64,000 nucleotides of DNA from Chiloscyllium plagiosum. Its lineage: Eukaryota. Of the stretch, positions 1 through 64,000 are shown in pieces. The translations under genes and the position numbers were made by a program. Under the pieces are notes generated by a model. It was not told the origin of the DNA and did no database searches. It was given only the letters and a program-made list of their open reading frames with translations. Position 1 is the first letter of the stretch; each line of letters starts with the position of its first letter. The stretch is from positions 14,601,429-14,665,428 of the forward strand of contig NC_057749.1 in the NCBI RefSeq assembly GCF_004010195.1, in the 5' to 3' direction.

Positions 1-599
1 CTCCTTTCAACACCACAATTTTTCATGAACAGATGAGGTAGTTCAGTATCTCATCAAAAGACAGCACCTCCAACAGGGCAGCATTGAGACAATCAACTTT
101 GTGCTTTGAGTCTGATGTGGGACTTGAACTCATAACCTTTTAACACAGCATACTGTGAGGGGTGGCACTGGCTGTCCCATGTCAACCCCTCCATACAATC
201 AAAGTGAATGTCGTGCTTTTGTGTGAGTAAAAATTCTGCATTTATAATTATGAATTTATTTTACATGAAAAGAAGAAAATCACAATATTGCTTGTACATT
301 CTCATTTGTTCGATGCTTTCCCAAGGACATGTAGTGGAAAAAATGTATGCTATAATGTGGTGTAATCCTGGGTGTTCCTGCTGAAACAAAATAATGTGAT
401 TACAAACGCAATTAGCAATCACTACGGTACAGTGGGTTGGGTGAAATTACATTTCTTGATATACTTTACTTATTTGTAGTTTTCGAATCATTGTGTATTG
501 ATATAAATTAGAAAACTTGTTTAAACAGAATGAGGAATAGTCAACAGGTAGTACACAATGTGATTACTGTTGAAATTGGCAGGGGGTGGGGGGTTGCCG

Positions 600-800
600 C
601 TTTTGCTGGATGGTTGGTTTGCAAAACAGTGTGATGCTGATAGTGTGGCTCCAATTCCACACAACCAGCTGAGGTTACCTCAGCTTTCCTCAACCTCTCT
701 CCGCTCACCTGAGGTATGGTGGCCCTCAGATTAAATCACCACGAGACGTCTTTCTCTAATGACAGAGCAGTCCTGTGGTCTGGTAAGACTGTGGTGACAC
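600..800 (+). mobile_element. Decayed tRNA-derived SINE-like repeat
   Basis: Related copies at ~8790-8925 (-), ~23355-23445 (-), ~52765-52840 (+) and ~58420-58840 (-). Confidence 0.5.
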
Positions 801-1196
801 TTTACCAATAATGCTGAAAATAATTGCACATTTTGTTGAAGCATCCCCCTTGCACTCAGGACAATTTACAAGAATACCAATGTGAGGGGAATTATTTTGA
901 TTTTCCATGTTTGAAGGCTGAAAGGAACTGTGCATCCCAGACCAATTTATCTCTGGAGGCAGCAGAATCAAACTGTCTTCTGTCTAGGGTTGAATTCCCT
1001 CATTCCCTCAGCCTTTAAAACCAGTCTGTCTGTCTTGGGTTACCCTTCTACGCTGACACTTCTTGTCACTCAGAGCTGTTGCCTCATTGTCAATGCTGAT
1101 CAAGCAGCTCAACAATATTGAAAGTGTTGGAAGCAGTACCTGGATTGCAAAAGCTTTGTTGGTTCAGTTTGCTGGGAGAGCCAGCAGTCCTTTTAG

Positions 1197-1747
1197 GTAA
1201 AAACAATGACTGCAGAGTCTGGAGTAGAGTGGTGCTGGAAAAGCACAGCAGTTCAGGCAGCATCCGAGGAGCAGTAAAATCGACATTNNNNNNNNNNNNN
1301 NNNNNNNNNNNNNNNNNNNNNNNNNNNNNNNNNNNNNNNNNNNNNNNNNNNNNNNNNNNNNNNNNNNNNNNNNNNNNNNNNNNNNNNNNNNNNNNNNNNN
1401 NNNNNNNNNNNNNNNNNNNNNNNNNNNNNNNNNNNNNNNNNNNNNNNNNNNNNNNNNNNNNNNNNNNNNNNNNNNNNNNNNNNNNNNNNNNNNNNNNNNN
1501 NNNNNNNNNNNNNNNNNNNNNNNNNNNNNNNNNNNNNNNNNNNNNNNNNNNNNNNNNNNNNNNNNNNNNNNNNNNNNNNNNNNNNNNNNNNNNNNNNNNN
1601 NNNNNNNNNNNNNNNNNNNNNNNNNNNNNNNNNNNNNNNNNNNNNNNNNNNNNNNNNCCCCACCCTCCTCCCTGACCTATCACCTTCATCCCCACCCCCA
1701 CTCACCTATTGTACTCTATGCTACTTTCTCCCCACCCCCACTCTACT
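1197..1747. mobile_element. Penelope-like element remnant spanning an assembly gap
   Basis: Same terminal sequence as the 7850-7930 PLE tail, inverted; flanked by the 16-bp direct repeat CCAGCAGTCCTTTTAG (1181-1196 and 1748-1763). Confidence 0.75.
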
Positions 1748-2218
1748 CCAGCAGTCCTTTTAGCCTGGCCTGGCAGAGTCTAATGACTAAAACTGTTTGG
1801 TGAAGAGAGATTGAGAGAGGGAGTGCCATTTTGCTACAAGAGAACATTATAGACCGAATCTTTTCAAGGAGAGAAGAGGAAGAGGAACAACTACATCAAC
1901 AACAGCTCAGGATCTTTGTTTGAAAAACTCTAGAGTGCTGGTACTCAGGAGCCCATTATTATACAGATCAGGCACAGGACTAGGGTGGCAGTGGGTGATA
2001 TGTGCATTTGTAAGCCAGTTAACCCAATCCAGGACCAGGTCTCCATAGAGTTAGGTATTTGTGTTGAACCCAAATTAAAATGCTGGACATAAAAGGTGCC
2101 CAGTTCTGGACGAGGGAAACCAGATGGGGAGCCACTCCAGTCACTCAGTCACAACTGCCACCACCATTAGCCTGGGGTCAACTGGTGGCCTGACTTGATT
2201 TAGTAAAATGACACTTAC

Positions 2219-3185
2219 ATTTTGATTTTCGTCATCATTTTTCATGTGATCTGCAATGAATTTCACCCCATCGAGAGCGTCCTGCAGTTCAGGTGGGAGC
2301 TTTGTGGAAGTTCTCAGCCTTAAATCTTGGTGGCAGCCATCAGATGCTTCCATGAAGTTGAAGTCATAAACTTTGGTCGAAGTGGGATTTATAAAGAAAG
2401 CAAAGTTCTTGTTGCTCTCTTCTGGACTTGCATGGGCATTGCAGAGATTGCTCTTCCTGCGTTGGTGTGATTTTTGTTTAGTCCAATTGTTTTGAGGTCT
2501 CTTTATGAACAGGAGGGACGGCAACCTATTCAGGAAAATGTTCTTCACCCATTGGGGCATGGTGTGCGTGCTGGGAGAGCGGTGGTGAATGTTGAGGACA
2601 CAGACACTGGTCACTATAGAGAATGTTACCAGCACCATGGTGAACATCAGATACTTCCCAATCAATGGAACATCCAAGGAGGTTGGTGGGACAATCTTGG
2701 AAATCAACAGGAGGAACACTGTCAATGCAAGTAGAACAGAGATACATAGCGTCATCTTCTCACCACAGTCTGATGGAAGGTAAAACACCAGAATGGCGAG
2801 TGAGGTTATGAGAATACATGGGATAATGAGGTTAACAGTATAGAAGAGGGGCTTCCTTCTAATAATGAAGTCATACGTCACATCGACATAGGTTGGGTCC
2901 AGTGGATTTGTGTTTCTCCTCCCTGGGAGCATCACTATGTCCCACTCGCCGCTGGGCGTGAAGTCATCCATGCTTGCACCATCAGTTTTGGGGATCAGGT
3001 CGATTTCCGTGTGGTCATAAGTCCAGGACCTGAATTTCATGGAGCAGTTCTGCTGGTCAAAGGGGAAATGTTTCACTTCGATCTTGCAGGCACTCTTATA
3101 GATGGCAGGTGGCAGCCAGTAGATACTTCCATTGTAGGAAATAATGGCATTAGTGTAGACAGAGACTTCATAGGTCCCATCAGCA
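2219..3185 (-). CDS. CHRNB4: nAChR beta subunit, coding exon 5 (Cys-loop, TM1-TM3, cytoplasmic loop)
   Basis: Begins tgtag|T GCT GAT; reads [12 protein letters not shown]...[15 protein letters not shown]...[41 protein letters not shown]...; no vicinal cysteines (beta type); ends [36 protein letters not shown] and PSTHTM favour beta4 over beta2; the ohnolog CHRNB5 is not formally excluded. Confidence 0.93.
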
Positions 3186-3634
3186 CTACAATGACAAATG
3201 TTTGTGGAGATTTAAAAAAAAGTAAGTGATAAACAAGGTATAGAGCATAAGGCTGGTGGAGAAAAGCAAAGACATGTTGAAATTGCATGATACTAAATGC
3301 CTTGACATGAAATTCCTCCATTTGCTGTTCAAAAGAGACATTTTCAGTATATTTTACTGGCTTAACATTCTTAAAGCAGGAGATTTCAGAATTTTGTGTG
3401 AACTATTAATATAATGACTGAATATTTCAGAGCACAGTTGAATCACGTTGCATGGAATACCCGCATTTACTATTCACTTCACGTGTTCATGAATTAACGT
3501 TAAGTTAATAAGGGGGCTTGGAAAAAATGCACACAAAAATACAGGCTGATACCTTGTGATGTTGAGCTGATAGACTGCTGCACTGTAGAGTGCTTGCATT
3601 TTGGATGGGCTGTTGATCTGAGGTCCTGTCCACC

Positions 3635-3935
3635 GTAGAATCATAGAACCCCTACACTTTGAAAACAGGCCATACGGCCCATTGAGTCCACGCCAACCCT
3701 CCAAAAAACATTTCACCCAGACCCATCAACCCTGCATTTCCCATGGCTAATCCATCTAGCCTGCACTATGGGCAATTTATTTTAGCCAATCCACCTAACC
3801 TGCACAAATTAGGATTATGGGAGGAAACTGGAGCACGTGGAAGAAACCCACACAGACATGGGGAGAATTGGAATTGAACCCAGGCCCCTGGTGCTATGAG
3901 AGAGCCGGGCTAACCAATGGGCCACTGTATTGCCT
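3635..3935 (-). mobile_element. HE1-like tRNA-derived SINE
   Basis: A-box/B-box head, V-SINE-like body and CR1-like tail shared with copies at 11795, 23985, 37470, 60900 and 63930. Confidence 0.75.
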
Positions 3936-4496
3936 GTGTCCTTGGCACATTGCTATGTGAATAGTTAAGGCATTTGATGGTTTTGGTCAAGCAAGGAAAG
4001 GAGACTCTGTCCTGGCTTGAATAGAGACACAATACGATCCAGATCGAGCCCTGGTCTCTAGCTCTGGGCTCACCATTGAGCCACCATGCCTCCCTCTCAA
4101 GTAAATGGTAACATAATGCTCTTTCAAATGAGATTGTGGGGGTTCTTGCTTATTTTCTCTCTGATTTTGCCCACTTCTGTGCAGACCCATGAGGTTCACG
4201 CATGGCAGTGGCTTCTGGAAGTGAAGTCAATATGGGCATACACAAACCCTCTGAGCAACTGCACGGCCACACAGCTTAGAGGTGACATTGGCTGTCACTG
4301 GTATTATCCTCCAACCAACACTACAAAAGCAGATATCAATTGTGGGAGCTTGCTTCTCACAAATTGACATTTTCTACAACAGTGACTACACTTCAAAAGC
4401 CTTTCATTGGTCATAAAGAGCTATGGGGACATTCTGATTTCACCAAAGGAGCTCGAGAAGTGCTTTTATTTTTCTGTGTTTGGAATTCAAACTTAC

Positions 4497-4606
4497 TTGT
4501 TGTACAACACAATGTCTGGGAGCCAAAGCTGCTTGGCATTTATCCGTAGCTTACGAATCCCTTCGAACTGCTCCGGGTCCCAGCGCAGTCGATAGTCATT
4601 CCATTC
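4497..4606 (-). CDS. CHRNB4: nAChR beta subunit, coding exon 4 ([37 protein letters not shown])
   Basis: 110-nt exon, acag acceptor, AA|GTAAGT donor, [10 protein letters not shown] motif. Confidence 0.95.
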
Positions 4607-4698
4607 CTGTATTGGAGCACACAAGAAGAAGTGACCCTGTCTCCATGCTCAGAGTGGGCATTCCCGCATTTCAAAGATAAACATGGAGAGGTACTGAC

Positions 4699-4743
4699 CT
4701 GCTTTAACCAGACGTTTGTTGTCATGATCTGTTCACGTTCATT
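4699..4743 (-). CDS. CHRNB4: nAChR beta subunit, coding exon 3 (NEREQIMTTNVWLKQ)
   Basis: 45-nt exon with AG/GT boundaries; WLKQ is the beta4-type residue pattern (beta2 has WLTQ). Confidence 0.95.
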
Positions 4744-5519
4744 CTAAACAGAAAGAAGGTTGAGGGCGGGGAATTGGGGGACACAGAGTTGACATAAATG
4801 ATATTTGTAAATGTCATTGATTGGTTTCACACATGCCTATACCTCTCAAATGCCTGTATATGCATTTGTATACTGTCCCAGGTTTTTTAATTATACTTCT
4901 TAAAATTTGTCCAAGGGATGTGGGCTTTGCTGGCTGGGCCAGCGCTTTTTGCCCATCCCTAAATACCCTTGAGAAGGTGGTGGTGAGCTGCCTTCTTGAA
5001 CTATGTGGGGTAGGTAGACCCACAATGCTGTCAGGGAAGGAGTTTCAGGATTTAACCCAGCCACAGTGAAGGAACGGCAATATATTTCCAAATCTAGATG
5101 GCTTGGAGAGGAATTTGTAACCAACGGTGTTCTCATGTATCTGTTGGCATATTGTAACATGCACTGTTGCCATGTCAACGCTTGTATAAAATGACAACAC
5201 TAGTCTGCATTAGGCCATGTCACCCGAGAACGAATATCTCATGGCCCCTGTATAGAATACCAGTGTCACCGAGGACAGTAATGTGCAGACCCAGGAGTGA
5301 TCTATTGGCTGCTGCCTCTCGTTTGATTAAATTCTCAGCTGATACTCACACTCCGGGCTGCTACTGGAGGAGCACGTGTGTGAAGGATCACAGAATTGGC
5401 TGTGGGAATATAAACTAGCTTGGAGCAAACCTTTTGGAGAGGAAAGGAGTTCACTTGTGGAGGAAGAAACAAAGCTGATCCCTTGACACTGCAATAAATC
5501 ATCCTCACCCACCATTTGT

Positions 5520-6000
5520 GGTCAGGAATGGGACTCCCGGAAGGTATGTTGCCTCCCTGGTACCAGGGTCCGGGATGCCCCGATTGGGTTTACAAGATTC
5601 TTAAAGCGGAGGGTCAGCAGCTGGAAATCGTGGTATATATTGGCACCAATGGCATAGCCAGGAAAGGGATTAAGGATCTGAAAATGACTATAGAGAGCTA
5701 GGTTCGAAGCCAAAGAGCAGGATTAGTAGAGTAATGATCTCAGGCTTGCTACCAGTGCCACAGAATAGTGAGGTGAGGAACAGTCAGAGAGTGTAGCTTA
5801 ACACATGGCTGTGCAGCTGGTGCAGGAGAGAGGGCTTCAGATACTTAGGTCATTCGGATGCCTTCTGGGGAAGGTGGGACCTGTACATGAAGGATGGGTT
5901 GCACCTGAACTGGAGGGGCACAAATGTCTTGGGCGGGAGATTTGCTCGTGTTGTTCGGGAGTATTTAAACTAATTTGGCAGGGGGGGTGGGAACCAGAGT
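5520..6000 (+). mobile_element. CR1 LINE ORF1 (SGNH esterase) fragment
   Basis: Disrupted peptides ...LEIVVYIGTNGIARKG... and ...WGRWDLYMKDGLHLNWRGTNVLG..., typical of the CR1 ORF1 esterase. Confidence 0.75.
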
Positions 6001-6344
6001 TACACATCTGGTCAATGTATCAATTATGATCAATATACGTCATAACCCTGAGACCTTCTGATCTGTTTTTATTTAACTCAATCCCCCATCAGCAGCAATG
6101 CCTGACAATGCTAAGCCCTGGGATTTCCACCCGAGATCTCTCCACCCTGTTCCTCCTTGAAAACATTAATGTCCTTGGACTGATCACCAATTCTAATCCC
6201 ACATTTTGAGGCATTAGGCCAAATTTTGTTAAATGCAGTGGGATATTTTGCTGTCAAGGGCTCTATACAAATGTAATTTTTCATACAGCACGGAAGCAGA
6301 CACTTGAAGCATTGGTAATACATCCTCAACCCCTGTTAACGTAC

Positions 6345-6490
6345 CACATTGATGAGCTGTGCCAGTGAGACCTGAAAGACAATAGAGACCAGCTCAGAGT
6401 TGTTGACTGCTGGTCGGATCAGTTTATTGTACCTCTCTGGATCCAGAAGGTAATTCATTAGCCTCTCCTCGACCTCTGCACTGTGGCTTC
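6345..6490 (-). CDS. CHRNB4: nAChR beta subunit, coding exon 2 ([48 protein letters not shown])
   Basis: ttttctgcag acceptor, GT donor, 146 nt, typical RYNKLIRP...VSLAQLI N-terminal segment of beta2/beta4 subunits. Confidence 0.93.
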
Positions 6491-6765
6491 CTGCAGAAAA
6501 GTAATGGGCACATTAAATCCAGCCCTACACCACTCCAAGGTTTCTAAACCTCTTCATTCCCCCCTTCTCTTTCAAGTCCTTCCCAGGCACAAGCTATTCC
6601 CTGGTGAGGACAGCTAGAGAATTTGCTGCTGCCCTCTGCCTCTAATGATTTTGAGCTGACTGTTTAGGAAGCAAAAAGTTAACTGAGTTGATTTGACTCT
6701 GGGAGATGAGCAAATTGTTTCAATGGTGTTGAGGCGCCTAGTGTTAATCTTGTGAAGTTCCTAAG

Positions 6766-7934
6766 GTCACCTGGACCATCTCTGACACCTCTCTCCCCTT
6801 CCTGGACCTCTCCATCTCCATCAAATCCGGCGGACATTTTTTACAAACCCACCGACTCCCACAGCTACCTGGATTACATCTCTTCCCACCCTACCTCCTG
6901 CAAAAATGCCATCCCATATTCCCAATTCCTCCTCCTCTGCCGTATGTGCTCCCAGAAGGACCAGTTCCATCACAGAACACACCAGATGGCCTCCTTCTTT
7001 AAAGACCGCAATTTCCCTTCCCACGTGGTTAAAGATGCCCTCCAATGCATCTCATCCACATCCCGCCCCTCCGCCCTCAAACCCCACCATCCAACCGCAA
7101 CAAGGACAGAACCCCCTTGGTCCTCACCTTCCATCCTACCAACCTTCACATAAACAGTATCATCCACCAACATTTCCGCCATCTCCAAACAGACCCCACC
7201 ACCAGGGATATATTTTCCTTCCCAACCCTTTCCGCTTTCCACAAAGACCGTTCCCTCCATGACTACCTGGTCAGGTCCACGCCCCACCTACAACCCTCCT
7301 GGCACCTTCCCCTGCCACCGCAGGAATTGCAAAACCTGCGCCCACACCTCCTCCCTCCCCTCCACCCAATGCCCCAAAGGAGCATTCCACATCTACCAAA
7401 GTTTCACCTGCACATCCACCAATATCATTTATTGCATCTGTTGCTCCCGATGCAGTCTCCTTTACGTTGGGGAGACTGGATGCCTTCTCGCAGAGCGCTT
7501 TAGGGAACATTTCCGGGACACGTGCACCAATCAACCCCATCGCCCCGTGGCCCAACATTTCAACTCCCCCTCCCGCTCTGCCGAGGACATGCAGATCCTG
7601 GGCCTCCTCCACCACGATTCCTTCACTACCCGATGCTTGGAAGAAGAACATCTCATCTTTTGCCTTGGAACACTTCAACCCCAGGGCATCAATGTGGACT
7701 TTACCAGTTTCCTCATTTCCCTTTCCCCCACCTTACCCCAGTTCCAACCTTCCAGCTTAGGACCATCCTCGTGACCTGTCCTACCTGCCTATCTTCTTTC
7801 CCACCTATCCATTCATTCCTGATGAAGGGTTTTTGCCCGAAACGTCAATTTTCCTGCTTCTCGGATGCTGTGCTTTTCCAGCACCACACTAATCTAAGCT
7901 CTGATCTCTAGCATCTGCAATCTTCACTTTTGCA
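6766..7934 (+). mobile_element. 5'-truncated Penelope-like element (Neptune-like) in intron 1
   Basis: RT thumb (FYKPTDSHSYLDYISSHP), Cys linker (FPCHRRNCKTCAH), GIY-YIG (NIIYCICCSRCSLLYVGET...RFREH), hammerhead motif near 7818, 11-bp TSD AAGTTCCTAAG (6755-6765 and 7935-7945). Confidence 0.9.
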
Positions 7935-9079
7935 AAGTTCCTAAGTTGTCAATTTTGATTGGAACTATTTGTGGGGTTTTCTAAATTAACTGCCCCACAA
8001 GTCGAATTAGCCTGTGTTTTGCACCTCTGGTATTTTTGTAACTAAAGAAAATATTATTTTTGAAATTATGTGTTCTGTATTTCATGGAATCAAAGAATTG
8101 TTGTAAGCACAGAAGCTAGCCATTTGGACCATTATGGCTATGTTGGCTCTGTGGAAGGAGTTTAACCAGGCTCCAGTACCTCCATCTTTCCCTGTGGCTC
8201 TGCAATTATTTACATTCAGGGGCTTATCCAATCTCCTCTTGAAAGCCCTGGTTGAATCTGCCTCCACCACACTCTCATTCCAAATCCATCCACTCACTGC
8301 ATAACAAAAGATGATTTAGTCTCGCCTTTGATTCTTTCGCCAATCACTTTGATTCTTTACTCTGATGCCAATAGCAAAGTCAATCTTTATCAATCGATCT
8401 AGGATCCCCAGGAGTTTGAAATTTGTGTGGAATCTCTTCTCATTATCCACGCAGTCTTATTCATTCAAGGTATGTGGGCATCTCTGGCTCAGCAAACATT
8501 TATTACCTGTCCCTAATTGCCAATTAAGGTGGTGGTGAGCGACCTTCTTGGATCACTGCAGACCCATTGTAACATAGTTCCCAAGTCAGTATGGTGAGTG
8601 GCTTGGAGAGGAACTTTCAGGTGACAGTTTTCCCATGTATATGCTGTCCTTATCCTTCTAATTATAAAATCATGGAATACCTACAGTGTGGAAGTTTGCC
8701 ATTCAGCCCATCAAGTCTGCATCGACCGTCTGAAGAACACCCTACCCTATTCCTTTAACCTTACATCTCCCATTGCTAACCTGACAATCACCACACTTCA
8801 GGGGAGAGAAGAGGTTGAGAAGGTGAAAACTACATGGTAACCTCAGCTGGTGCTTTATTTGAACCCATTCTTGCTGCCGTCACTGGAACACAAGCTAACT
8901 GTCTGGCCAACTGAGCTAACCAACCTCTAATGTTGAGAAGGTGAGTGGAGCACTACTTTGAGTTGTACTCTGAGGGAGAATACTGTCACTACAGAAGTTC
9001 TAAAACACAGCAGAAAGTCTGTCCATCACGGCTGGACTGGATATCGAGTCCATGGTGGAGGTTTATAGCAGTCATTTTT

Positions 9080-9420
9080 GGGGAGGCAATGGCCAATGGG
9101 ATTATTGCTAGACTGTTAATCCAGACACCCAGGTAATGTTCTAGGGATCTGGGCTCGAATCCCACCATGGCAGGTGGTGGAATTTACATTCAATAAATAC
9201 CTGGAACTATGAGTCTGATGATGTCCATAAATCCATTGTCGATCGTCAGAAAACCCCATCTGGTTCCCACATGAAAAGAAACTGCCATCCTTACCTGGTC
9301 TGGCCTATACGTGACTCCAGGCCCACAGCAATTTGGTTGACTCTTAACGTAGGGGTGGGCAATAAATGTGGACCTAGATGCTTGCCTAGCAAGCAATGCC
9401 CTCAGCCCATGAATAAAATA
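9080..9420 (+). mobile_element. Head+tail SINE-like derivative of the tRNA-headed LINE
   Basis: 5' part matches 30162-30450; 3' part (GGGCAATAAATG...CCCATGAATAAA) matches the LINE 3' ends at ~60050 and ~63200. Confidence 0.75.
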
Positions 9421-9717
9421 TTGTTCTTGCTTGCTATAAACAAAGCTCCAGGTACGATGCCATAAGCATTAAACATAGCAAACTGGCACTTCCTGCAGCA
9501 TCTGTCGAAACCGCTTTGTCTCTGCTGGAGTGAGAGGGCAGGGCAGCAGGATAAAGGTGGGACAAAGATTGTGACTCCATGTAGGAAGAAGGACAAACAC
9601 AAGGATTGCAACAACAATCGAGGCACATCCTTGCCAAGCATTGTGGCTAAAGTATTTTCTTGTGCTGTGATTGTCAGACTATGGATCCTGGCTGAACACA
9701 TCTGCCCCAAATCCCAA

Positions 9718-10190
9718 ACAAAAAAACTCAGCAATCCTGACAACCTCTGTGAAGAGAAGGCAGTGTTAACATTTCAGGTTGAGAGACTCTTTTCTCAGCA
9801 CTGATTGTAGGCTGGTAGATATACTAAAGATGGGGTGTATGGTGGGGTGGGGTTTGGGGGAAGTGGGAGGAATAAACAATAGGTGAATTGCAAGTGAAAG
9901 TGCCCACTGCGGTGGTTAACAAGGCCCCCAGTCATGCCCGACCCATTTCCCGTACTTTAGCCCTTACCCCTTCTCTTCCCTCCCATACAGGTCCACCTCA
10001 ACCTTACCTACCATCCCACATCCAAAGGAACATTAGCCACCATTTCTGTTCCTAGCTACAATCAGTGCTGAAGAAGGGTGACTGGACCCAAAACATTAAC
10101 TCTGCTTTCTCTCCAAAGATACTGCCAGACCTGCTAAGTTCCTCCAGCGCTCTGTTTTTGTTTCTGACTTCTAGCATCTTTGGGTTCTTT
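9718..10190. mobile_element. Non-coding PLE remnant with inverted terminal segments
   Basis: Inverted arms with degenerate hammerhead cores (10068 CTGAAGAAGGGTGACTGGACCC); degenerate 17-bp TSD at 9701-9717 and 10191-10207. Confidence 0.65.
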
Positions 10191-11214
10191 TCTACCCCAA
10201 ATCTCAATCTGGTTCCAGAACTCGAGCATCTACAATTCACATGATCTCCCCAGCCTGACAGCTGTAAGAGAATTGCCACAGTATTTAAATGTATATATTT
10301 TATATAGATACAGCCCTCATTGATCTCACCAAGGCACTTGAGCATGTGAGCTATTTAAGCTGATGGAGAAAATTGGCCACCAGTCCAAGCTGCTGAATGT
10401 GATTTCCTCTTTTTATGACAACATGATGGGTAAGGTTAACCATGACTGGGCAACATTGGAACCCTTTGAGATCTCCATTGGCATCAAACATTTCTGGCAT
10501 TGACACACTTTGGCACATTCCCCTTTTTGCTGCTGTCATGTGCCCTCATGTCATTGGCAGAGGGTATCTGCCTACAGTCCAGACTTGTAAAAAGCTTATT
10601 GGATCTCAGGTGTACAAGAACAATGACAAGAGTACACCAAGACCACTTCAGGTAATTTCTCTATTCTGATGATGGTGTATTAACATTCCACAGTGAGGAA
10701 TATCTGCAGCAGCAATCGACTGACCCTTTCACCTGGAAAGAGGTTGGTTTGACTGTCAGCATCAGGAAGAAATGTCTGGTCCAGGATATTGCCATACTGC
10801 TGTATGTCAGCATTGACAAATTGACACCGGAGGCTGTTGATAGCTTCACATATCAAGGCTCCACGATCACCAATAATCTGTCACTTGATGCTGATATCAT
10901 TGCAAAAGGTACAGCTGATACATTCAGTCTGTAGAAAACAGAACTTCAAATTGTGTGTCAACCAAGCCTGCATCCTCAGTGCATTCCTGTACAGGGGTGA
11001 GGCCTTGACAGTACATGCGTGGCAGGAAAAATGCCTCAACAGTGTCAACCTTCACTGTCTCAGACAGCTTGCAAGATAAGATCACCTATTGAGAGGGGAT
11101 CTGAAGAACACTCATTCAATCAGCACACACTCATCACGAAGCCAATGATATCTGAGATGGCTCGACCACATTCATCAAATAGATGACAGCCCTTTACTCA
11201 AAGCTCTTTAGGAC

Positions 11215-11408
11215 GGAAAACATAAACAGCAATTGCTGGAGAGACTCAGCATAATCTGTGGAGAGAAAGTAGAGTTAAATTTTCTTCAGAAGAAGGGTCA
11301 CTGGACTCAAAGGTTAACTCTGGTTCTCTCCAACGATGCTGTCAGACCTGAGTTTCTTCAGCATTTGGTATTTTCTTCAGATCTGCAGTATCTGTAGTTC
11401 TTCTATTT
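11215..11408. mobile_element. Palindromic PLE tail remnant
   Basis: Inverted arms around a decayed GAAGAAGGGTCACTGGAC core; same family as 48258 and 56000. Confidence 0.6.
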
Positions 11409-11794
11409 ATCATCTGGACAGTGATTGGCCACTGAATCACAACCAGTCATAGTCTAGTTAGATATTGTTCTTAGGGCTAAATAGGTGAAAGGGTTTGGGG
11501 AGAAATTGGGAACAGGGAACTGGGTTGGATGGTCAGCCATGATCCTATTGGTGCAGCAGGCTTGAAGGGTTAAATGGCCCACTTCTGCTCCTATTTTCTT
11601 AGTTTCTGTTTCTATGACTTATTTGGTGTCTATATCTCTGCTGCAACAGTACCTTTTCAGTGAAATATGAAGAGAGCAGATAATGATACTGACAACTTGG
11701 AGACATTAGCTAATAGTGATGAGTTTTGTTTGGAAGGACTCTGGGAGAGATGAGGAGAAATGAAAAGCTCAGCTGGCCCAGAGTAATAAGCAGT

Positions 11795-11980
11795 CAGTCA
11801 CACTACAGGCAGTTCAGCATAGCCAATCCACCGAACCTGCATATCTTTGGACTGTGGACCACAGGAAACCTGCACAGACCTGGAGAGAACACACAAGCTC
11901 CACACAGTCACCCAAGAGTGGAATTGAACCCAGGTCCCTGGCACTGTGAGGTAGCAATGCTAACCACTGAGCCCCCATGC
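11795..11980 (-). mobile_element. HE1-like SINE (partial)
   Basis: Reverse strand GGCTCAGTGGTTAGC...GGGTTCAATTCC head. Confidence 0.75.
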
Positions 11981-12999
11981 TACTCCAGTATGCTAAAGGT
12001 TTATTCATCCTGTTGACTGTAAATGTTAATGCAGTCATTTTGGAGAGAGAGTTGAGTTAAATGGGAATGTGGTTTGTAATGTGCAATACTAAACTGACTT
12101 AGTTCCCAGAAAAGGAAACATGGGATTCTACATTTTTAATTCTCCCTCACATACAACTCACAAACAAGTAAGCATACAAGCATCCTTTTGCTGAATACAA
12201 TCCTATTTTCTTGGTTTCAATTACCTCTGATCAAGGTCAACATTTAATCAATCAAGTGACCTGGTGTCAAAGTTCAAACCAAGCATTCACATCCACTCAG
12301 GGTAATGTAATTGTATCAAAACATATTAGAGAGGCAATTGTAATTGCAGTCTCCTGATTGTGTATGGGGGATGGGGAACGACTGAGATTTCCAGAGACCT
12401 GAGTTAATGATGGATGCAACACAAGAGATGTGACTTCATTGACCTGGTATAATTCATCCCAAGGTTTGCTGTTGACTATGTTATTTGCTCTCTCCCCACA
12501 TTATATCACAGAAACTGACAGAAACTAATCCAATGTATTTCATTTCCAAAACCCTTCAAGGCAATGCACGGTATACCAATTCTCCTTCCCACTTGACAAG
12601 GAGGGTCGACATTTTAGGCCTGTGGATATCCTGGCAAACATTCCTCATTTTCTCACCCCTTCTTTCTGTTCTCCCACTCACTCTACAGCTGCACACTTCC
12701 GAATGTCCAACATCGACTCTTCAAGTTATTACCTCGCCCTTCCTGTACCGAGCACACGTTCAGTTCTCTCAGTATTGAAAAAGCGCAAATGAAAAAGAAA
12801 CAGATGCTTCATAGTCAAACCTAAACCGCTGGGCTGCAGTCACACACACTCCTGTTACAATAGCATTTCAACATACAATGTCTGCGGGACTAATAAATCC
12901 GATGCAGCTTGGCTTATTAACGGAAGCCTGCCCAGTTACACATTTTGCACCGCTTCAGTCTAACTTCTGTTAGAAAGGAGGGATAAATCGTGCACTTAC

Positions 13000-13042
13000 T
13001 TGTTGCAATAGTTAGTAGGCACAGGTAGAGCATTGAACCCAT
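13000..13042 (-). CDS. CHRNB4: nAChR beta subunit, coding exon 1 (signal peptide MGSMLYLCLLTIAT)
   Basis: ATG in good Kozak context (gcggagATGG), hydrophobic peptide, donor A|GTAAGT in phase 1 that joins exon 2 (A+GA=Arg). Confidence 0.8.
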
Positions 13043-13450
13043 CTCCGCTGCAGACGTCCAACACTGCTCTGGACGGGACTTCCAATCATGAATTTTTTTT
13101 TGCGGGAGGATAAGTGTTTAAATAGTTAACAATCTCTGGTCAGATCAAAGGAGCCGGCAGAAAATGATTTAGAGGAGGTTAGATTCTAGGGGAGTAGGGC
13201 GTTTGATCTCGCCAATGCTTGGGAGCTGTCCGTGGTTCTGAATAAGATTTCTGGTCGAGAAAGGGACAGGCTGGAAAGTGGAGGAGGAAAGGCGTCACTC
13301 AACCGCAGGCTGCGGTACTGTGTTCATAGCATCACAGCCAGGCAGGATACATGGGTGATACAGGAGCTCAACGCAAGTTCTGCTTCTGAGTTAATAAATA
13401 TTGCCGGTCCATATCAGGTCACAGATCCCATCTTGTTAGGTCCCAAACTC
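13043..13450 (-). promoter_or_regulatory. Putative 5' UTR and proximal promoter of the nAChR gene
   Basis: Repeat-free, locally CpG-richer sequence directly upstream of exon 1; contains CCAAT (13212), RE1 and a CGTCA half-site. TSS not determinable. Confidence 0.55.
13222..13242 (-). promoter_or_regulatory. RE1/NRSE (REST-binding element)
   Basis: Minus strand reads TTCAGAACCACGGACAGCTCC versus consensus TTCAGCACCACGGACAGCGCC (19/21); about 180 bp upstream of the ATG of a neuronal gene. Confidence 0.85.
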
Positions 13451-16400
13451 TTGTACATTGTCCAATAGCTGATCTGCAACAATGGTTCTGTATATGCGTT
13501 CTGTATGAGTATTCATACTTATGGAGCTAGTTTATAAAATCGTAAAGATGAAAGGAGACCATTTGACCCATTGCTCAGATGCCAGCGCTTTGATTGTCCT
13601 TTGTCCCACTCCACCATCACCCCGCCGTTCTCCCATACAATATTTCCTCTTCAAAATCAGTGTCTATAAATCAGGCGAGCATCAACACATCTTTAGGACA
13701 TGACCCCATCCATATTTTAATAGCAGCTGGTTGAAAAAAATTATAATGTTTAAAATAAATCTGTTTTAAATTGATAAATTTCAAACCAACATGCGTTGAT
13801 TTTATTACTCAACAGGTGTGTCGGCAACTCACAATGGGGTAAATCAATTCTCCTGCCTGTACTGAAAAACCCAATTCACTAATATCATAAATGGTGATGC
13901 CTAGGTGTACAGCTTAGAATCAGCTTTAACATCTACTTCAGTTTTTTTGTTGAAGGCAGGCCTTGATCCTTCCAAGCCAAAACAGGGATCAGCCTCATGC
14001 TGTTATCTGGTCATCCAGTCAACTGTCTCTCCCTCATCCCGCAAAAAATAGCTATAGCAGCCTACATTTTTACATACACTTTGCAGTCTGGAACTATGGA
14101 TAGTGATGGTAAAGGTTATAGTGCATCTTCAATCATGTGGCTGACTGGGAATCTCTCCTACTCTTACTGCCTGATGATGGGGCATGGTGGAAGGAGTTAC
14201 AAGTTGATAACTAACCTGGTTGGCTGAATTGTGAATGCACCTTCTTTGGCTGTCAAGCCCTGGTGTGGGGCTTGCGCCAAGAACTTCTTGCTCAGAGGCA
14301 GAGCCACTACCAGTACAGCACAAGACTGCTTAACTTCTAATACAAATGGAAAATTTTGCAGATGTTCGATAAACAAAAATGCTGGCAAAACTGAGCAGGT
14401 CAGACTGAATCACAGAGTGAAAGATTAACTTTATTACCTGTTCCATGGCCACTGTATGACCTTCCGAGTATTTCCAGTGCTTTCCATTTATAAAATTCAT
14501 GCACTTCCAATTGGTCCTGCTAATAACAACATCACCTTCCAAGCACACCATACTCTTCCCGTATCTCCTGGTGAAGGCCTCAGACTCTGGATGAAATTGG
14601 TCGGTGTGGAAGAGATTTGTTATGGTAGCCAGATGCACTTCAATTTGTTTGCATTTTTATGTGCCTGAGTTGACTGAACTCGGTGTTTTATGGAACAAGA
14701 ATGGAATGAATGCAGTAAGGGTCTTTCCCATGGCTGGAGTGGGAACTTCTACCACCTACAAGGACATGGGAACACCACTTGGGAGATGTTCCAAGCCACA
14801 CATTTGGAATTATACCACAGTTCCTTCACTGTTGCTGAGTCAAAATCCTGGAGCTCCCTCCCTCACTGCTCCCAGGGTGAGTCTACACCCCAAAGACTAC
14901 AGTGGTTCAAGAAAGCAGCTCGCCACTTCTGCAGGGAATTTAGGTATGGGCAATAAATGCTGGCAAAGCCAGTAATGCCCACATCCCATGAATGAAATGT
15001 GAATAGGGAATGAAAGAGGACAAAGGGCAGGAAATAGGACATGAGGAATGTCAGATGAACCATGATTCTGTTGAATGGCAGAGCAGGCCTGAATGGCTGA
15101 ATGGTCTGCTCCTGTTACTATTTCTTAAGAGGTTTCTTAAGTTGACATGAATATATATATTATTGGCCAAAAGTAACGGAATACCTGAGAACACAGAAGC
15201 AGGATGAATTCATGTATGCCTTGAACCCGTTTCACTATTCAGTGAAATCGTGTCTGATATGCAAATTAGAAACATTGATGATAGGAGCAGAAGTAGGTCA
15301 CTGGACCCCTTGAACCTGATCTGCCATTCAAAATGATATGGCTGATCATTGAGTTCACATCCTCCCCCCTCCCCCCACCCCCCCCACCCCCTCCCAATAA
15401 TCTCTTGATCCCATTAGCCACAAGCCTTTACACATCTCATAATGTCTTTGCTGCAGCCTAACTCTACATACCTGCCTTTGCTCAGATCCTTTAGTAACTT
15501 TGACTAATAAAAATCCATCCACCTCCATTTTAAAGTTAACAATTCATGTGGTATCAATTGCTATTTGTGAAAGCAAGAGTCTTCTACCAACCTTCGTGTG
15601 ACAAAGTATTGATTAATTTTCCTCCTGAAAGATCCGACTCATTTTTGAATGTGTCTCCTAATCCTCCCCAACTCACAGAAATAGTTTCTCCCAGTCCAGC
15701 ATATATGTTTAACTTAATATCTTGAAAACTTGGTCAAATCAATCCTCAACCGTGCACTTAAATAATAACCATACTCTCCCCACATTTCCCGGTGAAGGTC
15801 TTAGAATTTGGATGAAATTGGTCAGTGTGGAAGAAATTTATTATGATAGCCAGCATGCCTTGAAATCATAACTGCCCTTCATTTCATTTATATTTTTGTG
15901 TGTTTGAGGTTGAATGAACAAGGTGTTTTATGGAACAAGAATGGGACAGGTGGAGAAAGGGTGTTGCCCCTGGCCAGACTGGGAAGGGGACTCTCAAACC
16001 CAGGAATTGTTTCAAAATAAGGGGCAAGACATTAAGGACTGAGATGAGGTGGAATTCCTTCACTGAGAGAGTGGTAGAATCTTTTGAATTCTGTACCAAA
16101 GGGGGCTGTGGGATCTCAGTTATTGAGAAAGTTCAAGATAGAAATTGATAGATTTTTAGATGCATTGAGAAATATGGGGACAGTTTTGATGTAGCTTTGA
16201 GATAGATTAACAGCTATGATTTAGAATGATGAAGCTAGTTTGAGGGTTTGAATGGACTACTCCTGCTCCTACGTTCCTTAAATTTGTTAGTTGATAATTC
16301 AAGGTTGAAATCTGTGTCAATTCTCTTTGCGTGGTGACTTTCTCAAAAATCTCCAATAAATTCCACTTTCTGATTTTCATAAAGTTGACCATCCTCCAAG

Positions 16401-16724
16401 TACATTTACAAGAGCAAGAACTGGTGCTTGATGAGAAGGCGTAGCATTGTGCAACTTTCCAAGATGGGACACTGGGCTTTCATGAGCTGAGTGTACAATA
16501 GCATTTCCACAGTATTCTGGTCAGTGCAGGAAATAATGGAACCTATCTGCTATGAAGATTACATTTAATTAGATTTTTGCTGAGTTAATTCAGAACTCAC
16601 TACAAAACCACCATATCCTTCAGTAATTTAGTTATCCTTCACAGACATTCCAATCGGGTTTTGTCAATAAAGCAGAAGTCTTGAAATATTTTACAATGCA
16701 GTTGTCCATTATAAGCTGAACGAC

Positions 16725-16825
16725 TTTAAAAATCACACAACACCAGGTTATAGTCCAACAGGTTTAATTGGAGGCACTAGCTTTCGGAGCGCTGCTCCTT
16801 CATCAGGAGGTTGTGTTCAGTTCCA
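16725..16825 (-). mobile_element. Short PLE remnant with hammerhead motif
   Basis: Minus strand CTGATGAAGGAGCAGCGCTCCGAAAGCTAGTG (16775-16806); 12-bp TSD AAGCTGAACGAC (16713-16724 and 16826-16837). Confidence 0.8.
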
Positions 16826-16964
16826 AAGCTGAACGACAGTTGATTCAACTTTATATATTGACAAATGATGTAGTCAAGAGAATCAAGGTTGAGACTCATT
16901 CTGTTGCAACACTATAGCCCCAGTTTTATCTAGGAGATATTGGGAAGGTGTAAACTATAGAGCA

Positions 16965-17285
16965 CTAAGGAGCTAATCCCTTCCCCCTCTGACTCAGAAG
17001 GTCAAGAGTTCAGGTCCCAGTTTGGAGTCTTGAATGACAAACTAATACATTTTGTGACAGAGTGCTCAACTGTTTGAAGTGTTGTCTCTTTATTCCTGAT
17101 GAAGGGCTTTTGCCCGTAACGTCAATTTCGCTGCCCGTCGGATGCTGCCTGAATTGCTGTGCTCTTCCAGCACCATTGATCCAGAATCTGGTTTCCAGCA
17201 ACTGCAATTATTGTTTTTACCTCTCAAATGAACCGTTAAACCAAAATCCCAACTGTCTTTTCAGTTGGATGTAAAAGTTCTCATG
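16965..17285 (+). mobile_element. Decayed DeuSINE/SacSINE1-like element interrupted by a PLE tail (17092-17220)
   Basis: tRNA-like head, then CGTTAAACC...GGATGTAAAAG resembling the Deu domain (from memory of the family). The insert carries CTGATGAAGGGCTTTTGCCCGTAACGTC. Confidence 0.5.
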
Positions 17286-17744
17286 TTGTAGAGAGTTGCA
17301 CAATTGTTTTGATACAGAACAAGGCCATTTGGCCCATCATGTCTGCACTGGCTCTCCTAGCATTCTGACCTATTGCTAATCACTTGCCTCTTCCCCATTA
17401 ACCTGCAACCTGTTTTGTGGTGTTTGCTATATTCTGTCCATTATTCCGATGCATACTGGAGGGCAAATAACACTGTTGTCCTGTAGACCATGGGTTTGGT
17501 GTTATGTTTGATATCTTTGTCATCAAAACGCTTCTTTTCTCAGGCCACTGAAGGCTGTGTTGCCTCTCCAAAGGAAGTGTTCATTTTCATTCTCAATGTC
17601 TGCCCTTGCCGAGAGGAGGTTCCCAATAAAAAGATATTCTTAAAAAATTAACCATGATGTCCACGAATCTTGATAGTCGAGGGCAGTGTTGCATGGCAGA
17701 AGCAGGCCGGGAAATGACTCTTAAAGGACCTTTGTCTCTTTTGT

Positions 17745-18075
17745 TATTAATTCATGAGATGAGGGCACCGCTGGCTAAGCAGCATTTATTCCCCATCTCT
17801 AATTGCCCAAGGATCAGTTAAGACTCAGTCACATTGCTGTGGATCGGGAGTCACTTGTATACCAGAACAGGTAAGGATGAGAGTTTCCTTCCCTAAAGGA
17901 CATTAGTGAACCAGATGGGTTTTTCTGAAAATCAACAATGGGCTTGTTGTCAATTCCAGATTTTTTTAAATGACTTCAAAATCCCCCATCTGCCAGGACA
18001 GGATTTGAACCTGTGTCTCAGAATGTTATCTGGGTCTCTGGAATAACAATCCAGTGATAATGCCACTAGGTCTCC
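17745..18075 (-). mobile_element. Head+tail SINE-like derivative of the tRNA-headed LINE
   Basis: Reverse complement matches 9080-9420 and 30162-30450. Confidence 0.7.
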
Positions 18076-18099
18076 CCAGATGTAATGTTTAACTTGAAG

Positions 18100-18450
18100 C
18101 CCCTCCATTCTTCCATATGCCTCCATAAGTGCATCAACAATGGCATGGATCATGGTTTCTGAGTCTGTGCACACACCAGCCATGTCCCACGCTGCAGCTC
18201 AGTAATAGAGATTGTGATTGTCTTGGTATGGATGGCAGGCAATGAAGGTTCAACAGTTTCCCACTTGTCCTGTAGAGATCTCCACTGCCTTGTGGAATGT
18301 CATGAATATGTGGTGATGTTGTGGTGAGAAAAATGCAGAAGAGCATTGGTGCAATGATGCTGTTTTGTTTGACCCTGGGCTGCACTTGTATTGGGTCTGT
18401 GGTGGATTTGTTGGCGAGGATCACACTTTTATATCCAGACGACAAGCGCT
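18100..18450 (-). mobile_element. RTE-clade RT fragment
   Basis: Peptide ...PRVKQNSIIAPMLFCIF... followed by YRTSGKLLNL. Confidence 0.65.
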
Positions 18451-20940
18451 CAGCTCAGACTGTAACCCTCATTCATTTTCGAAATGATTGGATTGCCCAG
18501 GCATCTGGTTATTGTACACGATAAATACAATTCAATTCAAAATATAAACACAGGGCTTAACAGCACAACATCTTAGGTCAGTGTGCAGTGCCTCAATTAT
18601 TCCAAACCTTCTAACCCATTTGACTTGAAGGCTACACTTAGTCAACAATACTTAGGGAGACCAATTAGCAATATATATATAATATATATAATATGTATGT
18701 GTGTATGTGTATGTATAATCAAATGAATCACATTTCAATACAGTACACTAATATTCAAGATATTACAGGCATTGAGTCAAGACCAAATGTTGTTTTCAGA
18801 TGAGGTGGGGTTTTGGGTCCAGGGTGTTACTGATCCTGGGCTCACAAATGTGATTCAATCTCCGTTTTAAAGTTGGTCATCAGAACCTTATTTTTATTTT
18901 TCCAAGATATAATACTGTGGCCACATCTATAATGAAAACTGCCTTTAGAATCATGGAATAATACTGCATACAGGGAGGCCACTTGGCCCATTGTGAAAGA
19001 GCTACCCAATGTATACAATGTCATTTTAAAGTTATAATCAAAATTGTTTTTGATTCCTTAATCTGATTATTCCAGATTATAACTTCCAGTTAACTCCAGT
19101 TTACATGAGTTTACTATCTCTCACCGATGCTTTTATCATTTATCTCTACTGGTCCAAGCATGTAATTGCAAAGTGATATAATTATATAGGGGTCTCAATT
19201 ATAAAAGTGGACAGAGGGATTTACAGAAGAAAGAAGATAACAGATGTGAAGTCAAAATGCATCAATTTGAGGCATTAACAACAAAACTGGGTTAATTCCT
19301 CAAATGATAGTGGAAAGAACTTCAGATGAAGGCACTATTTGACTTCAGGGATATCGTAAAGTGATTCCACTTTAAACTCGCACAAAGGCAGAAAGACGTT
19401 TCTGGAATTCCACAGGCAAATTTTCATGACTGTGATTCAATTAGTATAATCCTGTTGAAAGTAATATTCAGCATTCATTTCCAGGCCAGTGGTTGCTAAT
19501 GACTTGCCAATTACTCTGTTTACAGGATAATGGTCTCCTGTTTTCATAGCGACAATATTTAACCCTATGCATCCTGAACCTTTTGCTTTCATCGTGGACT
19601 CTGGGATCTGGGCTGTGGCCCGGAGGAATTCCAAGGCTGAAAGTGATGGGAGAGTTAAAAGGGTAAATTGATAGTGGATAAATGATGCTGAACCTGAATT
19701 TTTAAGAGTCCTTGGATAATTTAAAATGCCTCACAGTCAACAGAATACTTTAGTGGTGCTGTAATTGTTGCATTGTAGGAAGCGCAGCAGTCAATTTGCG
19801 CACAGCAAGATCCCACAAGCAATCAATGTGTTCGCTACCTGTTAACCTGCTTCCATTGCTGCTGATGAAGGATAAACATTCACGAACACCACACCTCCCC
19901 TCTTGCTTTCTTTGACTCCCCAATCTGAAAAAGTAGTTTTTCTGTCTCTTGTTTATCAAATCCTTCAAATATAGTTCACATCATCATTACTCTTTAGGTT
20001 TCTGTCTTCAGTGGACTATGAGCCAAGTCATCAATGTACCAAAAAGACTCCAGATAGATGGTAATGTCTAACCCCATGTTCTGCAGAAAGGCATAAAAGT
20101 ATGAATGTGGATTTTAAAAATCAAATCTGTACCAAGCTGTTAAAAAGGAGGGAGTAATTAACTAGAAGGACATCTGCTTCCCTGATTGCTGGTGGCTACC
20201 CACAGGGACAGTCTTTCCCTTTAAAAAACAGTCTGACTGAGGCAAGGACTGTGCACAGCGCAGATCGATTCCCTGAAGGCATGGCCATCTGGTTCAAAGA
20301 AAGACAATGCCATCTGTTCAACCCAAAGGAGTTCCATGCTTTAGGAATGCCTTGCCCATCGATATTTAAATGCCACAAAGAAGCTGATTCTGAAGAAGAA
20401 TCATCTTGGACTCGGAAAATTAACTCTGTTTCTCTCACCAGAGGTGCTGTCAGACCTGCTGTGATTTTCCCGCACTCTTCTGTTTTTACTTCAGACATCC
20501 AACATGCGCAGCATCATGCTTTTGTTTTGGGTTAGTCTGTATTTGTTTGTAATTTTCCATTCCAGTTTGAGTTTGGAAAACTGTAGGAAGTGCCAACATC
20601 ATGTAAACCCACCTGAAATTCTTGAAATGTATTCTTCAGTAACATCAATAAAAATAGATGAGCAGATTTCTAACTCATTGCTGCTTGTGGGGTCTTCCTG
20701 CATTTACTACAATGCAACAATTACAGCATTGCATGGGATACCTTGATGTTAAAAACAGAATGCAGAGTGAAAGAAGCCTCCCTATCCCTGTCAACTGTAC
20801 CCTTCATTGAATCATTCCCAAAGGTTGTTTGAAAAGAAGAGACTATTTGTGTTTTACACCCAAGGATACATCATATCCTTCAAAAGCTATCATCACTCAA
20901 TGTGTAAACCCAAGAATTGTAAACAAATGTGAAGAGCTAT

Positions 20941-21568
20941 TGTTATGGACCAGACCAAATCTCATCAAAACATATCAAGGAGATAGCCTAGCTCCTAATT
21001 TGCATCGTATTTAAAGGCAAGTATAGGGTGCTGCATTAATGATGTGATTTGATTGGTTAAACTACTAGACTTTAAGCAAAACACATTTTATTTTTGCACC
21101 ACAGTTAAATAAACAAAAAAATCATAATTGGCTATATTTAACTCTATTGAAACACTCAAGAGAATAATATATTATTTAGCTATTACTCATCAACTGTTCC
21201 AATATAGCAGCATCTTATAAACATACCCATTTCAAAGGCAAATTCAGGAAAAAAGATTTCCCTCACCTGCAATCTCCTCCAGGCCAGGAAAAGGAACACC
21301 AAGAAAAGGAATCCAGCAGTACAGAGAGAGAGAGAGAGAGAGGTGTATCTAGCAGCTTCAACTCTAAACACCCAACTTCAACAACTGAAAGCAAAATTAA
21401 AACCCTGGGGCTGTGTGAGTCTGACTCCATCCACTCATGCTTTCCTTGACTGTTTTTTTTTTAATCCAAAGCTATTTACTCTGCTTTCCCATGGAACAGA
21501 CACATTGACCAGATTTACAACAGCCCTCTTCAAGAGAAACAGGAGTATTAAAGGCAAATATCATCACA
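20941..21568. mobile_element. Probable LTR (TG...CA)
   Basis: Starts TGTTATGGACCAGACC, ends CATCACA; a related inverted copy lies at ~38790-39375; adjacent to a Gypsy integrase fragment. No clear TSD. Confidence 0.5.
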
Positions 21569-22276
21569 AGACGCAAAACACATCATACTGAAAATCCTAC
21601 TGCCTTGTCTATAACTAGGCCACGACTAACTCTTCATTAACTAGAATCATAGTCATGTAGCACGGAAACAGACCCTTTGTTCCAATGCATCCATTGGCCC
21701 ACAAGCATCATAAACTAAATTAGCTCCATTTTCCTGCACTTGGCCGATATCCTTCTAAAACTTTCCTATTCACGTANNNNNNNNNNNNNNNNNNNNNNNN
21801 NNNNNNNNNNNNNNNNNNNNNNNNNNNNNNNNNNNNNNNNNNNNNNNNNNNNNNNNNNNNNNNNNNNNNNNNNNNNNNNNNNNNNNNNNNNNNNNNNNNN
21901 NNNNNNNNNNNNNNNNNNNNNNNNNNNNNNNNNNNNNNNNNNNNNNNNNNNNNNNNNNNNNNNNNNNNNNNNNNNNNNNNNNNNNNNNNNNNNNNNNNNN
22001 NNNNNNNNNNNNNNNNNNNNNNNNNNNNNNNNNNNNNNNNNNNNNNNNNNNNNNNNNNNNNNNNNNNNNNNNNNNNNNNNNNNNNNNNNNNNNNNNNNNN
22101 NNNNNNNNNNNNNNNNNNNNNNNNNNNNNNNNNNNNNNNNNNNNNNNNNNNNNNNNNNNNNNNNNNNNNNNNNNNNNNNNNNNNNNNNNNNNNNNNNNNN
22201 NNNNNNNNNNNNNNNNNNNNNNNNNNNNNNNNNNNNNNNNNNNNNNNNNNNNNNNNNNNNNNNNNNNNNNNNNNNN

Positions 22277-22940
22277 ATGCAGAGGAGAAATGGGCCAAAG
22301 TGCACCAGATTGAGTTGCCAGTAGCATACAGACAGGCGGTGTTATGGTTAGCACATGAACTACCTGTAGGAGGTTAGCTAGGGGTACGAAAGACTCAGGC
22401 TAAGGTACAAAAACATTTTTATTGGCCTGGAATGCATAAAGATGTGGTTAACATTTGCTGTACGTGTCATACATGCCAAATGGTAGGTAAGCCACAGGTG
22501 GGAATTAAACCAGCCCCTTTGTTGCCAATTCCCGCATTTGAAGAACCTTTCACATGGGTTATAATTGATTGTGTAGGTCCCTTCCCGAGAGCTAAAAGTG
22601 GGAACCAGTACTTGTTAACAATAATGGATATTTCTACCAGATTTCCAGAGGCAATTCCATTACGGAGTATTATGGCAAAAAGGGTAGTAGAGGAGTTAGT
22701 AGCTTTCTTCGCATGGTATGGGCTACCCAGAGAGATTCAGTCAGACCAAGCGTCAAATTTTATGGCTAGGCTATTTAAGGAGGTCATGGATAGCTTAGGT
22801 GTACAGTTTAAATCCTGAATCCCATGGAGCTTTAGAAAGGTGGCATCAGACCTTGAAGACCATGTTGAGAGCATACTGTCAGGATTACCCAAATGATTGG
22901 GATAAAGGTATCCCATGCATATTGTTTGCTATTAGAGATG
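22277..22940 (+). mobile_element. Gypsy (Gmr1-like) integrase fragment
   Basis: FYWPGMHKDVVNICCTCHTCQ zinc motif and DDE core IIDCVGP...SDQASNF...ALERWHQTLK; frameshifted near 22810. Confidence 0.88.
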
Positions 22941-23984
22941 CAAGGGCAGTAAATGCATGGGAACACCAGCATCTTCACCTTCTCCTCCTTACCATCCTGA
23001 CTTGAAAATGTATCACTGCTCCTTCACTGCCACTGGGTCATCTTTAAACAGAACTTGTGGGTGTCTCTACAACACACAGGCTATAGCGGTTCAAGAGGCA
23101 ACTTTCCATCACCATCTCCAGGGCAATTAAGGGATGAGCAATAAAAGTGACCGTGCCGGTAATACTCACATTCCAAAAAATATAAAATATTTCGAACCCA
23201 GTTAGGAATGTTAATAATGATCTTGAGGTTCTCTGTGTCTGGGCAGTGTACGTTGGCATTAATCCAGATGGAAAGACAATGCTGGCATTTTGAGCAGCTC
23301 TGGCATCAATCACACCACAATGAGCCATCAGTTACAAAAACTCAAAGCTCTTCATGGTGACCTTAGCCAGTGCAGGAACTAAACCCACACTGTTGTGATC
23401 ATTCTGTATCACAATCAGCCATCCAGCCAACTGAGCTAACCAAGCTTGCAGCTTGTTGCAATGGTTCCACTTCAGAGTGAATATGACGTAGCTTATAAAA
23501 CATTAATCAAACTGATTACTTTCCACTTGTCCGATGTTGTGGCACCAGTCTAAGAGTGAGTGTGATCCTATAGTGCACAGTCCCTGTGAAACGTCTTGCA
23601 GTTTTAAAGTGTATGTGGGGAAATATAAATCAAAGTTCTTCCTTTTTGTTGCGGATAAAATTAGATATGTTATGATAATTGATTTGTTAAATAATTTGCG
23701 ATATTATCTTTATGTAACTCAGCTAAATTTAGAAAACTGGCTAAGATTGGTACAACTTCTAAGTTTTTCAGAAGAATAAACATAATTTGGGTGGGCTCTA
23801 ACAAATTCTGACTTTGCATTAGAAAAGATAAGAGCAAAAGTAATAGCATACATCTGTACTCACAATGTATTCACATCTGTATTCAGAGCAGACATTTACA
23901 AAAAATGGTTATCCTTTAACCACCGTTCCTTTCTTTAAAATGAAATACTATTATCTGCCTAATGTGGACCTAGTTTTTGTAACT

Positions 23985-24255
23985 AGGTGGCTCAGTGGCT
24001 TGCACTGCTACCTCACAGCACCAGGGTTCCAGGTTTGATTCCAGCCTCGGGCAACTGTCTGTGTAGTGTTTGCACATTCTGCCCGTGTCTATGTGGGTTT
24101 CCTCCCACAGTCCAAAAATATGCAGGTCAGGTGAATTGGCCATGCTAAATTGCCCATTGTGTTAGGTGCATTAGTCAGAGGGAAATGGTCTGGGTGGGTT
24201 GCTCTTCAGAGGGTCGGTGTGGACTGTTTCCGCACTGCATGGAATCTAATCTAAT
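23985..24255 (+). mobile_element. HE1-like SINE
   Basis: GGTGGCTCAGTGG...GGTTTGATTCC head and AATCT tail repeats. Confidence 0.75.
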
Positions 24256-25004
24256 CAACTGAAGTACAAAACCATTAAACCTTAAGCATTGGTTTTCTGA
24301 TCAAAATAATGAGACTAATCATAACAGGAACTGGCAACTTTCCATGTCCAAGGTGCTGTTTATTCCAATGAGATATTAAACCATTCTTTTGGTTTCAGCT
24401 GAGAAACTTAAAGCTCAATCCAAAGGAGAGTTCTAACTCAATGTTCCTTCACCATCTCTCACTTTCTATTCTCCTCCACACCTTCACATTTAATTCCATA
24501 TCTCCTCCTCAGACTATCTTCAGTTGAAAGGATTAGTGGAGTGATCCATGGGACCAGTCAAACAGGGTCCACTAGCAATGTTCTTTGTGGCTGTGATATT
24601 TACCAGCTCCAAGTTCAGCCTGTCCCTCGCTTTGCTCATTTTTCAGTATCTAATTTATTTTCTCTATTGCTGTTAAAATCCATGCAAAGGTAATGGCTTG
24701 AAAGCTATGTTTCAGTGTAATGGATGTTGAAGAGTGCCGCTTTATGAAAAAAGGATGTTAATGTAATCGCACAGTGCAGTAATTCATAATAGTAATCACT
24801 TCACTGGCATCACTGACCTTGGCTTCTTAATGAGGCTACATTTGTGTTATTACTTAATTAAAAAGTTTGGCTATTTTTCCATAATATATTCTGTAATTTC
24901 TTTTTAACAGTGCAGATGATGAAAGTGTTACCATAAGGGGAAATGACCTAATTGTGTTTGTGAGCTATCTCCTGATGCATTACCTGGTGTGCAGCCACAC
25001 CTCA

Positions 25005-26590
25005 CAGAGTCATAGAGATGTACAACATGGAAACAGACCCTTCAGTCCAACTTGTCCATGCTGACCAGAAATTCCACCTGCCAGCACCTGGCCCATATCC
25101 CTCTCAACCCTTCCTATTCATATACCCATCCAGATGCCTTTTAAACGTTGCAATTGTACCAGCCTCCACCACATCCTCTGGCAGCTCATTCCACATACGC
25201 ACCACCCTCTGCATGAACAGGTTGCCCCTTAGATCTCTTTTATATTCTCTCCTCTCACCCTAAACCTATGCCTCTAGTTCTGGACTCCCCAACCCCAGGA
25301 AAAGACTTTGTCTATTTACCCTATCCATTCCCCTCATGATTTTATAAATCCCTGTAAGGTCACCCCTCAGCCTCCAATGCTCCAGGGAAAACAGCTGTAG
25401 CCCATTTAACCTTTCCCCATAGCTCAAATCCTCCAACCATGGCAACATCCTTATAAATCTTTTCTGAACCCTTTCAAGTTTCACAACATCCTTCCAACAG
25501 GAAGGAGACCAGAATTGCCCTGTACAGCCACAACACAACCTCCCAACTCCTGTACTCAATACTCTGACCAATAAAGGAAAGCATACCAAACGCCTTCTTC
25601 ACTATCCTGTCTACCTGCGACTCCACTTTCAAGGAGCTATGAACCTGCACTCCAAGATCTCTTTGTTCAGCAACACTCCCTAGGACTTTACCATTAAGTG
25701 TATAAGTTCTGCTAAGATTTGCTTTCCCAAAATGCAGCACTTCACATTTATCTAAATTAAATTCCGTCTGCTTAGCCCATTGGCTCATCTGGTCCAGATC
25801 CCGTTGTAATCTGAGATAACCTTCTTCGCTGTCCACTACACCTCCAATTTTGGTGTCATCTGCAAACTTACTAACTATACCTCTTATGCTCACATCTAAA
25901 TCTTTTATATAAATGATGAAAACTAGTGGACCCAGCACATATTCTTGTGGCACTCCACTCGTCACAGGCCTTCAATTGAAAAACAACCCTCCACCACCAC
26001 CTTCTACCTTTGAGCCAGTTCTGTATCCAAATGACTAGTTCTCCTTGTATTCTGTGAGATCTAACCTTGCTAATCAGTCTCCCATGGGGAACCTTGACGA
26101 ACACCTTACTGAGGTCCGTATAGATCACGTCCACCGTTCCGCCCTCATCAAGCCTCTTTGTTACTTCTTCAAAAAACTCAATCAAGTTTGTGAGACATGA
26201 TTTCGCACATATAAAGCCATGTTGACTATCCCTAATCAGTCCTTGCCTTCCCAAATACATGTACATCTGTCCCTCAGGATTCCTTCCAACAACTTGCCCA
26301 TCACCGACGTCAGGCTCACTGGTCTATAATTCCCTGGCTTGTCCCTACCACCTTCCTTGAATAGTGGCACCAGGTTAGCCAACCTCCAGTCTTCTGGCAT
26401 CTCACCTGTGACTATCAATGATACAGGTATCTCAGCAAGCGGACCAGAAATCATTTCCTTAAATCCCCACAGACTTCTGATCGGGTCCTGGGGATTTATC
26501 CATTTCTATGCATTTCAAGACATCCAGCACTTCCTCCTCTGTAACACGGACATTTTTCAAGATGTCTATTTCCCTACATTCTATATCACA
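25005..26590 (-). mobile_element. CR1/HER1 LINE, 5'-truncated
   Basis: RT motifs PGNYRPVSLTS, SQHGF, GVPQ, KFADDTK, LERVQKRF and RLRGDL; frameshifted. Confidence 0.92.
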
Positions 26591-26899
26591 CCTGACAACT
26601 TTTTTCTTGTATCTGACCAATGTTTTTACTTGTTAGTGCCAGCCTAGACTGTGAGACCTTTCCAGATGCTGCCAGTAAAGGCCACCAGACTGGAATTTGT
26701 GGCTGTGATTTCCTGTTTTCCAGCACAGGTTCACTAAACCAGCCCCTGGGGTGAGGGGTGTGCAAACATGGCTGATATTGCTGGAAATTTAGTAGGAAGG
26801 GAGGTGACCTTATTGAAACAGGTGAGATTCTGAAGGGGCTGCAACAGGATAGACACTGCCAGCCGGGGAATCGAAAACATGGCATGGTGCAGTCTCAAG

Positions 26900-27215
26900 A
26901 TTTTTTATTCACAGACTGACAATATCACTGGTTAGGCCAGCATTTATTGTCCAGAGGGCAGTTAAGAGCCAACCATATTCTGTGGGTCTGGAGTCACATG
27001 TAGGCCAGACAAGAATGGCAGTTTCCTTCCCAAAGGGACCAAGTGGATTTTTTCCCAACAATTGACAATAGATTCATTGTCAATTTTTAATTCCAGATAT
27101 TTATTGGATTCTAACTCCACCATCTGCTGTGGCAGGATTTGAACCAGTGTCCACAGAACATTACTTAGTCTGCGGATTAAGAGTCTAGTGGTAATACCAG
27201 TAGGCTATTGCTTCA
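26900..27215 (-). mobile_element. Head+tail SINE-like derivative of the tRNA-headed LINE
   Basis: Reverse complement matches 9080-9420. Confidence 0.7.
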
Positions 27216-27299
27216 CACTGTACAGAGCAAGGTACCAATTATTTGGGACTAAGATGAAAAGAAATATATTGACCCAACTGATTTTGGTTTGCTTGAATT

Positions 27300-27745
27300 G
27301 CAGCTGAGAAGGTGTGTGTTAGGTGAGAGGCTGAATGTTTACAGCAGCCTGTGACAGCTGATAAAGCTGGAGGACTACCCACTATGAGCAGCAGAAGGAA
27401 TCTTGGGACCTACCTGAGAATGGATATTGCAAGTTTCTAGTTCTATGTGACTCTAGTCTGAAGTGCTTTAGCTCTCTTTTCAGGGGTCCAGATAATCAAT
27501 GACTGAGGTTTGACAGGGGTTTGTTTTCTTGGTGAAGGGAGGAGGCACTGAGTGTGGTTTGGTTATATAGCCTGAGATGCTGAATCCTCCAGCATCCCCT
27601 GAAATGTTAACATTTCCACCTAGAATGATGTCGCATTTCATAGGAATGATCTGCTGATCGTCAGGCTCTTTGTGTTAATGGTGAACAGGGTCTACCGGAT
27701 AAACCCTCCATCAAAAAGTCTCACAGCAATACCACATGATACCAT
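27300..27745 (-). mobile_element. Highly decayed APE-endonuclease LINE fragment
   Basis: Minus-strand peptides DIILGGNVN and TSVIDY resemble the GDFN and S.IDY endonuclease motifs; 27645-27735 recurs at 30070-30155. Confidence 0.45.
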
Positions 27746-28954
27746 ATGTGAGACAGAAATATCACACATGGGGCTGTGCTGAAGGTGCAGCTGATACTTG
27801 CTGTTCAGGGAGCTTTACTCTGTATCTAACCCTATATTATATCTGAAGTAGGAATGATTGATGGGGACAGTATAGAGGGAGCTTTATTCTGTAACTAACC
27901 CTGTGCTGTCCTTCACTGCAAGTGATTAATAGGGACAGTGTAGAGATAGCTCTCCTTTCACTTTAAACGTGTAGAGGTTGCTTCACTCTATGCATGGACT
28001 GTGCTGCACTTGTGCTAAGCTTGTGTGAAGGTATTGCTTTCTAGAATATGAAATACCCTTGCCTTCATGAAAGCAGACTTTGCAAAATAACGAGAGATCT
28101 TTGTTTAGAGAGCTTCAATGTACTGTCCACTCTGAGTGTTCACTTCATTGCAAAATTCATGACCTTCAGTCTTCTAAGTAATTCTCACACTGTAGTTAAT
28201 TTAATTAGATCATGGACTGTGTGTAAATCATTCTGTTCCTTGCATATTGTCTGACAGACCTTTAGAGCTGGATCGTTTTGGGCTTTCAAGTGCAGCTCTG
28301 TTACATTTACCATCTTTAACAAAAAAACCTGTCTACACATTTTCCTAATTAAATGTAAGTCACACACCAAAATTCAGTAATGGTGTACCAATGCTCATCT
28401 GATCTGAGTCATGCACACCAAGAACTGTGTGTGTGTGTGTGTGTGTGAGAGAGACTTGGGGCACCGTTCTAATTCACCTCCACCCTAACCATTCTTGTTT
28501 GCTGAATGTCAGTATGAGGGTGGTTTGGTTGTGGAGGAGGGGGGAGGGGAACAGGCAAAATCCTTCTGCAACCAAACACAGTCGAAACCAGATTCCTTGC
28601 CCATTCATCTTGCTGCTGTCATGGGATCTTGCTGTGTGCAAAATGGCTGTTGGACTTGTCTATATTCTAGCCACTACATCTCATGTCACCGTGTATCGAG
28701 TGCCATGATACTCATTAGGATGCTATTTAAATTTATGGCCCATCAAATCCACACCAACCCTCCAGAGAGCATCCCTTGTTACCAGTTTGGTCTTTCATAA
28801 GCTTCCTTGTTGAACCTTTTCTGATTTAAATCCTCTAGCGAATGCCCAGTTCTAAGTACCAGGTGAAGGTGGTAACGTGATGCTCACACTCATTGTTGGG
28901 CAATTGTGTTGGACAGGGCACTGGAAATACTGGGTCCCCCCCCCCCAAGGAGTA

Positions 28955-29295
28955 ACACAGAACAAAGGACTGCGGGTGCTAGAGATCTGAAACAATAAAA
29001 GCAGCAATTGCCAGAAAACTCAGTAGGAGAGAAAGCAGAGTTAACGTTTCAAGTCCAGCGAACCTTCTTCAGAAATGATAGCAGGTAGCAAAAGGTGGTT
29101 GGTGATGCTGGTGATGGGGGTGAAAAGGAGTGTGAGGGTAGATCCAGATGGTGCCCAGAGACAGAGAGACAAATAAAGGTAAGCAGACAAAACTCTGATG
29201 AAGAGCTTGAAACGTTAGTTCACTCTCTCCCCATGGATGCTGTCTGACCTGCTGGGATCTCCAGTATTTGTTGTTTTCAGTAGGCTGACAAAGGT
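28955..29295. mobile_element. Nested PLE tail remnants
   Basis: Minus-strand hammerhead-like core near 29040-29072 and a different plus-strand core CTGATGAAGAGCTTGAAACGTTAG at 29195. Confidence 0.6.
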
Positions 29296-30161
29296 TGGTC
29301 CCACAAGAGGCTGGTTGCTTCGAAGAGAAAGGAATGACACTTCCTAAAGGAAAAGTAGAAATGTGTATTTAAATAGCACCTTTAGTACATTCCCTTTATG
29401 ACTAATTAAACGTCTTCTGAAGTGTAGCCACAGTTGTAATGAAGGAAAAGTGATAGTGACAGTGGTGTTGCCTGAGGGTCATTGGCCACCGTGGTCACTT
29501 TATAATGAAGTCCTTCACAAGAATTTTCCCAGTGATTACGGGTTACTTTCATTTCATGCCAAATTAAAGAACAGTTTGATCTGTCGATTTTGAGAGGCTA
29601 GATGGTCACAGTCACCTACTGTAGGCGGTTGACCATTCATAAGCAGCTTTCAGAGAGTTCTTTTGAGTTTGTTAAGCAGTTGTTTTGATATAATACATTA
29701 GTGATATGGTTTAAAAAAGTGTTTGACCATGACAATTCAGAATGGTTCACTGATGTCAGAGGACAAACAGGCTGTTGGCACAGAGTGTGTCAGGTTTGTC
29801 AAAGTTGTGAAGCTAGTGCCCTTCACTCTAGCCCAGGTGTTAGAAACCTCTTCCCTTAGTCTAACTCCTCTACTCCTGGTCAAACTGGAGAAGACAACTC
29901 CCTGGGGACTGCCTAATGAGGTCCTCCCTCTGTCCCTGAGCACGTGTCAAGATCCCCTATTTCTGGGGGCTGGGAGCTTACTCTGCGTCAAGCAATTGAT
30001 TCCTTTGGCCAATGACCATGGAACAGCTATTCATGACATTGAATGATTGTTGTCCCTTTTCATCTCATAAGGATGATCTGCTGATTGTCAGGCTCTTTGT
30101 GTTAGTAATGAACAGGGTCTACCCTATAAACTGTCCACCAATTACAGCAATGCCATTAATT

Positions 30162-32596
30162 GGGGAGGTGATAGCCTAGTGGTATTAACACTCGACTATT
30201 AATCCAGAAACCCAGAATAATACTCTGGGGACCTGGGTTCGAATCCCCACCACTGTAGATGGTGAAATTTGAATTCAATTCAGAAAAAATCTGGAATTAA
30301 GAGTCAACTGATGACCATGAAACCATTGTCAATTGTCGGAAAAATGCATCTGGTTTACTAATGTCCTTTAGAGAAGGAAATCTGCCATCCTTACCTGGTC
30401 TGGATGGCTCCAGAGCCACAGCAATGTGGTTGACTCGCAACTGCTCTCTGAAATGGCCTAGCAAGCCACTCAACTTGTATCATTCACTTGAAAGTCACAA
30501 CAAAGAAACGTAACCAAATGGACCACCTGGCATCGACCTTGGAACTAGAAAAGACAATGGCAAAAACACAAACAGCCCTGCTGACCATGCAGAGTCCTCC
30601 TTACCAACATCAGGGGGCTAGTGCTGAAATTGGGAGAGCTGTCTTACAGATTAGTAAAGCAACAGCCTGACATAGTCATTCTTATGGAATCATACCTTAC
30701 AGATAACACCCCAGACCACAACCATTACCATCCCTGGATATGTCCTGTCCCACCAGCAGGACAGACCCAGCAGAGGTGGCGGCACAGTGGTATACAGTCA
30801 GGAGGGAGTTGCCCTGGGAGTCCTTGACACAGTCTGGACTCTATGAAGCCTCATAGTTTCAGGTTAAACATGGACAAGGAAACCTCTTGCTGGTTATCAT
30901 GTACCATCCTCCCTTGGCTGACGAATCAGTACTCCTCCATGTTGAACAACACTCGGAGGAAGCATTGAGGGTGGCAAGGGTACAAAATGGTTCTGGGTGG
31001 GGGATTTCAGTATCCACCAACAAGCGTGGCTCAGCAGCAGTGATACTGGTTGAACTGGTTGGGTCCTAAAGGATATAACTGCTAGACTGGGTCTGTGACA
31101 GGTGTTGAGGGAACCTACAAGAGGAAAAAACATACTTGACTTCATCCTTACTAATCTGCTGGCTGCAGAAGCATCTGTCCATGACAGTTTAGGTAAAAGT
31201 GACCATCGCACTGTCCTTGTGGAGACAAAGTCCCACCTTCACATTGAGAATAACCTCCATTGTGTTGTGTGGCATGATCACCATGCTAAATGGTGATCAA
31301 ACATGGCCTGGCATATCCCCACTCAACCATTACCATCCATCCAGGGGATCAACCCTGGTTCAACAGAGAGTGCAGGAGGGCATGCCAGGTACAGTATCAG
31401 GCATACCTGAAGATGATGTGTCAACCTGGTGAAGCTACCGAACAGGACCACATGCCTGCTAAATGGCATAAACAGCAAGTGACAGACAGAGCTAAGTGAT
31501 CCCACAACCAATGGATCAGATCTAAGCTCTGCAGTCTTCCCACATCCAGTCATAAATGGTGGTGGACAACGAAACAACTCGCTGGAGGAGAAGGCTGCAC
31601 AAATAGCCCCATCCTCAATGATGGAGGAGCCCAACACATCAGTGAAGAGATAAGGCTGATGCTTTCACAACAATCTTCAGTCAGAAGTACCGAGTAGATG
31701 ATTCATCTCGGGCTCCTCCAGTAGTCCCCAGCATCACAGATACCAGTCTCCACCCAATTCAATTCCCTCCACGTGATATCAAGAAATGGCTAGAGGCACT
31801 GGATACTGCAAAGGCAATGGGCCCTGTTAACATCCAGCAATAGTACTGAAGACGTATGCTCCAGAGCATGCCGCTCCCCCAGACAAGCTTTTCCAGTGCA
31901 GTTACAACACTGGCATCTACTGACAATGGGGAAAACTGTCCTGTACACAAAAAACAGGACAAATCCAACCCGGCCAGTTACCGCCCAATCAGTCTACTCT
32001 CCATCATCAGTAAACTGATGGAAGGGGCCATCAAGCAGCACCTGCTCAGCACCAACCTGCTCGGTGACGCCCAGTTTGGGTCGCCAGGGTCACTCAGCTC
32101 CAGACCTCATTCCAGCCTTGGTTCAAATGTGGACAAAAGAGCTGAATTCCAGAGGTGAAGTGAGAATGACAGCCCTTGTCATCAAGGCCGCATTTGACAG
32201 AGTATCAAGGAGCCCTGGCAAAACTGGAATCAGTGGGTATCAGGGGGCAAACACGCCGCCGGATAGAATCATACCTGGCACAAAGGAAGATGGTTGTCGT
32301 TGTGGAGGGTCAGTCATCTCAGCTCCAGGACATCTCTGCAGGAGTCCTTCAGGGTAGTGTTCTAGGCCCAACAATCTTCAGCTGCTTTATCAATGACCTT
32401 CCCTCTGTCATAAGGTCAGAAGTGGGGATGTTTGCTGATTATTGCACAGCGTTAAGCACCATTCGCGACTCCTCAGATACTGAAGCAGTCTGTGCTCAAA
32501 CGCAACAAGATCTGGACAATATCCAGGCTTGGGCTGACAAGTGGCAAGCAACATTCACGCCACACAAATGCCAGACAATGGCCATCACCAATAAGA
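30162..32596 (+). mobile_element. CR1-group LINE with tRNA-like 5' head, APE endonuclease and RT, 3'-interrupted
   Basis: A-box TAGCCTAGTGG (30172), B-box GGTTCGAATCC (30236). Then VLLTNIRGLVLKLGEL...PDIVILMES, EPTRGKNILDFIL...SDH, SYRPISLLSIISKLME, GVLQGSVLGP and MFADY. Many disruptions. Confidence 0.85.
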
Positions 32597-33952
32597 GACA
32601 GGTCAAGAGGGCAGTGCCGAATTGGCTCTCGAGGTTGGGTTGGAAGGTTGATGAACAGTTCATCAACTTCACTAACACCTTCTCCTGACCTCAAGTTCAC
32701 TTGAACCATGTCAGATACCTCCGTCCCCTTCCTGGACCTCTCCGTCTTCATCTCTGGCCATCGACTCAACATGGACCTCTACTTCAAACCCACTGACTGC
32801 CACAGATGCGTGGATTCCACCTCCTCCCACCGCCCTCTACTTTAAATCTTTACACCCAATTCACCCGCCTCCCCCTGTATTTGCTCCCAGAAGGGGCGAT
32901 TCCACTCCAGGACATCCCAGATTGCTTCCTATTTCAAGGACTGCAATTTTCCCTCCCACGTGATCAACAATGCCCTCCATCGCATCTCCTCCACTTCCCG
33001 CACCTCTGCCTCGAACACCACCCCTCCAACTGCAACAAAGATAGAACCCCCGGTCCTTACCTTCCACCCCACTAATCTCCAGATACATCACATTGTCATC
33101 TGCCATTTCCATCATCTACAATCAGACCCCACCACCAAAGATATATTTCCTTCCCCACCCCTACTGGCATTCCACAGAGACCAATCCCTCTGCCACTCCC
33201 TCATTAGGTCCACAGTCCCCACCAATCCACCCTCCACTCCTGGCACCTTCCTTTCCTTCTGCACGCAGTATAAAACCTGGCCCACACCTCCCCCCTCACC
33301 TCCATCCAAGGCCCTAAAGGATAATTTCAAATCCAGCAGAGATTTTCCTGCACATCCTCCCACCTCATTTACAGCATCCATTGCTCTTGATGTGGTCTCC
33401 TTTACATTGGGAAGACTGAGCACCAACTCGTGGTGGAGTTCAGGGAACATCTCTGGTCCACATGCACCAAACAACCTCACCGTCCTGTGACCAACCACTT
33501 CAACTCCTGCTCCCAATCCCCCAACAACATGCAAATCCTTGGCCTCTTCCACCACCAAATCAAAGCCATCTGATGCCTGGAGGAAGAACGTCTCATCTTC
33601 CACCTCAGGACCCTACAACCACACATCATCAACATCGACTTCACCAGTTTCCATATCTCCCCTGCCCCCACCTCATCCCAGATCCAACCTTCCAACTCAG
33701 CACTACCCTCTTGACCTGTCCTACCTGTCCACCTTCCTTCCCACCTATCCACTCCACCCTCCACACTGACCGATGAAAAACACCTCCTACCTGCATCCAC
33801 CTATCACCACCCCCACCCCCACCCCCACCCCTATTTATCTATCATCCACTCCTTCCTCCTCCACATTCCTGATGATGGGCTTATGTCCGAAACATCGGCT
33901 CTCCTGCTCCTTGGATGCTGCCTGACCCGCAGTGCTTTTTCCAGTGCCACAC
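32597..33952 (+). mobile_element. Penelope-like element (Neptune-like) with inverted 5' segment
   Basis: Homologous to 6766-7934; 32597-32650 is an inverted copy of ~33683-33720; decayed hammerhead motif at 33868. Confidence 0.85.
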
Positions 33953-33954
33953 CT

Positions 33955-34315
33955 AGAGAGGTTTTTTAAAATCATGGATTGGGTAAAGAGACAAGATCTT
34001 TTCCCCAGGTGAGGGAGTCCAAAACTAGAGGGCATAGGTTTAAGGTGAGATGGCAAAGATTTAGAAGGGAATTAAGAGGCAACGTTTTCATGCAGAGTGT
34101 GGCGCGTATATGGAATGAACTGCCAGAGGAAGTCGTGGAGGCTGGTACAATTACAACATTTAAAAGACACCTGGATGGGTACACGAATAGGAAGGGTTAA
34201 GAAGGATTTGGACCAAATGCTGTCAAATGTGACTAGATTTATTTAGGATATCTGGTCAGTATGGATGAGTTGGACTGAAGGGTTTGTTTCCGTGTTGTAC
34301 ATCTCTATGACTATA
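33955..34315 (+). mobile_element. CR1/HER1 LINE 3' end
   Basis: SKTRGHRFKV...WNELPEEVVEAGTITTFKRHLD followed by a CTCTATGACT tail. Confidence 0.88.
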
Positions 34316-34594
34316 GGACAAACATCTTCATTGATATGGAGGGTTTGTTGTATATAGGTTTAGAAGGGTCTGTTCCTAAGACTGTAAATGGTAGGAGTGG
34401 AAGTTGGCCATTCGGCCCATCATGTCTGCTTTGCCAATGAAGTCATAGCTGAGTTGATCATTTTCAACTCAATGTTCCCGCCTCTTCCCAATAATAGCGA
34501 AGGGATCTTGTTCAGTCCTGGGGGAGGGAAGGTGATATCTCAGTTTCCCATCTCATCTAAATGATTCACCATCATATCTCATCCAAATGTAGAA

Positions 34595-35485
34595 GACATG
34601 GTTAGTACGTTTGTGGACAACACCCAAAACTGGTGGCATTGTAGACAGTGAAGAAGGTTTTCTAAGATTACAAAAGGATCTTGATCAAATGGATCAGTGG
34701 GCTGCAAAGTGGCAGATGGAGTTCAGTCTGGATAAGTGCAAGATATTGCATTTTGGTACAACAAATGAAGGTAGAGTTTATACAACTAATGATAATGCCT
34801 TGGGTAATGTTGCAGAACAGAAGGATGTGGGGGTGCAGGTACATAATTCTTTGAAGTTTGTGTCACATATGGACAGGGTGATTAAAAAGGCATTTGGCAC
34901 GCTTGCCTTTCATTGCTCAGTCCTTGGAGTGTAGGAATTGAGATGCCATGTTGAGGTTGTACAGGACATTGGCTTCTTCGGGAATACTGAGTCCAGTTCT
35001 GATCACCCAGTTATAGGATGGATATTATCAAGCAGGAGAGGGTTCAGAAGAGATTTACCAGGATGTTGGTGGGTTTGGAAGCTTTGAGTTATAAAGAAAG
35101 GCTGGATAGGCTGGGGCTTTTTCACTGGAATGTAGGAGGTTGAGGGGTGAACTTATAGAGGTTTAAAAAATAATGAGGGGCATAGATAGGGTTAATGGTA
35201 GTTGTCTCTTGCCTAGGTTGGGGGATTTCAGGTGTAAGAGGCACATTGTTAAGGTGAGAGGAGAGAGATTTACACAGAGGGTGGTTCACATGTGGAATGA
35301 ACTTTGAGAGAAAGTGGTGGATGCAGGTAGAATCACAATGTTTAAAAGACATTTGGATAAGTACGTGAAAAGGAAAGGTTTGAAAGAATATGGGCTAAGA
35401 GCAGACAGATGTTTGAGACTATGTTCAGCATGGACTGATTGGACCGAAGGGTCTGCTTCTGTTCTGTATGACTCTGACTCTATGA
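34595..35485 (+). mobile_element. CR1/HER1 LINE 3' fragment
   Basis: RLQKDLDQMDQWAAKWQMEF and TMFKRHLDKY peptides with the CR1 tail. Confidence 0.88.
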
Positions 35486-36162
35486 CCCCTGGCACTACAC
35501 TAGGAGAGAGAGAGAGGGAGAGAGCATAGATGTTTTATGATCAAGTCTCTGAAATGGGACTTGATTTCAGAAACTTTAGAAAGGTAGGAATAGTAGCCAC
35601 AGCTGTTGGGGGACTGAGTACTGTAACTTCTGTTATGAGAGTGTGTGAGAAAGCTGCAGAGTGCCGCTGCAATTCAATAATTTGTGAACTAATGAAATTA
35701 TTGGAAGCTAATTATGGCTCCAGCAACAGATATAAATCAGTTTTAAGCACAATGGCATTTAACAGAGCCAAATTATTTTTGCAAGTTCCATTAAGAGCAT
35801 ATAAATTATGAGCAGAAAAAAGCTGTTCAGCTCCTTGAGTCTGTTCCACCATTCAATAAGATCATGTCTGACCTGACTGTGATCTGGCCTCCACTTTCCT
35901 CTCAATGCCTGGATTTCTTTGTCACCTTAAATTCTGTCGAATATGGCCTTGAATGTTTTCATTGACTCAGCCTCTGCTGCTCATTGGGAGGGAATTTCAA
36001 ACACTGATAAACTTTGACAGAAGAGATTCCCCCTCATTTCCATTTTAAAGAGTGGACTCCTTGTTTTTAAATTCTGACTCCTTGTTCTAGATTCAGTCAC
36101 AAGGGGAAACATCCTCCCCAGAATCTCCCTGTGAAGCCCCTCACGATCATACACTTCAATAA

Positions 36163-36362
36163 TGATTTGGAGATGCCGGTGTTGGACTGGGGTGTACAAA
36201 GTTAAAAATCACACAACACCAGGTTATAGTCCAACAGGTTTAATTGGAAGCACACTAGCTTTCGGAGCGCCGCTCCTTCATCAGGTGATTGTCACCTGAT
36301 GAAGGAGCATCGCTCTGAAAGCTAGTGTGCTTCCAATTAAACCTGTTGGACTATAACCTGGT
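36163..36362. mobile_element. Palindromic PLE-derived insertion with two opposed hammerhead motifs
   Basis: 71-bp inverted arms (36218-36288 and 36292-36362, 3 mismatches); 10-bp TSD ACTTCAATAA (36153-36162 and 36363-36372). Confidence 0.85.
36253..36287 (-). ncRNA. Minimal type I hammerhead ribozyme motif
   Basis: CAC-CUGAUGA-A-GGAGC/GGC/GCUCC-GAAA-GCU-A-GUG: stem I CAC/GUG, 5-bp stem II, palindromic AGCU in place of stem III. Confidence 0.75.
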
Positions 36363-36519
36363 ACTTCAATAAGATTACCACTCATTCTTCCCAATTCCAA
36401 TTGTACACGATCCATTCCTCACAATACAAACTCTTTTATCCATCAAACCATCTAATGTTCCTTCTCTGATCTGCCTCCAAAGCGAGCATGTTCCTCCTAA
36501 TCTAAGGTGGCCAAAACAT

Positions 36520-37070
36520 GGAACACAGAACATTACTCAGGAACAAGCCCTTTGGCCCACCAATTGCTGTGCTGTCCATGATGCCACGAATCCCAACTGC
36601 CTCCACATGGTCCATATCTCGCTAATCCATGTGTCTGTCTAAATGCCTCTTAAATGTTGCTACTGTATCTGCTTTTACCACCACCTCTGGCAACACATTC
36701 CAGGCACCTACCACCCTCCATGTAAAAAGACATATCTTACACATCTTTAAGTGTGCCCCTCTCACCTTAAACTTATGCCCCCTAATATTTGACATGTCCG
36801 CCTTGGGAAAACGTCTCCGACTGTCCGTGCCTCATAATGTTATATGCTTCTATCAAATTGCTCCTCAGCCTCCGATGCTCTAGTGAAAACAATTCAAAGT
36901 TTGTCCAACCTCCTTATAGTTAATGCATTCTATTCAGGCGACATCCTGGTTAACCTCTTTTGCACCCTTTCCAAAGTCTCTACATCCTTCCTATAGTGTG
37001 GGGACTAGAACTGCACACAGTACACCAAATGTGGCCTCACTAAATTCTTATGCATCTGCCAATTTTTATA
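36520..37070 (-). mobile_element. CR1 LINE 3' fragment
   Basis: Reverse-complement similarity to 34900-35480. Confidence 0.8.
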
Positions 37071-37469
37071 CTCAAAACTGAAACAATACTGATATGGTCT
37101 CACCATTGCCCCAAAACTTCCTAGCAAGACATTGCCATGAACCTTCTGCAATGCAGCGTGTCCCATTGTGCTACTCACAGATTATAATGGAAGAGATTCT
37201 CAATGGCCTTGTGAGTAAATTCACTCTAGTGCTGAGGCATACTGAGCTCTGGGATTTCAATCTCCAGCATGTGCTGTACCAGCTGGGAGAGGGTTGGGGT
37301 TTAAGAATAAGGGCACAGCAACTAGGCTGTTTGGCTGGTGACGCAGGAACAATCTACTTAAATTACCTCAAACGCAAAAGAGAATGACTAACCAGACAAA
37401 GAACATATTTAAAGAATATGGTGCTCTCCATTGTCGGGAGAGATTGAAGTGAATGGCATAATTTCCTTT

Positions 37470-37740
37470 ATTAGATTAGATTCCCTACAGTATAGAAACA
37501 GGCCATTTGGCCCAACAAGTCCACACCAACCCTCTGAAAAGTAACCCACCCAGACCCATTCCCTATATTTACCCAATGCACCTAACACTATATGCAGTAT
37601 AGCATGACCAATTCACCTAATCTGCACATCTTTAGATTGTGGGAGGAAACCCACACAGACAGTCACCCAAGGTGGGAATCAAATGCAGGTCCTTGGCACT
37701 GTGAGGCAATAGTGCTAACCACTGAGCCACCATGCTGCCT
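37470..37740 (-). mobile_element. HE1-like SINE
   Basis: Same head and ATTAG-repeat tail as the other copies. Confidence 0.75.
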
Positions 37741-38789
37741 CATGGGATCTTACATGAGGAACCTTTATGAGGAACTTTACATGTATATGAAGGAGAAAGG
37801 AACAGAAAGAAATGCTGATAATGTGTTCTAAATAGGATGGGAGAAGGTCCAGGTTAAACACCAGCATTGACCAGTTGGGCTGAATGGCCTGTTTTAGCAA
37901 TGTAGAGCTGACAGGAACAGAAATTGCACGTAAAATGAATACAATATTTCCTGAAAAGGTTTAAGACCAATATTGAAGTTGAATGATCTTTTTTGCCTTC
38001 AGTTTTTTTTAAAGAATAGCTTCCCACCTCATTAAAATGTCAAATTTAGAGTGGACATTTTCAGAGATTAATAAAGATTGGATGCATTACTGTGAGGCAT
38101 GCATTTACTTGAAAAGATCTGTCAAGGGCAATGCTTCTATCAATTTAATGGAATTGGAAGAGGTAGATACTTTCACATAGAGTACTCGGAAGAGTTAAAC
38201 CTTATGTATCAGCTCCAGTGATCCAAGGGAAACTAACATGCAATCAGAGTGGACCAGTCACTCACTGGATCTCAAAACGGTTTATTTGTTGTTAAATTTA
38301 AAATGGAACATGATTTATTTTGCAGTGATGGTGGCAGACTCAGAATAGCTTTAAAAGGACAAATGGACAAATGTTAGTTTCAATAAGAAGGTAAGTAAAA
38401 AATTGTGGGGAGGCCATTGTGACAAATTTTGATAGCGCCAACAAAGAGATTAGTAAATGGAATGAATGGCGTTCCTCTGTTGTAAAGGTTTGTGGGCATC
38501 TGCAGTCATTGTTTTTACCTCGATGTGCTACACCTGTCATCTAGTTTTGCTGTTCTCTAAGTCAATTATGTAACTGATGTGCCTTGAGTGAAACTAGAAA
38601 ACATTTCTTTTTATCTTATAAATGACCCCATTGCCCTCCTGTACTCATAAGAGCTTGGGCATCTTGGGAGGCCTCCAAAAGAGCTAATATGTCTGCCTAC
38701 ATTACTAAATGTCCGTTTTTTCCAGAAAGTTTATTCATCCCACTGCATGTACAGTAGTGTGCCCACCGTCCAGTCTGTGGCAAAGCTGT

Positions 38790-39375
38790 CACTTTCAGAG
38801 ATTATTTTGTCCCTTTTTTTAAAGAGATATTGTAAGGCAGAGGTGTGGAACTGGCTACTGAAGGTGGAGGCCTTGGGGCTTTTTTACAGCCTAAATGGAA
38901 TGGCCAGTTCTTACAGACCAGGCTTTCTAGTTCCTTTTTAGATTCAGCAATCAGAAGTTGTTTGGGATCACAGAAGAGTCGGAAACTTCAGTGAATGATT
39001 TCTAGCTGCTACTTTCCTTGAAATCTCTCTTGATGTTGTTTCCTTCTGGATTGGAGAATTGCTTTAAGAATCTGTGTCTGAATTTGCCTTTTTGCCAAAG
39101 GGTGTGTTTGTGAGATGTTACTGTACTGGAATAGTTCATTGCTAAAAGTATTGTATCTATTATTTGGTTAGGTTTTCCAATAGTTAAGTTATTCTAAATT
39201 CTTCTTTCCTTTGTATTTTAGCTAGAGCATTTAAATGAATTGTGTTTTGCTTAATGTCGAGTAGTTTGACCAGTCACATCACATCTGGAACACTCATCTA
39301 TCTTTAAAATAAGAAGAAAATGGGATCTGAGCAATCCTCTTAACACATTTTGAGGGGGTCTGGTCTGATCAATGT
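38790..39375. mobile_element. Probable LTR related to 20941-21568 (opposite orientation)
   Basis: Reverse complement begins ...CAGACCAGACCCCCTCAAAA..., similar to the start of 20941. Confidence 0.45.
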
Positions 39376-39454
39376 TTTCCTACAATATGCTCAGTCTCAT
39401 TGTGCTGCTTCAGAATTTTTAGGATCTTCTGAAATCGGGATTATATTAACTTTA

Positions 39455-40522
39455 CATGGATTTAGTAAAGGGAGGTCATGCCTGACAAACCTGTTGGAAT
39501 TTTTTGAAGAGGTAACAAGTAGGTTAGACCAGGGAAACCCAGTGGATGTGGTCTATCTAGACTTNNNNNNNNNNNNNNNNNNNNNNNNNNNNNNNNNNNN
39601 NNNNNNNNNNNNNNNNNNNNNNNNNNNNNNNNNNNNNNNNNNNNNNNNNNNNNNNNNNNNNNNNNNNNNNNNNNNNNNNNNNNNNNNNNNNNNNNNNNNN
39701 NNNNNNNNNNNNNNNNNNNNNNNNNNNNNNNNNNNNNNNNNNNNNNNNNNNNNNNNNNNNNNNNNNNNNNNNNNNNNNNNNNNNNNNNNNNNNNNNNNNN
39801 NNNNNNNNNNNNNNNNNNNNNNNNNNNNNNNNNNNNNNNNNNNNNNNNNNNNNNNNNNNNNNNNNNNNNNNNNNNNNNNNNNNNNNNNNNNNNNNNNNNN
39901 NNNNNNNNNNNNNNNNNNNNNNNNNNNNNNNNNNNNNNNNNNNNNNNNNNNNNNNNNNNNNNNNNNNNNNNNNNNNNNNNNNNNNNNNNNNNNNNNNNNN
40001 NNNNNNNNNNNNNNNNNNNNNNNNNNNNNNNNNNNNNNNNNNNNNNNNNNNNNNNNNNNNNNNNNNNNNNNNNNNNNNNNNNNNNNNNNNNNNNNNNNNN
40101 NNNNNNNNNNNNNNNNNNNNNNNNNNNNNNNNNNNNNNNNNNNNNNNNNNNNNNNNNNNNNNNNNNNNNNNNNNNNNNNNNNNNNNNNNNNNNNNNNNNN
40201 NNNNNNNNNNNNNNNNNNNNNNNNNNNNNNNNNNNNNNNNNNNNNNNNNNNNNNNNNNNNNNNNNNNNNNNNNNNNNNNNNNNNNNNNNNNNNNNNNNNN
40301 NNNNNNNNNNNNNNNNNNNNNNNNNNNNNNNNNNNNNNNNNNNNNNNNNNNNNNNNNNNNNNNNNNNNNNNNNNNNNNNNNNNNNNNNNNNNNNNNNNNN
40401 NNNNNNNCGAGGAATTAAGGGCTATGGGGAGAATGCTGGTAAGTGGAGCTGAAATGCGCATCAGCCATGATTGAATGGCGGAGTGGACTCGATGGGCCGA
40501 ATGGCCTTACTTCCACTCCTAT
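39455..40522 (+). mobile_element. Young CR1 LINE spanning an assembly gap
   Basis: HGFSKGRSCLTNLLEFFEEVT...VDVVYLD before the gap; intact tail with TCTTATGG repeats after it. Confidence 0.85.
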
Positions 40523-42159
40523 GTCTTATGGTCTTATGGTCTTTATTTCAGAAACATCTCACTGTAGCTTAATCTTGCCACAAGGCTGCAAGACAGAGTA
40601 AGATTATGTGACATTGCATGACCGTCTGGGATGAGGTATACTGTGTGTCAATAAAATGTCACAATTAAGCATAATCTCTTCTACCACACATTCAAAGCTC
40701 GCAGACATCAGATTTCCTCAGTCTAAGTGCTCCTAATGCTTTGGTATTTGACGTCTGGGTTTGGGGAGCGGGTTTTGGGGGCATCCTGTCTCACAGAAAA
40801 GACACACACAGTTAGATCTCCCTGGCAGATGTGGGGGTCTGAAACCCCATGCTCCCTAATACTCCCCCACTTACCCCTACCTCCATCGCCTGGTACTCAA
40901 AGCTGGGGCACCACATCAATCTATTTTTGTCCTTTTTCAGTCACCCTCTCAGCCTTCTTTTTTCAGGAAAATACACCCACAGCCTATTCAGTCTTTTCTA
41001 GAATCTTCGACATTTACAGCAAGAAATAAGGCCATTCAAACTCCCCCCCCCCCACCCCGCCCCATGTCTGTATTGCTGACAAAAAGCCAACAAGCCTAAT
41101 CTCACTTCCTGTCTTATCTGTACCCCTATAGGTTGGAGTACTTTGTGCTGATATGCAGATGCATTTTAAATGCTTTGAACATGCTCTGACATGCCACCAT
41201 TTCAGACAGTACCAGAAATCTCTCAGTGCCATCAGTATAACGTCCGATCACTGCACCCGTCACTTAATGTTAAAACACAAAGGCTTTCCTGATAGCTGTA
41301 ACCTCAAAACAGCCTGAAAAATTATCTTCAGTTTTCACAGAAACCTCCAAAATGCACAAAGTTCCAACACCTTGGGTCTGGTCCAGTGCAAGAAATGTAG
41401 GATCTCTCGAAGGGATCAGCAAAATGTCGAAGGGAGGAGCTCAATATTTTAGTGTTGAAAAGAAAGATTTGTTCATACTATCAGTTGGACTAGTTTGCGA
41501 GGCTGACTTTCCCTCTTGACTGTACATTATTAATTTTGTTCCTATAACCTGGACCGCTCCTCTTGGACGTGCCTCTCCCCTTCTTACAAATAACACCTTG
41601 TAGTAATACGTGTTACAATTTTCAATGCTGCTTCAGGCTTTGATGGGCTTAACTGATTAATAGAAGTGCAGCGGGGCAGAGAATCATTCAGCCCTGTTGG
41701 CAGTCTATTCCTCTTGTAGTTTCTCCAATCAATGTTGTTAATTAAACCTTAACAGGACCATTTGTTACGGTGTGTAGATTTGCATACTTATCTGCTGGGA
41801 TATTGGATTGAGAATGAGATTTCTAATGAATCATGAAAGATTTCTATTACTCTGCGGTTTCTTTTAACCAGCTTGATTACCACTTTAACAGTCCATATTT
41901 ATCTTACTGAACACTAACTTTCTGAATAGTGTTGTGTTATCCCCCCCCCCGTACACGGGGAAATTTTATCTTCAAGGGGGGTTGCTGCTTATTAAAGCCA
42001 AGACAACTCTTTTCGGGATGAGCTTTGTCCTAGTCAGGGTGAAGGCTGATATTCCTGAAGAATGATCCAGAAAGACACCTAATTAGAGCAAGAAGCATTC
42101 TCATATGTCAAGTTACTTACAGAATCAATGGGAAGGGTCTTGTAGAGCAGTGGTGAATA

Positions 42160-42905
42160 GAACATAGAATGGTACAAGCCCTTCGGCCCATCATGTCTGT
42201 GCTGATCATGATGCCATTCTAAATAAAGCCAATCTGCCTGCACATGGTCCATATCCCTCTATTCTCTGCTTGCTCATGTGTCTGTCTAAAAGTCTCTTAA
42301 ACATTGCTATTGTATCTGCTTCTACCACCTTCCCTGGCAGCACATTCCATGCAGCTATCACCCCTCGCACATCTCCCTTAAACTTGCCCTTTCATCTTAA
42401 ATCTATGCATGCTCTTATTCAACATTATCATCCTGGGAAAAGCAATCTGACTCTCCAGACTAGTGCTGCAAAAGCATAGCAGGTCAGGCAGTATCCGAGG
42501 AGCAGGAAAATCGACATTTCAGGCAAAAGGCCTTCATCAGGAAGGTATTCATTCCTGATTAAGGGCTTTCGCCTGAAACATCGATTTTCCTGCTCCTCGG
42601 ATGTTGCCTGACCTGCTGTGCTTTTCCAGCACCACTCTCATCTTGACTCTAATCTCCAGTCTGCAGTACCCACTTTCGCCCAATCTGACTATCGACCCTA
42701 CTCATGAATTTTATCTACTTCTATCAGGTCACTCCCTCAGCCTCCGAAGCTCTAACCAAAACAATCCAAATTTATCCAATCTCCCCTTATAGCTAATACA
42801 CTCCAATCCAGGCAATATCCTGGTTAACCTCATTTTCACCCTCTCCATAGTTTCCACATCCTTCCCATTATGTGGAACCAGAATGCACACAATACTCCAA
42901 TTGTG
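42160..42905 (-). mobile_element. CR1 LINE 3' fragment hosting a PLE palindrome
   Basis: Similar to 36520-37070. Confidence 0.75.
42453..42680. mobile_element. Palindromic PLE-derived insertion
   Basis: Inverted arms with decayed hammerhead cores; 10-bp TSD CAATCTGACT (42443-42452 and 42681-42690). Confidence 0.8.
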
Positions 42906-43164
42906 ACCCCTGGACCAGAAGGTCTGGATTCAAGACCTAAACATGTGTCATCACATGTCAGAACAGATTGCTTCGAAATATCTACTTCTGGATTCACGGC
43001 CTGTCCACATGACTCAGGAGAACCACTGGAATAGAGTCATAGAGGGATTGGGTGGAAAGAAGTAATTAAGAGTGGGAGGATGTTAGTGAGAAGCGTACAA
43101 TTTGAGGTAGACCAGTTTGATCAAATGGTCTGTTTCTGTACTAGACATGCCATGTGATTCTATC

Positions 43165-43730
43165 TCATCAAACACTCCCAGGGCCGGTACATCTCTGATA
43201 CAGAGTAAAGCTCCCTTTGCTCTTTTAAACTGAAAAGAAAGCTCTCTCTACATGGTCTTCAGCAAACACTCCCAGGAGAGGTACAGCATGAGGTTAGATG
43301 CAGAGTGAAGCTTCTCTACTCTTTTAAAATGCAAGTAAAGATCTCTCTACACTGTCTTCATCAAAGACTCCCAGGACAGGTACTGTACAAGGTTAGATAT
43401 AGAGTAAAGCTCCCTCTCCACTGTCCCCATCAAACGCTCTCAGGACAGGGACAGTACGGGGTCAGATACAGAGTAAAGCTCCCTCTACACTGTCCCCATC
43501 AAACGCTCTCAGGACAGGTACAACACAGTGTTAGATAGAGTAAAGCCCCTTTCTACTCTTTTAAACTGAAAGTAAACCTCCCACTACACCGTCACCATCA
43601 AACACTCCACAGGGACAGCACGGGGTTAGATATGGAGTAAAGTTCCATCTATATTGTTTTCATCAAAGATTCCCAGGACAGAGACAACCAGGGGTTGGAT
43701 GCAGGGAATATCACCTTCCACACTGTTCCA
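43165..43730 (+). repeat. ~69-bp unit minisatellite
   Basis: Unit AGAGTAAAGCTCCCTCTACACTGTCCCCATCAAAC...GTTAGATAC (period 69 between 43401 and 43470), with interspersed short variants. Confidence 0.85.
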
Positions 43731-44354
43731 AAAGCATGACTGATGCACTAGAGTGGCCCTTACAGTACCACGTGATGGTCTTTCCTCTCCTTATTGACCA
43801 GATTTCTGAGTGCAATCGCAGTGTCTCCCTATTCGCCCTCTTGAAGCATGTTAAGCCCTTGTTGTCCTCTCTGAGGCTCAATAAACATCAGAGAACATCC
43901 ATCACCTGCCACTGGGCCAAGTCTTGCAGAATTCACTGACAACTTTGTTTAGCCTAACCGACTGCTTACAATAAAGCTCTGCTAAAGGTCAATAAATCCA
44001 GAGTGACAGCATTAAATTCCACTTCCTCCATCCATCTACGGAAAACCACATTTCCTGAGATTGAATTGTGTGGGATTAAGTAACAGTTTCCAAAATTGAA
44101 TTGTGCTTGGTGCACATTTCTAAACACATCGGTCTTTCCTGAGACAGCTCTTTAAGCTTTCTTGGCAGTTACGTTCTACGTTTCCTGAATCTCAAGGTTG
44201 CTGCAGTATTGTTATCTAACTCTCCAGTGAGCTATTCCATCCCATAATCTGGAGTTTATAATTATGTTAGATTATCGCATTGTGATATCGGTTGCACAGG
44301 GTGGATGTTGGGCAGTTTCCAGATAGATGGTTGAATAGTCTTGAACTAGGATTT

Positions 44355-44725
44355 GAGGCTGGGGCTATTTTCCCTGAAGTGTCAGGGGTGACTTGATAGA
44401 AATTTATAAAATCATGAGAGGCATGGATAGGGTGAATAGCCAAGGTCTTTCCCCAAGATAGGGGAGCCCAAAACTAGAAGGTTTTAAGGTAAGAGGGTAA
44501 AGATTTAAAAGGGATCTAAGGGGCAATTTTTTTACATGAGGGTGCTGTGTGTATGGAATGAGCTGCCAGAGGAAATGGTGGAGGTTGGTACAATTACAGC
44601 ACTTAAAAGGAAGGGTTTAAAGGGATTTGCTGGCAAATGGGTAGATTAATTTAGGATATCAAGTCGGCATGGACGAGTCAGACTTAAGAGTTTGTTTCCA
44701 TGCTATACATCTCTGTGACTCTATA
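44355..44725 (+). mobile_element. CR1 LINE 3' end
   Basis: Matches 33955-34315. Confidence 0.8.
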
Positions 44726-45227
44726 ATCGGATAGGACTGAGATAAGGAAAAATATCTTCATTCGGAAGCATGCAAATCTTTAGAATTCTTCGGTTGTGTG
44801 ACTGGATGCTCAGTCATCAAATCCTTTCAACATTGGGATCAATAGACTTTGAGTTCTGAGGGAATGGAGACAAAGTGGAGTTGTTATAAAGAGTGATCTT
44901 ATTAAATAATGGAGGAAACTTGAGGGACCAATCAGGCTTATTCCTCATGTTTCTGAAGCAGTCCTTTTTGTTCAATGGCCATCCTCAGATACATATGTTG
45001 TTCAGTTCACATTTCCAACAACACTCAAGAAGCTTGACATCATCCAGGACAAAGCAGCCTGCTTGATTGGCACCATATGCACAAGCACTCACTCACTCAA
45101 CTACCGACACTCAGTAGCAGCAGTGTGTACTATCTACAAGATGCACTTCAGAAATTCACCAAATATCCTTGGACAGCACCTTCCAATACCATGGGCACTT
45201 CCACCTAGAAAGACAAGGGCAGCAGAC

Positions 45228-47195
45228 AGAGTCCTACAGCATAGAGACAGGCCCTTTGGCCCAAACTGGTCCATGCTGACCAAAATGTCTATCCACACTA
45301 ACCCCATTTCCCCTCACTTGGCCCATATCTTTCTAATCCTTTCCTATCCATGTATTTATCCAAATGCCTTTTAAATATTGTTAATGTGCCCGCCTCAACC
45401 ACTTCCACTGGCAGCTTATTCCATATGTGTACCTCCCTCTGTATATAAAAGTTGCCTCTCAGGTTCCCTTTTATTCTTTCCCCTCTAACCTTAAACTGAT
45501 ACCCACTAGTCTTCAATTTCCCAACCTTGAGAAAAAGATTGAGTGTATTCATCCTATCCATGCCTCTCATGACCTTATACACCTTGAAAAGGTCTCCTCT
45601 CAGCCTCCTACGCTCTAAAGAAAACAGTCCTAGCTTGTCCAACCTCTCCCTATAACTCAGACCCTTGAGTCCTGGAACATCTTGTAACTTTCTTTTGCAC
45701 TCCTTCCAGTTTAGTAACATCCTTCCAGTAACAAGGTGACCAAAACTGAACACAATACTCCAAGTGCAGCCTCACAAACGACCTGTACAACTGCACCATA
45801 ACTTCCCAACTTCTATACTCAATGCCCTGACTAATGAAGGCCAGTGTGCCAAAAGCCTTCTTCACTGCCCTGTCTACCTGTGACTCCACTTTCAGAGAAC
45901 CGTGAACCTGAACTCCAAGGTCCCTCTGTTCCACTACATTCTTAAGGCCTTACTATGCAACATGAAACTCCTACCTTGATTTGACTTTCCAAAATGTATA
46001 ACCTCATACTTACTTATATTAAACTCCATTTGCCATTTCTGAGCCCAAATCCACAGCTGATCAAGATTCTGTTGTAATTTCTGATAACCTTCCTCACTGT
46101 CCGCGATACCGCCTATTTTAGTGTCAACAGCAAACTTACAAATTATGCCTTGTACATCCTCATCCAAATCATTGATAATCGATAACAAACAGGAATGGGC
46201 CCAGCACCGACCCCTGAGGCACTCCACTAGTCATGGGCCTCCAGTCCGACAAACATCCTTCTACTATTACCCTCCGCTTCTACCATCAAGTCAATTTTGC
46301 ATCCAATTTGCCAGCTTGCCCTGGATTCCATGTGATCTAACCTTCCAGAGCAGCCTAACATGTGGAACCTTATCAAAGGCCTTACTGAAATCCATATGGA
46401 CCACATCTACTGTCCTGCCCTCGTCAACCTTCCTGGTCACTTCATCAAATTTGTGAGGTATGATCTCCCACTCACAAAGCCATGCTGACTACTCCTAATC
46501 AAACATTGTCTTTCCAAATGCATGTATATCTTATCCCTCAGAATCTTCTCAAGTAACTTACTTCTCAAGATGTTAGTCTTATTGGTCTATAGTTCCCAGG
46601 CTTTTCTTTGCAGCCCTTCTTGAGTAAGGGCACAACATTCGCTACGCTCCAGTCTTCCGGGAACTCACCCATGGCTAACAATGATGCAAAAATATCAGCC
46701 AGGATCCCTGCAATTTCTTCTCTAGCCACTTGCACTGTTCTTGGATATATCTGGTCTAGGACCAGGAGATTGATCCACCTTCATACACTCTAATACATCC
46801 AATACCTCCTCTACTGTGATATGGACTGTCCTGAAGGTATCACCACTAACTTCCCCAAGTTCCCAGGTCTTCATGTCTTTCTCCATGATAAACACAGAGG
46901 AGAAATATCCATTGAGAATCTCGTCCATCTCTTGCGGTTCTACACATACATGTCTATTTTGGTCTTGAGGGGCCCTATTCTTTCTCTGGTTATTCCTTTT
47001 TCTTTACTATAATTAAAGTCCCTCTTTGAATTTCTCAGCCAAGGCTATCTTGCACCCCCTTTTCACCCTCTTGATTTCCTTCCTCAGTAAACTCCTGTAT
47101 TCCCTGTGTAGCTCTAGGGATTCCCTTGATCCCAGCTGCCTGTATCTGAGCCACTCCTCCTTTCTCTGGTCAAAGCCTCAATATCCCTTTGTCAT
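45228..47195 (-). mobile_element. CR1/HER1 LINE inserted in the 3' part of a tRNA-headed-family LINE
   Basis: RT peptides (KFAVDTKIGG, LEYCVQFWSP, RLRGDL); host halves at 45015-45227 and 47196-47440 join into a sequence matching 59640-60100. Confidence 0.9.
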
Positions 47196-48257
47196 CAGAT
47201 ACATTGGAAGTTCCCTTCCAAGCCACGCCCCATCCTGACTTGGAAATATATCGCCATTCCTTCACTGTCACTGGGTTAAAATCCTGGAATTCCTTCCCCA
47301 GTGACATTGCGGCTTATCCCACAGCAGGTGGACGGTAGCGGTTCAAGAAGGCAGCTCACCACCACCTTCTCAAGGGCAGCTAGGAACTGGCATTAAGTAC
47401 TGGCACAGCCAGCAATGCCCACATTCCACAAATGAATTTTTAAAACATTTATGGGAGATTGGCCAAATGAGACTAGATTTATTTAGGTTATCTGGTCGGC
47501 ATGGACAAGTAGGACCAAAGAGTCTGTTTCTGTGCTATATGACATCTCTAAGACTCTATGATTCCAAGTCAATACTCCCTATGCTCCAGTCCACTTTAAC
47601 ATTTGTGGATCCTTTAAAGAGTTTTACTACATTGAAAATTTATTGAGTCCTGAGGGTCTCTCTGTGTCTGACAGCAGATTTGCTGGTTAATGAGTTAGCT
47701 AATGTTATTGTTTCTAATATTAATTCATCATTTATTTCTTACTCAGCATCAAAGCAGCACAGATTCGGGCCTGTGGGGGATTTCAATTAAGCGTTAAAGA
47801 AACGACTTCAGTGGCCGATATGACTATATTTATGCATTTCATTGTTTCCTGTGAAAGTTTATAGAATGTGAAAGTAATATCACACAGAGCGAGGCCTTTT
47901 GACCCATCGAGTTCTGCTGTTTTTAACAAAGGACAATCCAGTTAACCCACACCCTGGCTCTTTTCCCAAAATCCACATTTCTTTCCCCTTGAAGTTTTGC
48001 ATCTTAATTGTGGCATGATACCCATTGCACACAGAAACATAAAAACAGAAGGAGGCCATTCAGCCCCATTCAGGCACGTTCCAATGAGGTCATGGCTAAT
48101 CTGCAGCCCATGGACCCATCTTCTTACCATTGAATTATTTCTCAATTTAGAAATTGTACATTTAGAGTATTGATTAAATAAATGCTCCTATTCAATAAGT
48201 TGTGTTTGGAGAGTGTAGCTTCAAAAGGTAAATTACAACTGGGTACAAAAGAAGCCC

Positions 48258-48395
48258 AGTTCTGAGGAAGGGTCCCTGGACCCGAAATATTAACTCTAAT
48301 TTCTCTCCACAGATGCTACCAGACCTGCTGACCTTTTCTAGCCATTACTGATTTTGTTTCTGATTTATAGCATCTGCAGCTCTTTCAGTTTTTAC
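48258..48395 (+). mobile_element. PLE tail with hammerhead-like motif
   Basis: AGTT-CTGAGGA-A-GGGTC/CCTG/GACCC-GAAA-TATT-AACT. Confidence 0.65.
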
Positions 48396-48464
48396 AAAAG
48401 ATGAAACACCTGCTATCCAGTTAAAATAGAAAACCTGAGGCATGCATACACTCACAGAATACTG

Positions 48465-48925
48465 CATGGGATTAGATACAGAATAAAGCTCCCTTGACAC
48501 TGTCCCCCATCAGACACTCCAGGACAGGGACAGAATGGCGTAAGATTCAGACTAAAGCTCCCTCAACACTGTCCCCTTCAAACACTCCCAGTTCAGGGAC
48601 AGAATAGTGTTACACACAGAGTAAAACTCCCTCAACACTGTCCCCATCAAACACTCCAGGGACAGGGACAGAATAATGTTAGATACAGAGTAAAGCTCCT
48701 TCAACACTGTCCCCATCACATACTCTAAGAACAAGAACAGCTTAGGGTTAGATATAAAATAAAGCTCCCTCTACTTTTTTAAACTGAAAATAAATCTCCC
48801 TCTTCACTATTCCCATCAAAACTCCCAGGACAGGGACAGAATGGTGTTAGATACAGAGTAAAACTCACTGTACTCTTTTAATCTGAAAGTAAAGCTCCTT
48901 CTCCACTGTCCACATACAGCATAGA
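48465..48925 (+). repeat. ~69-bp unit minisatellite (second array)
   Basis: Same unit as 43165-43730; a third short inverted array lies at ~27810-27950. Confidence 0.85.
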
Positions 48926-49824
48926 GTGAGACATAGAGTTAAATGGTCTGTGGCAAATTCAGTGAAATTACATTGTGTCACTAGTTTAGGTAAGCCTTAA
49001 AAAAAACACGAGAAACACATAAAACATCATTTGAACCATCCCCTAAAACAAAAGCAAACATTGCTGATGTTGGAGATCTGCAACAGAAACAGAAGGTGTT
49101 GGAGAAGCTCAGCAGGTTTGTTAGGATCTGTGAAGAGAGAAACCGAGATAGCGTTTTGTGTCACAAGTTACCCTTTTTTGGAACTGTCCTTCTTCAAACA
49201 ACGCAGCGGTCAACAATGTTTGCGGATGACATTGTACATGGTTGGCATGTTAAGAACATGTATCTGAAGAACTAAAGAAAATTCTGGAAGACATACTTCA
49301 GGATGACCCTGGGGGAAAAGAATTGAGTGAAGTTGAAGACTTGAACAGAAAGAATGGTTTCAAACAGCTGAGTTCAATGGTGAGGAACACTGGAAATATG
49401 GAAAGGGAAGCTTGTCAATGGATTAGCTCTGGTTGGACGATTTGGGAAAATTCTCATGAGTGTTGTGTGAGAGAAAAATATTTCTAAAAATGAAAGGAAC
49501 AAGTTAGAAGATTGATGTGACACAAGCTTTGTTATATCATAGACAGAAGTCACATGACACCAGGTTATTGTGCAACAATTTTATTTGAAATCACAAGTTT
49601 TCAGAGCACTGTTCCTTCATCAGGTGAAGTCAAGAAGAGGAAGGGGCGACTGGTAAGACGGGATGAAGAAGGGTGATTAACCAGCCCTGTGGTGACCCCA
49701 AGAAAATGAAAAGCTGAAAGAGGGGGTAAATATGTACCCCATGACTCAGATATGAATATAAGCTGAACATTTGTGTCATTGAATAGCACCCATTTTACCA
49801 AATGTAACTCACAGCTGATACACA

Positions 49825-50200
49825 TTTTTTAAATTTCAAAAATGCATTTTATTTGTAAAAAGAATCTTTGTATATATACCACAGTCACAAGTGCAGTTCA
49901 GTTCTGTATAGTAGCATATCAAGGAAACAAATAAGCATTGGAGTTTGATTCTATCCAAACAAACCAACAACATCTCTTACACGTACAAGATTATATTTAC
50001 ATGTATTTGAGGCACTAACTGAACAGACCCCCATTTAACTTTGGCAGAAAGACTCCAACAGTGGTCTTTTCCACTGTGCTTGGTGGCAGCTGCTCCAAGC
50101 TTTAGTGAGTCCCTTTATTTCAAACACATACTTTATTCATAAAAAAATCTTAGTATATATACATAGTCACAAAATGCATTCTTCTAGTTTTGTACATTCG
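49825..50200 (-). mobile_element. Tx1/L1-like LINE 3' end with a second tail copy
   Basis: Minus-strand RDSLKLGAAATK-like C-terminus, ATAAA signal and A-rich tail; 49825-49910 resembles 50115-50200. Confidence 0.5.
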
Positions 50201-51785
50201 ATGTATGTACATCGATTTTGTACGTTCTTCTAGTTCCCTCACTACATCTGTGAAGGGTATAGCTTTGTTCTAGTCTGCTGGTCTCTCCTCAGTCCTTTAT
50301 CTCAGTGGTTTAAGAAGTGATACTGGTGAGTTATTTGACTACAGCTAGTAATATGGCACTGTAGCTGAATTATTGTAATCACAATCTCGAGACTTGAGCT
50401 TATGATCCAGAGACAATGTATATAGAGCCTACCACAACAGCTAAGAAATTTTAATTCAGTCAGTCAAATAAGTCTGGAACAGAGAGATGGTGGTAACAGT
50501 GGCAACCAACTGTATTGCTGTATTGAATTGCCTGTATTGCTGGAAAAACCAATCTGATTCATTAATGTCCTGAGGGGAAGGAATTCTGCCATCCTTAACC
50601 ACTGTGGGCTACAACACGATAACCACAGTGATGTGGTGGACTCCACTACTCAACCTTCATCAATCTTCTTTGTCACTTCTTCGAAAGACTCAATCAAGTT
50701 AGTGTGACACAATTTCCCACACATGCCAACTACCCATAATCAGTCCTTGCCTTTCCAAACTATTCTGTCAAATGGCTTAGCAAGACACCCAATTGTATGG
50801 AAGAAGGCAGCTCTCCCCCAGGTTGTTGGTGGCAACCAGGAATGGGAACTAAACATTGGTCTCATCAGCAACACCCATATTCTGTGAACAATGTTTTTGA
50901 AGAAGTGTCTTTTTTGATCCACAGTCATGAAAGAAAGGAGGTTGCAATGCACTCCGTTTTTAAAGTAGAGTTATGTAAAAACCTGTTAAGCTTTTCTGTG
51001 GAAGTGACTGTTTTGCTTTAATACCTTAACCTGCGGATTTGCTATAATGTCTGTGACATTTTGGGCTGCTACTCATCTACTAGTCTGTAAGAAGCTTTAA
51101 TTGGACTTTATTGTATTATCCATGTGGTTGTTAATTGTGTTTGGCTGAGCAGTGATAACTGTGAAGTACAGGCACCCTGACAGGTACTAATTGTGAAACC
51201 AGCTGGATTGTAAAGTAATTTGTATTTTATATGATAGGTAACAAATTGAAAAGGACAACAAAGAGTCACATTGCTGTCACTTCCTCGTTGAATTGCAAGT
51301 GTTTAAAAACAAGGTTAATGAAAAATATCTGTCGAGATACATGTGCTTGCAGTGGAATGAAGATTAGCCAGTTTAAATGTCTTTAAAATGGTATATATCA
51401 TCCTTATTTGTGACACTTCCTTCCTGTCACATTGTCTTTTCACATCTTGTCACTACCATCTTTACTATTGCATTGTTGCTACTAAAGAAGTGATTGAGGT
51501 ATACAGCAAAGATGCATGGAAAGGGGAAGCTAGTTACGTATAAGAGGGAGAAAGGATAGAAAGTTATGCTGAAGGGGTTATGTGAAGGGGGATGGGTGGT
51601 GACAGGAGGCTTATTCAGGGCTTAAATGCCCACATAGACCAATTGGTCCGAATGGCCTCTTGACGTGCTGTTGTACCTAGGTAAAGCACCAGACCTCAGA
51701 CTCGGCATGAACATGCCTCGCAGATTCACTGAGGTTATGAAAAATATAGTCTGAAATTCCCCGTACACCACATATCACATATCAC

Positions 51786-52752
51786 TATAAAATTCACTAA
51801 AGAGGAAGAAAACAACAACAAACTGCCATTCCTAGATGTCACAGTAGAGCGAAGAGCCAATGGGGAACTTCAAACCAGCGCCTACAGGAAAACATCACAT
51901 ACGGACCAAATATTGAACTACAGAAGCAATCAACCCAACATCCACAAACGTAGCTGTATCAGAACATTATTTCAATGATCCACCACACACTACAGCACAG
52001 AGGAACTATGCAGAGCAGAGGAAAATCGCCTATACAGTGTTTTCAAAAAGAATGGGTAGCCAATGATCACAGTCCGCAACAAACCCAAACAAGCAGACAA
52101 AACGCATCCAGAAACCACAGCCACTCACCCTTATATCAAAGACATCTCAAAAATGACTGCCAGACTACTTAGACCTCTTGGCATCATGGTAGCCCACAAA
52201 CCCACCAACACACTAAAACAGCAGCTAATGAACTTGAAAGACCCTATACAGACAACAAGCAAAACTAATGTCATTTACAAAATACTGTGCAAGAAGTGTA
52301 ACAGACACTACATTGGACAAACAGCCACCAAGATATATGAACATCAACTAGTCACAAAACGACATGACCCACTCTCACTAGTATCCTTACATACAGATAA
52401 GGAAGGACACCACTTTGACTGGGACAACACATCCATCCTAGGACAAGCCAAACAGAGACATGCACGAGAATTCCTAGAAGCATGGCATTCCAACTAGAAC
52501 TCTATCAACACAAACATTGACTTGGACCCTATTTACCACCCCCTGAGTATAAGAACAGGAAATGACATTACCACAGGAAATGACATTACCATAGGAAATG
52601 ACATCACCAACCCAAGGAAACCCAAACACATAAATAGAAAGCAGAAAACACGAGCAGTGCTTCGTCCAGAGGCTCACTGAAAATGTTACCTAGTAGGGTG
52701 ATGAAATGTCTGAAAATGAACCTTCCAGCTCAGCGTGCAAACCTACATCAAG
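51786..52752 (+). mobile_element. 5'-truncated Penelope-like element (Poseidon-like)
   Basis: IKFTKEEENNNKLPFLDV...YRKTSHT RT remnant, GIY-YIG NVIYKILCKKCNRHYIGQT, three 18-bp repeats at ~52555-52608, decayed hammerhead at ~52676, ACATATCAC on both flanks. Confidence 0.88.
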
Positions 52753-54344
52753 ACATATCACCCTTTGCCTTCTCCCTCAGGTTAAACTCACCACTAATTA
52801 TCTCTGATGAGAGACCAACCTGATGGTCCTCTGGGACTATACCTTTACATTTTACCTCGCAAAATACTGGAGTCAGAATATCTGCAGCCTGTTAACTGAG
52901 CTATGTATGAGCCTTATAATGATTTAATGAAAACAACTTCATCCTTTGAAAAATATACATTTTTTAATCCTTTCATGGGGTGTGAGTGACGATTACAAGG
53001 CCAGCCTTTATTGGTTATTTCTAATTGACCACGAGAAGATGGCGATGAGCTGCCTTCTTGAACCACTGCAGTCTACTGTTAATCCAGACTTTACATGGTA
53101 TAATGCTCCTAAGCCTATAAACTAGTCCTATGGGCATTTCCTTCTCTGTCATGCTCCAAATGTCACAACATAATTTTCTGTTCTACTTTCAAAAAGGAAA
53201 TGTAAAATGAAAGTAGACTCTGACACTTCCAATGTCAAGGCTGACAACTACTGCACCCAGTGCATTTCTATCATACTTTATGCATTAGATTTTAAAATGT
53301 GACAAGTAAAATAAAATGAGAAAGAAATCCAATCTCAAAACACACAGTAGGACTGTTGGCAGTGACTGTGCCATGGATATCTTTATAGGGTTTGTACAGT
53401 TGGGCCAAGACTTACTGGAGTTTCATCCAGAATTTAATTCATTGGTGTTTCACGTAAGCTATCCTTAGTACGAATCACTCTGTTGTGCAGCAGTGTACAG
53501 TGCTGTCAAAAGAAAGCAGCTTGTATTTTGCACCAGGAATTGTGCACTAAAGACATTTTTCCAGATGCATTGTGATCGTGCTCCAGATATAGACTAGAGG
53601 AATTCACACGCTCACACACGCTCACACACGCACGTCAATTTGAATTAAGTATCCCCATTCAATTTCCAAACCTTCTTCATCCACACTGTAGGCAATCTAA
53701 TCTGATCATCTGTGTCTGTGTGTGTGTGTGTGTTTTTGAATTCCTCTAGGTATATCTGGAGGACAATCACAATGCATTTGGAAAGATGTCTTTGTTTCAC
53801 AATATTCCATTAAAACTTTTTGACAAAATTCTGTTCTAATATCTCTTTAGATAGTTTCTTTGACAATACCTTCATCTTTTGACAGCACCTTCCAAAGCCA
53901 CAGCCCTTATCATCTCGAAGGACCAGGGCACTAGATTCATGATGTCACAACCCTAATGGGAAAGATGCACTGGAAATGAAGCTCCACTATTCCATGAGTC
54001 ATCATAAATGTATAAATGACCAATTTAATCGATAAGATGGTTATTTTGCCTGTCTTTGACCATTATCTTAGAATAAAAAAAGTCTAGCACCAAGTTGCAT
54101 CAAGAAACCAAAATATATTTATTTTAATAATCTTATCCTTTAACAAATGGCAAAATGTTAGTTAGTGATGTTATTAGTTGCTAATATGCAAACTTAAACT
54201 ATAGCCTCATTAAATCCAAACGTGTGCACATGCATTCAAAAACATGACAGACAAGCCGTACAGTTCTGCAGGAATATCTCAAATGGAAAGCAGGCAGAAA
54301 GGAACAAGTTTGTAGATCAAGAGACCAAACCGTGAAGGGTAGAG

Positions 54345-54478
54345 TAAAAAAACGAAGGAACTGCGGATGATGGAAATCAGAAACAAAGACAGAAATTGAT
54401 GGAAAAACTCAGCAGGTCTGGCCGGATCTGAAGAGAAATCAGAGTTAATGTTTTGGGTTTAATGACCCTTCCTCAGGA
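54345..54478 (-). mobile_element. PLE tail remnant
   Basis: Reverse complement of the 48258 family. Confidence 0.6.
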
Positions 54479-54654
54479 GGGATGAATGATGTGACTTTCT
54501 AAGTTCTTTTAGTTTCTGGCACTGACCAATGTCACATCGTTGTTGACTGTAGCTAGTCAGTCAGATTGGGGTTTTTGCTTGAATTAGAGATTCTTCCTGT
54601 TAGAGTCTTTGAATGCCATTTCTTTCTTCCCCCCACTGTATGAGAGAGAGAGAG

Positions 54655-55380
54655 AATCATAGAATTGTACATCATGGAAACAGATCCTTCTGTCCATCTC
54701 GTCCATGCTGACCAGATATCCTAAACTTATCCTGTCCCATTTGCCAGCATTTGGTCCATATCCCTCTAAACCTTCCTATTCATGTACCCATCCAGATGCC
54801 TTTTAAATGTTGTAATTGTACCCATCTCCATTACTTCCTCTGACAGCTCATTCCATACATGTCAACCCTTTGCGTGAAAAAGTTGTCCCTTGGGTCCCTT
54901 TTAAATCATTCCTCTCTTACCCTAAACCTTTGCCATCTAGTTCTGGACACCCCCAATCCAGGGAAAAGACCTTGTGTATTTACCTTATCCATGCCCCTCA
55001 TGATTTTATAAACCTCTATAAGGTCACCCCAATTTGTACCAGCCTCCACCACACAAGCACCACCCTCTGTGTGAAAACGTTGCCCCATAAGTTCCTTTTA
55101 AATCTTTCCCACTCATTCTACACCCCTACCCTGGGGAAAAGACCTTGTCTATTCACCCTATCTATGCCCCTCATAACTTTATAAACCTTGATAAGGTCAC
55201 CCCTCAGCCTCTGATGCTCCAGAGAAAATAGCCCCAGCCTATTCAGCCTCTCCTTATAAGTCAAACCCACCATCCCTGGTAACATCCTTGTAAATCTTTT
55301 CTGAACCCTTTTAAGTTTAACAACACCTTTCCTATAGCAGGGAGACCAGAATGTAGTATTCTCAATCTCCTGTACAGCCA
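54655..55380 (-). mobile_element. CR1 LINE 3' fragments (internally duplicated)
   Basis: GDLIEVYKIMRGMDKV segment occurs twice. Confidence 0.8.
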
Positions 55381-55994
55381 GTGTTTCTCAGTTCTGTGAG
55401 AAATTGTAACTTAAAGCAAATTTAAAAGCTGTTGCTGGGCATTTTTCTTTTCAACTCAAAGGGACCTGGTGCCAGTTAGTTTCACAAAAGTATCAAATCC
55501 AGCTTTTCTAAAAGTGAAATCCTTTTGTGTAACCAGTAAGTAAACAGCATAGAATGTTGCTTTTCCTTCAGGTTATAAAAAGAACTCTTCATTCCCTGCA
55601 ACATCGCAGTCCAAACTTCCATTTTTCCAGGTTATATTTCGAAAAAGAAATCTTCACAAAGGGAAAGCCACCACTTGCAAATTCCCCTCTGAGCCACAAA
55701 CCATCCTGACTTGGAAATATTCTGTCGTTTCTTCGTTGTCAGTGAGTCAAAATCGTCAAACTCCCTTTTGTAATGGCACAATGGTAACTGTATGCTGCAT
55801 GGACTGCCTGAAAGCAACTCGCCACCACCTTCTGCAGGGCATTAAGGGATGGACAATAAAAGCGGGCACGCCCAACAATACCCTGAGCCAATTATTTTTT
55901 AAAAGTCTATTGTGAAGTTTTATTTGGTTACAGCCCTGTAAGAGCTTCGGGGATGATTTCCTGTGCTAAAAGGTGCTCTCTAAATGCACAATCA

Positions 55995-56178
55995 AAACCG
56001 TGGATGCTGTAAATCAGAAACAAAAAGAGAAATTGCTGGAAAAGCTCAGCAGACCTGGCAGCATCTGTGGAGAGAAAACAGAGGTAGGGTCCCTGGACCC
56101 GAAACGTTAACTCTGATTTCTCTCCACAGATGCTGCCAAACCTGCTGAGCTTTTCCAGCAGTTTCTGTTTTTGTTTCT
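55995..56178. mobile_element. Palindromic PLE tail remnant
   Basis: About 68-bp inverted arms around GGGTCCCTGGACCCGAAACGTTAA (stem II plus GAAA; CUGANGA lost). Confidence 0.7.
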
Positions 56179-57599
56179 AAATAAAATACACATTGTTCTC
56201 CAAATACAGCAGTGATTCTCAGGTTCCTTCTTGTCCACTGTGCTGAGTATCACATTCAAATGTTAAACTCAGTTTCCAGTCAATACATAGAATGTAAATC
56301 AGAACAGCACTGGAACGAGCCCTTCGGCCCACGATATTGTGCCAAACATGATGCCAAATTAAATTAATCCCTTCTGCCTGCCCTTGGTCCATATCTTTCC
56401 ATTCCCTGCATCAAGCTAAATGCCACTGCTCATTTGTCATATATTGCTTGCTAATTTCCCTTACCTATTTTTGCACTGGGACTGAGGGAGTTAATAGTGC
56501 TTATACAACTTACTACCTCTAGGATCTTATGCTCATTTAAACATATCTACGTTTTCAAAGATATGAAGAGATAGAAGAAATTCAATTACTTGTGCCAGAC
56601 ATGGGTTATCAGCTCTATAAATGAGGATGTGATACCATAAAGCACATAGCGTGAGATCAGGGGTGTGATACTTTAATAAGATTTACTGAGCATTCAGGGC
56701 TAGCAGTAGGCCACTGGTATCCTGAGGCTTTTCAAACAATGATGGACGCACATCTCATTAGCTTCCCAGAACAAACCTGACATCAGTGTCTCAGTCAGAC
56801 CACTTTCAAACAGGACTGATCACTTCAAGAGGGTTTTAACCAGTTCTGATAGTCCGGCAGAGTGATGCAGGTAGAGAAGGCTGGTGACTGAGGTTAATGC
56901 TTAATTCAATATAAACAAGTCCACTTCTGATTCTGGTGAAACGTGCTTCAATGGGTGTGAAATGATTTTTCTCTCCCGCGAGCTCAGCCAGGACTGACCC
57001 AGTGACATTTGGCCTCCATACACTGGACCGACCTGGAGTTGGGAAGGGAAGAATCCACCAAGATTCTCACGTTAATCATACAATAATGATTCTTGGGAAT
57101 GCCATGCAAAGGTAAGATCACGTAAACACAGAAATCAGGGTAAGGAATTCTATCATGTTACCCTCTTCCATAAAGATGTTAATGGAGTGCCATGTGATCC
57201 GATAGCCTAGCACAACTGCAGATTGAGCCTAAGATCATTGTGCCTTTAAGAATTCATTGCAACGGAGGATTATGTCTTAATTCTCCATTTAGGTTTTGTG
57301 ATGATTGTAACTTTTATTTGGGGTGTGTCCACATTGACATCTGGTCAATCATACTATTTGTTAGTGTCATTGTTAAGTTCAGGGTGGGGGAATATTATTT
57401 GTTTTTGAGTGCATTTAAATAGAGAACAGCAGCGACACTGGATGGTTGCTGAGAACTGTGAGACTGAGCAAGTTAATAAACTCTCTCCACGAAGAAAGCA
57501 TGAGCATCTCGATTTCACCAGCTGGCTTGGATTTTACTAGCAAACTACAGTACAGCAGAATGGCAACAGTATTCTCTTCATAATCCAAACTGGATTTTT

Positions 57600-57925
57600 C
57601 TTTATTCATTGGTGGAATGTCAGCATCACTGGCTAGACCAGCATTTATTGCCCAAAGGGCAGTTAAGAGTCAACCACATTGCTGTGGGTCTGAAGTCACA
57701 TGCAGGCCAAACCAGGTAAAGACAGCAGTTTCCTTCTCTAAAGAACATTAGTAAGCCAGACAGTTTTTTCCAACAATTGACAGCAGTTTCATGATCATCA
57801 TTAGACTGTTTTAAAAATTTATTTCAAATGCCACCATGGCAGGATTTGACCCCAGGTCCCCAGAACATTGCCAGGGTCTCTGGATTAAAAATCTAGCAAT
57901 AATGCTACTAAAACATTGCCTCCAT
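57600..57925 (-). mobile_element. Head+tail SINE-like derivative of the tRNA-headed LINE
   Basis: Reverse complement matches 9080-9420. Confidence 0.7.
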
Positions 57926-58464
57926 AAAACACATGGACAATCCCGAGTAAATTAAAGAAGCCACCTGAAAGTCTCTTTAGTTTTGGATGAAGGTACAAAA
58001 TGAAATTAAATAGCCTTTTTGGTGAAGAAACCAATACATATACATGAGTAGTGTGATTGGTGGAGCAGTGAGACTTGATAAACAGTGCCCTCCTCCCATC
58101 ACAATTCTGATGCCACCCAAAACCAGTTTTTACATTTATTTCAGTTGATCCATTTGGGCACAATGATAGTGCCACATTTCACAAAAGAGGGTATCCTCAA
58201 TGTGGAGGCAGGGATGGTGACCATGTTGCCTGGGAAATGGACGCTCAGGTATAACTGTGCGAGATGACTTTCGGGCTGTTGCCTGATAGTCTGAGGGGAG
58301 TAACTCACAACTTTGACACAGGCCTCCACATGTTCATAAGGAGGGTTTTGCAAGGTTGACAGCGTTCCGCATACTGCTGGGTGGTCCATCTGCTTTCATT
58401 CTTTTTAACAGTAAAGTAACATTACCAGTTTCTTACCAGACTGTAAGGCTGCTCTCCATTGTAG

Positions 58465-58691
58465 AGAGCTGAAAATGTGTTGCTGGAAAAGCGCAGCAGG
58501 TCAGGCAGCATCCAAGGAACAGGAGAATCGACGTTTCAGGCATAAGCCCTTCTTCAGGAATCCTGAAGAAGGGCTTATGCCCGAAACGTCGATTCTCCTG
58601 TTCCTTGGATGCTGCCTGACCTGCTGTGCTTTTCTAGCAACACATTTTCAGCTCTGATCTCCAGCATCTGCAGTCCTCACTTTCTCCTCCT
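58465..58691. mobile_element. Palindromic PLE-derived insertion with two opposed hammerhead motifs
   Basis: 95-bp inverted arms (58465-58559 and 58561-58655, 3 mismatches); 10-bp TSD TTGTAGAGAG (58459-58468 and 58692-58701). Confidence 0.88.
58558..58595 (+). ncRNA. Minimal type I hammerhead ribozyme motif
   Basis: GAAUC-CUGAAGA-A-GGGC/UUAU/GCCC-GAAA-C-GUC-GAUUC: perfect 5-bp stem I, 4-bp stem II, palindromic ACGU, GUC cleavage triplet ending at 58590. Confidence 0.78.
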
Positions 58692-59574
58692 TTGTAGAGA
58701 GACAACTGAAGGGGAGTGTTAACCTGAGAGTCACCACACTAGAGGCAAGGGCTGAGGTTAAGAAGATGACTTCAGCTGGAGCAGGATTTGAACCCATTCT
58801 GCGTTGGCAACCAGCTGTCCAGACAACTGAGCTAACCTATCTGGCCTTTTTTATACAATTGAACAACTTGATAACCCATTTTACACAGCAGTGAACAAGT
58901 AACCAGACTGCTGATTAATTGGACCTTTGGTGAATTTCTGTACTGCATATTGCTGGTGGTACACACCGCTGTTACTGATTAGATAGATTAGATTAGAGGT
59001 GATGGCGGCAAATGTTTCTTTGCTAAAGTCCAATAGTGAAACAGCTGGGATTTTGTAACAATCACCATGGTTACATGGTTACTATTGGCCAGCTTTTCAT
59101 TCCAGACTTATAAAATGAAAGGAATTCAAATTTCACCATCTGTTGAGATTCCAGCCCATCTCCCCAGAGTATTAGCATTGGTGCTATGGAAATGCAAATC
59201 TCCTCTCATAAGTTAACATTAATACTTTAGTTAACAAAATCACACAATTTCAACTTCACTTGGATTCTCTTCTAGACAAGTCGACACAGTTGCACACTCA
59301 CACGCACATTGCTCGCTTACACACACACATACACACACAATCTCACATACACACAAAACATCATACTATTTTAGTGACAATATCACACTCCTATAAATGA
59401 CTTGGATGGGTTTACACATGTATATTATATTATGTGTACCTATCCTCCACTGACTGCAGTTTGCTGGAGTTGTTACCCTGTTCCGATTAGGGCAAGTTGC
59501 TTTAGCCTCTGTTAAGAGTTCTGTCTCCTCTGGTTCAAAGAAGCTTTTTCAACTAGATGCGTAGACTAACATAA

Positions 59575-60110
59575 TTCACACCGTGCAAGTCAGGAGTGTG
59601 ATGGAATACTCCCTACTTGCCTGGATGTGTGTAGCTCCAACAACATTCAAGAAGCTTAACACCATCCAGGACAAAGCAGCCCACTTGATTGGCAGCACAT
59701 TAACAAACGTCCATTTCCTCCACCATCGACGTTCAGTAACAGCGGTGTGTACCACCTGCAATATGCAGTACAGAAATTCACCAAAGGTCCTCAGACAGCA
59801 CCTTCCAAATCATGACCACTTCCAACTAGAGGGACATAGGCAGCAGATACATGGGAACACCACCCCCTTCAAGTTTTCCTCCAAACCTCTCATCGTCCTG
59901 ACTTGGAAATACGAGACCATTCCTTCACTCTCACGGGGTTAAAATCTTGGAGTTCTCTTCCTAACAGGATTGTGGGTCAACCTACAGCACTTAAACTGCA
60001 GTGGTTCAAGAACGCAGCTCAACACCACCTTCTCTGAGGGCAACTAGGGGTGGGCAATAAATGCTGGCCCAGCCAGAGATGTCCACATCAGCTCCCCTGA
60101 TTGAATTAGA
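59575..60110 (+). mobile_element. 3' fragment of the tRNA-headed LINE family
   Basis: QVRSVMEYSLLAWM...KKLNTIQDKAAHLIG...LHHRRSVTAVC followed by the GGGCAATAAATGCTGGCC tail. Confidence 0.8.
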
Positions 60111-60899
60111 AAAAGATCCATCAATTTGACTGACACAATGATGTCAATGAACATGCTGAGTGTGACCCAGTTCTGTGAAGAACTAGTCAAAGAATCCGCA
60201 ATGTCAGAACTCAGTTCTTCAATGTGTGAGAGTGTTACACTCTAGTGCATGCAGGTAGGAGCGCAGTTAATGGGCAACAAGACTCCGGGATGCCATTGTG
60301 TCAACATCAAGTCATATGCATTTGCCAGGACACGTGGAAGTGGGCCTATTCTATCCAAGGAAGGTCAGTGCTGGACTTTACAGAATAAATCTTCAGACTA
60401 GAATTGTATGGAGTATTTCTTCTACGGAGCTGAACTGAAAATCAGTTAGTGTGTCTCAATGGTTTGTTGCCTTTAATGTCAGATGTCTAATATAATTCTG
60501 TAACCAGCGTGATGCTAACCTTTCAAGAAATGAAACATGCCATGCTTCCTTTTTAGTTGGGAGCTATAAATGTCAAATTTAATTCATAAATTGGGGAGGA
60601 AAAGTGAAGAGATTTAATTCATCGATTCATCGAGAATTGCCTAAATGGATGTGGGCTGAGATGACAGCGCAAATCTTAGAGTCAAAACAATCTTTAGTTC
60701 CTTTAGTCTTCAGTTGACACGATATTAATCATAGGATTATAGTTCGCCACAGTCCAAAAGAAAGCCATTTGGCCCATTGTTATAATGCTGCTTGCCTGCA
60801 AGAACAACTGAGCAAGATGCTGGAGATAAGCAGAATAATCTCATAAATATAGATGATAAATACATGTAATGTATAGGGGAGCAGATACATGGGAGCACC

Positions 60900-61205
60900 A
60901 GCATGGTGGCTCAATGGCTAGCACAGCTGCCTCACAGTATGAGGGGTGTGGGTTCAATTCCAACCTTGGGCAACTCTCTGTGTGGAGTTTGCATGTTCTC
61001 CCTGTGGCTGCATGGGTTTCCTCCCACAGTCCAAAAATGTGCAGGTTAGCTGGATTGGCCGTGGGTAATTGCCTGTAGTGTCCAGAGATGTGCAGGCTAG
61101 GTGGGTTAGCCATGGGAAATGCAGAGTTACAGGACTGGGGTGGGATGCTCTTTGGAGGGTTGGTGTGGACTTGATGGACTGAATGGCCTGCTTCCACACT
61201 GTAGG
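60900..61205 (+). mobile_element. HE1-like SINE inserted in a LINE tail
   Basis: GGTGGCTCAATGGCTAGC...GGGTTCAATTCC head; the LINE tail resumes at ~61220-61410. Confidence 0.75.
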
Positions 61206-61889
61206 GTTTTTATTATAGTTGCCATTCTGACTGGAAATGTATCATTGTTCCTTCACTGTTGCTGGGCCAAAATCCTGGAATTCCTTCCCTAATGGTGTTG
61301 TGGGACCACCTACAGCATATGGACAAGAAGGCAGCTCACCATCACCTTCTTGAGGGCAACTAGGGATGGGCAATAAATTCTGGTCCAGTCACCAAAGCCC
61401 CCATCCTACAAATTTCCCACCACTGATCCCTTAGCACTTCATTACAATTTGAGAACCTAAAATTACCCATTTGCCCTTTCTGTTTCCTGTATCTGTGTTA
61501 ATATACAGTATAACCATGAAAATCAGTAGAATCTCAAGAATAGCCTTTCATCTGATCACATTAAATTGCTTTTGGAAATCCAAACATGCTACATCTACAG
61601 TTATCTTTCATCCTTCCTGATTGTTACTTTGTCAAAAAATATCAACAGATTTGCCAAAGATGTCATGTTGACTCTACCTGATTATATGAAGAAATTCAAC
61701 AGGCCATGAGTGACTACACATTGTAAGTACTCCATTGGCTGTTTAAGTACTTGAGGATGCCATAAAAGGTGCTACGGAAATACATGTTTTTCTCTCATGA
61801 GTTAATATTGACCTATTGGTTAGCAAAATCATGCAACTTCAACCTCACTTGGATCAATTTATAGTCAAAGACGGTTGCCCCATCCAAGT

Positions 61890-62130
61890 CCACACAGTTA
61901 CACTCTCACAAACACAAACACACTTATGTACATACACACTGACAAACACATACACACAATCACAGACATACACAGCCCCAATCTCACACACACACCCAAT
62001 CGCAGACACACACATGCACTCTTTCTCTCACACACAGACACACTCTCCCAATATCTCTCTCTCACTCACGCACACACACACCCACACACGCGCACACCTG
62101 CACACGCACACGCACAGGCACATACACAGG
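61890..62130. repeat. CA-rich low-complexity tract
   Basis: Degenerate (CA)n; similar tracts at 59295-59355 and 63270-63440; (TG)n at 28426-28447 and 53711-53733. Confidence 0.85.
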
Positions 62131-62149
62131 TACAAATCTGTAGATCAAG

Positions 62150-63265
62150 GTCGCCTGGTGATATTATTGCCAGACTATTAATCCAAAAACTCAGGTCATG
62201 TTCTAGGGACCTGGGTTTGAATCCTACCACTGCTGATGGTGGAATTTGAATTCAATTAAAACAAATCTGGAATTAAGAATCTGCTGATGACCATGAAACC
62301 ATCGTCAATTGTTGGAAAAACCCATCTCGTTCACGAATGCCCTTCAGCAAAGGAAATCTGCTATTCTTACCTGGTCTGACCTACATATGACTCCAGACAC
62401 ACAGCAATGTGGTTGACTCTCAATCACCCTCTACAATGGTCTAGCAAGCCACTCAGTTGTACCAATCACTACAAAGTCTCAAAGAAATGAAATTGGATCG
62501 ATCATCTGACATCTACCTAGGCACTGGAAAAGACAACGGCAGAAACAGCCCTGTCACCCCTGCAAAATTCTCCTTATGAATATCTGGGGGCTAGTGCTAA
62601 AATTGGGAGAGCTGTCTCACAGATCAATCAAGCAACAGCCTGACATAGTCATACCTTACAGACGACTCACCACATTAAACACAGCGGCTACAAGATCAGG
62701 TCAGAGGCTGCAGTAAGTAACTCACCTCCTGACACCCCAAGGACTGTCCACCATTCACAAAGCACAAGCCAAGGATATGATGGAATTCTGCCCATTTGCC
62801 TGAATGCAGGCCCAACAACACTCAAGAAGCTGACACCATCCAGGACAAAGCTTCCTGCTTGATTGGCATTGCATCCACAAGCATCCACTCCCTCCATCAC
62901 CGATGCTCAGTAGCAGCAGTGTATACCATCTACAAGATGCACTGCAGAAATTCACCAAAGATCCTCAGCGAGCACCTTTCAACTCCACGACCACAAGGAC
63001 AAGGGCAGCAGATACATGGGAACACCACCATCTTCAAGTTCCCCTCCAAGCCGCTCGCCGTCCTGACTACCCGTTCCTTCACTGTCACTGGGTCAAAATC
63101 CTGGAATTCCGTCCCTAAGGGCATTGTGGGTCAACCAACAGCAGGTAGACCATAGTGGTTCAAGGAGACAGCTCACCCCCACCTTCTCAAGGGGCAACTA
63201 GGGGACTGGCATTAAATATTGGCCCAACCAGTGATGCCACATCCGACAAATGAGTAAACAAAAAA
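62150..63265 (+). mobile_element. Internally deleted copy of the tRNA-headed LINE
   Basis: Head, 5' UTR and endonuclease start match 30165-30700; near 62662 the sequence jumps to the RT C-terminus and tail matching 59575-60110. Confidence 0.85.
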
Positions 63266-63929
63266 AATGCACACATACATGTGCAAGCACTCATAATTTT
63301 GCAAATGCAAACACACAACCGTGCATAAAGAATCACTTTACACGCGCCTACTAAGCATGCTTACATACACTATTAATCATAACCACACACAATCATGCAC
63401 AAACACACACATACATGTACACATATAAATACACTATGATACACTTGCAGCTGGATGTTTATACAATCAGTGAACCATTGAGTCTCTTTGCCTGTGACAT
63501 TGGTCCCACAACCCGCTCTTTCCCCATAGCCCTGAAATTATTCTCTTTGAAAGTATGTATTCAATTCCCATTTGAAATTGAACCTTGCCCCTCCAGGTTA
63601 ACCATCTGATTTATTTTACCTTAACAAGATCATCGAGAGGCTCCTCACGTTCCTCTCCCTCACACAAATATGTTTATTAGAAGCTGTGCCTTTCTCAGTC
63701 CATCCCATTGGACCAAAACAAAATCTCTCCAAATGTTGAATCTGTTTATTATTAATAATAATACAGGCCAGAAGATTACAAGTTCTAACCCCAGCCTGTG
63801 CTGAATTAATTGATTTTTATTCTGGTTTGAGACAGGAATCACTCCTGCTGTGCTGGGCAGGGAATTCATATTAGCTACATTTATTAACTTTTTCAATAAA
63901 ATGTAAACACTGCAAATGCTGGAGTTTTG

Positions 63930-64000
63930 GGTGACACGGTGGCTCAGTGGTTAGCACTGCTGCCTCACAGCACAGGGATCCAGGTTCAATTCCACGCTCA
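63930..64000 (+). mobile_element. HE1-like SINE head (runs off the window)
   Basis: GGTGGCTCAGTGGTTAGCACTGCTGCCTCACAG...GGTTCAATTCC. Confidence 0.8.

What the first reader, a model, noticed from the sequence alone, without database searches (positions are those of the whole stretch)
30162..32596. LINE with a tRNA-like Pol III head, no visible ORF1 and a TTTT-depleted sense strand
Seen: the element starts with a tRNA-like module. It has A-box TAGCCTAGTGG, an anticodon-like arm (CTSGA-CTATTAA-TCCAG type), an extra CCCAGA/TCTGGG hairpin and B-box GGTTCGAATCC. About 430 bp later the APE endonuclease begins and continues into RT, leaving no room for a normal ORF1. The same head-to-endonuclease junction recurs independently at 62150-62660, so it is not a chance SINE-next-to-LINE insertion. 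By eye I find one TTTT in this 2.4-kb sense strand (31889) and none in 62150-63265, whereas the CR1 sense strand at 34595-35485 has several. Known: LINEs are normally Pol II-transcribed, and runs of four or more T terminate vertebrate Pol III. Inference: this may be a protein-coding retrotransposon that is, or was, transcribed by Pol III.
Basis: partly seen in the sequence, partly recalled or inferred. Interest (0 to 1): 0.8.

Follow-up and report, generated by a model that had tools for sequence, protein, structure and literature searches.

The report
Shark LINE carrying a tRNA-like head
A 3.3-kb jumping gene of sharks and rays (a Zenon LINE) begins with a tRNA-like promoter of the kind normally seen only on short non-coding SINEs and carries almost no runs of T, so it may be a protein-coding retrotransposon copied by RNA polymerase III, which has yet to be tested.

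Summary
Window 30162-32596 is a 3'-truncated copy of a ~3.28-kb LINE with one EN+RT reading frame and no ORF1. Its first ~95 nt are a tRNA-derived head with exact A and B boxes. In an endonuclease-seeded, head-blind sample, 18 of 29 genomic copies reach the head start, 11 are 5'-truncated and none continues upstream.

The family is known. Supplementary Table S2 of PMC13343379 (2026) lists 7 elasmobranch "Zenon" consensus sequences from 5 species, and all 7 start with this head. The main text never mentions tRNA. Lack of ORF1 is normal for Zenon.

The T-run depletion is real. The 3,279-nt consensus has no run of T>=4 and 6 runs of T>=3, against 13.9 expected under synonymous-codon shuffles (0 of 3000 as low). 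Two CR1 families of the same genome have 3.1 T4 runs per kb.

Against Pol III: 16 of 45 LINE copies carry T4-T8 just behind the head (1 of 23 SINE copies), the element ends in an A-run, and there is no transcript evidence.

Verdict: a new feature of a known family. I put Pol III transcription of the full LINE at about 0.4.

The parts
30162..32596 (+). 3'-truncated copy of the Zenon-type LINE (element nt 1 to about 2,530 of 3,279). It lacks about 90-100 nt between 31293 and 31302 that other copies have, and carries several frameshifts.
   Evidence: homology to other copies ends at 32600
30162..30259 (+). tRNA-derived head (SINE-type Pol III module). The element begins with GGG, 10 nt before the A box.
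   Evidence: the same head opens 7 of 7 elasmobranch Zenon consensus rows
30172..30182 (+). A box TAGCCTAGTGG (matches TRGCNNAGTGG 11 of 11; the motif is recalled)
30191..30207 (+). anticodon-like arm CTCGA-CTATTAA-TCCAG. Other species have a perfect CTGGA-CTAGTAA-TCCAG.
   Evidence: rows shown, read by eye
30211..30229 (+). extra hairpin CCCAGA-ATAATAC-TCTGGG at the variable-arm position
   Evidence: consensus fold; two compensatory pair changes in the dogfish rows, by eye
30236..30246 (+). B box GGTTCGAATCC, 64 nt after the start of the A box
30277..30295 (+). internal hypervariable AAT(T)n(A)n site (here caattcagaaaaaatctgg). T>=4 in 16 of 45 LINE copies.
30260..30450 (+). 5' UTR segment shared with the ~345-bp SINE partner
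30451..30578 (+). LINE-only 5' UTR. In the consensus it holds the conserved ATG (nt 348) of a 37-codon ORF; in this copy that ATG is mutated.
30579..31290 (+). endonuclease region, read through frameshifts
   Evidence: (weak Exo_endo_phos in L063); Table S3 endonuclease coverage 92-99% for four elasmobranch Zenons (HypSab, SquAca, CarCar, RhiTyp)
31900..32596 (+). reverse transcriptase region (RVT_1)
62150..63267 (+). internally deleted copy: head + 5' UTR + first ~47 EN codons joined to the last ~600 nt and the A-run
9083..9405 (+). copy of the SINE partner (head + LINE nt ~1-290 + LINE last ~55 nt)
57605..57922 (-). copy of the SINE partner
17760..18070 (-). copy of the SINE partner
26952..27214 (-). 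copy of the SINE partner, tail not found
59574..60089 (+). 5'-truncated fragment of the LINE's 3' end. Similar fragments lie at 45015-45226, 47208-47435, 61247-61413, 14820-14995 and 4905-5077 (minus strand).

Best explanation
The element belongs to the elasmobranch Zenon LINEs of the CR1 group. They are ~3.3 kb long, with one EN+RT frame, no ORF1 and an A-run tail. The tRNA-derived head is an integral 5' module that is inherited with the LINE. I read it as the element's internal promoter. The A and B boxes would recruit TFIIIC and TFIIIB, transcription would start at element nt 1 (10 nt before the A box), and so every full-length copy would carry its own promoter. Pol III would make the RNA of the short derivatives (the ~345-bp SINE and the 1.1-kb deleted form). 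On balance I think it also makes the 3.3-kb template of the LINE, which would explain why the sense strand is purged of T runs. Shown: the anatomy, the 5' ends, inheritance of the head with the body, conservation across sharks and a ray, and the T-run avoidance. Inferred: promoter use, the polymerase, and how the AUG-less frame of an uncapped RNA would be translated.
For: The head is the 5' terminus. All 39 other places scored with a head-to-EN query span the junction. In the EN-seeded sample, 18 of 29 loci reach within 15 nt of the head start, 3 start inside the head, 8 are truncated further in, and none has another upstream sequence. Of 51 places, 40 start within consensus nt 1-14, and only 4 of 1,275 pairs of upstream flanks share any similarity. 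Copies start with GG(G), 3-6 nt before the predicted tRNA +1, as a primary Pol III transcript would and an RNase P product would not. The head is inherited with the LINE: at head position 45 LINE copies read A in 33 of 34 and SINE copies G in 22 of 24, with further LINE-specific alleles at 140, 142, 156, 256 and 279. All 7 elasmobranch Zenon consensus rows (5 species, sharks and a stingray) open with the head and an exact A box; the hagfish and coelacanth rows do not. T runs in the consensus: T>=4 is 0 in 3,279 nt; T>=3 is 6, against 22.3 (mononucleotide), 14.3 (dinucleotide, P 0.002), 13.9 (synonymous shuffle, 0 of 3000 as low) and 14.4 (codon order, P 0.0003). A, C and G runs are as expected. 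No ORF site carries T>=4 in 12% or more of copies except one CpG-decay site, TTTCG to TTTTG. Two CR1 families of the same genome have 15.6 T3+ and 3.1 T4+ runs per kb and match their own shuffles.
Against: The pre-stated test (T>=4 alone) is weak: P(0) is 0.09 under dinucleotide shuffles, 0.08-0.10 under codon shuffles and 0.009 under mononucleotide shuffles. The strong T>=3 result was chosen after seeing the data, one of about 12 run tests. A T4-T8 run sits at element nt ~112-122, just behind the head, in 16 of 45 LINE copies but in 1 of 23 SINE copies (Fisher P 0.006). That is where a Pol III terminator would lie. The element ends in an A-run preceded by ATTAAA- or AATAAA-like hexamers, and Zenon elements of other phyla are poly-A tailed without any Pol III promoter. 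No natural Pol III transcript of this length is known to me, and Kojima 2024 argues that weak Pol III processivity forces autonomous elements to use Pol II. Only two related CR1 families, RT region only, served as controls. Head-less Zenons could not be tested.
Confidence: 0.42

Rival explanations
1. Pol II transcribes the full-length LINE, as in other Zenon and CR1-group elements. The head is a captured SINE module kept because it lies downstream of the start site, or because a TFIIIC-bound tDNA-like element keeps chromatin open or helps Pol II start. Only the short deletion derivatives use it as a Pol III promoter.
For: Zenon elements of all phyla have a poly-A tail, and lepidopteran Zenon and its Persaeus derivatives have no Pol III promoter. 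The shark element ends in an A-run after PAS-like hexamers. T4-T8 behind the head occurs in 16 of 45 LINE copies against 1 of 23 SINE copies, as if only the SINE were under terminator constraint. The T>=4 test alone is not significant against codon-aware shuffles.
Against: It does not explain avoidance of T>=3 at codon junctions: 0 xTT|Txx and 1 xxT|TTx junction observed, against about 6.4 and 5.2 that I worked out by hand from that call's codon counts. Pol II-type CR1s in the same genome show no such avoidance. It needs Pol II to start exactly where Pol III would, 10 nt before the A box, over many generations. It gives no reason for exact A boxes in all 7 LINE consensus rows across sharks and a ray.
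Confidence: 0.38
2. The head is a processing signal. The LINE is co-transcribed from upstream host promoters, and the tRNA-like fold is cut by RNase P to give a precise 5' end. This would be the counterpart of the HDV-like ribozymes at the 5' ends of R2, RTE and L1Tc.
For: The LINE has no recognisable promoter of its own and its main frame has no AUG. The extra hairpin keeps its pairing through two double changes between dogfish and other sharks (by eye), which hints at selection on RNA structure. L1Tc has a 5' ribozyme (abstract start of PMC3185411 in the listing).
Against: No acceptor stem can be formed, and ARAGORN and Rfam do not see a tRNA. Copies begin 3-6 nt upstream of the predicted tRNA +1, where RNase P would have trimmed. 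It does not explain the T-run avoidance.
Confidence: 0.07
3. Recurrent chimeras. The true LINE RNA starts near nt 123, and at each insertion the reverse transcriptase switches to a small polyadenylated head RNA, so heads are added anew each time.
For: Head and body are joined by a hypervariable (T)n(A)n tract that looks like the 3' end of a Pol III RNA with an added A-tail. The T-run state is not clustered on a tree of copies (11 changes against 13.0 shuffled, P 0.14).
Against: None of 51 places starts near nt 115-130 (starts listed: 107, then 147). LINE copies carry a LINE-specific allele inside the head (position 45: 33 of 34 against 0 of 24 SINE copies). The SINE has the same head-to-body junction with a stable AATAAAT.
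Confidence: 0.06
4. Chance neighbour: a SINE happened to insert next to a 5'-truncated LINE.
For: SINE copies with this head are common in the window.
Against: The same junction is present in every one of 39 other scored places and in published consensus sequences of five other species.
Confidence: 0.01

Closest known systems
Elasmobranch Zenon LINE consensus sequences (CarCar_, RhiTyp_, ScyCan_, HypSab_Zenon-1; SquAca_Zenon-1 to -3), Table S2 of PMC13343379 (GBE 2026)
   Same: 2.9-3.3 kb long, ORF1-less and poly-A tailed according to the paper. The first 400 nt shown for each row align by eye with the family consensus here: head, A box, 5' UTR and the conserved ATG.
   Different: Nothing structural; this element is a member. 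The paper's main text has 0 occurrences of tRNA, promoter or polymerase III, so the head and the T-run avoidance are not discussed there. Cells are cut at 400 characters, so I saw only the 5' ends.
tRNA-derived SINEs (SINE2) and Kojima's model that SINE bodies come from LINE 5' UTRs (PMC5786205, passages read)
   Same: The ~345-bp partner here is head + LINE 5' UTR + LINE 3' tail, the bipartite-plus-head layout Kojima describes.
   Different: Here the autonomous LINE itself carries the head, so a simple internal deletion yields the SINE. The LINE is a Zenon, whereas Kojima found 5' contributions only from RTE and Vingi (recalled from that paper's abstract; I saw only RTE and Vingi examples, not that sentence).
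Persaeus, short internally deleted elements of lepidopteran Zenon (PMC6740152, passages read)
   Same: A ~350-bp derivative made of the Zenon 5' UTR/ORF start and 3' end, in high copy number, from a ~3.3-kb poly-A tailed Zenon.
   Different: Persaeus and its Zenon have no tRNA homology and no Pol III promoter.
RTE-1_DAn and relatives, LINEs said to contain a tRNA-like sequence (one sentence in PMC5786205)
   Same: A LINE with a tRNA-like stretch.
   Different: Different clade (RTE). Position and role are not stated in the passage, and no other paper in the library names it.
TRIMp3 (Cassandra, Helenus, Ajax): LTR retrotransposons with Pol III promoters (PMC10886601, passages read)
   Same: A small-RNA-derived Pol III promoter built into a retrotransposon.
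   Different: Those are short and non-coding. The author argues that their autonomous partners must use Pol II.
T+ SINEs, whose Pol III transcripts end at a T run and are then polyadenylated (Borodulina and Kramerov 2008; recalled, not read)
   Same: 3' ends of the form AAT(T)n(A)n in part of the copies (5 of 20 LINE 3' ends with T>=4).
   Different: Known from mammalian SINEs only. Here most copies have T1-2, and no terminator function is shown.

Membership tests
Zenon LINE (CR1 group) | Single ORF with APE endonuclease and RT, no ORF1 | tested here: met
   The consensus has one long frame (open nt 293-2230, continued after two consensus indels) and only ORFs of 37 codons or fewer upstream. 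RVT_1 E 2.4e-10; Exo_endo_phos weak, E 0.083.
Zenon LINE (CR1 group) | Poly-A or A-run 3' tail, unique among CR1-group elements according to the paper | tested here: met
   20 3' ends finish in ...ATGAAT(T)n followed by a short A-rich run of roughly 4-11 A (some interrupted).
Zenon LINE (CR1 group) | Sequence identity to published elasmobranch Zenon consensus | tested here: met
   Two short motifs of the head hit Zenon rows in Table S2. The 400 nt shown for 7 rows align with the consensus here by eye. No computed alignment, because I did not type sequence from a paper into a tool.
Zenon LINE (CR1 group) | RT groups with Zenon in a phylogeny | not tested
   No reference RT set was available. 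Placement rests on the paper's tree.
Pol III type-2 transcription unit | A and B boxes in order with workable spacing | tested here: met
   Exact boxes in the window copy and the consensus, 64 nt apart. Exact A box in 11 of 38 decayed copies, exact B box in 10 of 38.
Pol III type-2 transcription unit | Transcript start about 10 nt before the A box | tested here: met
   Copy 5' ends cluster at GG(G)GAGG, 10 nt before the A box. This shows where the RNA began, not which polymerase made it.
Pol III type-2 transcription unit | No run of T>=4 inside the transcribed region | tested here: inconclusive
   0 in the 3,279-nt consensus, but T4-T8 at nt ~112-122 in 16 of 45 copies.
Pol III type-2 transcription unit | Pol III/TFIIIC occupancy, uncapped 5'-triphosphate RNA, alpha-amanitin profile | not testable with these tools
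   No RNA holder was listed. The reads laid came from a poly-A single-cell library and from contigs.
tRNA-derived SINE (SINE2) | Short non-coding element with a tRNA head and a LINE-derived tail | tested here: not met
   The element in question is 3.28 kb and coding. Its ~345-bp partner does meet the definition.
tRNA gene | Cloverleaf with acceptor stem | tested here: not met
   ARAGORN calls none at the head in the window or in 52 loci. Rfam gives no tRNA at E<=10. Only a relaxed ARAGORN run on the consensus gives tRNA-Asn(att).
RTE clade LINE | About 3.2 kb, one ORF, short overlapping upstream ORF | tested here: inconclusive
   The size and the 37-codon overlapping ORF resemble RTE (the RTE layout is recalled). 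The 5' sequence matches elements that the 2026 paper places in Zenon, so I do not file it here.

The most novel reading that the evidence does not exclude
An autonomous, protein-coding LINE whose retrotransposition template, and perhaps its mRNA, is made by RNA polymerase III from a tRNA-derived internal promoter. The arrangement would have been kept in sharks and rays since before they split, with the 3.3-kb sense strand purged of T runs and an AUG-less main frame translated without a cap. SINEs would then arise from it by simple internal deletion.
Probability: 0.4. Interest if true: 0.9.

Novelty: new variant of a known kind. Interest (0 to 1): 0.7.

Why it matters
Textbooks and recent specialist papers state that LINEs are Pol II units and that only their short parasites use Pol III (passages). 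A LINE that carries a conserved SINE-type promoter at its exact 5' end, and avoids T runs over 3.3 kb, makes that rule directly testable.

If Pol III does read it, three things follow. It would extend the known length range of Pol III in vivo. It would show that an uncapped RNA can supply a retrotransposon's protein. It would give a one-step route from LINE to SINE, adding a third LINE group (Zenon) to the two in which LINE 5' UTRs are known to form SINE bodies.

If Pol II reads it, the conserved A and B boxes and the T-run avoidance still need another explanation.

Tried and rejected
- **RNA evidence.** No RNA holder was listed. Reads laid at 85% likeness came from one poly-A single-cell RNA run (524 reads, mostly over the SINE-shared part, in both directions), a second run with none, and two contig sets. 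They show no starts or ends and cannot tell the polymerases apart.
- **Protein searches.** PDB sequence searches with natural EN and RT pieces found nothing. The search for homologous proteins in 'longer' mode found nothing at E<=1e-10.
- **RTE reading.** I first considered RTE because of the size and the overlapping short ORF. I dropped it after the match to published Zenon rows.
- **L2 reading.** I considered L2 from a recalled tail resemblance. I dropped it: the paper says galeomorph sharks lack L2 and places these elements in Zenon.
- **Second subfamily.** I looked for a second headed subfamily for an independent T-run test. The el2-like hits are 82-85% identical and include a locus of the same family, so no separate family could be defined.
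- **Subfamily test of the internal T-run allele.** Not clustered on a FastTree of 42 copies (11 changes against 13.0, P 0.14). The best column association has P 0.0018 among 147 tests, which is not significant after correction.
- **Frameshift site.** No slippery site for a -1 frameshift is conserved between the shark and stingray sequences, read by eye.
- **Full-length T-run counts in other species.** Not possible.
- **Earlier scan notes.** Two unrelated notes by words, none by sequence.
- **Other-LINE control from fragments in hand.** Only 3.0 kb (9 T4 runs), too small on its own.
Full report
**What is at the coordinates**

- A box TAGCCTAGTGG at 30172-30182.
- An arm CTCGA-CTATTAA-TCCAG at 30191-30207.
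- A hairpin CCCAGA/TCTGGG at 30211-30229.
- B box GGTTCGAATCC at 30236-30246.

The B-box pattern occurs once in the whole window, where about 0.3 per strand is expected from composition. An endonuclease-like frame starts near 30579, and an RT frame follows. Pfam gives RVT_1 for 32263-32596 (E 2.4e-10). It gives only a weak Exo_endo_phos match for a sister copy (E 0.083, below the curated cut-off).

The second copy at 62150 aligns over 513 nt at 78.9% identity across head, UTR and the first EN codons. It then jumps to the last ~600 nt of the element, so it is an internally deleted copy.

The head is tRNA-derived but is not a tRNA:
- ARAGORN finds none in the window or at the head in 52 related loci.
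- Rfam gives no tRNA match at E<=10.
- Only a relaxed ARAGORN run on the family consensus reports tRNA-Asn(att).

**Is the head part of the LINE?**

The window lies in a 3.56-Gb assembly. A 599-nt query across the head-to-EN junction gave 39 other scored places, all spanning the junction at 82-87% identity. Only 40 of 11,495 first-look candidates were scored.

That sample is biased towards heads, so I repeated the search with the endonuclease part alone. Of the 29 other loci:
- 18 reach within 15 nt of the head start.
- 3 start inside the head.
- 8 are truncated further in, at window-equivalent 30259-30556.
- None carries a different upstream sequence.

Over all 51 places that cover the EN region, 40 begin within consensus nt 1-14. 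Only 4 of 1,275 pairs of 200-nt upstream flanks share any similarity. Copies begin with GG(G)GAGG, 10 nt before the A box.

Five fetched long copies show the element ends about 3.2 kb downstream, in ...CCCACAAATGAAT(T)n followed by a short A-rich run of roughly 4-11 A, some interrupted.

**Family consensus**

I merged the loci into 66 genomic places and aligned them. The majority consensus is 3,279 nt, with 14 to 53 copies covering each position.

It has one long frame. The frame is open from nt 293 to 2230 and continues after two frame breaks. The first break, near nt 2209, coincides with a column where copies are split about evenly between base and gap; the second (near nt 2700) has no such even-split column and looks like a consensus-building indel. 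There is no room for an ORF1: upstream ORFs are 37 codons or fewer. All copies examined are decayed, about 9% from the consensus.

**A SINE partner**

Shorter repeats in the window share the head. I aligned 20 further genomic copies with 4 from the window. The SINE is about 345 bp and consists of the head, LINE nt ~1-290 and the last ~55 nt of the LINE. Its copies are older, at 74-81% pairwise identity.

LINE and SINE differ at fixed positions both inside the head and behind it:
- Position 45: A in 33 of 34 LINE copies, G in 22 of 24 SINE copies.
- Further LINE-specific alleles at 140, 142, 156, 256 and 279.

So the LINE's head is inherited with its body and is not drawn from the SINE RNA pool sampled here.

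**What family it is**

The size and the single frame first suggested RTE. A 2026 paper on CR1-group elements (PMC13343379; passages read) settled the question.

Its Table S2 holds consensus rows named CarCar_, RhiTyp_, ScyCan_ and HypSab_Zenon-1 and SquAca_Zenon-1 to -3, each 2.9-3.3 kb long. The first 400 nt shown for each are this element: head, A box, UTR and the conserved ATG. The hagfish and coelacanth Zenon rows start with unrelated sequence.

The paper states:
- Zenon elements universally lack ORF1 and have a poly-A tail.
- Elasmobranch Zenons are not yet in repeat databases.
- The clade is poorly characterised.

Its main text has 0 occurrences of tRNA, promoter or polymerase III. Library searches for a LINE with a tRNA head, for Zenon with tRNA, and for Zenon with shark found no description of the head. 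[quoted passage not shown]

By eye, all 7 elasmobranch rows keep an exact A box. The dogfish rows keep the extra hairpin through two double changes (C-G to T-A and A-T to G-C). None of the 7 has TTTT in the 400 nt shown, while the hagfish and coelacanth rows have several. Across the held text of the supplementary file (579,336 characters, which also include names and other sheets), TTTT occurs 2,750 times. If that is set against about 1,003 rows of up to 400 nt, it is roughly 7 per kb.

**T-run test**

The consensus has no run of T>=4.

| Null model for T>=4 | Expected runs | P(0) |
|---|---|---|
| Mononucleotide shuffle | 4.6 | 0.009 |
| Dinucleotide shuffle | 2.3 | 0.09 |
| Synonymous-codon shuffle | 2.1 | 0.08 |
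| Codon-order shuffle | 2.0 | 0.10 |

On the pre-stated measure the depletion is therefore only suggestive.

Looking further, runs of T>=3 number 6.

| Null model for T>=3 | Expected runs | P (as low as observed) |
|---|---|---|
| Mononucleotide shuffle | 22.3 | 0 of 1,500 shuffles as low |
| Dinucleotide shuffle | 14.3 | 0.002 |
| Synonymous-codon shuffle | 13.9 | 0 of 3000 |
| Codon-order shuffle | 14.4 | 0.0003 |

- Runs of A, C and G are as expected.
- Junctions of a codon ending in TT with a codon starting in T are absent. The codon counts (47 codons ending TT, 121 of 883 starting T) imply about 6.4 by my own arithmetic.
- This test was chosen after seeing the data, one of about a dozen run tests. 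It survives that correction.

A check that does not rely on the consensus: the only ORF site where 12% or more of copies carry T>=4 is TTTCG decaying to TTTTG at a CpG.

As a same-genome control I built consensus segments of two CR1 families from 12 copies each plus the window copy. Both are open over 337 and 303 codons.

| Element | T3+ runs per kb | T4+ runs per kb |
|---|---|---|
| CR1 controls, pooled | 15.6 | 3.1 |
| Zenon consensus | 1.8 | 0 |

The CR1 segments match their own codon shuffles. At the CR1 rate, about 10 T4 runs would be expected in 3,279 nt. The two controls are related to each other and cover only the RT region.

**Evidence against Pol III**

- At consensus nt ~112-122, just behind the head, the copies vary as CAAT(T)n(A)n. 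T>=4 occurs in 16 of 45 LINE copies (T4 to T8) but in 1 of 23 assessable SINE copies (Fisher P 0.006).
- A run there would stop Pol III after ~115 nt.
- The state is not clustered on a tree of 42 copies (11 changes against 13.0 in shuffles, P 0.14). It may therefore arise at or after insertion, but that is not shown.
- The 3' terminus shows the same kind of variation (T>=4 in 5 of 20).
- The A-run tail, and the Pol III-free Zenons of insects, fit Pol II.
- I could get no transcript evidence.

**Reading**

This is a LINE whose own 5' end is a SINE-type Pol III module, kept in sharks and a ray. Its sense strand avoids T runs in a way that CR1 LINEs of the same genome do not.

The 5' ends sit where a type-2 promoter would start transcription, and a few bases upstream of where RNase P would cut. 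I therefore take the head to be the internal promoter.

| Explanation | Probability |
|---|---|
| Pol III makes the full-length RNA | about 0.42 |
| Pol II makes the full-length RNA | about 0.38 |
| RNase P-type processing of read-through transcripts | 0.07 |
| Recurrent template switching adds the head each time | 0.06 |
| Chance neighbour | 0.01 |

The main frame has no ATG before nt 1178. A conserved ATG at nt 348 opens a 37-codon ORF that would need a -1 shift to enter the EN frame, and the phase is the same in the stingray row. Translation is thus unconventional under either polymerase.

**Novelty**

The family and its lack of ORF1 are known. Not found in the library searched:
- that the head is tRNA-derived;
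- that the head is inherited with the LINE;
- the one-step relation between this LINE and its SINE;
- the T-run avoidance.

I class the finding as a new variant of a known kind.

Noticed in passing
window 30277-30295; consensus nt ~112-122 in loci L002-L065: Hypervariable CAAT(T)n(A)n tract just behind the head. T-run length ranges from 1 to 8 among 45 LINE copies, while 23 SINE copies mostly keep a stable AATAAAT. The 3' terminus varies in the same way (AAT(T)0-6 then A-run).
   Followed up: partly
consensus nt 293-1178; window 30451-30600: The EN-RT frame has no ATG before nt 1178. A conserved ATG at nt 348 opens a 37-codon ORF that overlaps the EN start and needs a -1 shift to join it. The phase is the same in the stingray consensus shown in the paper's Table S2. 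In the window copy this ATG is mutated.
   Followed up: partly
rows of Table S2, PMC13343379: The extra hairpin of the head keeps its pairing between dogfish (CCTGGA/TCCAGA) and the other sharks (CCCAGA/TCTGGG) through two double changes. This was read by eye and hints at selection on structure.
   Followed up: no
window 31293-31302: The window copy lacks about 90-100 nt that nearly all other copies have at this point.
   Followed up: no
window 32600-33200: The LINE copy is cut off by another repeat whose translation reads ...FLDLSVFISGHRLNMDLYFKPTD... The same repeat recurs next to unrelated copies in L011 and L026.
   Followed up: no
window 25500-26500 (-) and 45900-46800 (-): Two related CR1 families with thousands of first-look candidates. 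Consensus RT segments are fully open (337 and 303 codons) and T-run counts are ordinary. Used as controls.
   Followed up: yes
window 63930-64000: Start of a different tRNA-type SINE head (ggtggctcagtggttagcactgctgcctcacagc...), with an A-box match at 63940. It resembles widespread shark and fish SINE heads (recalled).
   Followed up: no
L064 4626-4706 (+): ARAGORN calls a tRNA-Glu(ttc) on the strand opposite to a Zenon copy and inside its span. It is probably an inserted tRNA-derived repeat.
   Followed up: no
Table S3 of PMC13343379: The 'proportion of intact ORF2' cell for SquAca_Zenon-1 reads 675852, where other rows read 0/2313, 1/1419 and 3/612. If it means 675/852, the dogfish family is young and is the best place for experiments.
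   Followed up: no
window 61900-62140: A long CA-rich simple repeat lies directly upstream of the internally deleted copy.
   Followed up: no
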